Of a stretch of 64,000 nt of DNA, positions 1-64,000 are shown piece after piece. The DNA comes from Setoptus koraiensis (lineage: Eukaryota > Animalia > Arthropoda): NCBI GenBank assembly GCA_048013815.1, contig CM106586.1, forward strand, positions 24,304,001-24,368,000, read 5' to 3'. Both the position numbers and the translations under genes were made by a program. Positions within the stretch are counted from its first letter, which is position 1; each line of letters opens with the position of its first letter. The notes under the pieces were generated by a model. It saw only the letters and a program-made list of their open reading frames with translations. It did no database searches and was not told the DNA's origin.

Positions 1-1792
1 CTTTCTGTCGAATATATAGATGATCGATAATGTTTAACTCAACTATTTCGGACTATATTATAACACAATACACGATACATACTAATCAATGTATATCAAG
101 ATAGCCCTATAATTGATAATATACGAAATTGTCATATATACAAAACTATACATACATTATAGTTACAACCGCCATGGGTCAAATCAAACCAACGGCACCA
201 AGCATCTCGCAAATACAAAAGCAATGTGTTTATCCTCATTAAGTAACAACTTCTGCAGTCTCTCTGAATAGCTTTTCTATGGAATTTATCTTGATTGTGG
301 TTTTGTTTATTTGACTAGAGCTAATAATTCTGTTGCTATCATTATTCTTTGCCTAACCTATGCTTATTGATGATAATTGCAACTTGGTAGCAATAAATTA
401 TGTGAACAAAACGTGCATCTAGCGTGGTGTTACTACGTGAACTTCTAGGCCCAGTTTACTTTGAGCAAATCAAAACAAAACTTGTTATTTTTTTATATCA
501 TCTATTATGATCTAATTAGAAAACAACAACAATAACAACCGGTTGAAAACTATTGATCAAGACAGACTCGAGCTAGCCTTTGTCGCCTCCATCAATGCAA
601 TAACAAAGTCATTGAATTATTGTTTGTCACAATACGAAACTTAATTGACAATCAGACAGCCCATGTTGATATATAGATATGGATGTAGGGCATTCTAACA
701 AGAGCTGATATGGTAACAAAAACTTGTCGGTCGAATAATACTGTTGACTAAAACGGCTATTCATACTATCTATACATTGGTCTTAGAATGGTTGTCTTAA
801 CCAGAAGAGGGCGCGATAAACATTACATTCATGATGAAGTTATGATAGTCAAAAATTAACATAGATTCTTATAATTACTGTGTTTTCTCGACACTATCAT
901 TGAATTACACACAGTAATCAACTACTGATTTTTCTAGAACAATTTCTATCTAATAAAATGAGAATATCGCTTATCCACACAAGCCATTATGATATCGACG
1001 GGTCTAGTTATTAACTGTCAATTGTGCCTATTTGTACTTAAGTTGTGTCGCATAGAGAAGGGGGAATCTGACAGAACAGACTGTACTTCAATTATCTCTT
1101 TGGGAACTTGATTGTAACTGGGTGTAAGATTAACACGAAACTAACATCAATAGTTCACATAACAGCAATAGATTGGTGTAAATATACACAGACTCATTAT
1201 AAAAACCGTGACCATATTATAGAGTTTAAGTAGATACCGTTAATGTTGCTAGCATTAATATCACTTAAATAGCTAGATCGAATTTCCAATGATGATGAGA
1301 AATAAAGCAAGATCAAAATTCTATCGTGAGAGCGAAAGCAACAAATGATGAATGAGGTTCTCAAAGGTAAAGTTCATCGCTGATTAGGCATTTCTTTGAA
1401 TTCCGGTTATGAAGATACATCAAGACAATACATGAGAGCGAGAGAGAGAGAGAGAGAGTATTGGTGTATTAGGTTCATCGCCATCATTGTCATGGAAACT
1501 ATATTGAGTGACAGATAGCGAACTAGCTTTAGGTGAAGTTTAACTGCCGAAGCTAGCCGAAATAAACTAACACACATTGTCACACTCTGTGTATTGTCTC
1601 TGTCTAGCTATCTGAAAATAGTGTCGAAAAAGTTCGATCCTGATAATTATGCTATTGTATAGACATACACAACACATCGGTGTAGAGCTCTCGAGAACCC
1701 AATTGAGGGTGTGAGATATTTTGCAATAGGAGATGGTGAATAAAGATAAAATTGAAGACAGATAGTTATCATTTGTAGAGTGTGTATGTGTG

Positions 1793-1795
<3 letters not shown>

Positions 1796-1848
<53 letters not shown>
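1796..1848. repeat. (GA)n microsatellite
   Basis: Directly visible. A shorter (GA)n tract lies at about 1441-1458. It explains the poly-SL spurious ORF 1567-1986. Confidence 0.95.
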
Positions 1849-1853
<5 letters not shown>

Positions 1854-2349
1854 GAAAGAGAGACGACGGGGCGAGGAAAGACAAAGAGAGAGTTACTGTA
1901 GCGCAATTTGATATGGTTATTTGATACAAACAATGGATTTTTTCAAATTTATATGCGATTGTCGTTTGATTATCTGATCTGGCCAATCATCTAATATTTG
2001 CACATCGTACCTATACCCTCGCCTAATAATTAGTGCGTTTAGTGTCGATGCCTAGCATGTTATATTCATCATAATTAACAACTTTTTTCTATTCTATCAA
2101 TATTATACAGACACTACATCAATTGTAATAAACTAATGGTGCTAATAGTAATGGTTATGAGTCACAAAAGCAGCCTAAACTCAACAAAATGAAGAGAAAC
2201 AAAATGAAGAGAAAAAGGAAAAAAAAGTGACTAGCCCAGAAAAAAGCTGGCGCATGATTTTTGGGCTCTTTTCTTGCCACTTTGATTGACATCGATAGCT
2301 TAATATAGCGCAAATCTAGTACTTTTTCAACCTACTGATCAACTCGCCA

Positions 2350-2385
2350 TATAAAAAGAGGACAACTGCACCAGAACTTCACTGT
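2350..2385 (+). promoter_or_regulatory. Putative TATA box plus initiator of the PFK-2 gene
   Basis: TATAAAA at 2350-2356 and an Inr-like TCACTG whose A (2381) is 31 nt downstream. A DRE-like CATCGATA lies at about 2290. Motif inference only. Confidence 0.5.
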
Positions 2386-2690
2386 AGTCTGTCATTTGAA
2401 ATTGTCCGTCGACTACAGCACTCACATATATTCAGATACAAGCAATTAATCACAATCATTTACAAATTTCAGACACATTACATACATTATACACACTACA
2501 CTCTTGATTATCGACATTATTATATTTACATAAGTTCTCATTACAACCCATTTTATTTTCACTCAAATATTATAACTATAAAATCTTTGTTGAAGTAAGC
2601 CCAAATTAATCAACACAAAAACATTTATTAAAACAAAAAGTATAACATATTGACCACCATTCAACACTGTTCACGTACGTCACTTTTTTC

Positions 2691-3659
2691 ATGAATCACT
2701 CACATCAATACCCTTCAATAGGAGCCATGTTGATTGAAAAGCCAACTGTGATAGCAATGGTCGGACTACCAGCACGTGGAAAGACTTTTATATCAAAGAA
2801 ATTGTTACAATACGCATATAATCAGTTGGGTTTAGTTGGTCGAGTTTTCAATGTTGGCGATTACAGACGGCTCGCCACCGACTATAGTGCACATGACTTT
2901 TTTAGATCTGACAACAAGCAAGCCTTGGCAATAAGAAAGTAAGTTACATGGTAGATCGATCAATTGTATCAATCATACTTATTTCATCGTTAAGATGATA
3001 ATGTATTGGTTACTATAACAAGTTAACTAATCGTGATTTATTGAATCTTCGTTTCTTGAATCTTGTAGCAAACTAGCGATGGACGCCCTCGAAGACATGT
3101 GCTCTTGGCTAGCCAAAGACGACCACAGAATTGCCATCTATGATGCCACAAACTCTACGAGAGACAGACGTGAATTGATATACGATGCTGTAGTATGTAA
3201 ATACAACTACAATCTATTTTTTGTTGAATCCATCTGTGATGACAAATCTATTATAGAAGCTAACGTTATGGTGAGTTCTATTTCTCTGTTTATCTATCGA
3301 GAAGGAAATCAATTAGTGAGTTGTTTGCGGCCATTTCGAATTAGTTAACTATTATTCTAACCATCAGCAACATTTGTGTCCCACTTCAAATCCATTTTAT
3401 TCTATTATCAAATTAGATGAAGTCACATAGCCCCGATTATAAACATTTGGACGATAAGAGGGCCGCTATTAATGATTTCAAACAAAGAATTGAGCATTAC
3501 CGTTCTAGATATCAGCCTCTGAATTCTGAAGATCCTCAAGAATGCAAATACTCATTTGTGCAAATATTCAACGCTGGTCAAAAAATTTACAATCATCATT
3601 GCAAAAGTAAGATACAAAGATTATTATTCAATTATTTATTGGACCTGTATGTCAAATAA
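2691..3659 (+). CDS. PFKFB: 6-phosphofructo-2-kinase, kinase domain only; join(2691..2938,3069..3270,3417..3659), 230 aa
   Basis: Walker A GLPARGKT, RVFNVGDYRR, IAIYDATNSTRDRR, FFVESICDD, SPDY and DFKQRIEHY match the PFKFB kinase domain. GT-AG introns of 130 and 146 nt join in frame (IRN-KLAMDALED; ANVM-MKSHSPDY). Confidence 0.92.
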
Positions 3660-4188
3660 AACTTAATGATTTCCTTTTCGTAATTAATATGATTCCTTGC
3701 ACCATTTGATAATCTCACAAGTAATTATTTACAAATACTATAAATTTGATTTGGCAAAAGAGAACATAAATTAAAATATTCTTATTGGTGTTGCTGTTGT
3801 TTTTTAAATAAGTTAGCTTAAAATATAATAACCTGAGCGCTTTGCTATCCGCAGTATTGAGGTATTTTCTGAGTACACTTGAGTTTCAATCCATAACAGT
3901 GCTGCCTGCCTTAAAATTGGTAATTGCAAACTTAAATTAACTTATTAACTTAACATAACGATACTTTACAAAACTATATACCATTTTCAAACATGAACTA
4001 ATAATATAACATTAAATATATTTAACTATTTAACAACAATATAACAATATATAACAGTATGTACAAATCTACTTAAGCTTATAACATAGTGAATTAATAT
4101 GATAGGAGTCTATTCGATGAAATATATGATAAGTGATAATATCAACAATTATAATAATAAATCAATGATCTTTGTGTGTCAAACATGA

Positions 4189-7068
4189 CTATGAGGTGGC
4201 AGTTTGTGACTGTTGAATTTGTTGTGCGCTATTGTTGTTAACTAGATTCCTCTGTGGAAGTTGGCAGTTCAAATGGAATCTAAATATGTGAAAACGTAGG
4301 GAATCGCGACGATTCACAGAGAAGTCACAATTGTCTATTTTGCAACTGAAAATATATCTATGATCGTAGAGATGATTTAAATATTGACGCCAAAATCTGA
4401 ATGTTCTTGTTCCATTTCCGCAAAACTCACAACAATATGGACGTTGGCCGTGAACAGAATGGTTATGTTTATCATAATCAAAAGTAGCTTCAAAACGTAA
4501 ATTGCATTGATTACATAAGAATTCTCCACGTCGACGATTGAAGATTTTCATAACCTTATCAACAGCATCCTCTTGATACCATTCTTTGTTGAGGTCTAAA
4601 TGAATTGATTGATGTTGCATCAGTCTGTGCCGATCGTCGAAAGAAGAACCACATGTATCACATTTGAAATCGACGTCGTTGCTAGATGAAAGAGTTGATA
4701 TTTGTCCACGTGATGTTTTGGCCATGATTGCGCTGACATTGTTATTGTTGTTATTGATACTATTGATATTGTTGTTGTTATTGTTATGATACGGTATGGG
4801 TGTTGATGGGCTTGATGACAGTGCGTGATTAGCGACTGCAGAATTCATATCCAACGCCATAGGATAGCCTAGATCAAGATCGCTTTCTAATTTGTGCTTT
4901 TTAAGTTTGTTTTGACTCGTTCGAAGATCTATCGAGGCATTGCCAGATTGATTGTTCAAGTCATAAGCGGATGTAAGAAATTGAGTGGCCGTCATGTTAT
5001 TAGGGTCTACAGCTGGTCTCTTTTTTCTAATAGTTTCGGACAATAGTGATTTGATGATCATTTTTTGATGGCGGTCTCGTTTATTTGCCCTCGTGAGTTC
5101 TTCATTGTATCTTTGTTTTGTTCTTTCAGTAAGAGTTCTAATTAGATCTTGATCCATGGAAGAAAGATAGCTTGCTATCAAAGGGGACTGATATTGATTC
5201 AACTGGGCCATTGAAGCTTCAATATTGGATACAGTAACATTATCTGTTGTCAATGAGGCCAAGTTATGATTGTCCATCACATCTATAGCGTCATTATTAG
5301 TATTATTAGTTACATCATGATTGCTGCTTTGGTCGTGCAAACCATCATGAGAGTTTTTATGATTACGCTCACCTGTTGCCTGGCAAGACATATCTTCTGG
5401 CATGTCATTGACATCGCTGCAGATTGTAACTGCATCCATGGAGGCTACATCTGAATAGTAATCCTGATTATTACTAGTGATTCGGCCACTAGAAGCACCA
5501 GTAGGTGGCTGGGCATCGTTTTCGAGAGATCTTTTTAATTCTGGTTGAAGTTTGCCTTTGTAGTGACAAGAGAATATATGCAACTTAAGCAATTGTAAAT
5601 TGGTTGATTTGTGCCTACAGCTAGGGTCTACTTGACAATGGTAATTAAAACAATGGGAAGCTCGATGTTTTTGAAAACTTTTCCATGAGCTGAAAGATTG
5701 ATTACAATCGCTCATGGGACATTTGAATGGCCTATCAGAATGTTTAAGCATGTGATTTTGATATTCCAATATTGTCTTAAAGGCTGAATTACACTTTTTA
5801 CAATACAGTCCTTGTTGTTGTTGATTTTGTTTGCGGTGTATGTCGAAATAAATTAAACTTGAATTGTTTGGTGTCTTAGTATACATGTCTGGACTGAAAT
5901 CAAAGTGTGTAGCCATATGGAGATCTAGGCCAAATTTTCTCTTGAAACGCTTAAAGCAACCACTCGCGTCACACTCAAATGGAAATTCATTAGAGTGCAC
6001 AACTTTATGATGCCGCAACTTCCTCAATGAATTGAAACTCTTATTACATTCGGCACAAATAAAATCAGCCTCAGCTTGCTCAATGTCCGCCTCAGGATCT
6101 TGATCAACGTCCGGTTCATTTTCTAAGCACTCGGCCTCAAGTAGATCGGTATCAGCATCGGCGTCAGCGTCCACGTCTACATCAGCATCGGGATCAATAT
6201 CCTCGTCATTGTCATCGTCGCAATCATTGTTTGTTATTTGCAATGGCGCTAATGGGTCTGCTTGATCGTTTCTGGCAACACGTGAATCATTATGATTATG
6301 ATTATGATGATTGTGCTGTTGCTGATGTTGGCTGATATTTTGGAATGAGGCAATAAATTTCGACCACGAAGACGCTGCATCTAATGCTGGATTAAAGTTA
6401 GTTGAGTCACCATTGACGTTATTAATATTATTATTATTATGATTTATGGTTGTGTCAGTTAAATTATGATTATGTTGCTGTTCTAAACTATAGAGATCTG
6501 CTTCTTCTTCGTCTGTTTCATCATCGGCATCTTCCACCGGATTATCTTCATCTTTGGGTATGCCCATAGATTGGCACAATAATTGCAATTGTTGCTCAAT
6601 AGAATCTAACACCAATTGATTATTGCGTTGAATCTGTTGAATTAGTTTCCTATGTTTCATGATGATGCCCCTATGCCTCTTGAAAATTTCTGCTTGCATC
6701 GGAATTGGCTGATATTGTTGTTGCTGTTGTTGAATTTGCTCAAGTTGTTGTAATTGATTATTTAATTGGTCTTGCTGTTGCGATGTTGGTAATTGTGTTA
6801 TATTTGCTGTTGGTGTTGTTGATGTTGTGGACGATGTCTGGTCTGTTTGTGTTTGTTGTTGTTGTTGTTGTTGTTGTTGTTGCTGCTGCTGTGGTTCTAG
6901 GGAAATTGGTGTTGTGTTATTATTGTTATTAATATTATTATTATTGTTGTTATTGTCGTTATCAATATCTGTGGCTGTTGTAGTATTATCATTATTGGTG
7001 GTAATAGTTTCGTCGTTGTTGTTGTTGACACTTTCTTGGTCGTCTGGGGTCACGTGTTGATGCTTCAT
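4189..7068 (-). CDS. Multi-C2H2 zinc-finger protein (9 fingers in clusters of 5 and 4) with poly-Q, poly-N and acidic tracts, 959 aa, single coding exon
   Basis: Long ORF with repeated C-x2-4-C-x12-H-x3-4-H motifs, e.g. FICAECNKSFNSLRKLRHHKVVH and FKCDTCGSSFDDRHRLMQHQSIH. A splice acceptor at 7131 and a GTAAGT donor at 9496 suggest an upstream non-coding exon. Confidence 0.93.
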   Translation of the reverse strand: MKHQHVTPDDQESVNNNNDETITTNNDNTTTATDIDNDNNNNNNNINNNNNTTPISLEPQQQQQQQQQQQQQTQTDQTSSTTSTTPTANITQLPTSQQQDQLNNQLQQLEQIQQQQQQYQPIPMQAEIFKRHRGIIMKHRKLIQQIQRNNQLVLDSIEQQLQLLCQSMGIPKDEDNPVEDADDETDEEEADLYSLEQQHNHNLTDTTINHNNNNINNVNGDSTNFNPALDAASSWSKFIASFQNISQHQQQHNHHNHNHNDSRVARNDQADPLAPLQITNNDCDDDNDEDIDPDADVDVDADADADTDLLEAECLENEPDVDQDPEADIEQAEADFICAECNKSFNSLRKLRHHKVVHSNEFPFECDASGCFKRFKRKFGLDLHMATHFDFSPDMYTKTPNNSSLIYFDIHRKQNQQQQGLYCKKCNSAFKTILEYQNHMLKHSDRPFKCPMSDCNQSFSSWKSFQKHRASHCFNYHCQVDPSCRHKSTNLQLLKLHIFSCHYKGKLQPELKRSLENDAQPPTGASSGRITSNNQDYYSDVASMDAVTICSDVNDMPEDMSCQATGERNHKNSHDGLHDQSSNHDVTNNTNNDAIDVMDNHNLASLTTDNVTVSNIEASMAQLNQYQSPLIASYLSSMDQDLIRTLTERTKQRYNEELTRANKRDRHQKMIIKSLLSETIRKKRPAVDPNNMTATQFLTSAYDLNNQSGNASIDLRTSQNKLKKHKLESDLDLGYPMALDMNSAVANHALSSSPSTPIPYHNNNNNNINSINNNNNNVSAIMAKTSRGQISTLSSSNDVDFKCDTCGSSFDDRHRLMQHQSIHLDLNKEWYQEDAVDKVMKIFNRRRGEFLCNQCNLRFEATFDYDKHNHSVHGQRPYCCEFCGNGTRTFRFWRQYLNHLYDHRYIFSCKIDNCDFSVNRRDSLRFHIFRFHLNCQLPQRNLVNNNSAQQIQQSQTATS

Positions 7069-7461
7069 GATGGGGTCTATTATGTTATTATTGATTGCGA
7101 GTTTTTAGCAAGTTATGAAAAATATGAATTCTGTTGTTTGGTTGTTGCTGTATTCGGCCGACATCCACTCGCACAATGAGCAAAAACGAGAATAAGCGAG
7201 ATAGAGAGCCACTACCGCACACATAACAACATCAGGATGGCCAATTCAACTGGAAAGCGGCAGCAGCGGCAACAGGCAGCAACGGCGGCACCAGCGGTAC
7301 AGCGATGAGGATATCGGTCTAACGGGAACTGGCTTTCACTCTTTCTCTCTAACTTGCAATCTCTGCTTTGTACTGTATATTGTATACTACTGTATATGTA
7401 ATGTTGTTGTTGTGCTCATAACATGTTCGTCTGTCTGTCTGTCTGCAACTGTTCAAATCGA

Positions 7462-7462
<1 letters not shown>

Positions 7463-7548
<86 letters not shown>
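7463..7548. repeat. (TG)43 microsatellite
   Basis: Directly visible perfect dinucleotide run. Confidence 0.97.
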
Positions 7549-7550
<2 letters not shown>

Positions 7551-10280
7551 TGCAACAAATTCGCCAGTTGCGAACTGTGGGTTGTTATGATGTCCTATAG
7601 TAACTAGTAGTGCTAGTAGTGGTAGTAATGATTGCAGTGGTTGTAGTGCCAGTGATGGTGGTAGTGAATCCTTTTACTTTCGTTCTATGCGGATGATTGG
7701 TGAAAGTTAGCGAACAAGAGAAGGCGGCAGGGAAACGGCGAAACTGGGACGAGGACACACACACACACACACACACGCAGATAGCCTATAACTCATATAG
7801 CAAGAGCAACAAGTTTGCAACAGGACTGGGCGAGGGGCATTGGAGACCAGGGAAAGTTACGACGCACGAACTTTGAGCCGCTCCATCCTCGCATCCTGTA
7901 ACACACACACAAATGGTCTCACGCATTAAGTCTGGACGGCGGGCGCACGCACCGAACAAACTGGGCAATCCACTCGCACACACACACACACACATTCGCT
8001 TGCTGCTGTATATTGTATATAAGATGGAGACGGGTCTCGCATAAGCAACCCACACAAGCCTTAGTGTCCTCTCTCTCTCTCTCTCTGCGTCCCGTTCGCT
8101 TGCCACCGCCGAATGAATATGTGCGCTGCCTTGAGGGAGTTGCGCATTGTGGATGCAAGCAATTCTATTGCACTCTCACCGTTGGCACACCATCTATCCA
8201 CAATCTGCATTCCAGATACACATACAGATGCACACAGTGTACAGACTGGCATGCACAAAAGTTCGATACATCATGCATCCATCGTAATGCAATGGCGAGG
8301 CGGCAGTATAGTTAGTTATCGAATTTAATTCCATTTGAATTGGCGCAACCAGCACACTTTATGTGTGAGTGCGACACAACTGGTTGTTGCTGCCGGCTTG
8401 TGTGTCCGTTCTCAAGTCTCGAGCTGTGCGCACACTCTTTACTTTCAATTTACATTTGTTAGTTCGCTAGCCACATATTGATGCAGTATAAAGCGACAGC
8501 ACAATCAACAGCCAGAGAATCTATCAAGAAAATGGCGCCTCTCTTTACTACCAACTAAAAAGTAACTAAAAAGACAGCAGATGTTCGCACTTGCAAACTA
8601 CGGACAAAAATTCTATTTCATTTCTTGATATTGTGCTAGCGAGCACATTGGCTTGCTGCTTTTGCCGGGCCTGTTCTTGTCCGGTCCAGTCTTGTCTGGC
8701 GTGGCGTGGTGTGGAATTGTACTAGTTTGATGGCATTTGGTATGCGGCAACTTTCTCTCTCTCTCTCTCTCTCACTTCAACATGTTCCCCCACTCGCACT
8801 CTTGAAACAAGAGGTTCTCGCTCATTCTCGCACTACCACCAGAACTAGCCAGAATTACAACCACTACCACTACCGCCAACAACTACTACCACTACTACTG
8901 TTGTTATCGAAGTCAGCAACAAGTATTACATGAGATGAACGTTATCATTAAGGGGGCGAGGTAGCAGACCGCCAGCAACCGCCAGAATACTGTCAGATTA
9001 TCACAGCCACAGCAATCACTTGCTAGATATACGACATGATAGAGGGAGGGAGCCAGTGAGCCAGCGAGCCAGCTAGCGACGCAAGAGAGGCGACGTAAGA
9101 ATTATCAGAAGAACGAGCCAACGACAGAATAACAACACAATGGGCACACACATGTGTTAGTATGGTACACACACACACATTATTATATAATATATAATAT
9201 AATTTATCTTGCCAAAGAAAGGAACCATCATGATTGATTCAGATAAGACAAGGCAAAACGAGCGAGCATTCGTGGACTAACACACTGACACACTAACGCT
9301 GACTAATGGAGCTTACATATCGGCCGAGATATGGATGGTAGATATGCGAGGGCCAACCATGAAAGTATTGACCAGTCGGCTGGTGGGAATAACAAAAAAT
9401 TTATCGGGACAGAGAGAGACAGACGGAACAGCAATACTTTTGTGCTATTACTTGCAAGCTTCAAACTACTACCACTACTAACCTCTTATGACTTACGTGT
9501 CAAATGAAAGCGCTGAGACTGAAAGTAAACTTCTAGTGAGAGTGAAAGTAAAAGTGAAAGCAAATGTGCAAATAGTGGAAGAAGAGGCAACGCTGCGCGC
9601 TAGTTTATCACCGTAGGACAAACATCGACGGCCAGCCAGACAAGCCAGCCAGTTTGAGCAGTCTGCTGGCCAACAAGTTTTCAGGCTAGCCAATTGAACA
9701 GTTAACTTGTTCTAAGCCTTTGCAACCCATCAGCTCACTAGCCATAGGTCTATCCGGAATGCTTGTTGTCTGTTAGATGAGAGAAAGAAAAAAAAATGAA
9801 AGTTGCATTAGAATTAGGAATAGCTCGCGATACTTAAGAGCATGTTGCTTGGTATGTGTGCGCCTCCTCGTTGCAGTTTCAAACCAAACGGCTTGGCGAA
9901 TCAGCAAATACTTGATGGCTCACATCACGCACACTCTCAACGTACTACTTCTTGATATCAAATACAATGGATATGGCCAGAGAGAAGAAATTCCACTTTC
10001 TCTCCCGATCTCACATAGGCACGAACCTGGCTATATAACTCTCCAGGCAAACACTGAAAGAACGAAAGGGAAAGTTGTCTGTTCGCCATTTACATGGTTA
10101 TCGTCGCCTCAAGCTTTCCAAATAGCCGCTTCACGAACTCAAATTGAGTGGAAAGGAAGTTCCATTTTGCCATCCATATAATGCATCTAACAGGCTAGCT
10201 AAACTGGCTGGACAAAGAAAGTCGTAGGATTGGGAAAATCTAAAAGCTGATTTGATATGATCATGTCGATAAAAATCGCT

Positions 10281-10282
<2 letters not shown>

Positions 10283-10338
<56 letters not shown>
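10283..10338. repeat. (TC)n microsatellite
   Basis: Directly visible. Confidence 0.95.
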
Positions 10339-10342
<4 letters not shown>

Positions 10343-12770
10343 TCTCCCTAAGTTCCGTTGGCTTCGTCAACTCTATCAGTACCGGCCAGTGCTGTATTAC
10401 TGACAACAACACCAGCAGGCATTCTCTTTCACTCTTTTTTCTCAAGTCGAGATTTATCATTTTGGTGATGCTGTCGCCTACCAACATCAACCTGATCATT
10501 GAAGAACGAGAAATCCCTGTCATAGAAAAGAAAAACTTTCACTTCCACCAATTTAATGTTCTGCCCATTCTAACAATTGTGTCTGACATAGAATGCTAGA
10601 CTGTTGTAGTCGTTTTGGAATTAACCACGCTGACTAGACCTTCTACTATGAAGCCTTCGGAACACAATAGAGAAGGAGAGAACTGAATTAACTGTGGAGT
10701 CTGCTGTAATGACCAAGCAATAACAAGTAGACATAAAGGCCAGCAGGCATGCGGATGGACTGGAGGAGAAGAGGGAAGACAGCATTAGGTCGGATCAAAC
10801 AAGCCATCATCATCAGACTAACTTTGACACACAATTATTACAGGAACTCTAGCCAACAACAGGTACAGCTACCACAGCAAGTAGACAGCTTACATAAAGC
10901 AAATTCATTGTAGGAACAGCAACCATGACTGTAATGACTCATTCTGTCTAAACAACGACCAACAACTAATAACAATGGGCATTATATTATTCTAGCGTAC
11001 TAGACGTACTACTATTCTCAACAAACACCACTAGTATCATCATCTTATCCACCTCCACCAAACATCAAACATATGAGTGTACGGATGTATCCCACCTGGA
11101 TGGCGTAACGGGAAAAGGGGCGCTACTTCTTTCACCATGATGGCGTCAGACAGGCAGCATTCAGCAACACAACGGATAAGTTCGAGGCTAGCTGGCGAGC
11201 GAGAGACGCTCTTCATTTCAATATGCTGTTGCTACTATCCTGATATTATACAGGATTGAGCTTATCGCTAGCACTACCATATATATATATATATATATAT
11301 ATGCTGGGCGGTAGGACTGGTTTCAGGATCGAGTTGTTGTTGTGGCTATGTGCGACCTAAAACGCTTCGCTCACCCTTATACAACAATTTTATGATTACG
11401 TTCATTCTTTTATGATTACGTTTTGCTGCCACCACCAACACCACCACCACCACCACCATCAACAGCAGCAACAAAAACAACAGCAACACTAGTCTCACAG
11501 CCATTACAGTTTGTTGCTGTTATTATTCCATGAATGATGGCGTCACTGTGTCGCTGTTGCTTTCAGATTGACCCAGTAACCAAAGTCTGCCATGCCCAAC
11601 ATGTTTCCAGCAGTTGGATGGGTTAGGCAGATGTTATATAACAACATACGCACACGCATGCTACAGCTAACGTTGTAATATGAAGGCTGTCGGCGCTAGA
11701 GAATGCAACAACTACTACAGCTATCATTATTACATCATCATCACCGCCTGCATCTAACGCTCGACCGTTATCATGGTGAATGTTGTATAGTGGATTTGTT
11801 GCTGCGTTCATGATCCATCATCGTGCTAGGGCGGGTGAAAGTTAGAAAGGAGAGAAAGGTAAGCTGGCAGTGGCGCACGCACACTTATAATTTGTCAGTT
11901 CAATAGAGAAAGGAATAGTAATAGCATAAAGCTGCGAGACTAATAGTCTACTGACTTCCGACTTTTTGTTACAGGTGTGTACCACTAACAAGATAATTAA
12001 ACATCTATGCTCTACAGGCATCTGCCTGGCGGGACTGCCAGGACCACCAGCATAAGCGGAGAGGGCAGCAAAAAAAAACAACTTTAGAATTGAAACAACG
12101 TCATAAATTGATGTGCCAGCTAAAGAAAAGTAGTAAACTACGAATAAACTGATGGGGAATGGGATGTAAACAAGAGTTGGTGGTAAGGGAATGGATGCGT
12201 AGTGTAGGCATAACCACTATTTAGCTGCAAGTATAACAGTATCCTCAACTATGTGCAACTAGCCCACAATGTTATGACAACTCACCGGTGAAATTTGTCT
12301 ATCCTTCAAACCTGTTGTTCCTGTGGTTGTTAGTACATTGGAGATTCAACATCATCGGATGCGCCAGGCACATTAACACACTCAGCCTACTAGTACTTCT
12401 AGAATTGTTGTTCCTATGAATTGATCAAATGTTAAGATAATGATTAACGGAACAGCAAGTATTTACTATGAATGGGCACATACAACATACATATTTACAT
12501 AGATTTATGAAAGCTAACTGCATGACTCTTGCTAAGAGAATGGAACGAAGAAAGTGTTTGCGCTTGACCAACTGTGGTGGTAATTGCTTTGTATGGGCTA
12601 AACTTCTACTAACTCGACTTACTGTGTGCAATGATGGCGCTCCAGGCGATAGGTCATGATTAACAAAGAACGGAGGCGTACAAAAAAAAAAGATGACGAC
12701 GTTGTCTAGACTAACCTGTTGCAATGGTCGACAATAGATACGGCGTGCGTTTGTCATAGAAGTCATTAGA

Positions 12771-13482
12771 ATGAGTGAAGGTAAGAGTGGTTGTATAACT
12801 TACCAGTAAACTAGCAAGTCAGCCAGCAACACAAGGCGGCGTGCATTAATGATCTTCTATGTAACTTTGGCTGAAGGAAGTAGATTGCAGTACTTGCCTT
12901 TGAGCCAAAACTGCCTTGGCGGACTTCTATCATCCTCGATCTTCACTTTCTCTACTCATCGTCGTTTCCCTCTACTTACTACCGCCTTTTCAATTATTCA
13001 CTTTCATAACTAGGTCATCTGGTCAGTTGTGGTCAGCAAGGTAAGCATAAGAGCGTAAAGAAGACTAGCATTGTATCGTCATTATCATTATGATCGCATC
13101 TAAAGCTTAGTAAACATCTTCTCGGACACTGGACAAAACAACAAGTGGTTTAACGGAAAAGAGAAAGCCAATCTTCAGTTGACTCATATGGTCTATGTCC
13201 ACAAGCAACACTAGTTCTTCTTTTTTGTTTCTTTTCAAGCTTGTTGGTAACAGACAGACAGACAGTTTTCTTGACGCTAACTCGTATACTCTATATACAA
13301 GTGTAAGACTGGATAGTTTATGTATAAAGATTTATGGGAAGATACCCGATGAGCTTCCTTTTGTGCGTGACAACCCATTGGCCAGGTGCCGATGTAATTG
13401 AAGCAAACCACGGATGAACAGTTATTATGATAGTCATCGTTCGCCGCGAGAGGATCATACATGTAATTCTTTTTTCGAGCGA

Positions 13483-13527
<45 letters not shown>

Positions 13528-13888
13528 AATCGACTATTCTTCGCTCTAAATTAGCAACCCACGAGGCTATATTATATAACGGTGACGGTAGAACTTGAGC
13601 AGTCATCAGATGATTTAAGCTAAAGCCGATTTATGCGACAAATAGCCTCTAGAAGATACTCTAAAGGCAGGCCTAAAAAGGATTGATGTTTTGTCAGAAA
13701 GGAGGACCTTGGAACTTTTTCTCTCAGTTAGTACTATGATAACTACTATTATTATCATTACTAGTAAGATGGTTGAGAGATTTCTTTAAGATTTAAAGAG
13801 ACAACCTGTGGCTGCGAAAAAACGCTGATGATATTCCAAGATTAAGGCCAGTTGTTTCTGAGCAAGTGCCGTCTCATTTAATTTACAT

Positions 13889-13983
<95 letters not shown>

Positions 13984-14213
13984 CAGACAGACGGACAGAC
14001 AGAATGATCTTCGAGCATTGTTTCCCCACAACAACCACTAATCGTCATGAGAATAACCCTCAAATATTGGCAACTACTAAAAACCATAGTGTGTTCTTAA
14101 TGTGTTCTCCAGTTGTTAGGTCTATGTAAAAGTATGCAAGTAATAACAAGAAAATATTGGAGCAACAATCGAATAAGTTCCACCTCGTACGATACCGAAC
14201 AACGGCATATGTC

Positions 14214-14244
<31 letters not shown>

Positions 14245-14506
14245 TCAGCAACCTTTGAGTTTGGCAGGCTATTACCAAGTAAGGTAACAACAATTGTCGG
14301 TCGTACTTTCTTTACTTGTCGAAAATGTGGCAGTGATGGCGAATCAGCAGGCAGGCCTCTCCGATAGTTCTCAAAGTTGAACTTTATTTTTTTTCTTTTC
14401 GGCAGCTCGCTCACAAGGAACAAACTTCATCACGTTGTCCGCTGAACTTTTTGAGAGAACAAGATTGAGAATGATTGAAGACTGGAATAAGACCAAAAGA
14501 AACTAG
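12771..14506 (+). other. Putative spliced transcript with micro-exons; possible 55-aa small ORF join(12771..12780,13014..13040,14249..14278,14406..14506)
   Basis: Donors AAG|GTAAGA (12781), AAG|GTAAGC (13041) and CAA|GTAAGG (14279). Pyrimidine-rich acceptors at 13013, 14248 and 14405. The 27- and 30-nt exons are symmetric phase 1 and open. No homology recognised. Confidence 0.35.
13892..13978. repeat. (GA)~43 microsatellite
   Basis: Directly visible. Confidence 0.97.
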
Positions 14507-15956
14507 TTCTAGTTCGTGCTCGCAAGTCCAGCTTCAAGCAACCACCAAGTTAGGCTAATCTTTGGAAGCACAGATCTAATTCTCTTCGAATCGCTTCTAA
14601 CTTCTGAATGTATTACCCCTCATTCTAGTTGAATTTCGAATGAGAAATCACCACCCATTCGTGTATAAATTGTGTGGGTATAGCGTTATTCAACTCTTTG
14701 GGTCATTACGATTTGTACTTGATCTCAGATGTTTCTGTAACCATGATATATTACAGCAATGTGATAGTCCGTGGACAAAGTCTAATGGGTGTGCAGTTAC
14801 ATTCTTTTCAGTAAGTTGAATCAAGAGAAAAGCAGATATGATCTGTACATGATCAATGAACTTACAGTATGTGATAACGAAATCACGTGTAAAATTTATT
14901 GTGTAACTATCACCAATATGTTATGTAATCAGATGAGGATTACTATAGTCTCCATGAGATCATCATTTGCAACATTGATCATCGTGGCCCTGGTTTACGC
15001 TAGTAGCCTTCATTAGCACTTGCATCATATTTCTTCAATGTCTTGATTTTGACTATTAGTTGATAGTTGAGCAGTTAGACATCATTAAGATAACTGAATA
15101 TTTCATCTAGGAGTGAAAGTTTGGCACATGTTTAACCGAATTAATTAATTCAAATTCTGTTTGAAAAGGACCCTCTGCTCGAAACAACACAATGGAGTGT
15201 CTTTGTATAATACAGCTTTTGGTTATTAATGATACTGCATAACATCGATCATAACTGCAATCAATGTTGTGCAGTATCAGACCACCAGTAACAAAGTCAA
15301 GCTTGTTACCTCGACTTTAACGCACACACTCTATGAAATTCGCTGATATAGGAAAACTGCAAATGAGCCTACAACATGAAAAAAAATGAACAATGACGAA
15401 AGCTTCCCCTTCTTCCATTCATCGTTCTACCAATAATTCGTAGAGTTGCTAGCTGTAGAAGGAAAAAATCCGGTTCACCTTGGATCAATCGCAAAACTAT
15501 TAGCCATTCTGGTTGTTCGGGTTTCGAGGAGGTCAAATAAATAGACGCCACGCACCCTGGTTGAACAAGTTGAGCGATAATTCCCAAAATAAATCATAAC
15601 AGTTATCAATTCTTCCTCCTTCCAGTGCGCGCTCACAAGAGAAGTGGACTTCAACAACGAGATAAATGGTTTTGAGCTCAACCTAATAATGATACACTAC
15701 TGATGAAAAGGTATAAATTATGCAGCAAGTATACTATCTTGTAACATAGCTAGAACTCTCAAATTCGATTCCTACGTATGAGGGTTCAATCTGAACATTA
15801 TTCCCGAAAAAGTCTCCAATAGTGCACAAATTTTACTTTGTTTAGTTGTTTAAATATCTCCATTGAAATCTGATTTATTAAAATATCAACAGGAATCAAG
15901 TTAGTTCAACGTAATGACGAGTACTGGTGCGAAAGTAACCAAAGGAGATCTCGAAT

Positions 15957-18900
15957 CTAAGTCAATCGTATCGGTTGTCGGTCCAATGTAGGACAGTTCC
16001 GCACTAGGTGCCCAGCTTGGCCACATTTGTGACATCCTCCTCTGTTCGGTGGTGATTTTTTATTATTGATGGAGCGAGCATCGAATATCTTCTTTCTTGG
16101 GGCTCTACCTGTCAAAACTAGACATAATTGCGCTAGAGCTCCAGGGAATACACTATTGGATGGAGTTCAAGTAGATAACAGAATCGATTAGAATCGCAAC
16201 ACTTTTAATGATGACAGTTGTGAGTGGGTTAATTAAATGATAAAGATATACTAACTTTAGTATGAAGCAGGCCATTCTATCGTCAACACGGCTACCTAAA
16301 TTCCATGTTAACTCGAACGGATCCTCTATTGCAATCTTGCAAGCATTCCATCTCTTCAAAGATCTCGGCATTGGTCTGAGAGTCCTTATAGTTATTGTAT
16401 CACGAAGGAAGTCGAAATTTGAATAGTAATCAAGGAAATCTAAGTAAAGTTTTGTGATAGTAGAATTGTTGCAGCCCCAGTTCCATACAGCCTTTAGGTT
16501 AGCAATATCGTCATAAAACCAAACATTCCATCCAGAGACTCCGAATATCGGCTTCTGGCCTTCGTAAAGCTCTTGCAGACAAGGTAAGACTGGTGGTGAC
16601 GTTCTTTGGAGGAAATGGATAACCAAGAGAGTCCAGGCATAAGATGATAGACTACCCTTTGGTGCTTCGCAAACTCCGCATGCCTGGTAGATAATACATA
16701 AATAAAATCAAAGAATTTTCATAATTAGGTCGAAACTCACAAGAGATGCCTTGATCTATCTGAATAACAATATACCAACCTTGACCATCGTTCTAACAAC
16801 GAAACACAATATGGCAACTCTATAGTCGATATCGCAATAACTTTTGATTAGTTTAGTGTTGTAACAAGCGCACTGATTGTACATACTAAGATCGACGTCG
16901 ATAATCATCTTCATCCTGTTATCGATGTATTGAAACTTAATGATTGGAACTTTAGCAGAAAGTACTGGCACAACTCCTTTTATGAAAGTAGATGATTCCA
17001 AACCAGGCACAATTTTTTTGAGTATCTTAACAAATTTTAAACCTTTACCGGTTGGGTTGTTGTTGATAGTCATGCAGATATCCAAATCGGATGTCCGTTG
17101 ACCTAAACCGTTTACAGCTGAGCCAAACAATTCCAATTTGCAGTCAAGTTTCGATGATTCTTGAATTATCGATGCAACTTGTTGCACTATCAGCTCATGG
17201 TAGCTGGCCAACTCAGAATTAATCCTAGAACTTTCCCAATTAGTGATAAACAATGCATCAAGACCCGGATCCGTTAAAGCATTAATTTGAGGATTGATTG
17301 GATATGCACTGGTTCTATCTAGTTTCGTACAGTTTTCGTTTATATGGTGATAGCCTCTACACCCAAGACAAAATAGTGGTACAGGTGTATAGCCTTTCAT
17401 ATTTTGTATATCTGAAAATCTGAATAACGCGTCCTTTGAATTGACTAATTTCTGAAAATTCTCTTTCAACGAGCATTGTGCAGCAGGCAGCAAATCGAAA
17501 TCTACCGAAATCTTTAAAGTTTTGACTAGTTCTCGAAGCCTAGTGTTGTAATTGCCGGCTGAGAGTTTTTCCTGACAAAGTTTGAGACCATTTTCATTTT
17601 TTATGAAGCACTGAGCATGGGTATCTTGAAAAATGGCACCTGGTTTCAGGTTTAGTTCCTTGTGCACTGGTGGAGTTGATAAGTATCTATAGGTTTCTTG
17701 AAGATTTTGGAAGAAATTATTGAATAACTTTTGGGTAGCAATGGCCCGAGATATATTCAGAGATGGTCTGGTAGGGTCCTCTATTGCAAGAAAACTGGAC
17801 TTCCACTTTTTCTTCTTTAATGTCAATGGCTCGAGTGTTCTTATAGAAAGCACATATTTCGTGTGCTCGAATTGTACCGACAAGTACTTGAATAATCCAA
17901 TCAGTAATTCAGCTTCACTTGCTTTATTCTGGGTTGACCAGGTGAATGAATTTAGAATCTCATCTGTTATCACATCGTCGCCTTCCTCTTCTTCCTCTTC
18001 CTCCTCTGAGAAAGAAAGATCATCCTCATCCTCTTCTCGTATGTCTATATAGTCCTCTTGCATGCCATCGTCGTGTCCAAGTAAATCTTCATCGTCATCA
18101 TCCGAATCATTGTAATTGGAAATGGATCTGAGTCTTTCTTTCGAAGTTCTACCATCCGAGTTTTCTACCTGATTGCCACTAGATTGAGAAGTCTTGGGAT
18201 TATCGTTCACTTTTTGGTCGTCAGGATTGTCCACTATTGAAAGACTTGTAAATTCTCTCTGAAGTGTGCTCTTTTCCTCAACAATCTTATGTATACAAGG
18301 TAGTATCGGAGGCTCTGTACGTTGAAGATAATGTATCACAATTAGTACATAGGCATAAGGAGGTAGGGAACCTGCATTTGGGTTATTGAAGTTTGTAATG
18401 AGTGCCCAGGACTTCATAAAGATGCTTAGCTTCTTAGCCCTGAAGTCTAGATCTAGGTACCATCTCAAAATTCTACTTAATTGACTAGAATCAATGTAAC
18501 TGCATATTTCTACAGTTATTTGACTTGTCAAATGCGATAGAACCAAACGAGGAACTTTAGAGTGTATTTGGGCCGGATTACTTAAAAGAGCATAATCTGG
18601 TTTTCCCTCTTGTTTAACATTTGAATAGTTGTACATTGTTATACCGAGGTCGTACAATTTTCTCATCGCATTTGGCACAAGGTCGTATTGTAAAACGTGA
18701 TGGTTGATTTGCTCACCAATACCAGCATCCGGGTTAATCAGCTTGGTATGCGAGGGAGGGTATGTGATACCCCTCGAACTGAAATGTCCTGGTGGTTCCT
18801 TCAAGTAAACTAGTTCCAAGTTTAGGTCCGATTTCCTTAACTCGGCCCCTGTGAAGGATGATCCAACAGGACGCAATACATAATCTGGCCCGGATGTTTC

Positions 18901-19506
18901 CAGAAGAATTTCTCTTAATTCTTTTAAAACATTTTCCTTTTTAGTCGTCAACGTAGTATTTGCTGCTCTTGTGACATAAACACTGTCTATGTAATTGTTC
19001 AATAAAAAATAGTGCTCCTCAACTACTGAGGGTAAGTTACTAAGAACGGAATAATGAATAAATTCTTTATACTTGTTAATGTGCTCTATGGTGGACACGT
19101 GATTCGATATTAAAGAGGAGTCTTTAACATTGCCTTTCTCTTCCTTTGTACAAGTCTCCAAGTTAAGATTACAAAGAACACAATAGGGTGGTTTGTTTTC
19201 ATTTGAGTTACAATAGATAAGGGAAAATGGTTTTATAGATTGATTTGTAAGGGGGTGAGTCTCCTTATCTGGAGATTCGTCTGCTTTGTCCAACTTAATT
19301 GACTCGGATGCATTGGTCTGTTCCTGTTTTGTTTTGCTCATAGATTTGTGGTTGGGTGATGTGACTGAATCTCGTTTAGTTTCAGAAAGTTTATCAGTAA
19401 CATTAGTAAGGCCAACCTTCTTCTTACTACTGTTCCGTATAACTTGCATCGCTCGAGCTCTATGTTTGCTACCGCCTCGTGAATTTGTCGGTACATTCGA
19501 GGCCAT
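15957..19506 (-). CDS. TUT7: Terminal uridylyltransferase TUT4/TUT7-like; complement(join(15957..16152,16256..16683,16780..19506)), 1116 aa
   Basis: N-terminal C2H2-like finger, a degenerate first NTase (VGSSFTG..SDLNLE) with PAP-associated AIEDP, an acidic linker and a CCHC knuckle (CLGCRGYHHINENC). Then an active NTase (FGSAVNG..SDLDIC, IDVDLS), GSLSSYAW, IAIEDPF and a final knuckle CHKCGQAGHLVRNC. Introns of 96 and 103 nt join in frame. Confidence 0.92.
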
Positions 19507-20622
19507 GTTTGAAAATGAATAAGCTACTGCTAATATAAGTCAGTGTAACTAAAGATTGTAGAGTGCTATGAATGTATGGCCAGTTATAAATCGTTTTGGT
19601 AATATTAATAATATAAAATCGGAAGTTGGTTATTGTTTCAGTATTAAAAATTGGATGAAGGATGTCAATTATACATTTTATCTAAATTTTGTTGTCCATC
19701 CGATGTCGAGTGGGATCATATGTCTCTTAACGCCCCCTGTGTGACTACAAGCCCCCAAGGTATACCCCCGTTCATTCATTATTGATTCATCTACTGAGTC
19801 CAAAGAATTGATACAGTCAACCAACTTTGAAAACTCTATCAAGATACTCCTGTAAACCTTCTACAGTTATAATAAACAGCAGAGAGTGGTCAACATCTTT
19901 GAAGAGAAGTTTGTGATCGCGGAAGATATTCAAAATTTTGTTGGAATCCTGAAGCATCCTGAAGTAACAACGCATAGCCTCCAACATTAATTAACGATAG
20001 AGCGCGCGATGTTCAAAGCAGAGAAAACTAAAAGTTTTCACATCTAGTTTTGTCTCTGTATGCGAATACTTATTGCGTGTTCCAATTTAGAACGCAATCA
20101 TCTTATTACCTGAGTACTGATCTCATGTCACGTCACAATCAGGTTGTTGGTTCAATTCAAAATATCGTGATAATTCTAACTTGACAAAATCGTTTTTATT
20201 TGTATAGGCGCAGTAAGTAATCTAACTAAACTTTTTGAGCAGGCAACGGGAAACTTTGCATGCTGATCAAGCTTTACTTACAAGTCGCAATGACATGTAA
20301 AGAATATAATAATTATCTATATGATACGGTAGCCATGGTTGCAAGTAAATAAAGTTGAAATAAACATGGAGGAAATGAAAGAACATCTAGCGTGTGGTAT
20401 TTATGCCGATATGCAAATAATTTGTTTGTGGACCATCTAGAAAAACTATTCTAGTTTGGCACTAGCAAACTTACTAAAGATCTCATTGAAAGAGTAATTT
20501 TATCTCAATGGTATATATAAGATATTAGTCTAGAGGAAAGATCGCTACAATTGTATTCAAAACTATTTAATCACTAATTAAAGACATTGATTCGGAAATA
20601 ATCCTACTAGAAGCATTCCTAA

Positions 20623-21376
20623 ATGGTGAGTACAATTACACGATTTTTATTAGTAAGAGATTTTCTACCTACACCAGGGCAATGATAAATGTCTCACAGA
20701 GTAGTTAAGCAAAGAATAGATCTAATCGAGCTGACTTCCATTTGAGAAAATCCACATTAGGCTGCTAATAAAGATTGGCGAATAGCAACATCGATCTATC
20801 AGTTCAGCGCGAAAGATCTGGACGACAACGAGGTTGATCTAAGTGTATACAGGTTAGTTATATAATACACTTTCACGCTAACTTTTACTCACTACTTTCA
20901 CTCCATAGAATCCTTACTATAATTGATAAACTGCAAAATTAAAATTTTATAATAACAGAGGAAAAGTTTTGCTGATAGTCAATGTGGCGTCGAATTGCTC
21001 ATTCACTAAACGAAACTATCAGGAATTGAACGAGCTGTACGACAAGTATCGAGACCAAGATTTTATGATCCTGGGATTCCCATGCAATCAATTTGGTGAA
21101 GAGCCGAAATGCGAGACCGATATTAAAGAGTTCATGAAGAAACACCACGTTGAATGGGATGCATTTGCTAAGATCAATGTCAACGGGGAAAATTCTCATC
21201 CACTTTACAAATACTTGAAAAACGCTATTGGGGGTACAATGGGAAATTTCATCAAGTGGAACTTCACCAAATACCTTATTAACAGACAGGGTATACCAGT
21301 GGCTAGGTATGCGCCTAGCAAAAATCCAATGAAATTTGAGGATGACATTAAGAATGAGCTCGCCAAATCAGCTTAA
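20623..21376 (+). CDS. PHGPx: Cys-type phospholipid-hydroperoxide glutathione peroxidase A; join(20623..20625,20761..20852,20959..21376), 170 aa
   Basis: SIYQFSAKDLD, GKVLLIVNVASNC, ILGFPCNQF and IKWNFTKYL motifs. ATG|GTGAGT first exon and in-frame GT-AG introns of 135 and 106 nt. AATAAA at 21522. Confidence 0.92.
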
Positions 21377-22844
21377 TTTTTCATAGTCGTCGATGCTCCG
21401 TGTTGCTAAAAAGGTTATACAATTGTGTGTATTAGCTATAATAACAACAAACCACAGTATATAGACAACTTTGATCGTGGTCAGATTTTTCTCTAAGTTA
21501 TATTTTAATGTGTATTCATTGAATAAAGGTTTCTGTCACAAACAACTGTAGAGAACAATCAAAAAGTTAAGCTTATTGGAAACTGTAATCTGCACGTAGT
21601 CATAGTTTCCAGGAATTCTTATGAAAAGATCTCGGAGGAACTCTGAACTTGCATGTCTCCCCACTTTTATAACCATGTTTAGCTGTTAGAGGCAACTTTC
21701 ATAGGTCGATTTTCATTGCGTGCTGTATTAACTTTGCAGGATACTCTTTTAAGGTTTAGCTGTACGCCAATAGACGTTAAATTCAATATTGTGACTATAT
21801 GTGCTGCAAATGAACGAGAGAGTGCGCTGTAGTTTCTAACATGCATTTAGGAATAATACATGATCCCCTTTTTGATAGATTATTCATAACATAATACATT
21901 GGAAACTGTTATATACTATCACGAGATTTTGAACGAGCCTCATTGTTAGCCTCAATTAATAATTCATATCCGATACATCTTGTCACATTTTCAATCGAAT
22001 AGCTATTAGATTTACTCGTATCTCTACACTACTTTTATGAGAGAATAAAATATCTGGAGCCAACTAGAACTATCAACAGATACCTCTCCACACGTGCCAA
22101 CTTCAAATGATAAATATGATATTAAGCTCGATTTTTAAGAGAACCGTAAGTAGAACGCTTCGTATTCATTATTCATGATCATAAATTATAAATGTGACCA
22201 AAATACATGATAGACTTTCCTCTATCCATGCTCGTGTGAATTTCAAATAATATAGCAACGGTTTGATCATCTATATGTTATGACATGTCGTAGGTAACTA
22301 ACAATAACAACAAACGGTCTTTCTACATAAGCTGTTCTTCATTTCTTTCCTCTCCTGTTGAGTCATCGAATGCTGAACGATTTTCCTGATTGATGAACAA
22401 TTGATTATCTTTAACAAACTACGATCAATACGAGAAAATCGTAATAATATATTGTAAAGTTTAACTACTACATATGTTTAATAACTGATACATTGGTACA
22501 TTTGCATGACCGCTCGTTTAAAACTGACAACCACTCACTGGGGGAGTACAAAGACAGAAACAAAATATTGCCATTACATCAACTGGACGCTCTTCTTTAG
22601 ATTGACGAAAACTAAACACAAAATTTTTCGCCAAAATACAAACTATACACGCATTTTTGTATTCAAACTAAAATACTGACGAGATTTTTATTTTGTCTCT
22701 ACTCCTGATATTCACCAACAATCGGATTCGTACCATCCTCTTATAACCACATTATCGTGCACGCATAATACCAAACTACAACAGCTTGCAACAGCTTTAG
22801 CGGCATCGAGTGCAACATCCACTTTCTACTCAACAACAACATCA

Positions 22845-24268
22845 ATGGTGAGTAATCGAAAACAAGAGCAACAACTAACATGTAAGGTGCCGACTTGTAA
22901 CCTCTACCTCGGTAGTTTTTGCGGTTGGAATTGTTGTTTTTGTTCATTGTTATGAAGATATTATCGGTAATCTGTCTTCATTTTTTTCATGTTTTTCTTC
23001 TCTTCAAGTCGTACTTAATAACTCTCACTAGTATGCTTCTTGTTTCTGAACGATACCTGTTAATCATATAAACAACTACGGCACGTTCTCTTTGTTTCTT
23101 TGGGTTGCAAGACTTATATCAATCTTCATTTAAACACCTATGTGTGAACATTCTAGAAAATATAATTTACTACAGTAACAATCCTGCCTTACGAACGTCC
23201 CTACAGAGAATTGTGTTTGCCAAATCAGATCCTATCCCACCAACAGCTGTCATGACAGAAATCAATTGAAAGTATTTTAGTGTTGACTGACACTTAAACA
23301 AAAACGCACTTACGTTAAGTAGTCACAACGAGCTATTATTTTGTGAAGTGAACATATATGAAAAGAAAGGCTACATTCCGAGTATAGTTTTTATTCTAAT
23401 TGTTATGAGTAACGTTCTTAGTGGGAAGGCAATATTTAAAATTTGTCTGTTTGTTTTATCTGTTTCAGTGATATTATCAATAATTTACAACGAACGTAAT
23501 AAGAACAACACATACTACCTAGATTACTATTCACAAATAAGGGGCCAATTTAAAACATCATCTTTTGGAATAATGAATTTCTTCAAATCATCTACGGTTG
23601 GTCATCATACATATCTTATAATGATTTCAGTTTAACTTATTTGTTAATTCGCTACAATTGTCAACTATTATGTCAAACTATACCATCAGCTCAACATGTC
23701 AACCCATACTAATATACGATTTCTTCATTTTTTTTAATCTCTCCATCTAATATATATCCAGCCTAAGGACGATTCGTGGTCGAAGGCCGAGACGGTCTAC
23801 GAGTTCAAAGTTAAGAACATAGACAATGAAGAAGTAAGTCTGGAAAAATACAAAGGAAAGGTTTTATTGATAGTCAATGTGGCTTCTAATTGTGGATTCA
23901 CCAAGAAAAACTATCAAGAGTTGAATGAGCTCTACTCGGAATACAAAGATCAAGGTCTTGCCATTCTAGGTTTCCCTTGTAATCAATTTGGAGGCCAAGA
24001 GCCTGGATGTGAGACCGATCTGAAGGAATTCATTAAAAAGAACAAAGTAGAATGGGACTTTTTCGCAAAAGTCGATGTCAATGGTGACAATAGTATACCT
24101 TTGTACAAGTGGCTTAAGAGCAAAGAGCACGGACTTTTAATCGATGCCATCAAATGGAATTTCACGAAATTCTTGATAAACAAGCAAGGTGTTCCAGTTG
24201 GTAGATTTGCTCCTAACAAGAGTCCCAAAGAATTCGAGAAAGAAATCAAGGCAGAACTACTCAAATAA
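22845..24268 (+). CDS. PHGPx: Cys-type glutathione peroxidase B; join(22845..22847,23762..24268), 169 aa; alternative first exon 23405..23596 would give 232 aa
   Basis: TVYEFKVKNID, GKVLLIVNVASNCG, PCNQFGGQEPG and IKWNFTKFL motifs. Phase-0 acceptor at 23761. ATG|GTGAGT at 22845 mirrors paralogue A. The catalytic exon is certain and first-exon choice is inferred. Confidence 0.88.
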
Positions 24269-24837
24269 GCATCGATATCATATAATGAGAATTGTGCATA
24301 AACAGACCGACTGAAAGGCTTCAAGTCTGTATTTGTATGTATTCCAATCATGTATAACATTTGCATATATAAAAATTTCACATAAATCTGAATGTATCTT
24401 TGGTGAACTCTTGAGATGACCTCCCATGTCGATAAATACAATTGATTCTCTTTATTCTTCTCATGTTGATTGGATTTTACAACTAGATATTATCTTCATT
24501 GGCATGTTACCCACGGCTGCATGAGGAGTTTTGTGCGTTAACTTGACCAGGATGTTGGAACAATGCCCTGCGAGAAGCTTACGCGTGTGCAGGTAGCTGG
24601 AGCAATCGAATTACAATACAGTAGCCATTGTTATGGTAGGTGCCGCACAACAATAAATATGATTCAACGACAGTAACAGGTTGAAATTGCCCTGAAATAC
24701 ATCGAAATTATATTAAAATCATCCTTTTCATTCTTGTAATTATAATCAATTTTTTATGCATAAAATGTGTTCTATACAATTTAGCACATAAATTTGACAA
24801 ATACTACCAGAAACAATAATTCAACAAGAAACAAAAA

Positions 24838-25557
24838 ATGAATTTAAGTGATGGACTAGAGTACGCCCTAAATCTTAATTATACAAAGAATCAATACGAA
24901 GAGGCAATCACCAAGATTCATCCTCAAGCTGACCACAACCAATTGTTGAGCGCTCTTGCATCTGCGACCGTAGACCTAAACAATGACCAAACTGACAATG
25001 TCTACAGTAGTGGTAGTGTGACCCAAACCACCAAACTAAGGCTAATCTTTATAGATGGACAAAATGTGGGCAAATATAACGGCCACGAGGAAGAATTTTC
25101 GTGGCAGGACGTAAAAGCATGCTTTGATTATTTCGATCGGCTGGGCCATGATGTAACAGTTGTTATGCCCCTAAGTAAATGTGAGGGTTTAAATGGATCA
25201 CTCGATGCAAACCTAAGGAGAAGTCTTATGAAGATACCTCCAGGATCTAGTGACGACCTGTTTTTATTAGAGATAGCAACCAAACATGACGGAATAATAG
25301 TTAGCAATGACCAGTTCAGGAATGAAACGAGGAATAATGAGAAATACTGCAAACGGTTGGTGGATTCACGAAGGCTCCCTTATTCTTTTTGGAAGGGTAA
25401 ATTTGAGCCACATCCGTTTCCACAAGGCGAAAAGTTGGAAGATTTCTTGAAAGTACCGCTTCAAAGATCAAAATCTGATAATAGCTATAGAAGAAATCGT
25501 CGTAGACTGGCGGCCAGTAGATCTTCCTTGCGATCCAACCCTCCACAGGGACAATGA
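24838..25557 (+). CDS. Regnase/ZC3H12-like NYN (PIN) ribonuclease with N-terminal UBA-like domain and no CCCH finger, 239 aa, intronless
   Basis: LEYALNLNYTKNQ..ADHNQLLSAL resembles the Regnase N-terminal domain. IFIDGQNV, SDDLF, GIIVSNDQFR and RRLPYSF match NYN motifs. An in-frame stop at 24817 precedes the ATG. Confidence 0.85.
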   Translation: MNLSDGLEYALNLNYTKNQYEEAITKIHPQADHNQLLSALASATVDLNNDQTDNVYSSGSVTQTTKLRLIFIDGQNVGKYNGHEEEFSWQDVKACFDYFDRLGHDVTVVMPLSKCEGLNGSLDANLRRSLMKIPPGSSDDLFLLEIATKHDGIIVSNDQFRNETRNNEKYCKRLVDSRRLPYSFWKGKFEPHPFPQGEKLEDFLKVPLQRSKSDNSYRRNRRRLAASRSSLRSNPPQGQ

Positions 25558-26108
25558 TTATAACAAGTGCGCATTTTGAAGCCAGTTCAAACAAAACGCT
25601 TTACCATTTAGAATCACAGAAAGTAATATCTATCAAATAATAAACATATGTAATATATTATTTAAACTTAACAATATATTATTAGATAAGTTTATCTTTT
25701 GTAGTTAAAAAGTTGTCTAACCTTACATCTGGTTGGCATATCGTTTATTTTATTACATTGCATACAAACAGGTGGGAAACAGCGATACTTTTCTCTTATA
25801 CTTTCGTGGTGCAAAATTATCGATAGCAATTCTTCAAGAGTAATTATAGTAGGATGATAGTTGGATACTTCTTCCGCTCCTGCTCACTGGTGCAAATGAT
25901 CTTTGTTTATTTCTATGAGATTCGCGGTTGTTATTGTTTGCTGTGGGAAAGATTATAAATTATGAGATCGGCTTGACTCATTCCTTCAAGATGACAATAC
26001 ATGATGATACTGATAGAAGTAGTAATAATGGTAATAGTAACAGTATCAATAATAATAGTAATAATAATAGCAGTAATAATAATAGTTAATAACTGGGTAT
26101 ATATGTAC

Positions 26109-26110
<2 letters not shown>

Positions 26111-26156
<46 letters not shown>
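26111..26156. repeat. (AT)23 microsatellite
   Basis: Directly visible, in the probable 3' UTR of brat. Confidence 0.95.
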
Positions 26157-26158
<2 letters not shown>

Positions 26159-26477
26159 ATAATCAGTCATCTCGTTGTTTCTTAGTGTTGACGATCATGA
26201 AGTTGGTAGACCAATTTGATTTACAATTTATATTTGAAGAATGATACGATCCACTTGCATAAATCTCTATTTCCAAATGGTTTAAGAAATTCGTGGCTTT
26301 CCCGCACTTCTTAAATGTTGCTTGCTTGTTATCGGAGGCTTCTCGCTAATTTTTTATAATCCCTTATGAGCTAACTGACAATGCTGGGTTTGACCGCTCC
26401 GATACTTTCTATACACAAACTTTGCAATCAATGATTACATATAGTTATATAACTGTCCTTATATAAATATAAATAAT

Positions 26478-26725
26478 AGTAATAATAATAGTAATAGTAA
26501 TAATAATAATAATAGCCGATCTGGAACTAAAAATTTCATAATAAAAATGATAATAGCAATAATAATAAAACTGATGCAATAATAATAAATATAATCAATA
26601 ATAATAATAATCAATAATAATAATAATCAATAATAATAATAATAATCAATAATAATAATCAATAATAATAATAATAGAAATGATCAATAATAGAAGTAAT
26701 AGCAATAATAATCAATAATAATAAA
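26478..26725. repeat. Imperfect (AAT)n / CAATAATAATAAT tandem repeat directly downstream of the brat stop
   Basis: Directly visible. It reads as a (UUA)n/AUUAUUG-rich tract in the minus-strand mRNA. Confidence 0.85.
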
Positions 26726-26728
26726 TAA

Positions 26729-29041
26729 CTAATTAAAGGTTGCTATAGCTGCCAAGGCTTGCACCTGTAGGTAGCGATAAATATATATCCTGTAATCCTT
26801 TGATGCAAGTACAACTGAGTTGTCATCCATCAAAGCAACATCAAAACATTGTGCGTGCTTAACCTTGCTTTCCAAAGCGTTGATTAGTGACCCATCTTGA
26901 GAGAAAATTGTTATATTGAAGTTGTTGTGATTGTCAGCAACTAATATTTCACCAGCATCGTTTATACACACTCCAATAGGATAATTCGTCAGTCCTTCGC
27001 CTCCAATCTGACGCAAGAAGACTCCTTCGTAACTGAATACTTTCACGCAATGGGCGCGATTATCTGATATGAATATTTCTTGTTTATCATTGACAACAAC
27101 ACCGTTTGGGAACTCTAAATGCTTTGAACAACCAAACTTTTGCAATGCGTTACCCATTTGATCAAATATAATAACCCTCATAACTTTGCATTCAACAACT
27201 ATTATCCTTCCTTTGTTGTCAACTGTGACACCTCGAGGATGTTGTAATATATTAGCGCCGAATTTGCGCACAAACTGTCCATATTGATTATATATCTGTA
27301 TCTGGTGTGTGGGAGATCTCTCTGTGACAATAATGTCTCCAGAATTCTTAACAACAGCAACACGATTTGGGTACAACAATTGGCCATCGCGCTTGCCACA
27401 CTCGCCAAATTGAAATTTGAAGCGACCTTCTTTATCGAATATTTGTATTCGATGATTATTAGTATCTGCGACGATAATATCATTTTGAGCATTCACAGCC
27501 ACTCCTGATGGCTCAGTAAATTGGCCTTCCATGACGCCAAATTCTCCAAATTTACAATGATAGATCATTTTCTGTCGTTTGCATTGCGACTTTATAGGTA
27601 AAAGCGAAGCTGAGTTTATCAGTTTGGCTGACAAATCCATCAAAGGGTCGTTGAGTGCTGAATTAAAATGATCCGTTGTAGCCAAAGCGGAATTGTTAGC
27701 AACAACTGGATTGAATACAAGACTTTGGTCTGGTGATCCAGTTCCACCTAAGGAGCTCACTGCACCACCAAGGGACCATTTTTCATAATAGCTCGTTATT
27801 GAGTCAGTCAGAGAGGTTGTACCGCTAGTAAAAACACTTCCATTTGAATTTACAGCACTGCCATTGAGGCCTGCAGTCGTAGCAGTTATGGATGATTGTC
27901 GACTTGACGAAGATGATGATGAGTTTGTGTGACTTAAAGATGAGCCATTGCCAGTGGAACCACTTCCCACTGGTGATGTCTGATGATGATTCGAATTGAA
28001 TATCTTTTGCAATAGTGAGTCTTGATAACTTCCGTTAGTGTGGCTAGTGACACCACCTAAACTGCCAATGATGCCGTTAGATGAAACACAATTGCTTGTT
28101 ATTACATTGGTGGGATTATTGCCATTAATATGGCCGTTGGTCATCGAAGATGGCGAAGGTGATGGACTACAGAATCCATTCGTTGCGTTGACAATGTGTT
28201 GCTGATGATTTTGTATACTTGCATTGTTAGAATTATTTTGCTGATTATTACTAATAGTGTTAGTTAGTGATAATGTTCCGTTTTGTTGTTGATTTGGTTG
28301 CGGTCTACTAATGGGCGGTTGCTTATTAACATTTGACATGTCGCTCATTGTGGATGATGTAGCCTTTATGAAACCAAATGTTTGATGAACAGCTTGTTGG
28401 ATGGATTGAAAATTAGACACGAATTCCAGATCTCCATGAGGTATTGTATTAATATCTGGATTAAAGTTGTAAACTGGTTGCAATTTATTATCTAACATTT
28501 GTTTGAACACAAACAATTCAGCTGGAGAGGTAAGTTTGCGAATTCTTTCAGAGAACAATGAAATCTGTTGTGATTTCCTAACAATTTCCTCAACTTTACT
28601 AGTCAAAACATTCAGACTGGTCATGCGAGTATTGAAGACATCATCTAGCTCTTCTGCCATCTTTTGTCTATAATCATCGAGCATCTGTTGAAATAGTTGG
28701 AAGGTTTCGTGAATATCATTCTGAGCTTTGGCGTATTGAATTTGTAACTTGGATTTATTATGTTCCAACGTTTTTAATGTAACATTAAATTCCGAAATTT
28801 TCTTTCGCCCTTCATCAATAACACTAAGTAACTGTTCAACATGTTTAGGTGCAACATCTGATAATGGTTCATGCTCGTGTGAATGATGATCAATGAAGGT
28901 GCATTCGCGACAAATTGGCTCATCGCATGTTCGACAATAATATTCTAAATCAACGTCTTGGTGCTTGCTACAATTGATGGGTATGGGTTGAAGGGCAGCA
29001 TTTTGGTTTTGGTTGGCTTGTTGCTGTTGTTGTTGCTGCAT
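26729..29041 (-). CDS. brat: Brain tumor-like TRIM-NHL RNA-binding protein (one B-box, coiled coil, Ser/Asn-rich linker, NHL propeller), 770 aa, single coding exon
   Basis: B-box CSKH..YYCRTCDEPICRECTFIDH. The NHL region KRQKMIYHCKFGEFGVMEGQFTEPSGVAVNAQNDIIVADTNNHRIQIFDKEGRFKFQFGECGKRDGQLLYPNRVAVV is essentially the Brat signature. Splice acceptor at 29109. Confidence 0.96.
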   Translation of the reverse strand: MQQQQQQQANQNQNAALQPIPINCSKHQDVDLEYYCRTCDEPICRECTFIDHHSHEHEPLSDVAPKHVEQLLSVIDEGRKKISEFNVTLKTLEHNKSKLQIQYAKAQNDIHETFQLFQQMLDDYRQKMAEELDDVFNTRMTSLNVLTSKVEEIVRKSQQISLFSERIRKLTSPAELFVFKQMLDNKLQPVYNFNPDINTIPHGDLEFVSNFQSIQQAVHQTFGFIKATSSTMSDMSNVNKQPPISRPQPNQQQNGTLSLTNTISNNQQNNSNNASIQNHQQHIVNATNGFCSPSPSPSSMTNGHINGNNPTNVITSNCVSSNGIIGSLGGVTSHTNGSYQDSLLQKIFNSNHHQTSPVGSGSTGNGSSLSHTNSSSSSSSRQSSITATTAGLNGSAVNSNGSVFTSGTTSLTDSITSYYEKWSLGGAVSSLGGTGSPDQSLVFNPVVANNSALATTDHFNSALNDPLMDLSAKLINSASLLPIKSQCKRQKMIYHCKFGEFGVMEGQFTEPSGVAVNAQNDIIVADTNNHRIQIFDKEGRFKFQFGECGKRDGQLLYPNRVAVVKNSGDIIVTERSPTHQIQIYNQYGQFVRKFGANILQHPRGVTVDNKGRIIVVECKVMRVIIFDQMGNALQKFGCSKHLEFPNGVVVNDKQEIFISDNRAHCVKVFSYEGVFLRQIGGEGLTNYPIGVCINDAGEILVADNHNNFNITIFSQDGSLINALESKVKHAQCFDVALMDDNSVVLASKDYRIYIYRYLQVQALAAIATFN

Positions 29042-29248
29042 GATTCAGTGATGAATTGGTGCTGATTTGGGTGTTTATTCGGTGTTGATTTGATATTGAT
29101 GATAATGTCTGAAATGATGATATATAAATACAACAAAATATATAGTACAATGACGCGCCCGACGACGACCAATTCTACACTGCATTTGTCCGTCTGTCTG
29201 TCTTTACGCGACTCTGTGAGTGTGTCTGTCTCTCTCAGTGTGTGATTG

Positions 29249-29249
<1 letters not shown>

Positions 29250-29289
<40 letters not shown>

Positions 29290-29389
29290 GCTTGTGTAGG
29301 TAAGTGCGAGTGTTATCATAAGCGTCCGTCTGTGTGATTGTCTGTGAGTGTGCGTGTGCATAGAAGCATTGGCGGCGCTGTCGCGAATG

Positions 29390-29433
<44 letters not shown>

Positions 29434-29454
29434 AACACACACACAAACACACAC
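29250..29454. repeat. Opposed (TG)n and (CA)n microsatellites
   Basis: (TG)n at about 29250-29290 and (CA)n at about 29390-29454. They are mutually complementary and explain several spurious CV/TH ORFs. Confidence 0.9.
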
Positions 29455-32400
29455 AATATATAGGGTGTCAAGATCAACTGGGCCTGGAGTTGGACAAACT
29501 GTGCTGCACACAAGCACAGAACGTTCTGCGGATCGGACTGTATTGCCTGTGATCAATACAATATGTGTAGATTGATTTTTCTTTACTGGATTCTATGTAA
29601 ACTGTGCACAAATACAATCTGTGCATGTCTAGCATCCGCTGCACTTCTTTTGATAGTGCATTTCAGTGGAGTGAACAAACCAGTCGATATTATAACACCC
29701 TATATAGGATAACGACGGCTCAGTTCGCGAATGTACCGACATTAGCGACCATAGCGGCGACGCCGCAAAACACACACATATTGATGGACACACAGAGCGC
29801 GTGTATTCATGTGCGCGTCTCTATGTTTGCCGTAGTGGGTGAAACAATCAAATTACCCAACAGAATTGTCGACCGCACGCTGGCTTTGGCAATGCTTCCG
29901 ACAAAGCGAACAGTGAACATAGGCACAGATTGTGAAACTGTACTGATGGACAATTTGATCGCGCACACAACAGACACGCATAATGACCGTCACTAGCAGC
30001 ACACAGACGAACATTTTGAACGTTCTGTGCTTTTGTGCGACACACAGTACTCCACAGCCGTGAGACTTGATGCTGCCACCCTAAATCAGATGTATCAGCT
30101 GCTGCTGTTGGCGCGTCCGTTTGTCTGTGTGTGCGTGTCTCTTTGTGCTGGCTTGTTCAAGACACAAAATCGCGCCCTCTCTTCTGCTCTCACTCTCGCT
30201 CTCGCTCTCTCTCTCTCGTTCGGCATGCAGTGTTCGACACACAGACGCACAAACAAGCGTACGAGAGGAAAGACACGCACGCACACGCACACAGTGTGCG
30301 GCACACAAATGGCCAATTGGAGTGAAGTTGAGTGTTCCATTGGAAGCTATACTCGCTGCAGACCACACTACAGCGTAGAGTATAGCAGCACAGCAGCCGA
30401 AATGTTCTATCGCTGTTTGGACTGTCGTTGTTGTTGGTTGGTTCGTTCGTTCGAATTGTGACGGAGGTTTTCTGTCGTTCTTTCTCTGGCGATTCGCGCT
30501 CGTCCGTGCGTTCAACACAGACGGACACACAAAAGTCGTCAGATCGTGGAGTGCGCGAAAGACAGCCAGTAGCTTGTGTATCCATATTGAATACATGAAT
30601 ATATTGTGCCTACCAGTGTTGTTGTTGAAACTTGGAAGCAGTGTACAACACCTCTGTCTCTACTCCCCTTGTTGTATCTGGTTGTATAGGTGCAGTACAA
30701 CTAAGATTCGACAGGGGAAAAAGAGCACCATCTTTGTGACAACTAAATATATGGACGAACTGTGCACAATGTTGATGGCCGTTTTCAGAATGAGAAGAAC
30801 AAAAATATTGTTGGACGGAATGGAAACATTGACAAGGCCACATAGAACAAGTCTATAATCTACACTTACAAGTACCATGGTGGAGATTCTTTTGCCTCCA
30901 AAAGCCATGGACACACCACAATAACGGCAAAGACGAGAAACAGTAGTGAAAGCTGTCGATGTGTATCCAACAAACAACACACACACGCACATCCAACAGT
31001 GTTGCAAATGGCAAAAGTACCGACCGGCCAGCGCGACGGCTGTTATTCGCATTCAGCGTTTCACTAGGTATATTTCATATTCTTAGACTGCCCCTTCAAC
31101 TGTGCACGTATAGTCACTGGCCCTGATTCTGGTTGCAATCTTTACTAGGTCTACCCTGCAGTAAAGGCTCTCGTCACTCTTGCTAGAAGGGGTACTAGGT
31201 GCAAGACTTGTGCCGCTTCGGCTGCGAACCTGTTGGAAATGGTAAAAGTACCAATGAAGTGGCAGAGAAAAAAGTACTTCTTCGAAGTAAACACAGTGAA
31301 ACATTTCTGACTAGATGAATGAAAGTGAAAATATGAAGCTGCCAATTCGCCGAGACTCTTGTTGTATTGCTTTAATTGCGCGACTTTCCGGCGACATTAC
31401 AATCTTGACTCACAATGTAAATTCTATTATCGACATTGACCCACTTGCGCCCATGCAAGCAGCTAGCCGGCTCATAATTGTTGCTTATTAGCTTGATACC
31501 GGTATCTGCTAGTAACTGCACCGACACGTAGTAGTCATTGTCCCAGTGTATTAGTGCACGTCACTAATCGCTGATTAGTATGATAATATTGTGTTGTTGT
31601 TATTGTCATTCTTTCTTATTGTTCATCCGCAACCATTGTTACCTATTTGGTTATCGTATTGGCACCATTTAAATTATCAAACTAGATCGATTTAGCTGAA
31701 TACCTATTGTTCTTTATTGTTGTCAGATGATGCTAATTGTGTGACAATAGCAGCATCTCATTTAGATACTTTTGCTCATCAATAACAAAGAGAGCCTCGA
31801 AAATTATTTAGTGAGAGTGTGTACCAATTTTCACAATGTTGCAATAAGATAGTTGAGAAGCAATGAAATTAATATTTTACTTATGACAACGACTCTCCAA
31901 CTATATGAATTTCTCTTCTTTTATTTAGTATTCTGTATAATTAGTTCTAGAGATGACACACTCTTGCATCGTTTGACCACGCAACGCCTGCCATATAACT
32001 ACTACTATGGCTATCACACTTATGCCATCTTATCGCGCCTGTAGAAACCGACACTCACTTTCGTCAATCAATTAGACAGTTGCTGACATGTTCTTAATAT
32101 ATTCTGCACATGTCAGATTGCTCGGTTTACTCGCCAAATCGATACAACTAAGGACTCATTTGCCAGAGTATAAAAGTTTTTGCTAAATGTCTAATCAGTT
32201 TGGCATCAGTATAAAATTGGTGCATTAAAAATTTTCCAAGATACAACAGTGGATAATGGAACACACAGTCTCACAAGGTATTGTCAGGTATTTCTCCAAG
32301 CAGGCGCATGTGTCTTTCATTCTGACAAATGAATGGGTCTGAATTGCCGCCACAACAGCTATTGATGGTTGCTAGATTCAGGAAAAGGACGATCGAGGGC

Positions 32401-33597
32401 GCTTCATAATATCGTTTAGATACCGAGTGATCTACTGTGTAAAACTCGACAAATGGTTGAAGAAATGAAAATTGTAGACGTAAAAACGTTTGAGCGCTCT
32501 TGCGCACATAACAAAGAGAATCAATTATACAGTGCTATTCGCGAACTATTTACGCGAGACACTAGGTGATTGGCGCTGCATTTCGAAACGCTATGAGCGC
32601 CTCTTGCGGAGTTTTCTATGCTTCGATCTTGTGTGTGGTGTGGCTCTGACAGCAGCTGCAACAACGTATTTTGGTTCGTTCACAATGTCAGATAACAACG
32701 AAAACTGGATGCAATGGAGGAAGAAATATAGTGTGAGTTCGAAAGAAGTTGCTCCAGCGTATAATCTATACACAGCGATGGTTGTCGTTGTTGAAGCCAT
32801 AACCGACACTCACTGTTCGTGTATATCCAAATGAGAGTGTATAGAAGCAGCAAACATCGGCCACGGCAACATTGGCTGTTGTTGCTGCTGTTCACAACTG
32901 CCACCACTCGCGCAGTTGTTAATATAGAGAGCGCCTCCTACTGGCGACGACCGTAACACTGGGTCGGTCACGGTCGTGACCCCTGCGCATCCCCCCTGCG
33001 TGATTACATAATATGCGCAGAGTATGGTGAGCAGCCTGCTCGTGGCACATTTACATTTACTGTGCGCGACTGGCGACGGGCGACAAGCAGCTTTCAGCTA
33101 TCGACAACGAATATCGCCACTCTTTGTTCTGTATCTAACAGTATAGCGAAGTTGTTATACTATACAGCTGCCCCATGCAAACAGTTGACTCAACTGACTC
33201 AGTTGAGCCATGATATAGCTGCTCTTCTTATGCTCTATGCAATGTCCATCAGTTGTTTGTCTATTGCACAATATGAGATGTCGGGCATGAGATAGCGGTG
33301 AAGAGAAGAGAGGAGCCTCTATCAGCAGTATGGGTGGTACCATTGTTGTTTGTCGGAAGGGGGACGGGAGCGAGGTAGGGGGCGGTGTTGTTACGGCGGA
33401 TCTGTGGCAAAATGGGTAGTCGGCATTGGAGAAACGGCTCGACGAGTTCAAGAGATTTGCAGGAGAATTGGAACTACTGGTGGTAACTGGTTTAGTTTGG
33501 GTCCCAATAACTGAACTTATCGAAGTAAAGTTGAGTGTGTTGAATGAATTGAAATAAGCACAAATGCTTAGTACAGAAACAAGAGAATAGCATCGAA

Positions 33598-33679
33598 TTA
33601 TGCAACCTTTTCCGCCATTGTGGCCGCCATCTTGTGTGTAGAGAACTAGACTGATTTTCGTTTTGTTGCTTTTATATAT
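33598..33679 (-). promoter_or_regulatory. Putative distal core promoter (TATA, Inr, two YY1-type motifs), possibly for brat
   Basis: On the minus strand: TATATATAAA at 33679-33670, Inr TCAGTC with A at 33652, then AAGATGGCGG and ACAATGGCGG. Assignment to brat is inferred from orientation and a candidate leader exon at 31229-30870. Confidence 0.4.
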
Positions 33680-34804
33680 ACATGTACAAACGAATATATA
33701 AGTTGCGCGTAATAGTATTGTCGTAGTTCATTCACATTGCCGACGGGCGCGTTACATAATGCACAAATATTGGTGTATAAACAACAAACACACTATAGTA
33801 TATGTTATGTAATGTGCTTCGTGTATTCTCTGTTAGTGGCAATGCGCCATTGTGAATGATTTGTGATTGGTATGCCTTTTCTGATAGTAGTGGTAGTAGC
33901 ATACATGTAATGTAAAGCATGCAATAAAACGATGTGCCCAATTCCCTGATAGTGTCAATAACACTGGCACCTCTTCCTGGATAATCGTGTGATCAGGATG
34001 TTATGTGATGCATGTATGACGATGAAGAGACGGGGAGAGAGAGAGAGAGAGAGAGAGCGAATCACTTCTGCATGGCAAGGTTAAGTGAAACTACAAAATG
34101 GTGAGCCCATTTTCGTGATGATTAGAGTACAAACATGTGTGAGTTAAATTTAGTTAGCCGAATGCAGTGTCAGCCAATAGGAAGCGAAAGCTTATCTAGC
34201 ACATTGATTGTTGTTGTTATTATTATATAATTTAATATTGTGTCACACTACAACTTTTATCATCGTCAACCACCACTATTTATATAATGTCAAACTTTAT
34301 CATTGTTGTTATTATTTTTCTCTCCGGTGGTTTAAATGTACGCTTCACATTTTCATTGATACTGCGACAATAGGGAGAGAGTTCACTAACATCATTACGT
34401 AAAACTCGTCATAATCGTCACGATCGTCATAATTGCGCTGGTATCACTCACTTATACTCGCTAAACGCAGTGTGAATTGAAATTGGTGCTAAAATACACA
34501 ATGTAGATGTAAATGTAAATGAACTATCACATATGAGAGAGGGCCTACATGAGATAATGATCAAGATGGGTTGAATGAGCGCTTGATTGCAATCTAAAAT
34601 AGATTCCGAGCAAAAACAACAACGAGCTAGCAATATCGACCGATTGAGCTGACATTTGATTGATAGGAAGTTGTGCTAGCCATATCACCCTGTCTAGTCA
34701 TTTGGTTATTATTGTTGTTGCTGGTGGCACTGTTGAAATCATTGGCCGTATGGAGAGAAAACACAGTTGGAGAATATCCACCAATCTAGTGTTTGAAACC
34801 ATCG

Positions 34805-34807
<3 letters not shown>

Positions 34808-34862
<55 letters not shown>
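34808..34862. repeat. (CT)n microsatellite
   Basis: Directly visible. Confidence 0.95.
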
Positions 34863-34864
<2 letters not shown>

Positions 34865-35099
34865 GTCCACCGATTAGATTAACACTGTACGCACTTGCGC
34901 GGCACCGATAGCCTCCAATAGAGGCAACCTGTGATGCGGCAACAGGTGATTACTGTGAGAGTTTATACAAATTGCATGCCATAACTTACTATGTATAGGC
35001 ACTCACATATGCACACTGAACCAATGGTGTATCAGACTGGAGTGCCGGGCAAACCTGTGGCGTTTGAACAAATGCAGCAAAGTACACAGTATATGCTGT

Positions 35100-35103
<4 letters not shown>

Positions 35104-35146
<43 letters not shown>
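35104..35146. repeat. (AT)n microsatellite
   Basis: Directly visible. Confidence 0.95.
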
Positions 35147-35148
<2 letters not shown>

Positions 35149-36596
35149 TATACAGGCGCCTACGCTAGAGAGTCGGATACAACGAAGCCGAAAGTTACTA
35201 GGGTCAGCCATTGTCTTGTCGCGCACTTTTGATTGATTCTTATAATGATGTGTACTTGTTCTTCGTTCGCCACCAACACCACTACCGCCATAACTGCGGA
35301 CTACGACAACAACAGCAACAACATTCTCTGGCATCTACTTCTATCTACAACAAACTGCCTTTCAGTATGTTAGATTAGTCGCCACAGTGGAAGAGAGAGA
35401 GAGAGAGAGAGGGAGAATTGCAAGGTCATGTTCCAACATCCTTGTTGCTGCTTCACCTGTTATTACTTCTCCATGTTATTATTGTTGTTGCTGCGGCTGA
35501 CGGTGTTGCTACACCAACAACAAGTCTCTCTTCAGCCAATTGTGATACAACATGAGCATTTTGTGGGGAATAAGAAGACGAGAGTAAGCAACGTAACAGG
35601 TACACTAATAGCGCCTATCAGCGCAACTGCGCCGGTTGCACTGGTCACTCAACTACAATTCCAGGATTAAAGTTAGCCATTCTCAGCGGCTGCAACTGCA
35701 GCCATATTATGCGAGTGCCATTGTATATACATACAAACATTTGGAAATATATTGATGGTGGCCAATGGTGGACAATCAAGTTTATAACATAAAGCTATTT
35801 AAATAGGTCTCGCTATTTAACGATCATCGGTCGTTATATAAGCTTGGTGCTGCTGGTGCTGCTGCTACCGCTGCTATTCCTAGATAGAATAGCTTACAGG
35901 TGCATTCGATCAGGCAAATGATGCGCTGGTTATAGGAAGAAGAGAAAAAAGTAGATTGGAGATGGTCAATTGTAAAGTTACATAATCAATTGTGTGTGCG
36001 CAACCACTAGCCATCACACTGTGTGAGCTACAGTTTGCACATCTGATTATATGGAAGTGCATCACAAGAATGTATGGCCGAAGTGCATGGTATAAGCACT
36101 AACTAGACTAGCGAATTGTCATGCTTGTTGAGACATCTCCCCACAACAGCAGCAGCAGCAACAACAACAACAACATTACTGCTAATTGCTCCCGATGGCA
36201 TTGCGGTTGTTGCTATAAGGAATTCGCAGGTAAGAGTTGTATACGGGAATGAAGGTGCATGCAGTATCTATCAGTGGTGTCAGCATTAGGCAGTGGTTGC
36301 TTCTATTTGTAGTTTGTCTGTTGGTTGGTTGGTCGGTCGGTTGTTTGGTCGGAATGCCAGCCAGTTTGCAGTCACAGTGATAGCCATAGTGATTCTCATA
36401 ACAACTAGCTCACTCACCTTGAACCTTGTCAGGCCAAAAACATCTCTCTTCCGAAGCAACCTTTCATATAGTTGATGCCAAGATACGGAGAGAGAGCGAT
36501 TTAGTTGTTGTCGATGCCCATCACCACTGGCACTGCACAGCACTAATGCCGCGTTGTTATGGTGATGCTGATGTGAATATGCTCATGTTGTTCATG

Positions 36597-36708
<112 letters not shown>

Positions 36709-37999
36709 GCACAAGTACTAGCATTGCTTTCAATACGCAGTCTGCCAGTGTCGCAAACAAGTGATATAATGGTGGAAGAGATAAAACATAAAGGATCTTC
36801 CGCTCGTTATCCACGCGAACAACAATCCGAGCGAACTCTGTAGGGCGAGCTTGTGCACACGCGCATTCACGAGCAAAAGCACATCTAGACCGGCGGTCAT
36901 GATCTTGAACTCTCCTTGGCGCAAATTAATAATTGTATAGTATGTAGTATTGAGGCGCACAGCACAATATGCTCACTGCGCCGGCTCGTGGACATAGGCG
37001 ACAACAAGTCTAGTCTGTGCGAGTGTGTTTAGCCACATATCGCAAGATATGTCAATCGCTGCAATAGGCACAATTGTCAGATTATTGTGGCTGGCTGCAT
37101 TAATGTCGTCATACCACAACTATTATTGCATCTCATCGAAGTAAACAGATGATAATCAAGTTAAACGCCTATGTGTGCTGCTGTGAGTGTGAATCGAATA
37201 GCAGCCGATTCGGCGGCTCATTGTGAAATGCATAAAGTTAGTTATATAGTTAGCTAGTTAATCAAGGATACGCATATGCACAACTGCAATAATACCACTG
37301 CTGGCTGATATTATTATTACCATACTGGCGCAACAACAATTGCTGAGGACATTGACCATGAACCCCCGAAGTATCGTCTAGTAGTAGTAGCAGCAGTAGT
37401 AGTGGTGGTTGCAGTGGTAGAGGCAGCAGCAGCAGCAGCAGTTGTGGCTGTGGTTGTTGCTGTAGTGAAGTTGCGACGATGCACACAAGTTATGTAACTT
37501 GAAATTGCCAACACACGCACACAAACAACTGCAGTATATTGACGAGTCAAAGAACCCTTTCGCTATTGTTGGTCTGACCAACCTTCGGAGCGCCAAATTC
37601 GAATGGATCTTAAACAACAATTGTTTGGGACAGATCTTCGTTTCCGTTTCCACTATACTACAATAACTCACTTGTAACTACTCACTTGTAACAACCAATT
37701 GGCAGTTATTATTATTCTCTTACTTGGGGACCATTTAACACTCCTCTCTTGTGCTAGTATCCGACCAGAGTATCTCGTTTATATATTCTCTTATATATCT
37801 CTCTTCCTCTGTGAGTTGGATTTGTGTAGCTGCATGGTTAGAATCACCTTTGATTTCAATCTAAATTTAAAATAACTCAATTGGCCATGAACTTGGCCAA
37901 GGCTGATCCAACTTGAAGCATCAGCCCGATGAAAAGCTCAGGAGGAAAAAAGTTGATTTGTGAGCAACTTTTGTTATTGCCATGCCACATTACTAGTCA

Positions 38000-38062
38000 C
38001 CACTCACCACTCTCCACTCTCCACTTGCCACTCTCCACTTGCCACTCTCCACTTGCCACTTG
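38000..38062. repeat. Heptamer tandem repeat, 9 units of CCACT(CT/TG/CA)
   Basis: Units counted directly. CCACTCT and CCACTTG alternate in the middle. Confidence 0.9.
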
Positions 38063-40933
38063 CCATTCGCCACAGTCCAGTCAATGGATTGTGTTCGACA
38101 GACACAGTGTGAGAGAGAGAGAAAATTGCCAAGCCAAAGTGTGCGCCATAATCACAAATGAGCAGCCTCAACTAAATCAAGCGTTTCTCTTCATTATAGC
38201 ATAGAAGCCCTCGCTCTCTGCCATCTATATTGTCCACCAACTCGCTGGACCAACTTTGGCTGACAAACTTGAGTCTAAAACTGCGAAAATAAACAAGCAA
38301 CGGATAAGAAGGCTGGCGCGTTGCCAACTATGCTGGTTCCCAAATCCATTATACAACATGTATTATCGCGCAGGCCATCTATTCAAATGATGATAATGTC
38401 TCAAAGCAGTAACAGCAATTATGGTAGAAGTAGTAGTAGTGGCCCTGGTATTAAACATGTGTGCCAATAACAATAATTTCTATACACAATTTTCATCAGT
38501 TTCATATCCTATATTCCTTGCGTCCACATCATACCGCCTTGAACGCTTCGCAGCGTTCTTCGATGGGCGCCATTCTGCCACTATCCTCCAATTGGTCATT
38601 GGCTAATGCCATCTGCTACCTTCCTCATTTAAGCGTTGGCCGCGCCCTCCTAGGGGGATCTATTGTTGTTCGCAAATATAAACAGTAATAGCCCCACATA
38701 GCACCATGTAACTAATGAAGCTATCTAGATTGTTCAGGCTATCACACAGTCAAGTTCAAGATAATCTAGCTAAGCGCTTGCATTAGCCTAACAAGGTGAC
38801 TATCAGACTACTCAGGCAACGCAGCCATTGCCTGATTTTATTCTGCTCATTATAGAATGCACAATATGTCCAAATGGCATTCGTATGATGCAATCGTCTT
38901 GAAGAGCACGTTCGATCTGGTAAAAATATTGAGGCGAATCTGCCAGTGAACAACTCACTTTTAGTATTTTAGTTTTTTTTTTTCACCCGACCTGTATATT
39001 TAGCAAACCATTTTCATAATGAGAAAATCCCTCTTATAAGCACAATATTCAATGCAAATAATGACGCTTCCTCCTATGATGATTCTCATCTACTTTGATA
39101 ATTTCTTACCTAACTCCTAGCGGCACTCTCTAAGCGTTGCCACTGTTATTACAGAATTCGAAGCAACTGCAACTCACTTGAATCGAGAATCATCTTTTAA
39201 AGAACAAAATGACGGCTAGCTTTTCATACTGTACAAACGATAATGTAAAAGTATCAAGTATTTAGCGGTCAAGTAAGCATGACAACAACTCTACCATTGT
39301 TAGCTGGCTCGAGATGTGGCATCATCAATTGACACGTACGAGCAGTCGAATGTTCAAGTAACGTCACTTCCACTGCAAACTAACTTTTTTTGTCACAAGT
39401 CACTTCGACTGTCTATAGGCGCACATAACATCTCATAATAACACTGATAATTAGTTGACGTAAAAGCTATACTGGCGCCATCTAAGACTATCTCGTAGCA
39501 TCCATCATGAAATAATCATCCGTGCTTCTGCCATTGCTCTGTCACTGCTATCACCAGAACTGGATGAAAAATATTATATCATAATGGCTCGATATTCCAT
39601 CATTTTTATTCAATTGTTTTCTTGTTGTTTGTATGAGTCGGTGTTGCATAGATGTCAAAGTTCATACTATTGTACAAAAAAAAAACGTGTCTCTATAGAG
39701 CTTCCTAACCCTTTTCAATCCAAACAACAACAGAAATTGATTAGGTCGCAATACCTATCCGTCTTTCAATATTCTCAAACTGATGAAATAACAGTTTCAT
39801 TTTATGCAGCTGTTTCTATGTTTATTAGGGTCAAGTTAAAGAGCCAATTAGAGATGTTGAAATTTGCTCCGTTAGGCACGTACCATTATATTTTGAGCAG
39901 AAGTAACTGTTTATGATTGCCATATAGCACTGCATATAGGCACGTTGCGTCTGGTCAAAAAGCCGTCAGCGTATAAAATTGATTCCTCTATGTGATGGCT
40001 CTTTCTATTGTGCTGACTGAGACATAAATTAGTCTAGCCAGCAATCAATTGCCCGGGTGTCTACTTTCCAAAAATATCTTTCATTCTGAACACATATCTC
40101 TCTAACGATCGAACTAATCAAAGGGATTACCCGATTATATTCAATACTACAGAATAAAATACGACACAAAAATTGCCTCTATTGGGTTATTCCCCCCCCC
40201 CTTATTTATTGATTCAGCTTGGAGAGGTTATTACGATCCAATGTAGTCCCTTTCGATCATAAGACAATGACAAAATACATTAAGGCAAGTATAATAGCGT
40301 GCCTAGCTATGTGCCTCAGTATTACTCGTGGGGAGGGGGTAAAGTTCAAGTTGAAGTTCATGGCAAGCTAGATTGAATAGCTAGTGCGTGATGACATGTT
40401 AATGATACATAGAAGAGGGGCAGTGCCTATGTCATTCAACTACTTTGATTCCGTGAACCGATCGTAAAAACAAAACAAAAAAGAAAGTGAGGGCACAATT
40501 GTTTGCTGAACAACAGCAAGTAGTATCTTGTATGCGGCTGTATAGTATAGTATTCATACGTCACAGAATATAATGATTTGTATGTTGAAGCAACTTTCAT
40601 TTGAAGCACGTCCTATCCAGTGTCCTCTGGCAGTTCTCTTTGGACGAGTTCAACGTGCTCATCTCTCGAAGCACCTAACGTGCGCCTATTCGTGTTCGCC
40701 TCTTTGAGATGACTCATTCCCTATACCATTGCACCTTGTTGTCTATATAGTCACACCAAACGCACATGCCAGGGCCCCAACAACAAGCTCACACACAAAA
40801 ACACATTTGTATCACAGTGACAGTAGCCTCTCTAGCTACATAGAGCAACACTGGAGTCTCTCGGCGGGCGCTTCTCGGATATCTACATCGGATGTAGAGA
40901 GCTGCGTGTTAATATTGTGTCTCTGTTGCGGTT

Positions 40934-40980
<47 letters not shown>
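40934..40980. repeat. (GTTGCC)7 hexamer repeat
   Basis: Directly visible, degenerating into (GTT)n downstream. Confidence 0.93.
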
Positions 40981-42792
40981 TGTTGCTGTTGTTATTGTTG
41001 TTACTTCTAAAGTCGTTTCAACTCCGCAACGTCACTATAGGCCGACTATATGTACCAGGCAGGCACTCTAATGGTGCACATATCGTTGTTGCTTGCGCCT
41101 CCCCAGCGGCGGAGGTCATTCGCCTTGTTTGGTCAATGACCCTTGTAGTACTTGGTGCGCTCTGGGCTATATACACCGTGTGGAATTTTGTCAATACTTG
41201 GGGCTGCAGTTCGAGAAAAAGACGCGAGGGGCGCTCGCATCAACTCGAAATGGATCAAAAAGCTTGAGCTGTCTCGATAAATGTTACGTTTCTTCTTTTT
41301 TTTTCTTGTCTATTTGTTTTTCGATCACTCATACAACATACAAGTACGAAAAGCGTCCTCAAACGGCTCTTTCTTGAACTTCAATCACAAGTATTGGCAA
41401 AATTTCATACCAAACTAGATGCTTACGTAACTATATTTCGATGCAAACAACAGACCTCGTACTCACGCCAATGATAAAGCTACTGCGAATGGCGCCTAGC
41501 ACCCAATGTATCTATATATATCGTATGTATATCTTATTGTTGTATATATGAGTTCAAATTGTCTTATATGTTCTGCATACCAAGATAACTGCGATTACTT
41601 TAATTCTTTTTGTTGACTATCAGTGTTTCATGTTTACTGATTCGCATAATCTCCACACTGAACATCATGACAGTTACTTGAAAGGGTTAAATGCACACAC
41701 GGTACGCATAATTCTTGTCAAGACGTTTGTATGTATCAGGCGCAACGTAGGTGGCGACACCCAACGCGCGAGAAGTTTACTTAGACAAAGAGAGAAGGAG
41801 AGTTGGTCAAATCAATTGGTTTCCCGTCGGAAGCATAACATGTCTCGCTGCTCCAGTAAGCAACTGAATAATTCTTCGACTATTTGTCTGACTTCCAGCA
41901 GAAAAGTTTTACGGAGCTTGACGGAAACCAAACACCATGTGAAAGCGAGACAGCCTGATATACTTGTAAATCTGGCTGTTGTATAGGCTCTCGAGATTAG
42001 GTGAGAGCTTTTTTAACTTGTTAAAATTTCAACGTTCTATAGAACATTGAGAATATGCTGAAACTTTTGGTTATTGTAGCACCTTTAATGGTCAAATTAG
42101 TATAAGGAAATGTTCTTGGAATTGCACCAATAGCAATATCCATCAACAAATATTATCCAATCAAGTTTGTAGGTTCTCACATGTAATTGATCGACAATAT
42201 TTCGAGCACATACGGATTTATTGAAGTCAAATTGCAACTAAATAACTTTAGCACAAGTTTTCTTCACATCCTGTCAAGCCTTCTGTTCGATCGTACAATA
42301 CAATTGTATCAATCTTTTCCAATTGACAATAAAGTGCTTGTAGCAACTGTCCAGGTTCTCTTGCACACAATCACAGTAACTTATTCTGAAAAGTCTCCTC
42401 ACTTGTCAGAAGAGTCTCTTCTGAAGAGAATTATTTTCGAAATTGCCGCTCTTCCTATCAATCATGCTGCATCTTGGGGTTGAATCTGGGCCAACTATAT
42501 CTGACCATAAATAAAATTTTCCATTAATGAATGAGGTATTTACAGACTGCTTCTATGCATAATATCTAATCCCCAGGGCTTATTTACGGTGAGTCCGAGA
42601 AATACTTGCATGACTATTAAATCTTGAAAATCATGTCCGCCATGCAGCACCTAGTTGAACAATCAGTTATGATCTGGACATTGAAATCAAACTAACACAA
42701 AAGATCATCGAAAATTTAATAACAACAATACAGCTAGAGTACTATTATTACTCCAACATAGAACATATCATTGGATTCTGCTGGAAATTAAT

Positions 42793-45700
42793 ATGAGCCC
42801 TCCAAATAGGAATCACCGTGTCCTTACCGGTCATGTCACTAAAACACTTGGAGAGGATGATAGTTACGGTTTCATTGATGAGGAGATATTCTTCCAACAA
42901 TGCAACGTAGAAAAAGGAAAAGCCAAAGTTAATGATAGAGTTTATGCTGAATGTCAGTATTCTGAAAGTTTACCGTTCAACTGGAGTGCTACCAGAGTGA
43001 AAATATTAAAACCATTAAATCAAACTAATTCACCAAATCATCCTAGTTCATCGGAATCTTTTGCCAACAACAATAAGATACCATCTTTATTAAATAATCA
43101 AGATAACAGAGATGCACCCACATTGAACAAAATGATGACTACCCCCATGCTCCCAGCAACCCAATCTCAACAACAATTTAGCACCCATCATCAAATTGGT
43201 GGGAGGCATGATGGCAGCGATCATCCTCAAGAGGCGCCCAAACAGCTACTGGCGCCGACTACAAACCCAGGAGAATTTTTCAATCCTGATATCAGAGGAG
43301 GTGTGGCACCATTTTTAGGTCAACCTTCAGACGGATACCAAAAATTTCAAGGCCACGATCCTTTACTGGGAGCTAACAACAAGCTAACGTATACATCACA
43401 GCCAGGCTCGGCCTTTGTAACCTCTCCATTTGTTCCATTCATAACTCCCACGGCATTGACACCGCAAGCCATTACCGGGGGTCATCACAAAAGCATGAAC
43501 CAAGATCAAGCTGGATCATCCAGAAGTCAGAATCAGGGTAGCTTCCAAAGTAAAAACAATCAGTCCAGATGGAATGATCGTGATGCGGATAGGAGTGCCG
43601 ATCGGAAAGTCAATAGTAATAACAATGACAATAGAAGAGACAAATCCAGAATAAACGACAATAATAATCGAGGCAACCGAGGTAACAGTGGTAATGGAGC
43701 TAACCGTGGCAACAATGGTAGCCGTGATTCAAACAACAATAAAAATAAGAATAGTACCAATATCAATGTCAACATTAGTAACAACAACAATACTAAAGGG
43801 GGCAATCGTAACAAAGATGATAGAGATCGACGAGTTGAAAACACCAAGAGACCAATTCGTGATGATACTAGCGCTCGACTATCTCCCGCGCCATCTGCTG
43901 CTGTGTCGACGACGAGCAACAGCTCAAGTCACAGTAAAAGCACTCGCAGGCGTTACGAACCTCTCAACATACCTAAAGGACCTTTGATGTCTGAACGGAT
44001 TAACACCTTTGATATTAAGCAACGCTACCCATCTTCCCTACATATACCGTCTGACTTGAAAGAAGTAGCTATAAATTCGAACTTTAGGTTCGACCTTACA
44101 TCTATACCGAAACCGATTTGCTTTAAGATAGAAGTTTCTAATAAACAATGTGAGGATCTAACAGACAAACAAATTAACTCACAGCCAGATGTGTCGATGC
44201 AATCCTCATCTGTGAAAGCATTAAATCAAACCCCATCACAAGAAATCAAACTGATGCACAAATATGGAGTTAAGGTGATTCTTATTTCTGTACCCACGAT
44301 GGAAGACATTTATAAACGTTTGTTCGGACCAAATCTGGATTCATTCAGTTCCGATAGAAATCATGCGTCACATCTTTCTAGTACAATTTCTTTCTTGTGT
44401 ACCAAGAGTATCAGCGGAGGCTCATCATTGATAGGGGCAAAATTCGATCCTTCTCTCGATGGTTTCTTACCTAGCTCCTCATCTGTCCAGTCCCATAGGC
44501 CTAACCTCATAGGAACATGTATTCGCTGTGTTCGAGATCAAACAGGATTAGATTTGAGTCAATGCACGGAATGGGCTCATTTATGTACTTTTATTTACAA
44601 CCAGAAGAATGACTATTTTTCTGACTCTGCCAGTGTCGAGTACTCTTATATTTTCATGCCCGATGTTTGGAATCTTTTAACAACAGAATTCCAGAAAGAA
44701 TTTGGTACAATGAAAATTGTACCTGAAATCAAACCTGGAGACGTTGTTACTGACAAGGTCACTGAAGACTTTGCTACGAGTTGCGATAGTCAGACTGTCG
44801 CCGCAGTAAAAAAGGACGATACAACTCTTTCAAAAGAAGAGACACCCAATCAAGCCGAAGATTCTCACGTATCAACTGATGAGAGCAAAATCGACACATC
44901 AGATACATCTTTGAGTCAACTACCCACTACTCTAGATGAAAAAAATCAATTTGATCCAGATAGATTGGCAGAATTGAAGGTCTCAGATCTCAAGGCCGAA
45001 TTGGACCGTCGTAATATAAAATTCAAACATGGAATCAAAAAAGCTGAATTGATTGCCAAACTCAAAGAATCGATCGATTCAGAAGAAGTGAAAGAAAAAT
45101 CAGAGGATGAATTCAATCCCGGTGTACATCAATATGAAGAAGCAAGCCTTACTGAAAAGATCGATGAGACTCATAATGAAACTGCATTGCAACCAGAAGG
45201 AGCAGGAGGAGAAGACGCTCCAACAACTGCAGTAGATGAAAAATCGGATGAATCATCGGGGGTTAAAAGGAAGTTGGATGAATCATTTGAACAAACAGAG
45301 AAAGCCAGTAAAAAGCTGGAAATAGAAGATCAGGTTATTGATCAGCCTGTGAGCTTAGCACGTGGGGAATTGAAAGTTACACCCAAAGGGTTAACTACTC
45401 TAACAACAGTTTCATTGAATCAGGCTGCTGTTCTACCTCAAAAACACGATCAATTTGAATTTTCTGTTGCATCTAATATATTCAAGGATAGCTTGGTGCA
45501 GCATTTCAGTGAGTACATATTCACTGGTTTGGTTACAGATAAAACAGGGGACGGCTTCACCCCCTTAGACTCAGATGACAAGTCTTTCAAGAATCCTTCT
45601 AAACTAAATTCCGATGTAAAGCAGTTACCTTCCGATGGTTTTTCTTCAAGTAAAGACCTAGTTGATTTGCCTATCGACAGGTACATGAACATAGCTTTTA

Positions 45701-46360
45701 CTTTCTTTGACTCGACTCATATGGGATATATACTAGTTGATGACCTCAGCAAGATATTTCTCAACTCTGGATATTCTGTTAGCAAGAGAGCGTTACAAGC
45801 TATTTTAGGAGATGGCGAAAAATGCTACTACAAGTCGGTTCCAGACCCAAGTTGGACAGAAGCTTACAAGTTTCCGAAACAATTTTCTGAATACTCATTG
45901 AAAGAAAAATCAACCCGAAAGTCTATTGCCCATGATTCTTCAAACGATACAGTGGAGTTCAATGGTATTTACTATGACGTTGAAAAATTGATTCAGCAAT
46001 CAATAACATCAGAGAGAGTCAGAGTTAATATGTTTGAGAGGTTCAATAGAGCCATAACTAGATCAGATCAACAATCCGAAAACATACGCAAATTGGAAGC
46101 GAGCCAGAAATCATTATCTAATGCTATCAATATACAAAATGAGGAAATTTGCGAACTGAAGCGAGAAAAAGAACGTATCCGACAAAAGGTGAGTATATTT
46201 TTGATAATTGTTACGCGAAACTCTCCACATCGAAACGTTGTATCTATACTAATATACAAGTACGTTCTTCTTCAATTTTACCCTCCAGCATGATCGCTTA
46301 CGCAAGTGTATGGAGTCTTGTATTTCGTCATTTACTGATTTAATTAAACAGGATGATTGA
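42793..46360 (+). CDS. CCAR1: Cell division cycle and apoptosis regulator 1 (CCAR1/DBC1 family); join(42793..46188,46289..46360), 1155 aa
   Basis: S1-like domain (RVLTGHVTK..GFIDEEIFFQ..LPFNWSATRV), DBC1 domain (LIGTCIRCVRDQTGLDLSQCTEW), SAP domain (LKVSDLKAELDRRNI), EF-hand-like AFTFFDSTHMGYI and a C-terminal coiled coil. The 100-nt phase-0 intron has a GTGAGT donor. Confidence 0.92.
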
Positions 46361-46454
46361 GGCTACTCGAAGGATCGTAAGGTTTATAAATTAATGATGT
46401 TTTAATCTTAATCAAACCAGGAGTAACCAAGATATTAACATTGTGCTCATGTAA

Positions 46455-49400
46455 CTAATTTAATTTCATATACTTTGCTTTACCAACGGATCGCCGCTGT
46501 GTAGGATAGTATCTGTTTGGTGACATTCTACTTGATCCCGATTGAAAATGTGCTTCATAATTGCGGTTGCCTACCGAACGATAATCGGGCTTGCTGCTCG
46601 ACGAGTAGCGTTTTGAGGAAGACATGTCACCGTACAAATCTATAAAATCGTCAACGTGAATGGATGGAGGCCTGCTCGTGTTTTGTGGCCGCGATCTAAA
46701 TGAATCTCCTCGATTGATAAGACGCCCGCGACCGCGCAGAGGAGCTACGTATGGCCTTTTTGAACCACTTGGCACAGAGAGTTCCTTACTATTATGAGGT
46801 GTGTAATCAAACTTTTTAGAAGTTTCTGTACTGCGATGGGTACTTGATTTGATATCCATTAGAACTTTGAATCTGTACGATTTTCTCAAGCTGGACACAA
46901 GGTCGAACCTGTCTGAGCCTCTTCTTGTTAAATCCAGAAGATTGATCTTAACTGCTCTCTCCGGCGGAATTATTGGATTTTCTTCTGCAAAATTGGGCTT
47001 ACTGAGATCATTTGCTAAGACTTTCATAGATTTTAAAAAGGTCTATAAAGAGAATTTAAATGTAAAAAAGAGTATTATATAATAAAAAAAGAGTCTTCAA
47101 CATGAAGATGGCGGCTACCCGGTTATCTATTTACTTATATACTTACGTCAACCGTTGTGATGTTGCTGTTACTATTGCTTGCAGATAATAGCTCGTCGAT
47201 TCGCTCGGATTTGCTCAGAGCACAAAGGAACTTGATGAGATTTAGTAAAGTTTGATTGATTTTTTCGTCTTTCTTGCAGTTAACCTGTGTGTGGTTGGTC
47301 AAAGCAGACTCGAAAGATTTGTTCGTCATTAGAGCAGCCAAAAAGTTGAGTGTCATCCGTGTGGAGTAGGCGTTTTCTTTATCGTCATTGAACATGGTAC
47401 AAGAATGGTTGATCAAGGAATCAAACACACTTTTGACAACAATACAGGCTGTAGTAGTGGATAAATCACAAAGCTGATTGCACAAATACAGTAGTAGGGT
47501 CCTGATTCTTGGCTGGCAACTAATGCTAAAGTAGGATATCATCTGTTCAATTTTGCTATGGAGAGGATGTAAGTGAGCACTCCAAAGTTTACGATGATTG
47601 ACATGTTTGAATAATTGATCCTGATCTAGTGATTCGAGGGTATTATTCAATTGCAGGGGCTTTGGTAGTATCTTGGTGAATATTTCCAGACCATTGTAGA
47701 AAAATATTGGTGCAGACAAAGTGAAATCTATTATTTCTTGTAGCATCTTGGCCCAGACACTCTTACTGATGACTTTTTCTTCTGAAACACTGAGACACAT
47801 CTGAGTGTAACTCTTTAATGTGCATAGTATTAGGTACTGAATTTGTTTGGCTGAGTAGCAATTGACATTGTTTGTGTCAATCAAATTAAAACTTGAAATC
47901 TGCATAGAGTGTGCCTCGCTGTCAATATAATACGATTTTGGTACGAAACTTATCAACGAATATGTCTCTAGTATCACAGAAATAGCACTTGTATCTTTAA
48001 ATTCGCTCCCTCTCGCATCGATAGAATGGCTCACAATAGATTGAATAAGCAGGACTACACTTTTGATGAATGATAGAACCAACTGACCTTTGAGGCCCCT
48101 GAGGGCTGCGCTTTGATAAATTGGTTTTGAATAATTTCCGTTGAGCTCTTTTAGAATAACTAGTAATCTTTTGAGTCCTTCATGTTCAAAAACTTGAGTT
48201 ATGCCATAATGATACTTGAGATTACCGCAAACTTCTTCGTCATAAGGATAGAATAATTTGGATGTTGTTGTTTCGACATCTTCAAAAATCTCATCCTCTT
48301 TATAATTAAAAGAATCAACCTGTCTCTCCCCATTTGCATCTTCTGTATCTGTGTTGCAATGGTTTGATAGATATGGCTCAAAATGTCGTCTGCTGTAAGT
48401 ATCTGGTATAGACTCAAGGAACAGTTCTACTTGAGGCGGTATACATAGTTGACGGAGAATCCTTATTGTCGTTATGAGCTGGCTCGGTAACTTGAAATCC
48501 AAGCCATCGGCGAATGGTTTTGAATGGGTCGGAATACTTCTTCTAACCACTCGTAACAGTTGCTTAAATGATTCTTCAGAATAATTTATCATATGACATG
48601 GTCGATCTATATCGAAAGGTGTCAACCATTGTAGTAGGGGCCTGACTCTTACTGCTATAGCACTATTATTTTTGCACAAGTCGGTCATTGTCTCCAGATA
48701 TTCATCAGACATCTCCAGTACAGATTCATTTAACTGAAAGAACACTTCTAAGATTTCTAATGAGTATTCAATACATGTCTCCTTGTTGAATTCACTGTCC
48801 ACCTCGCGTTGAATATCTGGCATCTCCAAGAATCTCAGTAGGCAGTCCAAATTTCCTCCACATGAGAAATGCTTCAACAGTGCCTCTCTACCGTATGGAT
48901 GATCGGACAAGATGAATATTTGATGTAAAATTGGCTCAGGGACTGCATCTTCTGGTATCGTATCTCCACTGATAACCTCCCTATGAAAATCGAAAAGCTT
49001 ATCGATACAGTAGTACATCTTGAAACTGTACGCAGATTTGATTCCCAAGTTGTAGTATTTCGAAGCAATATGATTTTGGGGTGATTCCTTATTGACCCCA
49101 GTTGAACTTCCGCGATCTTTCAAGTCGGTGTTTGGTTTCAACAGTAGTATATCGAGGAGGTTGTTGGTGCTTTCTATGAAATCGGACGAAAGAAATAAAT
49201 GCAGACCCCTCGGCGAAGACAATAGAGCTCTAACAAAGTTTAAACACAAGTCTTGCACTTGAATGTGAGCCTCCTTCTCATCATCTGGGTGGTCGTATTC
49301 TGTTTTCCTTAAATGCTGCAGTGCATCATTGATCTTGTCTAATGTTCTGAAATGTTTTATCCATTTATAAACAGCCATGTATGGATCTAATCTACATGGT

Positions 49401-51456
49401 TTGACATGAAATTGATTTGTAGCCGGCAAGTAACGGATAGGTTGGGCTATGTTGGCGCAGTCATCCTCTACAAGCTGTACAATATCACTTAAAACCTGTA
49501 ATAGAACTGTGTAGTCCCTGGCATTGCTTGCTGCATTATTTGAATCGGCGGTTGTTTCAGATGCAGCCTCTACTAAATTAGATAGTTTGTTAAGTGATTC
49601 GAAGAGAGTTATCTTCTTGAATAAACTACCTATGGCTACCACAACTCTTGTAGGTGGACTTTCTAGTAATATACTAAGCAAGAATTGGTAGCATGTCATC
49701 AGACGCATTCCAACTTTTGTATCGGATAATTCGTTACTTAGGTTGCTGCAATCATAATCGACCTTGTCTTCTCTGTCTTCCTCGAAAGGCAAGTTATTTG
49801 AAGGATCATGACGTTTAGATTCTTGATAAGGCCATTCATATTTGTGGAACATGATGGTTTGTATACCTACGAGTGAATCACAAGCCGCATCGAGGCACCT
49901 TATTATTTGTAGACGGACCGGAAGCGACATATTTGGTTTATGGTACAACATCAGAGCTTTTTTAGGGATTTCGTGCTTCAGTAATGAATTAACGGATAAC
50001 TCATCACAATGGAACAACACTGAAGCTAACTTCAAGCCAGCTTTGATGTGGCGCACCTTGAATACTGTTTGAGGTTGCTGTAAAGCCAAGTCAAAGTCAA
50101 GACCAAAGCAAACCTGCTCAACAAGAACATCGACAACTTTTGTGTTATCGAGACACTGATTCAATGATAGATTGTCGATGCTGGCGGCTATGTCCTCCAT
50201 AACTAGGACCCATTCATCCGTCTTGATGTTGTCATCTCGGGACGTTTTTGATATATCTTCAAGAATTCGTTTACTCTCTATTTCGAGTAGATTTTGAGCG
50301 TATGTATCTTGATTTCTGAGAAGGCGATCGGATTGAATGTTTCTTTCTTGGTTTGTCATAGATGGATCCGCAAAGTAGAGTAATGGCTCAGCTCTGTAAG
50401 AAAGTGGGTCGAATTTCCATTCCTCGTGAAGCTCCTTGACTCCTTCTGGACTTTTCTTTTGGAAATCTGTTGTACCATTGACATCCAAGTTTTTGTAACT
50501 CTTTTCTTGTTTATCAATATCAACGGGTGATTCATCATCGCTACTGCTGATCTCTTCCAGTTCTTCTTCTTTTCTCTTTTGTGGGGAGCACCTTGGACTT
50601 ATCAGACCCTCGTCACTGCTACTTATTTCTTCGAGCCCTCCGCTCCTTGGAACATCAGCTGAGCTAACTAAAGTCGTAAGAGGATCTTCAGGCAGAACAT
50701 CCACATTCTCAGAGTCTACACTCATGGCATCTCTTAGCAATTCGCGCCTGATGGACTCTGGTGTCCGTCTTGTGTGTGAGATAAGTTCATCGTTTATTGG
50801 ACGAACCAGGGAGTTGCTGACATCTATAGAAGCTTCTCTTTCGCTTATCACAGGCGAAGCCGGAGTTTGTGCTGGTGGTGAGGGGAGGACGTTTTGTTCA
50901 TTGTGTTGTTGCGCATGCAGTTGTTCGAGACTAGTAGTTTGACCTAAAATGGCAAGTGTCAGGGTTCGGTAGTTTCCACGTAATAATAATCCATCAGTGT
51001 GTATTTTAATGGAGGGAGAGAAATCTGTCACTTTCTCGCTATAATCAAATTTTCCTAAATCGGCAAACGTGTATGAGTTTTGTTTAGTTAAGTCGTTGAC
51101 AAAGAAATCTAACTCAAATTTAGATGGATTGGTGGCACCCAAACGCACACCTCCTGGTATTTTGGCTTCGACTTTTTGCCCTAACGGGACAATGCGTATT
51201 AGATCAATCACTATAGGAGATGGAAACTGAACTAGATCAAAGTTGTTCTGTCGAGGGATTGCAATAGGTAGTAATTAGATAGATATTAATAGTGTGGATA
51301 TCTTAGAGGGGATTATATTTGGTAATGGGTTGATGATTAGATAGATTTAGTCATGGAGCTTACATCAGGTTCAGAATGGGAGAATGTGTCGAAAAATAAC
51401 AATTCCTCTGTAAGACACGTGGAGGATGGTGCAACATAATCATCGCTTGCATTCAT
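46455..51456 (-). CDS. VIRMA: Virilizer/VIRMA m6A methyltransferase-complex subunit; complement(join(46455..47042,47147..51247,51364..51456)), 1593 aa
   Basis: N-terminal ELLFFDTFSH..DLVQFP..IHTDGLLLRGNYRTLTLAILG and C-terminal FRSRPQNTSRPPSIHVDDF match virilizer. Phase-0 introns of 116 and 104 nt have GTAAGC and GTAAGT donors. Confidence 0.92.
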
Positions 51457-52359
51457 GTTACGCTGTTATTGAGATGAATAGTCGGATCAATATAACATGC
51501 ACTATTATGATTTAATACTTTTTTGACGATGATTGTTCAGATAAGTTGTGACTTTGATGTGCTGAATGTCTTATCTTAGTGTAAGACTAGACAAATTTGC
51601 GCTAGGATATCGATGAATATAAAATAACATCTGCCTCGTGCGAGACGGTCAAACATGAATTTTCAACTTAGATGATAGTAGCGACTGTGTGATTATATTA
51701 GCTACACAGTCAATAAATAAATAAGACACAATGCTAGTTTGTTGAGATGAATTATAATGTAACTATTTGTACAATGTAGATTGCGTCCCCTCCAATTAGT
51801 AAATCCGATTAGTAATAACGATGGTATTTATACGTATTTTATTTGAGCAAGACTCCCTTATAAACAGTGCCAGGAACGATGTTTTGTGTGCGTTAAAGTG
51901 CGGTTCACGATAGACTGGTGTTGTGCCGGGCTGAGCCGCCTTACGACGGGTAATTCTATCGGTACGCGGAAAGCGCCCTACTGGGGTATTGTTCTTGAAT
52001 GGACATTTTATTGCATGACGATACATATGATTGTTTGAATCAAGGATATAATCTTAATGCAACTCATACATCAAGTCAATCCTGCTTTATATCGGTATGA
52101 AAATATCTCGACAAACAGTCAAGAATCAAGAAGTGAGCATTGGTTTGTCACTTCACAAATACATATCGAATTCTTACGTAGCGCGAGCAATTGATTTCTC
52201 ATCGAAAATACTAAATTTCCAATTGGATCAATAAGTGACATAGTTTTATTACTTATCATGAGTTCTTCGAAGATGATCGAACTATTTGTTCGATCGTCCT
52301 ATTGATCCAAGACCGAGAGATATACAGTGCGAGTCCTATATTCAAGATATGCTATTGTC

Positions 52360-52393
<34 letters not shown>

Positions 52394-53682
52394 ATTGGAT
52401 TAGGTTACTCTGTCTCGTTTTCCGGATGACCCTCGGCAGCATGTTGAGTCATAGAGTTTTGGGTCTTACAATTAATGTCGAGGCATTTTACGACACGCCG
52501 ACCCACACCACGTTCTAGGCCTCGGCTTTGTAAAGGGTGTGTTGAGTGCAGGTACTTTCTATGGACGAAAGTGACCTGTACTGCAATGAGCTGAAAAGCG
52601 AGTCTGTCGCTGTGGCGTTACTATCATGCCGCGTCAGTCACGCCTCTTCACTTGTGCCGCGCCGGATACCTGGATTAAAAGCGCACTCGGTCATACCATT
52701 ATAGGGAATTCATCGACAGATAGCCCCTTTCCTGATGACACCAATTCTTACCTGACTCTGAATCTGATCTCTCTGAACTCCCCTGTTCCCACCATCAATG
52801 ACCGGACTCTCTGGAGTAGTCTCATATACAGTATTGTATTAGTTAAACCGTGCGGACTAGGGGTCGGGTATTTGCATCACTCTGGTCGTGACAGTTTTAA
52901 TCATACCCTGTTTGTGCATCGAAACAACGCTTCCAAAATCACTCTCTTCTTGCGAAACATCCCTCTAGGATCCTAAAATGATCCACTCACGTCGCATCTA
53001 TCCGATTCATGTACTTGCCGACATTTTTCATTCGTTGATTATCAGTTATATTTACATCATCCAGAATGTAATATAATAATAGATGTACACGGACAAGAAT
53101 ACAGAGCTATGGGGATTGAACTTCGAAATCTGAGCGCTCAATTCAAAGACATGTGATGCAGTGCGTCATATGCATATCTAGCACATGCTGCAATCAACAA
53201 CGGTCCAAGTTGTTTTCAGTTGTAGCCCCTTCAAATCTTGCCTCGTCCGCAATGGTATCGCAGAGGATAGTATTCCGAGCATCCTTTATTACTGATGATA
53301 TCGTTTTATATTATTTTTCCAAATCATTGAAAACACTGAACTTTAATTCTTAACAGAGATTATCACCGTCACTTTCATGCTTTGTTTTTAAATCTGGCGC
53401 AACGAAGAAGAGAAAAAACGTAGACAAAAAAGATCCAGTTTGGTAGTAGAATCGCCTTACAGTTGAGTGAATATATTTATATGAAAATACTCGACTCTAA
53501 ATAGTTTATACTCATGGTTATAAACTCATTTCGAGATTGAACAAGATATTATAAGAGGTCGCAATACTCCCAGACTAATTAGAGTGTTGAATCCACAACG
53601 TGAGACAAGCTCTTGGCGAGGGCTTCATCAAAAATCTTCCGTCAAATAGAATTCACAACATTGACCCGTAAATTCGATAGAT

Positions 53683-54914
53683 ATGGTTAATAATATCAAT
53701 AAGAGCAACAGTAAAGATGTGAGAATTCTGCTCGTGGGTGATGGTAAGTTACAAAACAAAAAAAGTCTCCCTAATGTTCGTTATTAGTCACCAGCATGAC
53801 GCTAAAATACATCATGTTTCATCCGTTCTCATCCCAATTACTATCATCAGCCGGAGTTGGTAAAACCTCTCTCATATATTGTCTAGCCAATGAAGTATTT
53901 GATGAAGATGTTCCACCTCGAATGGCCGAGATCACAATTCCGGCTGAAGTAACTCCACAACATGTGCTGACGCATATAGTCGATTTTTCAGAGCGAGATT
54001 CATCAATGAATTTAGTAGAAGAGATAAATAGATCCTGTGTTATCTGTTTGGTCTATTCTCTGAAGGATGAAGAGAGCTTGGCAAGAGTCGGTTCATATTG
54101 GATGCCCTTCATTAGAGGAAGCCAAAAAGATGCCAGTCGACTCAAGCCAGTCATACTTGTTGGTAATAAATCAGACCTAGTTGATTCACCACCCTTGGAT
54201 GAGCTGACTTCGATCATAAGTGCTTACGAAGAGATAGAAGCCTTCATTGAAGTATCTGCAAGAGCTCAATTGAATATACCCGAACTTTTCGTATCAGCAC
54301 AAAAGGCTGTTCTATACCCATTATCACCTCTATATGATTCTCACAAACGTGCTTTAACAAAAAAATGCCGTAACGCCCTAACGCGTATCTTCAAATTATG
54401 TGATGAAGATGAGGATGGATTACTTAGTGACCATGAGTTAAATCTCTTCCAGAATAAATGTTTTGGGACACCGCTTCAAAAAGAAGCTCTAGACGACCTG
54501 AAAGTAATCATTAAACAAAGTATGATGGACGGTATCATAGACAATAGATTAACACAAGCAGGATTTCTATTTTTACATGTATTGTCCATAGAAAAAGGAA
54601 AGCACGATATCACATGGACATGTCTAAGGAAATTCAATTACGATGACGAAATAGTTGCTACCAAGTCCTCATCCTTTGGAGATGATGATGCCACAAAGAG
54701 TTCGATGACCTCTGTAGGATCTTGTGCCACTACTTCTATCTCAATAGATCCGAACGATCCAAAAATCACATGGATACAGTCTCAACTAAATTCATTCCAT
54801 AACTGTTTCAACAATATGGATGTACTCTTTAAGGCAGGGGTCAGTTTAGCTGCAGCTACTGTTCTTGGAATCGTTCTGTTAAGATATATGGCACTCAAAA
54901 GGACCATGAAATGA
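53683..54914 (+). CDS. Miro: Mitochondrial Rho GTPase Miro, shortened form; join(53683..53743,53851..54914), 374 aa
   Basis: KDVRILLVGD-AGVGKTSLI, EITIPAEVTP, LVGNKSDL, AQKAVLYP, EF-hand DEDEDGLLSDHE, GFLFLH..HDITWTCLRKFNYDD and tail anchor LFKAGVSLAAATVLGIVLL. The 107-nt phase-1 intron has a GTAAGT donor. Confidence 0.93.
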
Positions 54915-56259
54915 GCACACTCACATCGACGTTGATACGTTCATGATATTAGCAAGGGTGTTATACTGACAAGAAATATTTAGTCCTACTGAAAATGTAA
55001 AAAGATCAGAAAGATGGGAAGTTGGTGTGTACAACGAACGTCTCTAACTTATTTTTGAATTCATGATGAGTGGAATTCAAAGTAGCTTGTCATTTTATAG
55101 AGTCCTCACTTAATTAAAACAAAATGGCTAAGGCTGCCGTAGTTCTAGATCAATACTAATCCGAGTGCAAAAGAGCCAGACTCGACATACTAGAGCCCGC
55201 TTTACTATAGCAACGTGAATTAGGCATTTTCAGTAAATTCGTTACCTGAGTGAAAACTTGATTGCCAGTCTACCGATACATTTGGGCAGAAAGCAGTCTC
55301 TATATTGATTTTTAGAATAGATTGTCCACCAAAGAATGAGTTCAAACAGAAGGCTCACATACATACATCATTATGACCGAAACCCACATAAGTCAGATGT
55401 ATTGTTCACAAATGAATACTGATCATTGTTAGTCAACTGTGAACAAAAATGGTGGATCTCAGACTGTGGAATTCATAGCATTCTCCTAGACATCGATTAT
55501 CAAGAAAATGAATGATGTTTGAACTTTCTTAAGCGAAACAAGTGCTGAGATACCTGTACATGAAATGGTTTGTATTCATGTAGATCATTTCTCATACTAT
55601 ACAACACATTCTGTAGCTCCCCCAAGCGGGCAACAAATGAACTTGAGTGAATCGAAACTGACACACGGTAAAGAGCTGGTAGAGGCACAATATTGGAATT
55701 ATCTGACGAATACAGCGACCCACTATTACATTTACCACCACTGGAATACTTGGAATAATAATATATTCACATTATCTAACATTGTTTGGGGAAAAGAAAA
55801 AAGGAGTTTTATTCCACATAATTCTGAATTGAAACCACAAGTTATATGCAGTCACCAAATTCGAAAGGATTGGTCTATCAGGATTTTGAGCATGATTCCA
55901 ACAAAATGAAGGCATTTTTTATAATCCATGTTGCAGGTACTTACTAGACTCAACAAAAATACAACGTGGTATTGTAGAAATATCGAGGAAATTCGATTAA
56001 TTATTGGCGATTGCAAAAGAACGGATTCTTTTCCCTGTCTTATTTGAGGAGGCTAATATATTGGAAATTTCGACACAAAGACAGTATTCAGGCCACAATC
56101 ATCAGTGAATTTATTGTTCTAGTAGGGAGCTGGAAGTGTATCAGAGCAGCCGCCGCAACGTCTTCTAAGCATTTCCAGGCTCCGTCGGCCTCCAAGACGC
56201 CTTATAGACGCCGATTTAAGCTACCATCGATACTCCGTCGTTTTAAGTTGAGCAACTTT

Positions 56260-57630
56260 ATGGAATATTGCGTGATAGCTTTGAATGAGGCCTCATGTTC
56301 CACAGCAAACAGGTTGGATTTGCTTAATTGTGATGGACCTGTTTGGTTTCTCGGCCGCCTATACAATCTGCCACAAGATCTTGATGATTTACAGGGCGAT
56401 ATAAGATCTAAGTTATGGATAACATATCGACGCAATTTTCCGCCCATTGTTGGGAATGCTCGTTACATCACAGACAAAGGTTTCGGTTGTATGATTAGAT
56501 GTGGTCAGATGGTACTAGCCAATGCGCTGATCTATAAAGATTTAGGCCGTCAATGGAGATGGAAATCTAACTCTGTAGATGAGAATCCTCAAGCCTATTT
56601 GAATATCCTCAAGCTCTTTCAGGACAAAACTGAATGTAAATATTCCATTCATAACATCGTTCAAACTGGACAGCAGGAAGGTAAAGCAATAGGAGAATGG
56701 TTTGGCCCGAATACTATAGCACAGGCGCTGAAAAAGATGTCTAAACATGATAAAATTTCTATCGAGGTCGCTCTGGACAATGTTATTGTAACAGATGAAA
56801 TACGTTCAAGTTTCAAGAGAGCAACCAGCAAACGAGACTTGCTACCATCCGCCGATGGTAATAATACTGATGTTGAATGGGTTCCATCTATTTTGTTCAT
56901 ACCATTACGATTAGGATTGACCAAAATCAATCCATTGTATTTTGATGCCTTGAAAAAGACCTTCCAATTTAGACAGTCCCTAGGTATTATTGGTGGTAGA
57001 CCTAATCATGCACTCTATTTGGTCGGGTTCACAGATGATGACATAATTTACTTGGACCCACATAAAACACAACAATATATAGATTTTGATGCCCAGGCCC
57101 CTATCGACCAGAATGACCAAAATTCCTCCTTGGCAATCTCCACTAGTCAAGCGATATCAAGTTCACTTGGTTTTAGTTCCCCTAATTCATTATCTGACGC
57201 CACGTATCATTGCGAGGGAGCTGAAAAAATGTCAATAGAACGACTGGACCCGTCGATAGCTCTTTGTTTCTACTTTCATACAGAGGAAGAATTTGATGAT
57301 TGGTGTGATGTATCTAATGAATGTCTTATCAATGGAGAACAACAACCGATGTTTGAAATTACAAAACAGCGTCCACCTCATTGGGCTACATTGCCGAACA
57401 ATCTACTTACAACTACAAACAATTCGAACACCCATTCAGAAAAATTAAGTCAATCTAATGGTTCTAACTCTCTCCGGACTGACCACGATTCCGAAAAGTT
57501 CACGCTTTTGAAGGAAGAGAAAGAACAAGTTGATTCTTCGAAGTTCGAACTTACGAAATCGTATTCACTCGAACCTAACGATGTTATGCCTTTTCATGAT
57601 GAAGATGAAGAGTTTGAGATGCTCGGTTGA
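56260..57630 (+). CDS. ATG4: Autophagy cysteine protease ATG4 (ATG4A/B-like), 456 aa from the first in-frame ATG, intronless
   Basis: PVWFLGR, LWITYRRNF, catalytic DKGFGCMIRCGQM, GEWFGPNT, GIIGGRPNHA, YLDPH (catalytic D and H) and a C-terminal LIR-like EEEFEML. The true start is uncertain. Confidence 0.93.
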   Translation: MEYCVIALNEASCSTANRLDLLNCDGPVWFLGRLYNLPQDLDDLQGDIRSKLWITYRRNFPPIVGNARYITDKGFGCMIRCGQMVLANALIYKDLGRQWRWKSNSVDENPQAYLNILKLFQDKTECKYSIHNIVQTGQQEGKAIGEWFGPNTIAQALKKMSKHDKISIEVALDNVIVTDEIRSSFKRATSKRDLLPSADGNNTDVEWVPSILFIPLRLGLTKINPLYFDALKKTFQFRQSLGIIGGRPNHALYLVGFTDDDIIYLDPHKTQQYIDFDAQAPIDQNDQNSSLAISTSQAISSSLGFSSPNSLSDATYHCEGAEKMSIERLDPSIALCFYFHTEEEFDDWCDVSNECLINGEQQPMFEITKQRPPHWATLPNNLLTTTNNSNTHSEKLSQSNGSNSLRTDHDSEKFTLLKEEKEQVDSSKFELTKSYSLEPNDVMPFHDEDEEFEMLG

Positions 57631-60600
57631 TAGGATAAAAACACATATTCGCGCGCTTTATTGTCTCGTAAGAATACTTACTCAGATTAAATTAACTATC
57701 ATGTTTCTCTTAAAAGTTGGTATCATCTGGCTATGTTTGATCCACCACGTCCCGGAGTATTTGTGAACGTTCACACATCTCTCACATATCGAACTAAAAT
57801 GTTCCATTCAGCCTGGATATATCTTTTCGACAATATGCTCTTAGGTCTAAGCAATAGCTCAAAATGAATTGAGCCTATGCAAAACGGTGGTGATACCAAA
57901 AACGACTGATGTTGAGACTTCTCAATTTTTTTCATTATTTGCTTGAAGGATTTGATTATTTGAGTTGAAAGTAGTTCTTGTCATGTTGATTCCGACTTAT
58001 AATTGAGGCTCGTTAAATTTGAAACCACTCATAGACTACTACTGTACTGCACTTGTTTTATTTTCAGTATCTGACTAGGCCGGCAAAATAACTCGGATGT
58101 TTCGATTCGACCTGAGACCAGTGTCAGCGGATACGCTACTCAGTTGTCACTGTGAATGATTGCTACATGAATGACTCTTGGGCATCGCGAGAAGATTGAT
58201 CCATATTGAAAACTCGTATCTCAGATTGTGAATAATTGTATCAAGTTGGTCTATCAGCGAATTTCATCTATCGAAACAGTATAGAGTGAAGTAGCCGGAG
58301 TCGATAGGGATAGCGCAGTGATCGGATAATGATTTTCTCCTATGCAGACTGCTGAAAGTCTCTCAAAGAGAATATCACTTAAAATTTGTGCTTTTGACCG
58401 GGACCGTCCCCAAACAAACAATAGCTAGTGTATTTGAGATGACTCCAACACATTTCTCCAAGAGAGTTATGATAGAAAGTCGATTAGACAAAAAGATATG
58501 ACTACTTTATCAACTGAATCAAATAACTATAAAAACCGAAATTGGCTAAGAGCTATCTTTACTCCGGAGAGACCCGGATCGCACACAACCATCATCGTAT
58601 GACCATAACTTAATCACAGTATGAATGGCCCCAGATTATGTGACAAGAAAGACAGCTACAACTCTTTACGTACGGTTTGATCAGGTTGATAGAAAATGGA
58701 GAGAGAAAACACAGTGATGGGCTTTCTCCGGGCGAAAGCATCAAGAAAATGAACCACTACTGGTCGATGTATTTAGATCAGAAACTAATACATTCATGAA
58801 AGAGTCATTCTATCTATCATTATAAAACTGATGTCTTTCAAAGAGGAATTCTTGTATAAAAAAATATAAACGACATATTGCCAAATGGGCAGTTTTTCGA
58901 AAACCTATCGCTGGATGTTGAGCTGAATATTTCAGGGGCCGGAACTTCCGGTGACGATTCCCGTTCTGGGTATTTTCACTTTTTGTTTGTATTTTTTAAT
59001 TTTTGAAGCCAGATTCCGTGATACTCCATCGATATGGCCACATATCTTTATGGTAGTCGTGTAGAATCATCACTAATCTATCGTTTGATCGAAAAAAAGT
59101 ATAAAAAAGTACACCTGACACTCAAAATTTGATTCCAATGGAACTCAGACCGGACCTCACTGTGACAATCTCGCTTGCACCTACTGCAACTCGTATTTTG
59201 TTACTACAGGGCACAGTTATGGATTATTGGTGAAATAATAAAAGATACTCACTCAATTTCTAGTTTGAGCAGCTACTGGAAGTGTGTTGCAGTCAATGTT
59301 TTCTGATTCATTCTTGGCACTATCGATATCTAGTCAATACTACAATTAGTTTGGATAGATTAGATGAAGTCAAGTCTCCTAGATTCTACCATGAGATCAA
59401 GCAAACCCATCGTGAAAACATGTCGTTTGATCCGTGACAGCAAGCAGTGTTAGAAATTTCTGGTCTAAGTTGTTCCAACTGATGGGTCGCAAATCAAGCA
59501 AGAACAAGTGTTACCAGTTTTTTGTATCGCATAACAAGAAACTTGACTAAGCTTTTACTGTCGCAGATGAAAAAGTGGGGAAGTGTGAACTGTGAACTGA
59601 GTGTAAATTGGTGACAACTTGAATTGATATGGAACGGGAGAAAATACAATGTAACCATTATATTCAAACTATGAACAAGTTCTACCTTGAAAACGAATCA
59701 GCCTTACACATTGATGAGGTATATCTCTCTCTAACTTATCCATCTGTTATCCACTAGGAGCGCCTACATTTCAAATCACTTTAGAGAGTTTTATTAGTCA
59801 TCTAAGCAAGATCAAACGTGAAGAACAAATCTTCACTTGAAAACAACCTATCAATTCGTCACTATCTAATCAGATGTCACTTACATGTGAACAAAAGTGC
59901 AAGATGGATGTATGTTTGGGCGCTTATTTATCGGCGACTCACCAAGAAAGAATATAACGATGCTAGGCAATTTAAACAGGGAAACTAACCACCTGTCTCT
60001 CAAGCTACAAACATGGCAATCATTTCGTCTACATGACCTATCCGAACGAACCTTGAACTCTATCAAACAATTAGATGGGTTTATTTGAAAGCATAATAGA
60101 TGCAAACTGTAGACCACAAAGAAATAAGGGGGTTGAGAATAGTAAGCTAGATCTGATAGTTGCGTGCATGCTAGTGCAGATTATCTTTGTAAGTTAACGT
60201 AGGTGTTTGCGCACCTAACTCAAATCACAAATGTATAGATATTAAAGAAGCTAATATCTATAGATTTTATTAACGTCATTATAGTAATTCTAACATTTGT
60301 ATGGATTCTCTGCAGTTTAAGATAGGTCGGTTTAGTTGGTGATGCTGATGCTACGAATATCTGTAGAAGTTGTGAGCTATACACAACAATGAAAAGGAAT
60401 GATTTAAATACAAAAGAAACATCCTTGGTGAAATAACCTCCCGCAAAAATCATCTCAACTAGCGTTACCTCCATAGTATAGGTTTGGGCAGTAACATAAT
60501 CATTCTGTCTAGTCTCTCAACCTGTTATGTGTATACCACAAATACCAATGAAGCTGGCAAGCATCCATGATTAACCATCATTGGGGTAGTTGTGATTCGG

Positions 60601-62965
60601 AGGAATCTTTACATCGTTTTTTTACTCACAACATTAAGTATATACTCATCATCTCATACATGTTGTAAGGAATAAGTGCGAATCATTACTATTTTCCATA
60701 GTTGTTCTCTAATCACTCCTGCTCATTTATAATAAAACTGATAACACAACAGTATGTAAAATAATGACTTTTAGCTGACGAACAACTTCTGCATGATATC
60801 AAGACAGACAGAGCGAGATAGACACCTTGGTGATTGCTTTACAGTCTTGACAATTTCCGTATCTCTTGTCGGGACGGGACTTGTTATATTGTGCACCCGT
60901 ATTGGAATGAATTCGCGTTTGTACTCTTTTCTTGTTGAGGATATTTTCAGTATGTTGATACAAAATGCTTTCAATTGTAACTTGTCATTCTACTATGCAT
61001 CAACAAATGATAGTTAATCTCATCTCAATAAGTGTGCAACTTGACTTCACTAACTTTACTAATTAATTTATACAAGTGCAACTCGACACCATTTACATTT
61101 GATCAAATACTTTAGATGGATTTTGATTACACCGTTGAATAGTTAGAACAATGAAATAGAAAGCGCAAAGCTCACGCCTAAATGACGTTAATTAATTGAT
61201 ATCAGACTTGTTAGGCCTCGTCAGCAATGACTGAACGAAAAGTTGATTAAAATCAAATTATCGCATCTGGTGAGTTTATTTGAGGGTGAAAGCATGATCT
61301 AATTGAACAGGTGCCAACGTGTTTAGGTTTGCGAGCACAGGTGAAGTGATTATTATATTCACCTATGAAAGTGAATGCAAATTGAATGTGCAGCATTCAT
61401 CTGCATCTTCGCTAATTAACACTTTTAGACAGGTTTCGCCTTTGATTCTATAATAAATCCTGAAGAGGGCGCTTGTGTATTTCAATATGGTACGGTTGAT
61501 ATCTTTTTCGCCTTACAAACAATAATGACAAAATAGATGCTAAGGAGGATATTCTGTGTTAATAGGAGCTTATTGAAAGAGGTCACCAGCATAAGTGAAT
61601 GTTTCATGGATGCATGCACTAATATTTACATAAGGTGAGCGAATATCTGAGTGTGAAGAGTGATAATGTCAACGTTACAAATAACCATAGTTTATTGGTT
61701 CTAGTGACCGACATAACTTTATACTCGAATTAGCTTTTATGATTTATCATTAGACACGACTAGTAAACTAATACTTATCAAATAAATATTGAAAGCTCAG
61801 CAAATATAACGTGTTTACATAAAGAACATACGAAAAAAAAAAAATGCAATGGACGTAACGCCTAGTTAGATTCGGCACAGTGGAAACAAGCGTTTGGAGC
61901 GACCTCTACAAGACTGAGCTGAACTAACTATACAAGCATATAAAAATGTAGCGTCTATGAAAGTGTGTGTAGCCTTTACACACTTGTTCTCCCAGCTAGT
62001 ACACAGCTGAGGCAGCGGCAACGGCAACGGTAGTAAAGTAATGTTAGTGGTGTCAATAGTGCGGAAGACAACATCATCATCCTCATCATCACCATCATCA
62101 TCATCATCATCATCATAATTGACAACGACTGGATAAACAACAATAAGATATATCATTAATTGATTTTAATTTATATAAACATAAATCAACCAACACACAT
62201 CTCTAGACATGCATAATTTTATAAAAATAATTATTTATAATATATAGATATGCTACACTGCACAGTATATAAATAATAATTATTATCAGCCATACAAGAG
62301 TTTGCTTCTATCCAATTATAATAAGCGCTCTACAAACTAACTATACACAGCACGATAACATATCGTATTAAATCTGATATCTAAGCATATAAACGACAAA
62401 TTGAGACATTTCAATTATCAGCGCCATACTGATATCATTGATTGGTTGGTATCCTTGCTACATTAGACGCTACTATGCCCATTAACTCTTCTTGCATCAG
62501 AACTAAACATCTCACAATATATTCGATCAATCTTAACATATTGGTATTAGTCTCGTAGAATGTACATGTCTCAATAGTAACTTGACTGATCAACCCACAA
62601 TCAATTCGTAAATCAAACATGACCAGAGAGAGATAGATAAGCAATCACGAAGTTTTCTATCATGATATATTTATGTTGACTAAGTTCTCACATACTGAAG
62701 CAAACAAGTCAGATAAATATAGTGTAAGGCATACAAGAAGCGTTTCCCTTTTGGTTGGGCGCACAGAGCTAAACAATTTTCCCTGCCTATTAATTATTAT
62801 CACTGAATTGACAAGATTTGGATCATTATTATTATAATAGGCTCTCCTTCAAAAAGAAGATATAAGTTTCTGATGTCAGTTGATCACACACACGCACATT
62901 AAAATTTACACTAAATTTAATGTGTATATCATTGAAAATTACTCAACAACTCACATGCAAAACAC

Positions 62966-64000
62966 ATGGTGATGAAGTTTCTAAAACCAATCCCTCTAGT
63001 TATAGTAAGTATTTACTGCATCAGCTTATTCGCAGATTGTTCTAGGACCGATGAGCTAAATAACCGGAGCACTTCCAAGACTTACCTTAATCATTTTGCC
63101 GTCAAGCTAGCACCGAAAGCCGATCCAAATGACGTGGCCAATAGATCTGGTTATACCAATCTTGGTAAAATAGGTTCATTAGAAAATTACTATTTATTTG
63201 TCGGTCATCATGTGTCTAAAAGGTCTCTAGACTCTTATCATCCTCAAACTCTCGATGGACATGATCATGTTGAGTGGTTTGAGCAACAACATGTCAAAGT
63301 CAGACCTAAAAGAGACATGAGTATTCTCACCCTTCCTACCTCACCGGCCCTTACTCCAGCTAGAGTGCTCAATTATGTCAATTTTTCAGATCCTCTATAC
63401 AATAAACAATGGTACTTTCACGGGGGAGCTCGTGGAGGATTCGATATGAATATTGCTGCTGTTTGGAAAATGGGCTACACAGGAAAGAATGTTGTCCTTA
63501 CAATATTAGACGATGGAGTTCAAATAGACCATCCAGATCTCATTAGGAATTATGATCGTCGCGCTAGTTATGATATTAATGATCGTGACGACAATCCTAC
63601 GCCTCAAGACAATGCAGAGAATAAGCATGGCACTCGTTGTGCCGGAGAGATAGCAGCTGAGGCCGGAAACGAATATTGTGGTGTTGGTGTTGCATACAAT
63701 GCGAGCATCGGAGGGGTTAGAATGCTGGATGGAACGGTAACTGATGAAGTTGAAGCAACCGCTTTGAGCTTGAACCCAGACCACATCGATGTTTACAGTG
63801 CCTCATGGGGTCCTGATGATAATGGTAAAACCGTAGATGGACCGGGTCATTTAGCGGCCCAGGCTTTCATTAATGGTGTCAAGACTGGGAGAAAAGGTTA
63901 GTTCAATTTCTGTTTGGTTATCACCTATTATTTCTTCCTAATTTCTTATAATATATTATAATGCTCTAATTCTCATGTAAATTATCTACTTAGGTTTGGG
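62966..64000 (+). CDS. Fur2: Furin-like proprotein convertase (closest to arthropod Furin 2), 5' part; join(62966..63896,63994..>64000)
   Basis: Signal peptide, prodomain ending KVRPKR, catalytic ILDDG and NKHGTRCAGE, and YSASWGPDD. A 97-nt phase-1 intron restores GRKG-LG. Truncated by the window end. The Fur2 versus Fur1 assignment is from recalled similarity. Confidence 0.9.

What the first reader, a model, noticed from the sequence alone, without database searches (positions are those of the whole stretch)
53683..54914. Mini-Miro: N-GTPase + EF module 1 + tail anchor, lacking EF module 2 and the C-terminal GTPase
Seen: one uninterrupted exon runs from the P-loop through the first EF/ligand-mimic module (TWTCLRKFNYDD). 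It then passes through a ~55-aa Ser/Thr/Asp linker with a short duplicated DD..ATKSS motif straight into a typical Miro tail anchor and the stop, giving 374 aa. Established: animal and fungal Miro is about 620-660 aa with the order nGTPase-ELM1-ELM2-cGTPase-TM, and cGTPase lysines are main Parkin ubiquitination sites. Inference: a precise in-frame internal deletion of roughly 250-300 aa keeps the P-loop, an intact Ca-binding loop and membrane targeting. It could be a natural minimal Miro uncoupled from cGTPase/Parkin control, or a specialised paralogue.
Basis: partly seen in the sequence, partly recalled or inferred. Interest (0 to 1): 0.8.

Follow-up and report, generated by a model that had tools for sequence, protein, structure and literature searches.

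The report
Half-size Miro of eriophyoid mites
This tiny plant-feeding mite, and about 30 related mite lineages, make a half-length version of Miro, the protein that hooks mitochondria to cell motors. It keeps only the first switch domain, the first calcium module and the membrane anchor, so it shows which half of Miro an animal may be able to do without.

Summary
A 2-exon gene (53683-53743, 53851-54914) encodes 374 aa: Miro N-terminal GTPase, a complete first EF-hand/ligand-mimic module (ELM1), a disordered acidic/Ser linker of about 32 aa, a juxtamembrane helix and a Miro-type tail anchor. No ELM2 or C-terminal GTPase remnant lies anywhere in the 64 kb.

It is not an assembly artefact or a private deletion.
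- An independent DNA contig spans the gene.
- Exon-only contigs of another run show the intron spliced out and the transcript running colinearly through linker, stop and 3'UTR.
- A related species has the same 374 codons with no indel (dN/dS 0.08).
- Thirty further unnamed proteins of 373-420 aa share the architecture and form one clade with the window's protein. They lie beside ATG4 genes whose clade includes the eriophyoid mite Aceria tosichella.

The loss therefore predates the deepest split among the sampled eriophyoid mites.

[quoted passage not shown] Lost are the TRAK Site-1 pocket, the ELM2-cGTPase dimer interface, the second Ca site, Parkin's K572 and PINK1's S156.

Whether a full-length Miro also exists elsewhere in the genome could not be tested.

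The parts
53562..53682 (+). 5' UTR (minimum extent), containing a block conserved with the sister species
   Evidence: An exon-only contig of run X7 starts at 53562. Positions 53600-53659 are 88% identical to L004, against 43% in the intron.
53683..53743 (+). Exon 1 CDS: aa 1-20 plus the first base of codon 21 (MVNNINKSNSKDVRILLVGD|A)
   Evidence: Read from the sequence. The same exon is present in L004.
53744..53850 (+). Intron, 107 nt, GTAAGT...CAG
   Evidence: An X7 contig skips exactly these 107 nt, with GT..AG ends. The intron is diverged with indels against L004, while the exons carry none.
53851..54914 (+). Exon 2 CDS, from the rest of the P-loop (GVGKT) to the stop codon
   Evidence: An X7 contig covering 54417-55138 is colinear through the stop.
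53683..54317 (+). N-terminal GTPase domain, aa 1-176 (human MIRO1 1-168); the intron lies inside it
   Evidence: Pfam Ras; matches 6d71/9e2p. The P-loop, ITIP, NKSD and SAR motifs are kept; SELFYY has become PELFVS. Mapping.
54360..54635 (+). Complete ELM1, aa 191-282 (human 183-274): EF-hand 1, hidden EF-hand and ligand-mimic helix (HDITWTCLRKF)
   Evidence: Pfam EF_assoc_2 and EF-hand_7. Foldseek gives rmsd about 1.0 A over 100 columns to 5ku1/4c0j. AF2 pLDDT is 94-98. Domain limits are from PMC10746525.
54402..54437 (+). Ca2+-binding loop of EF-hand 1, DEDEDGLLSDHE (human D197-E208)
   Evidence: Alignment to rodent MIRO1, whose numbering was validated on 24 residues.
54663..54758 (+). Disordered Ser/Thr/Asp-rich linker, aa 292-323; it replaces the ELM1-ELM2 linker, ELM2 and the cGTPase
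   Evidence: AF2 pLDDT is 30-37. Across the family it is variable in length and sequence. Omega is 0.32.
54759..54821 (+). Juxtamembrane helix, aa 324-344, carrying the invariant Trp (ITW) of the family
   Evidence: AF2 predicts one long helix over model residues 303-352. W307 of the 353-aa query is invariant in all 38 aligned sequences, full-length Miros included.
54822..54896 (+). Transmembrane tail anchor, aa 345-369 (VLFKAGVSLAAATVLGIVLLRYMAL); it is followed by KRTMK and the stop
   Evidence: Kyte-Doolittle maximum 2.1. The KAG.G motif is shared with Lingula and Capitella Miro tails. tblastn tail-to-tail matches have E 0.04-0.7. Omega is 0.045.
54915..55138 (+). 3' UTR (minimum extent)
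   Evidence: An X7 contig runs to 55138, and X7 has no coverage over 55211-55945.

Best explanation
This is the eriophyoid-mite form of the mitochondrial adaptor Miro. It is a tail-anchored 'half-Miro' made of the N-terminal GTPase, a complete first EF-hand/ligand-mimic module (ELM1), a flexible acidic/Ser linker, a juxtamembrane helix and the ancestral Miro transmembrane anchor.

Shown:
- The gene is intact, spliced and transcribed as the short form.
- It evolves under strong purifying selection.
- The same architecture occurs in at least 30 other lineages, which form a single clade with it. That clade sits next to arthropod Miros in the tree.
- ELM2 and the cGTPase were therefore lost once, at the ELM1 domain boundary, before the deepest split among the sampled eriophyoids.

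Inferred mechanism:
- The anchor inserts into the mitochondrial outer membrane after translation.
- The linker holds the nGTPase-ELM1 unit away from the membrane.
- One Ca2+ site (EF1) and one nucleotide site remain as possible regulators.
- Lost are the ELM2/cGTPase pocket for TRAK Site-1, the ELM2-cGTPase dimer interface, the second Ca2+ site, Parkin's preferred lysine (K572) and the PINK1 site S156.

Most likely it is the mite's only Miro, a product of the genome and domain streamlining typical of this clade. That last point is not shown.
For: Gene model and domains.

Reality of the short form:
- A DNA contig of run X4 spans 53300-57700 with 2 SNPs.
- X7 contigs cover exons only. One skips the 107-nt GT..AG intron, and one runs from ELM1 through linker, TM and stop into the 3'UTR.
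- The sister species L004 has the same 374 codons with no indel. dN/dS is 0.08 overall, 0.32 in the linker and 0.045 in the tail.

Family:
- Thirty proteins of 373-420 aa cover 77-100% of the query (98% or more for most) and share the ELM1 end, an invariant Trp and the IKAGLG..ATLLS anchor.
- They form one clade with SH-aLRT 100, grouped with barnacle and crab Miro.
- ATG4 genes on the same contigs form a clade that includes Aceria tosichella.
- In L085 and L086 the gene is squeezed between ATG4 and an ENTH gene that lies about 130 bp beyond the stop. No ELM2 or cGTPase lies within 8-10 kb in four loci.

Structure: the AF2 models have a confident nGTPase and ELM1, a disordered linker and a long terminal helix. 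The best Foldseek hit is 9e2p, the MIRO1-TRAK1 Site-2 complex.

Function of the retained half:
- TRAK1 Site-2, the predominant site, lies in the nGTPase-ELM1 cleft (PMC12227652).
- The nGTPase state governs motor recruitment, while cGTPase mutations have little effect (PMC9615026).
- The cleft residues L24, I40-P43, F159, F217, L221, L254 and L257 are kept across the family.
Against: - No search of the whole assembly was possible, so a full-length Miro or a separate ELM2-cGTPase gene elsewhere is not excluded. The metagenome scan used N-terminal patterns that eriophyoid Miros do not match. The representative search lists only the best 150 hits.
- Some client-surface residues have changed across the whole family: Y160 to S/V, Y161 to T/S/A, F258 to S and C144 to F/Y. 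Client binding may therefore differ from the human model.
- The stem of the clade is long, at 1.0 substitutions per site. This fits a change of function as well as fast mite evolution.
- X7 is not on record as RNA; its nature is inferred from exon-only coverage and the spliced contig.
- Localisation, GTP and Ca2+ binding and partners are untested.
Confidence: 0.75

Rival explanations
1. Specialised paralogue. Eriophyoid mites keep a canonical full-length Miro elsewhere in the genome, and this short gene is an old duplicate with a narrower or different job, for example a competitor or decoy for ELF-pocket clients, or a Miro for another organelle.
For: - The stem branch of the short clade is long.
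- Surface residues have changed across the family: Y160, Y161, F258 and S156.
- No whole-genome search could be run.
- The length window (194-618 aa) would have hidden arthropod-sized full-length Miros of 626-668 aa.
Against: - The short clade groups with arthropod Miros, as expected of an orthologue.
- Among the best 150 representatives carrying ELM2-cGTPase, none has an N half closer to the short forms than any other metazoan Miro; the maximum is 51%.
- The one apparent sister in a FastTree tree is the annelid Dimorphilus, which is long-branch attraction.
- From my own knowledge, arthropods normally have a single Miro gene, and eriophyoid genomes are extremely reduced (PMC7738191). A second copy kept for the whole history of the clade is therefore the less economical reading.
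Confidence: 0.2
2. Assembly or annotation artefact: a collapsed or mis-joined region, or missing exons, so that the real gene is full length.
For: None was found. It was only the prior concern for any unexpected internal deletion.
Against: - An independent DNA contig is colinear across the gene.
- The sister-species contig has identical structure.
- Thirty homologues end the same way.
- Neighbouring genes start about 130 bp after the stop in L085 and L086.
- The transcript-like contig runs through the stop into the 3'UTR.
- No Miro-like coding remnant lies in the window or in the flanks of four loci.
Confidence: 0.01
3. Decaying remnant: a truncated Miro pseudogene or a non-functional leftover that happens to keep an open frame.
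For: The linker is poorly conserved (omega 0.32), and part of the canonical protein is gone.
Against: - dN/dS is 0.08 at dS 0.47 with zero indels over 374 codons.
- The architecture is conserved across a deep clade.
- The P-loop, ITIP, NKxD, EF1 loop and anchor are intact.
- It is spliced and transcribed.
Confidence: 0.02

Closest known systems
Canonical metazoan Miro (human MIRO1/RHOT1 and MIRO2, Drosophila dMiro)
   Same: - The nGTPase and ELM1 are homologous: about 50% identity over human residues 5-282 at a constant +8 offset.
- The EF1 loop is canonical and the ITIP motif is kept.
- Most cleft and ELF-pocket residues are kept.
- The juxtamembrane Trp and KAG.G tail anchor are homologous.
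- The short clade groups with arthropod Miros in the tree.
   Different: - It lacks the ELM1-ELM2 linker, ELM2 (Pfam EF_assoc_1, second Ca2+ site) and the cGTPase, about 300 aa in all. A disordered stretch of about 32 aa stands in their place.
- With them go the TRAK Site-1 pocket, the ELM2-cGTPase dimer interface and K572.
- SELFYY is degenerate, so the PINK1 site S156 and both tyrosines are gone.
- F258 of the ELF pocket is Ser.
Engineered MIRO1 fragments containing only GTPase1 and ELM1 (Covill-Cooke et al. 2024, PMC10897228)
   Same: Both hold the same two domains. [quoted passage not shown]
   Different: The fragments are laboratory constructs of a human protein, without a membrane anchor. 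Here evolution has joined the same unit to the native tail anchor and kept it under selection in a whole animal clade.
[quoted passage not shown] 2011)
   Same: They are natural Miro homologues with a reduced domain set.
   Different: They occur in protists, not animals. Which domain is missing and whether an ELM is also lost were not checked here. They represent independent events.
Yeast Gem1
   Same: The first GTPase domain and first EF hand are what Gem1 needs to associate with its complex, ERMES, via the ELF pocket and Mdm34. This agrees with the N half being the docking unit.
   Different: Gem1 is full length; its second GTPase domain is needed for phospholipid exchange.

Membership tests
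Miro / mitochondrial Rho GTPase (RHOT, Gem1) | N-terminal Ras-superfamily GTPase domain with Miro signatures (P-loop GxxxxGKT, ITIP after switch I, NKxD, SAK, SELFYY surface) | tested here: met
   - Pfam Ras E 5e-13.
- The human MIRO1 nGTPase (6d71) matches at E 3e-43, with Foldseek TM 0.82 by target.
- GDAGVGKT, ITIP, NKSD and SAR are present. SELFYY is degenerate, reading PELFVS.
Miro / mitochondrial Rho GTPase (RHOT, Gem1) | First EF-hand pair with ligand-mimic helix (ELM1; Pfam EF_assoc_2) | tested here: met
   - EF_assoc_2 E 6e-18.
- The EF1 loop is canonical.
- rmsd is about 1.0 A over 100 columns to the ELM1 of 5ku1/4c0j.
- It covers human residues 183-274, including the LM helix.
Miro / mitochondrial Rho GTPase (RHOT, Gem1) | Second EF-hand pair (ELM2; Pfam EF_assoc_1) | tested here: not met
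   There is no EF_assoc_1 hit. tblastn finds no match in the window or in the flanks of four related loci.
Miro / mitochondrial Rho GTPase (RHOT, Gem1) | C-terminal GTPase domain | tested here: not met
   There is only one Ras domain. Full-length cGTPases match only the nGTPase region, as paralogues. The feature is absent in all 30 relatives.
Miro / mitochondrial Rho GTPase (RHOT, Gem1) | C-terminal transmembrane tail anchor targeting the mitochondrial outer membrane | tested here: inconclusive
   At the sequence level the feature is met. A hydrophobic segment of about 25 aa lies 5 residues from the C terminus with a basic end, and the W...KAG.G motif is homologous to full-length Miro tails. 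Localisation cannot be tested with these tools.
Miro / mitochondrial Rho GTPase (RHOT, Gem1) | Descent from the Miro lineage (phylogenetic placement among Miro orthologues) | tested here: met
   The short clade (SH-aLRT 100) groups with barnacle and crab Miro inside metazoan Miros with support 88. It is therefore a Miro-derived homologue, but one that does not have the canonical two-GTPase architecture.

The most novel reading that the evidence does not exclude
Eriophyoid mites are an animal clade whose only Miro is a half-Miro. Their mitochondrial transport, contact-site and quality-control functions would then run on nGTPase + ELM1 + anchor alone. In that case ELM2, the cGTPase, the TRAK Site-1 contact, ELM2-cGTPase dimerisation and the cGTPase-based PINK1/Parkin handle are dispensable for animal life.
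Probability: 0.6. Interest if true: 0.75.

Novelty: new variant of a known kind. Interest (0 to 1): 0.62.

Why it matters
Miro is treated as a universally two-GTPase, two-ELM scaffold, and the role of its C-terminal half is still debated. A whole clade of animals keeps only nGTPase + ELM1 + anchor, under strong purifying selection. This is a natural deletion experiment, and it agrees with recent structural work that places the main client-docking site in the nGTPase-ELM1 cleft and ELF pocket.

It gives a compact, evolution-tested minimal Miro for rescue, binding and structural studies. It also raises several questions:
- How do these mites handle Ca2+-dependent arrest with one EF hand?
- How do they manage TRAK binding without Site-1?
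- How do they run PINK1/Parkin-type turnover without K572 and S156?

Finally, it is another case of domain-level streamlining in the smallest arthropod genomes.

Tried and rejected
1. Metagenome scan for a full-length eriophyoid Miro. The full-length alignment A3 produced only the N-terminal patterns EEFP..VP and EEITIP[AP]D. Eriophyoid Miros do not match these, so even the known short loci were not recovered, and the scan says nothing.

2. L016/L017, an intronless full-length Miro on metagenome contigs, was considered as a possible eriophyoid paralogue. I rejected it because it is closest (68%) to a non-arthropod group.

3. P0095, P0031 and P0035 were considered as possible mite full-length fragments. 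P0095 is a louse Miro. P0031 is a chimeric fragment of a canonical Miro.

4. P0399 appeared as sister to the short clade in FastTree. It is the annelid Dimorphilus gyrociliatus, so this is long-branch attraction.

5. I first thought the ligand-mimic helix was missing, because Pfam EF_assoc_2 is cut at position 63 of 87. I rejected this. By the published limits (ELM1 = 183-274) the LM helix is HETTWTVLRRF, which is present. The unmatched profile part is the ELM1-ELM2 linker.

6. I asked whether the loose [DE]D[FLY] motif in the family's linker docks back into ELM1. AF2 leaves it disordered in both models.

7. Raw RNA-seq runs X17 and X20 carry the same species label as X7 but laid no reads, so they are no test.

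8. Literature: no description of a metazoan Miro lacking ELM2 and the cGTPase was found. The Aculops lycopersici genome paper and the 200 of its 225 supplementary files that could be searched do not mention Miro, Milton, PINK1 or Parkin.

Full report
**Gene and product**

On the + strand an ATG at 53683 opens a 61-nt first exon. This ends in ...LLVGD plus one base and is followed by GTAAGT. A 107-nt intron ends in CAG at 53850, and exon 2 runs from 53851 to the stop at 54912-54914. The spliced CDS is 1125 nt and encodes 374 aa.

- Pfam finds Ras (E 5e-13) and EF_assoc_2 (E 6e-18, profile positions 1-63 of 87), with a weak EF-hand_7 hit. It finds no EF_assoc_1 and no second Ras domain.
- Against solved structures the best match is human MIRO1 (9e2p, E 7e-83), aligned only over the part equivalent to human residues about 15-284.
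- tblastn of 11 full-length Miros against all 64 kb aligns only their residues about 10-290 to 53838-54677, at E 1e-80 to 1e-88. Their last 25-40 residues align weakly to 54783-54905. ELM2 and the cGTPase find nothing except the paralogous EF1 and nGTPase of the same gene.

**Is it real?**

- Run X4, from a different study and under a different organism label, has a contig covering 53300-57700 in one piece with two SNPs.
- Run X7 has contigs that cover only the transcribed parts of this gene and of the next one. One contig joins 53742 to 53850, skipping 107 nt with GT..AG ends. Another runs 54417-55138, that is ELM1, linker, TM, stop and 3'UTR, colinear with the genome. X7 has no coverage over 55211-55945.
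- X7 is not on record as RNA. The exon-only pattern and the spliced contig are what one expects of a transcriptome assembly. Two raw RNA runs laid no reads and are no test.
- A Logan contig from a related species (L004, 79% nt identity over 4.7 kb, same neighbours) has the same two exons and 374 codons without a single indel. Its intron is diverged, with indels.
- Nei-Gojobori dN/dS is 0.08 overall at dS 0.47. By region it is 0.06 in the nGTPase, 0.07 in ELM1, 0.32 in the linker and 0.045 in the tail.

Assembly artefact and pseudogene are both excluded.

**Not a private deletion**

The word-index protein search returned 30 unnamed proteins of 373-420 aa. They are 41-59% identical to the window's protein and cover 77-100% of the query (98% or more for most). 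Full-length Miros cover only 75-84% in most cases.

In an alignment all the short forms share four features:
- the ELM1 end HDFTWQVLRKFNYDNQ;
- a variable acidic/Ser-rich linker of 45-75 aa;
- an invariant Trp;
- the anchor IKAGLG.T.ATLLS.LALRYL with a basic end.

P0031 is not one of them; it is a chimeric fragment of a canonical Miro.

On the N-terminal 282 columns the 32 short sequences form one clade (SH-aLRT 100) on a long stem of 1.0 substitutions per site. The clade sits inside a group with barnacle and crab Miro (support 88). The window plus L004 are sister to the other 30.

**Who they are**

The downstream gene (56260-57630) is an ATG4 peptidase. Its search gave about 38 unnamed relatives at 46-61% identity and one named one, Aceria tosichella (Eriophyidae). 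The next named hits, at 41-45%, were Leptotrombidium, Dinothrombium, ticks, Tetranychus and Dermatophagoides.

In the ATG4 tree the unnamed proteins and Aceria form one clade (SH-aLRT 100). Aceria is nested deep inside it, and the window's lineage is basal. Eleven of these ATG4 proteins have the same longest-contig lengths as short Miros.

In L085 and L086 the short Miro lies between ATG4, 430-600 bp upstream, and an ENTH gene that lies about 130 bp after the stop. No room is left for further exons. tblastn with the C halves of five full-length Miros, a spider's included, finds no ELM2 or cGTPase within 8-10 kb in L001, L004, L085 or L086.

The architecture therefore predates the deepest split among the sampled eriophyoids.

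One caution applies. The length window was 194-618 aa. It shows that no named non-eriophoid mite has a short Miro in that database. It says nothing about long ones, since arthropod Miros are 626-668 aa.

**Where the break lies**

Rodent MIRO1 (P0090) carries all 24 residues named in the structural papers at the published positions, so I used it as a ruler. Human residue n equals window residue n+8 from 5 to 282.

Published limits are nGTPase 1-168, ELM1 183-274 (EF hand, hidden EF hand and ligand-mimic helix), ELM2 303-384, cGTPase 416-579 and TM 590-618 (PMC10746525). The mite protein therefore keeps a complete ELM1, including the LM helix (HDITWTCLRKF). It diverges within the ELM1-ELM2 linker. 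The unmatched end of Pfam EF_assoc_2 corresponds to that linker.

AlphaFold2 was run with the family alignment:
- the nGTPase has block-mean pLDDT 75-94;
- ELM1 has pLDDT 94-98;
- a one-turn helix (DDEIV) follows;
- 32 residues are disordered (pLDDT 30-37);
- one long helix comprises the juxtamembrane segment and the TMD.

A typical family member, P0007, behaves the same way. Foldseek's best hit is 9e2p, the MIRO1-TRAK1 Site-2 complex (E 1e-24). ELM1 superposes on 5ku1/4c0j at about 1.0 A.

The tail is the ancestral one. The Trp is invariant across short and full-length Miros. The KAG.G motif recurs in Lingula (SSWLLKAGLGI) and Capitella (LWIKAGVGI).

**What the retained half does in other Miros**

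[quoted passage not shown] A hydrophobic 'ELF' pocket in ELM1 receives a Leu or Phe of CENPF, Trak, MYO19, MTFR1/2/1L, VPS13D, Parkin and yeast Mdm34, helped by a salt bridge to R263 and a trans beta-strand on IETCVE (PMC10897228).
[quoted passage not shown] Site-1 binds a pocket between ELM2 and the cGTPase, and the dimer forms through ELM2-cGTPase (PMC12227652).

Across the mite family, L24, F159, F217, L221 and L257 are invariant, and I40-P43 (ITIP) and L254 are nearly so. V229L, V232I, M128L, M135I and V145I are conservative changes. R263 is kept in the family (Lys in the window).

Family-wide changes are Y160 to S/V, Y161 to T/S/A, C144 to F/Y, F258 to S and S156 to V/I/P. S156 is the PINK1 site of the SELFYY motif (bioRxiv 729251). 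Parkin's prioritised lysine K572 lies in the lost cGTPase (PMC5015425).

**Mechanism proposed (inferred)**

The protein is a tail-anchored outer-membrane adaptor. Its nGTPase-ELM1 unit is held on a flexible spacer and recruits Leu/Phe-motif clients through the conserved cleft and pocket. One Ca2+ site and one nucleotide site remain. It has no Site-1 contact, no ELM2-cGTPase dimerisation and none of the cGTPase-based PINK1/Parkin handle.

**What remains open**

I could not search the whole assembly for a second, full-length Miro.

- The metagenome scan was uninformative.
- A profile of ELM2-cGTPase against 1.84 billion representatives gave 2266 hits. Among the best 150, none has an N half closer to the short forms than any metazoan Miro (maximum 51%). 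The hits that carry only the C half are ORF fragments.
- The one apparent sister in a FastTree tree is the annelid Dimorphilus, which is long-branch attraction.

The placement beside arthropod Miros and the extreme streamlining of these genomes make 'sole Miro' the more economical reading. I put it at about 0.6 overall and the paralogue reading at about 0.2.

**Novelty**

Reviews record MIRO-like proteins lacking one GTPase domain in trypanosomatids and ciliates (PMC4810086). I found no description of an animal Miro without ELM2 and the cGTPase. The Aculops lycopersici genome paper and the 200 of its 225 supplementary files that could be searched are silent on Miro. It is a new variant of a known kind.

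Noticed in passing
window 54380-54560 (codons about 201-260 of the mini-Miro): Synonymous sites are almost frozen. DNA identity to the sister species L004 is 98-100% here, against 82-92% in the rest of the CDS. dS is 0.045 in codons 201-240 against about 0.7 in codons 1-160 (Fisher p about 1e-4). The RNA fold z-score is only -1.68, and there is no antisense ORF of 60 aa or more. The cause is unknown; it could be an RNA-level constraint, an antisense transcript or local gene conversion.
   Followed up: partly
window 53600-53659: A block just upstream of the ATG, inside the transcribed 5' leader, is 88% identical to L004. The neighbouring non-coding DNA is 43-73% identical. It may be a conserved 5'UTR or promoter element.
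   Followed up: no
window 53683-57630; L001-L004, L085, L086: Linkage of Miro and ATG4 is conserved across the mite clade, but the orientation and intervening genes differ. They are tandem in the window and L004, and divergent neighbours in L085 and L086. In L001-L003 AAR2 and a TYW4/LCM gene lie between them. An ENTH gene follows Miro in L085, L086 and L001.
   Followed up: partly
window 46455-47027 (-): A 190-aa ORF lies between the DBC1-like and virilizer-like genes. It is also called at the same place in L004 and has no Pfam match.
   Followed up: no
Together with the half-Miro, these suggest that domain-level trimming is a theme of this streamlined genome.
   Followed up: no
L016 and L017 (metagenome contigs Ga0210059_1015773 and JGI24022J15233_10014846): A canonical full-length Miro of about 618 aa is encoded without introns on contigs of 9-11 kb at 40% GC. 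It is closest (68%) to an unnamed non-arthropod Miro, so some other compact-genome animal is present in these metagenomes.
   Followed up: partly
runs X17 and X20, compared with X7: Raw RNA-seq runs under the same species label as X7 laid no reads on this locus, while X7 to X9 hold 39-66% of the sampled words of this stretch. The label is therefore probably that of a host or a mixed sample rather than of the mite.
   Followed up: no
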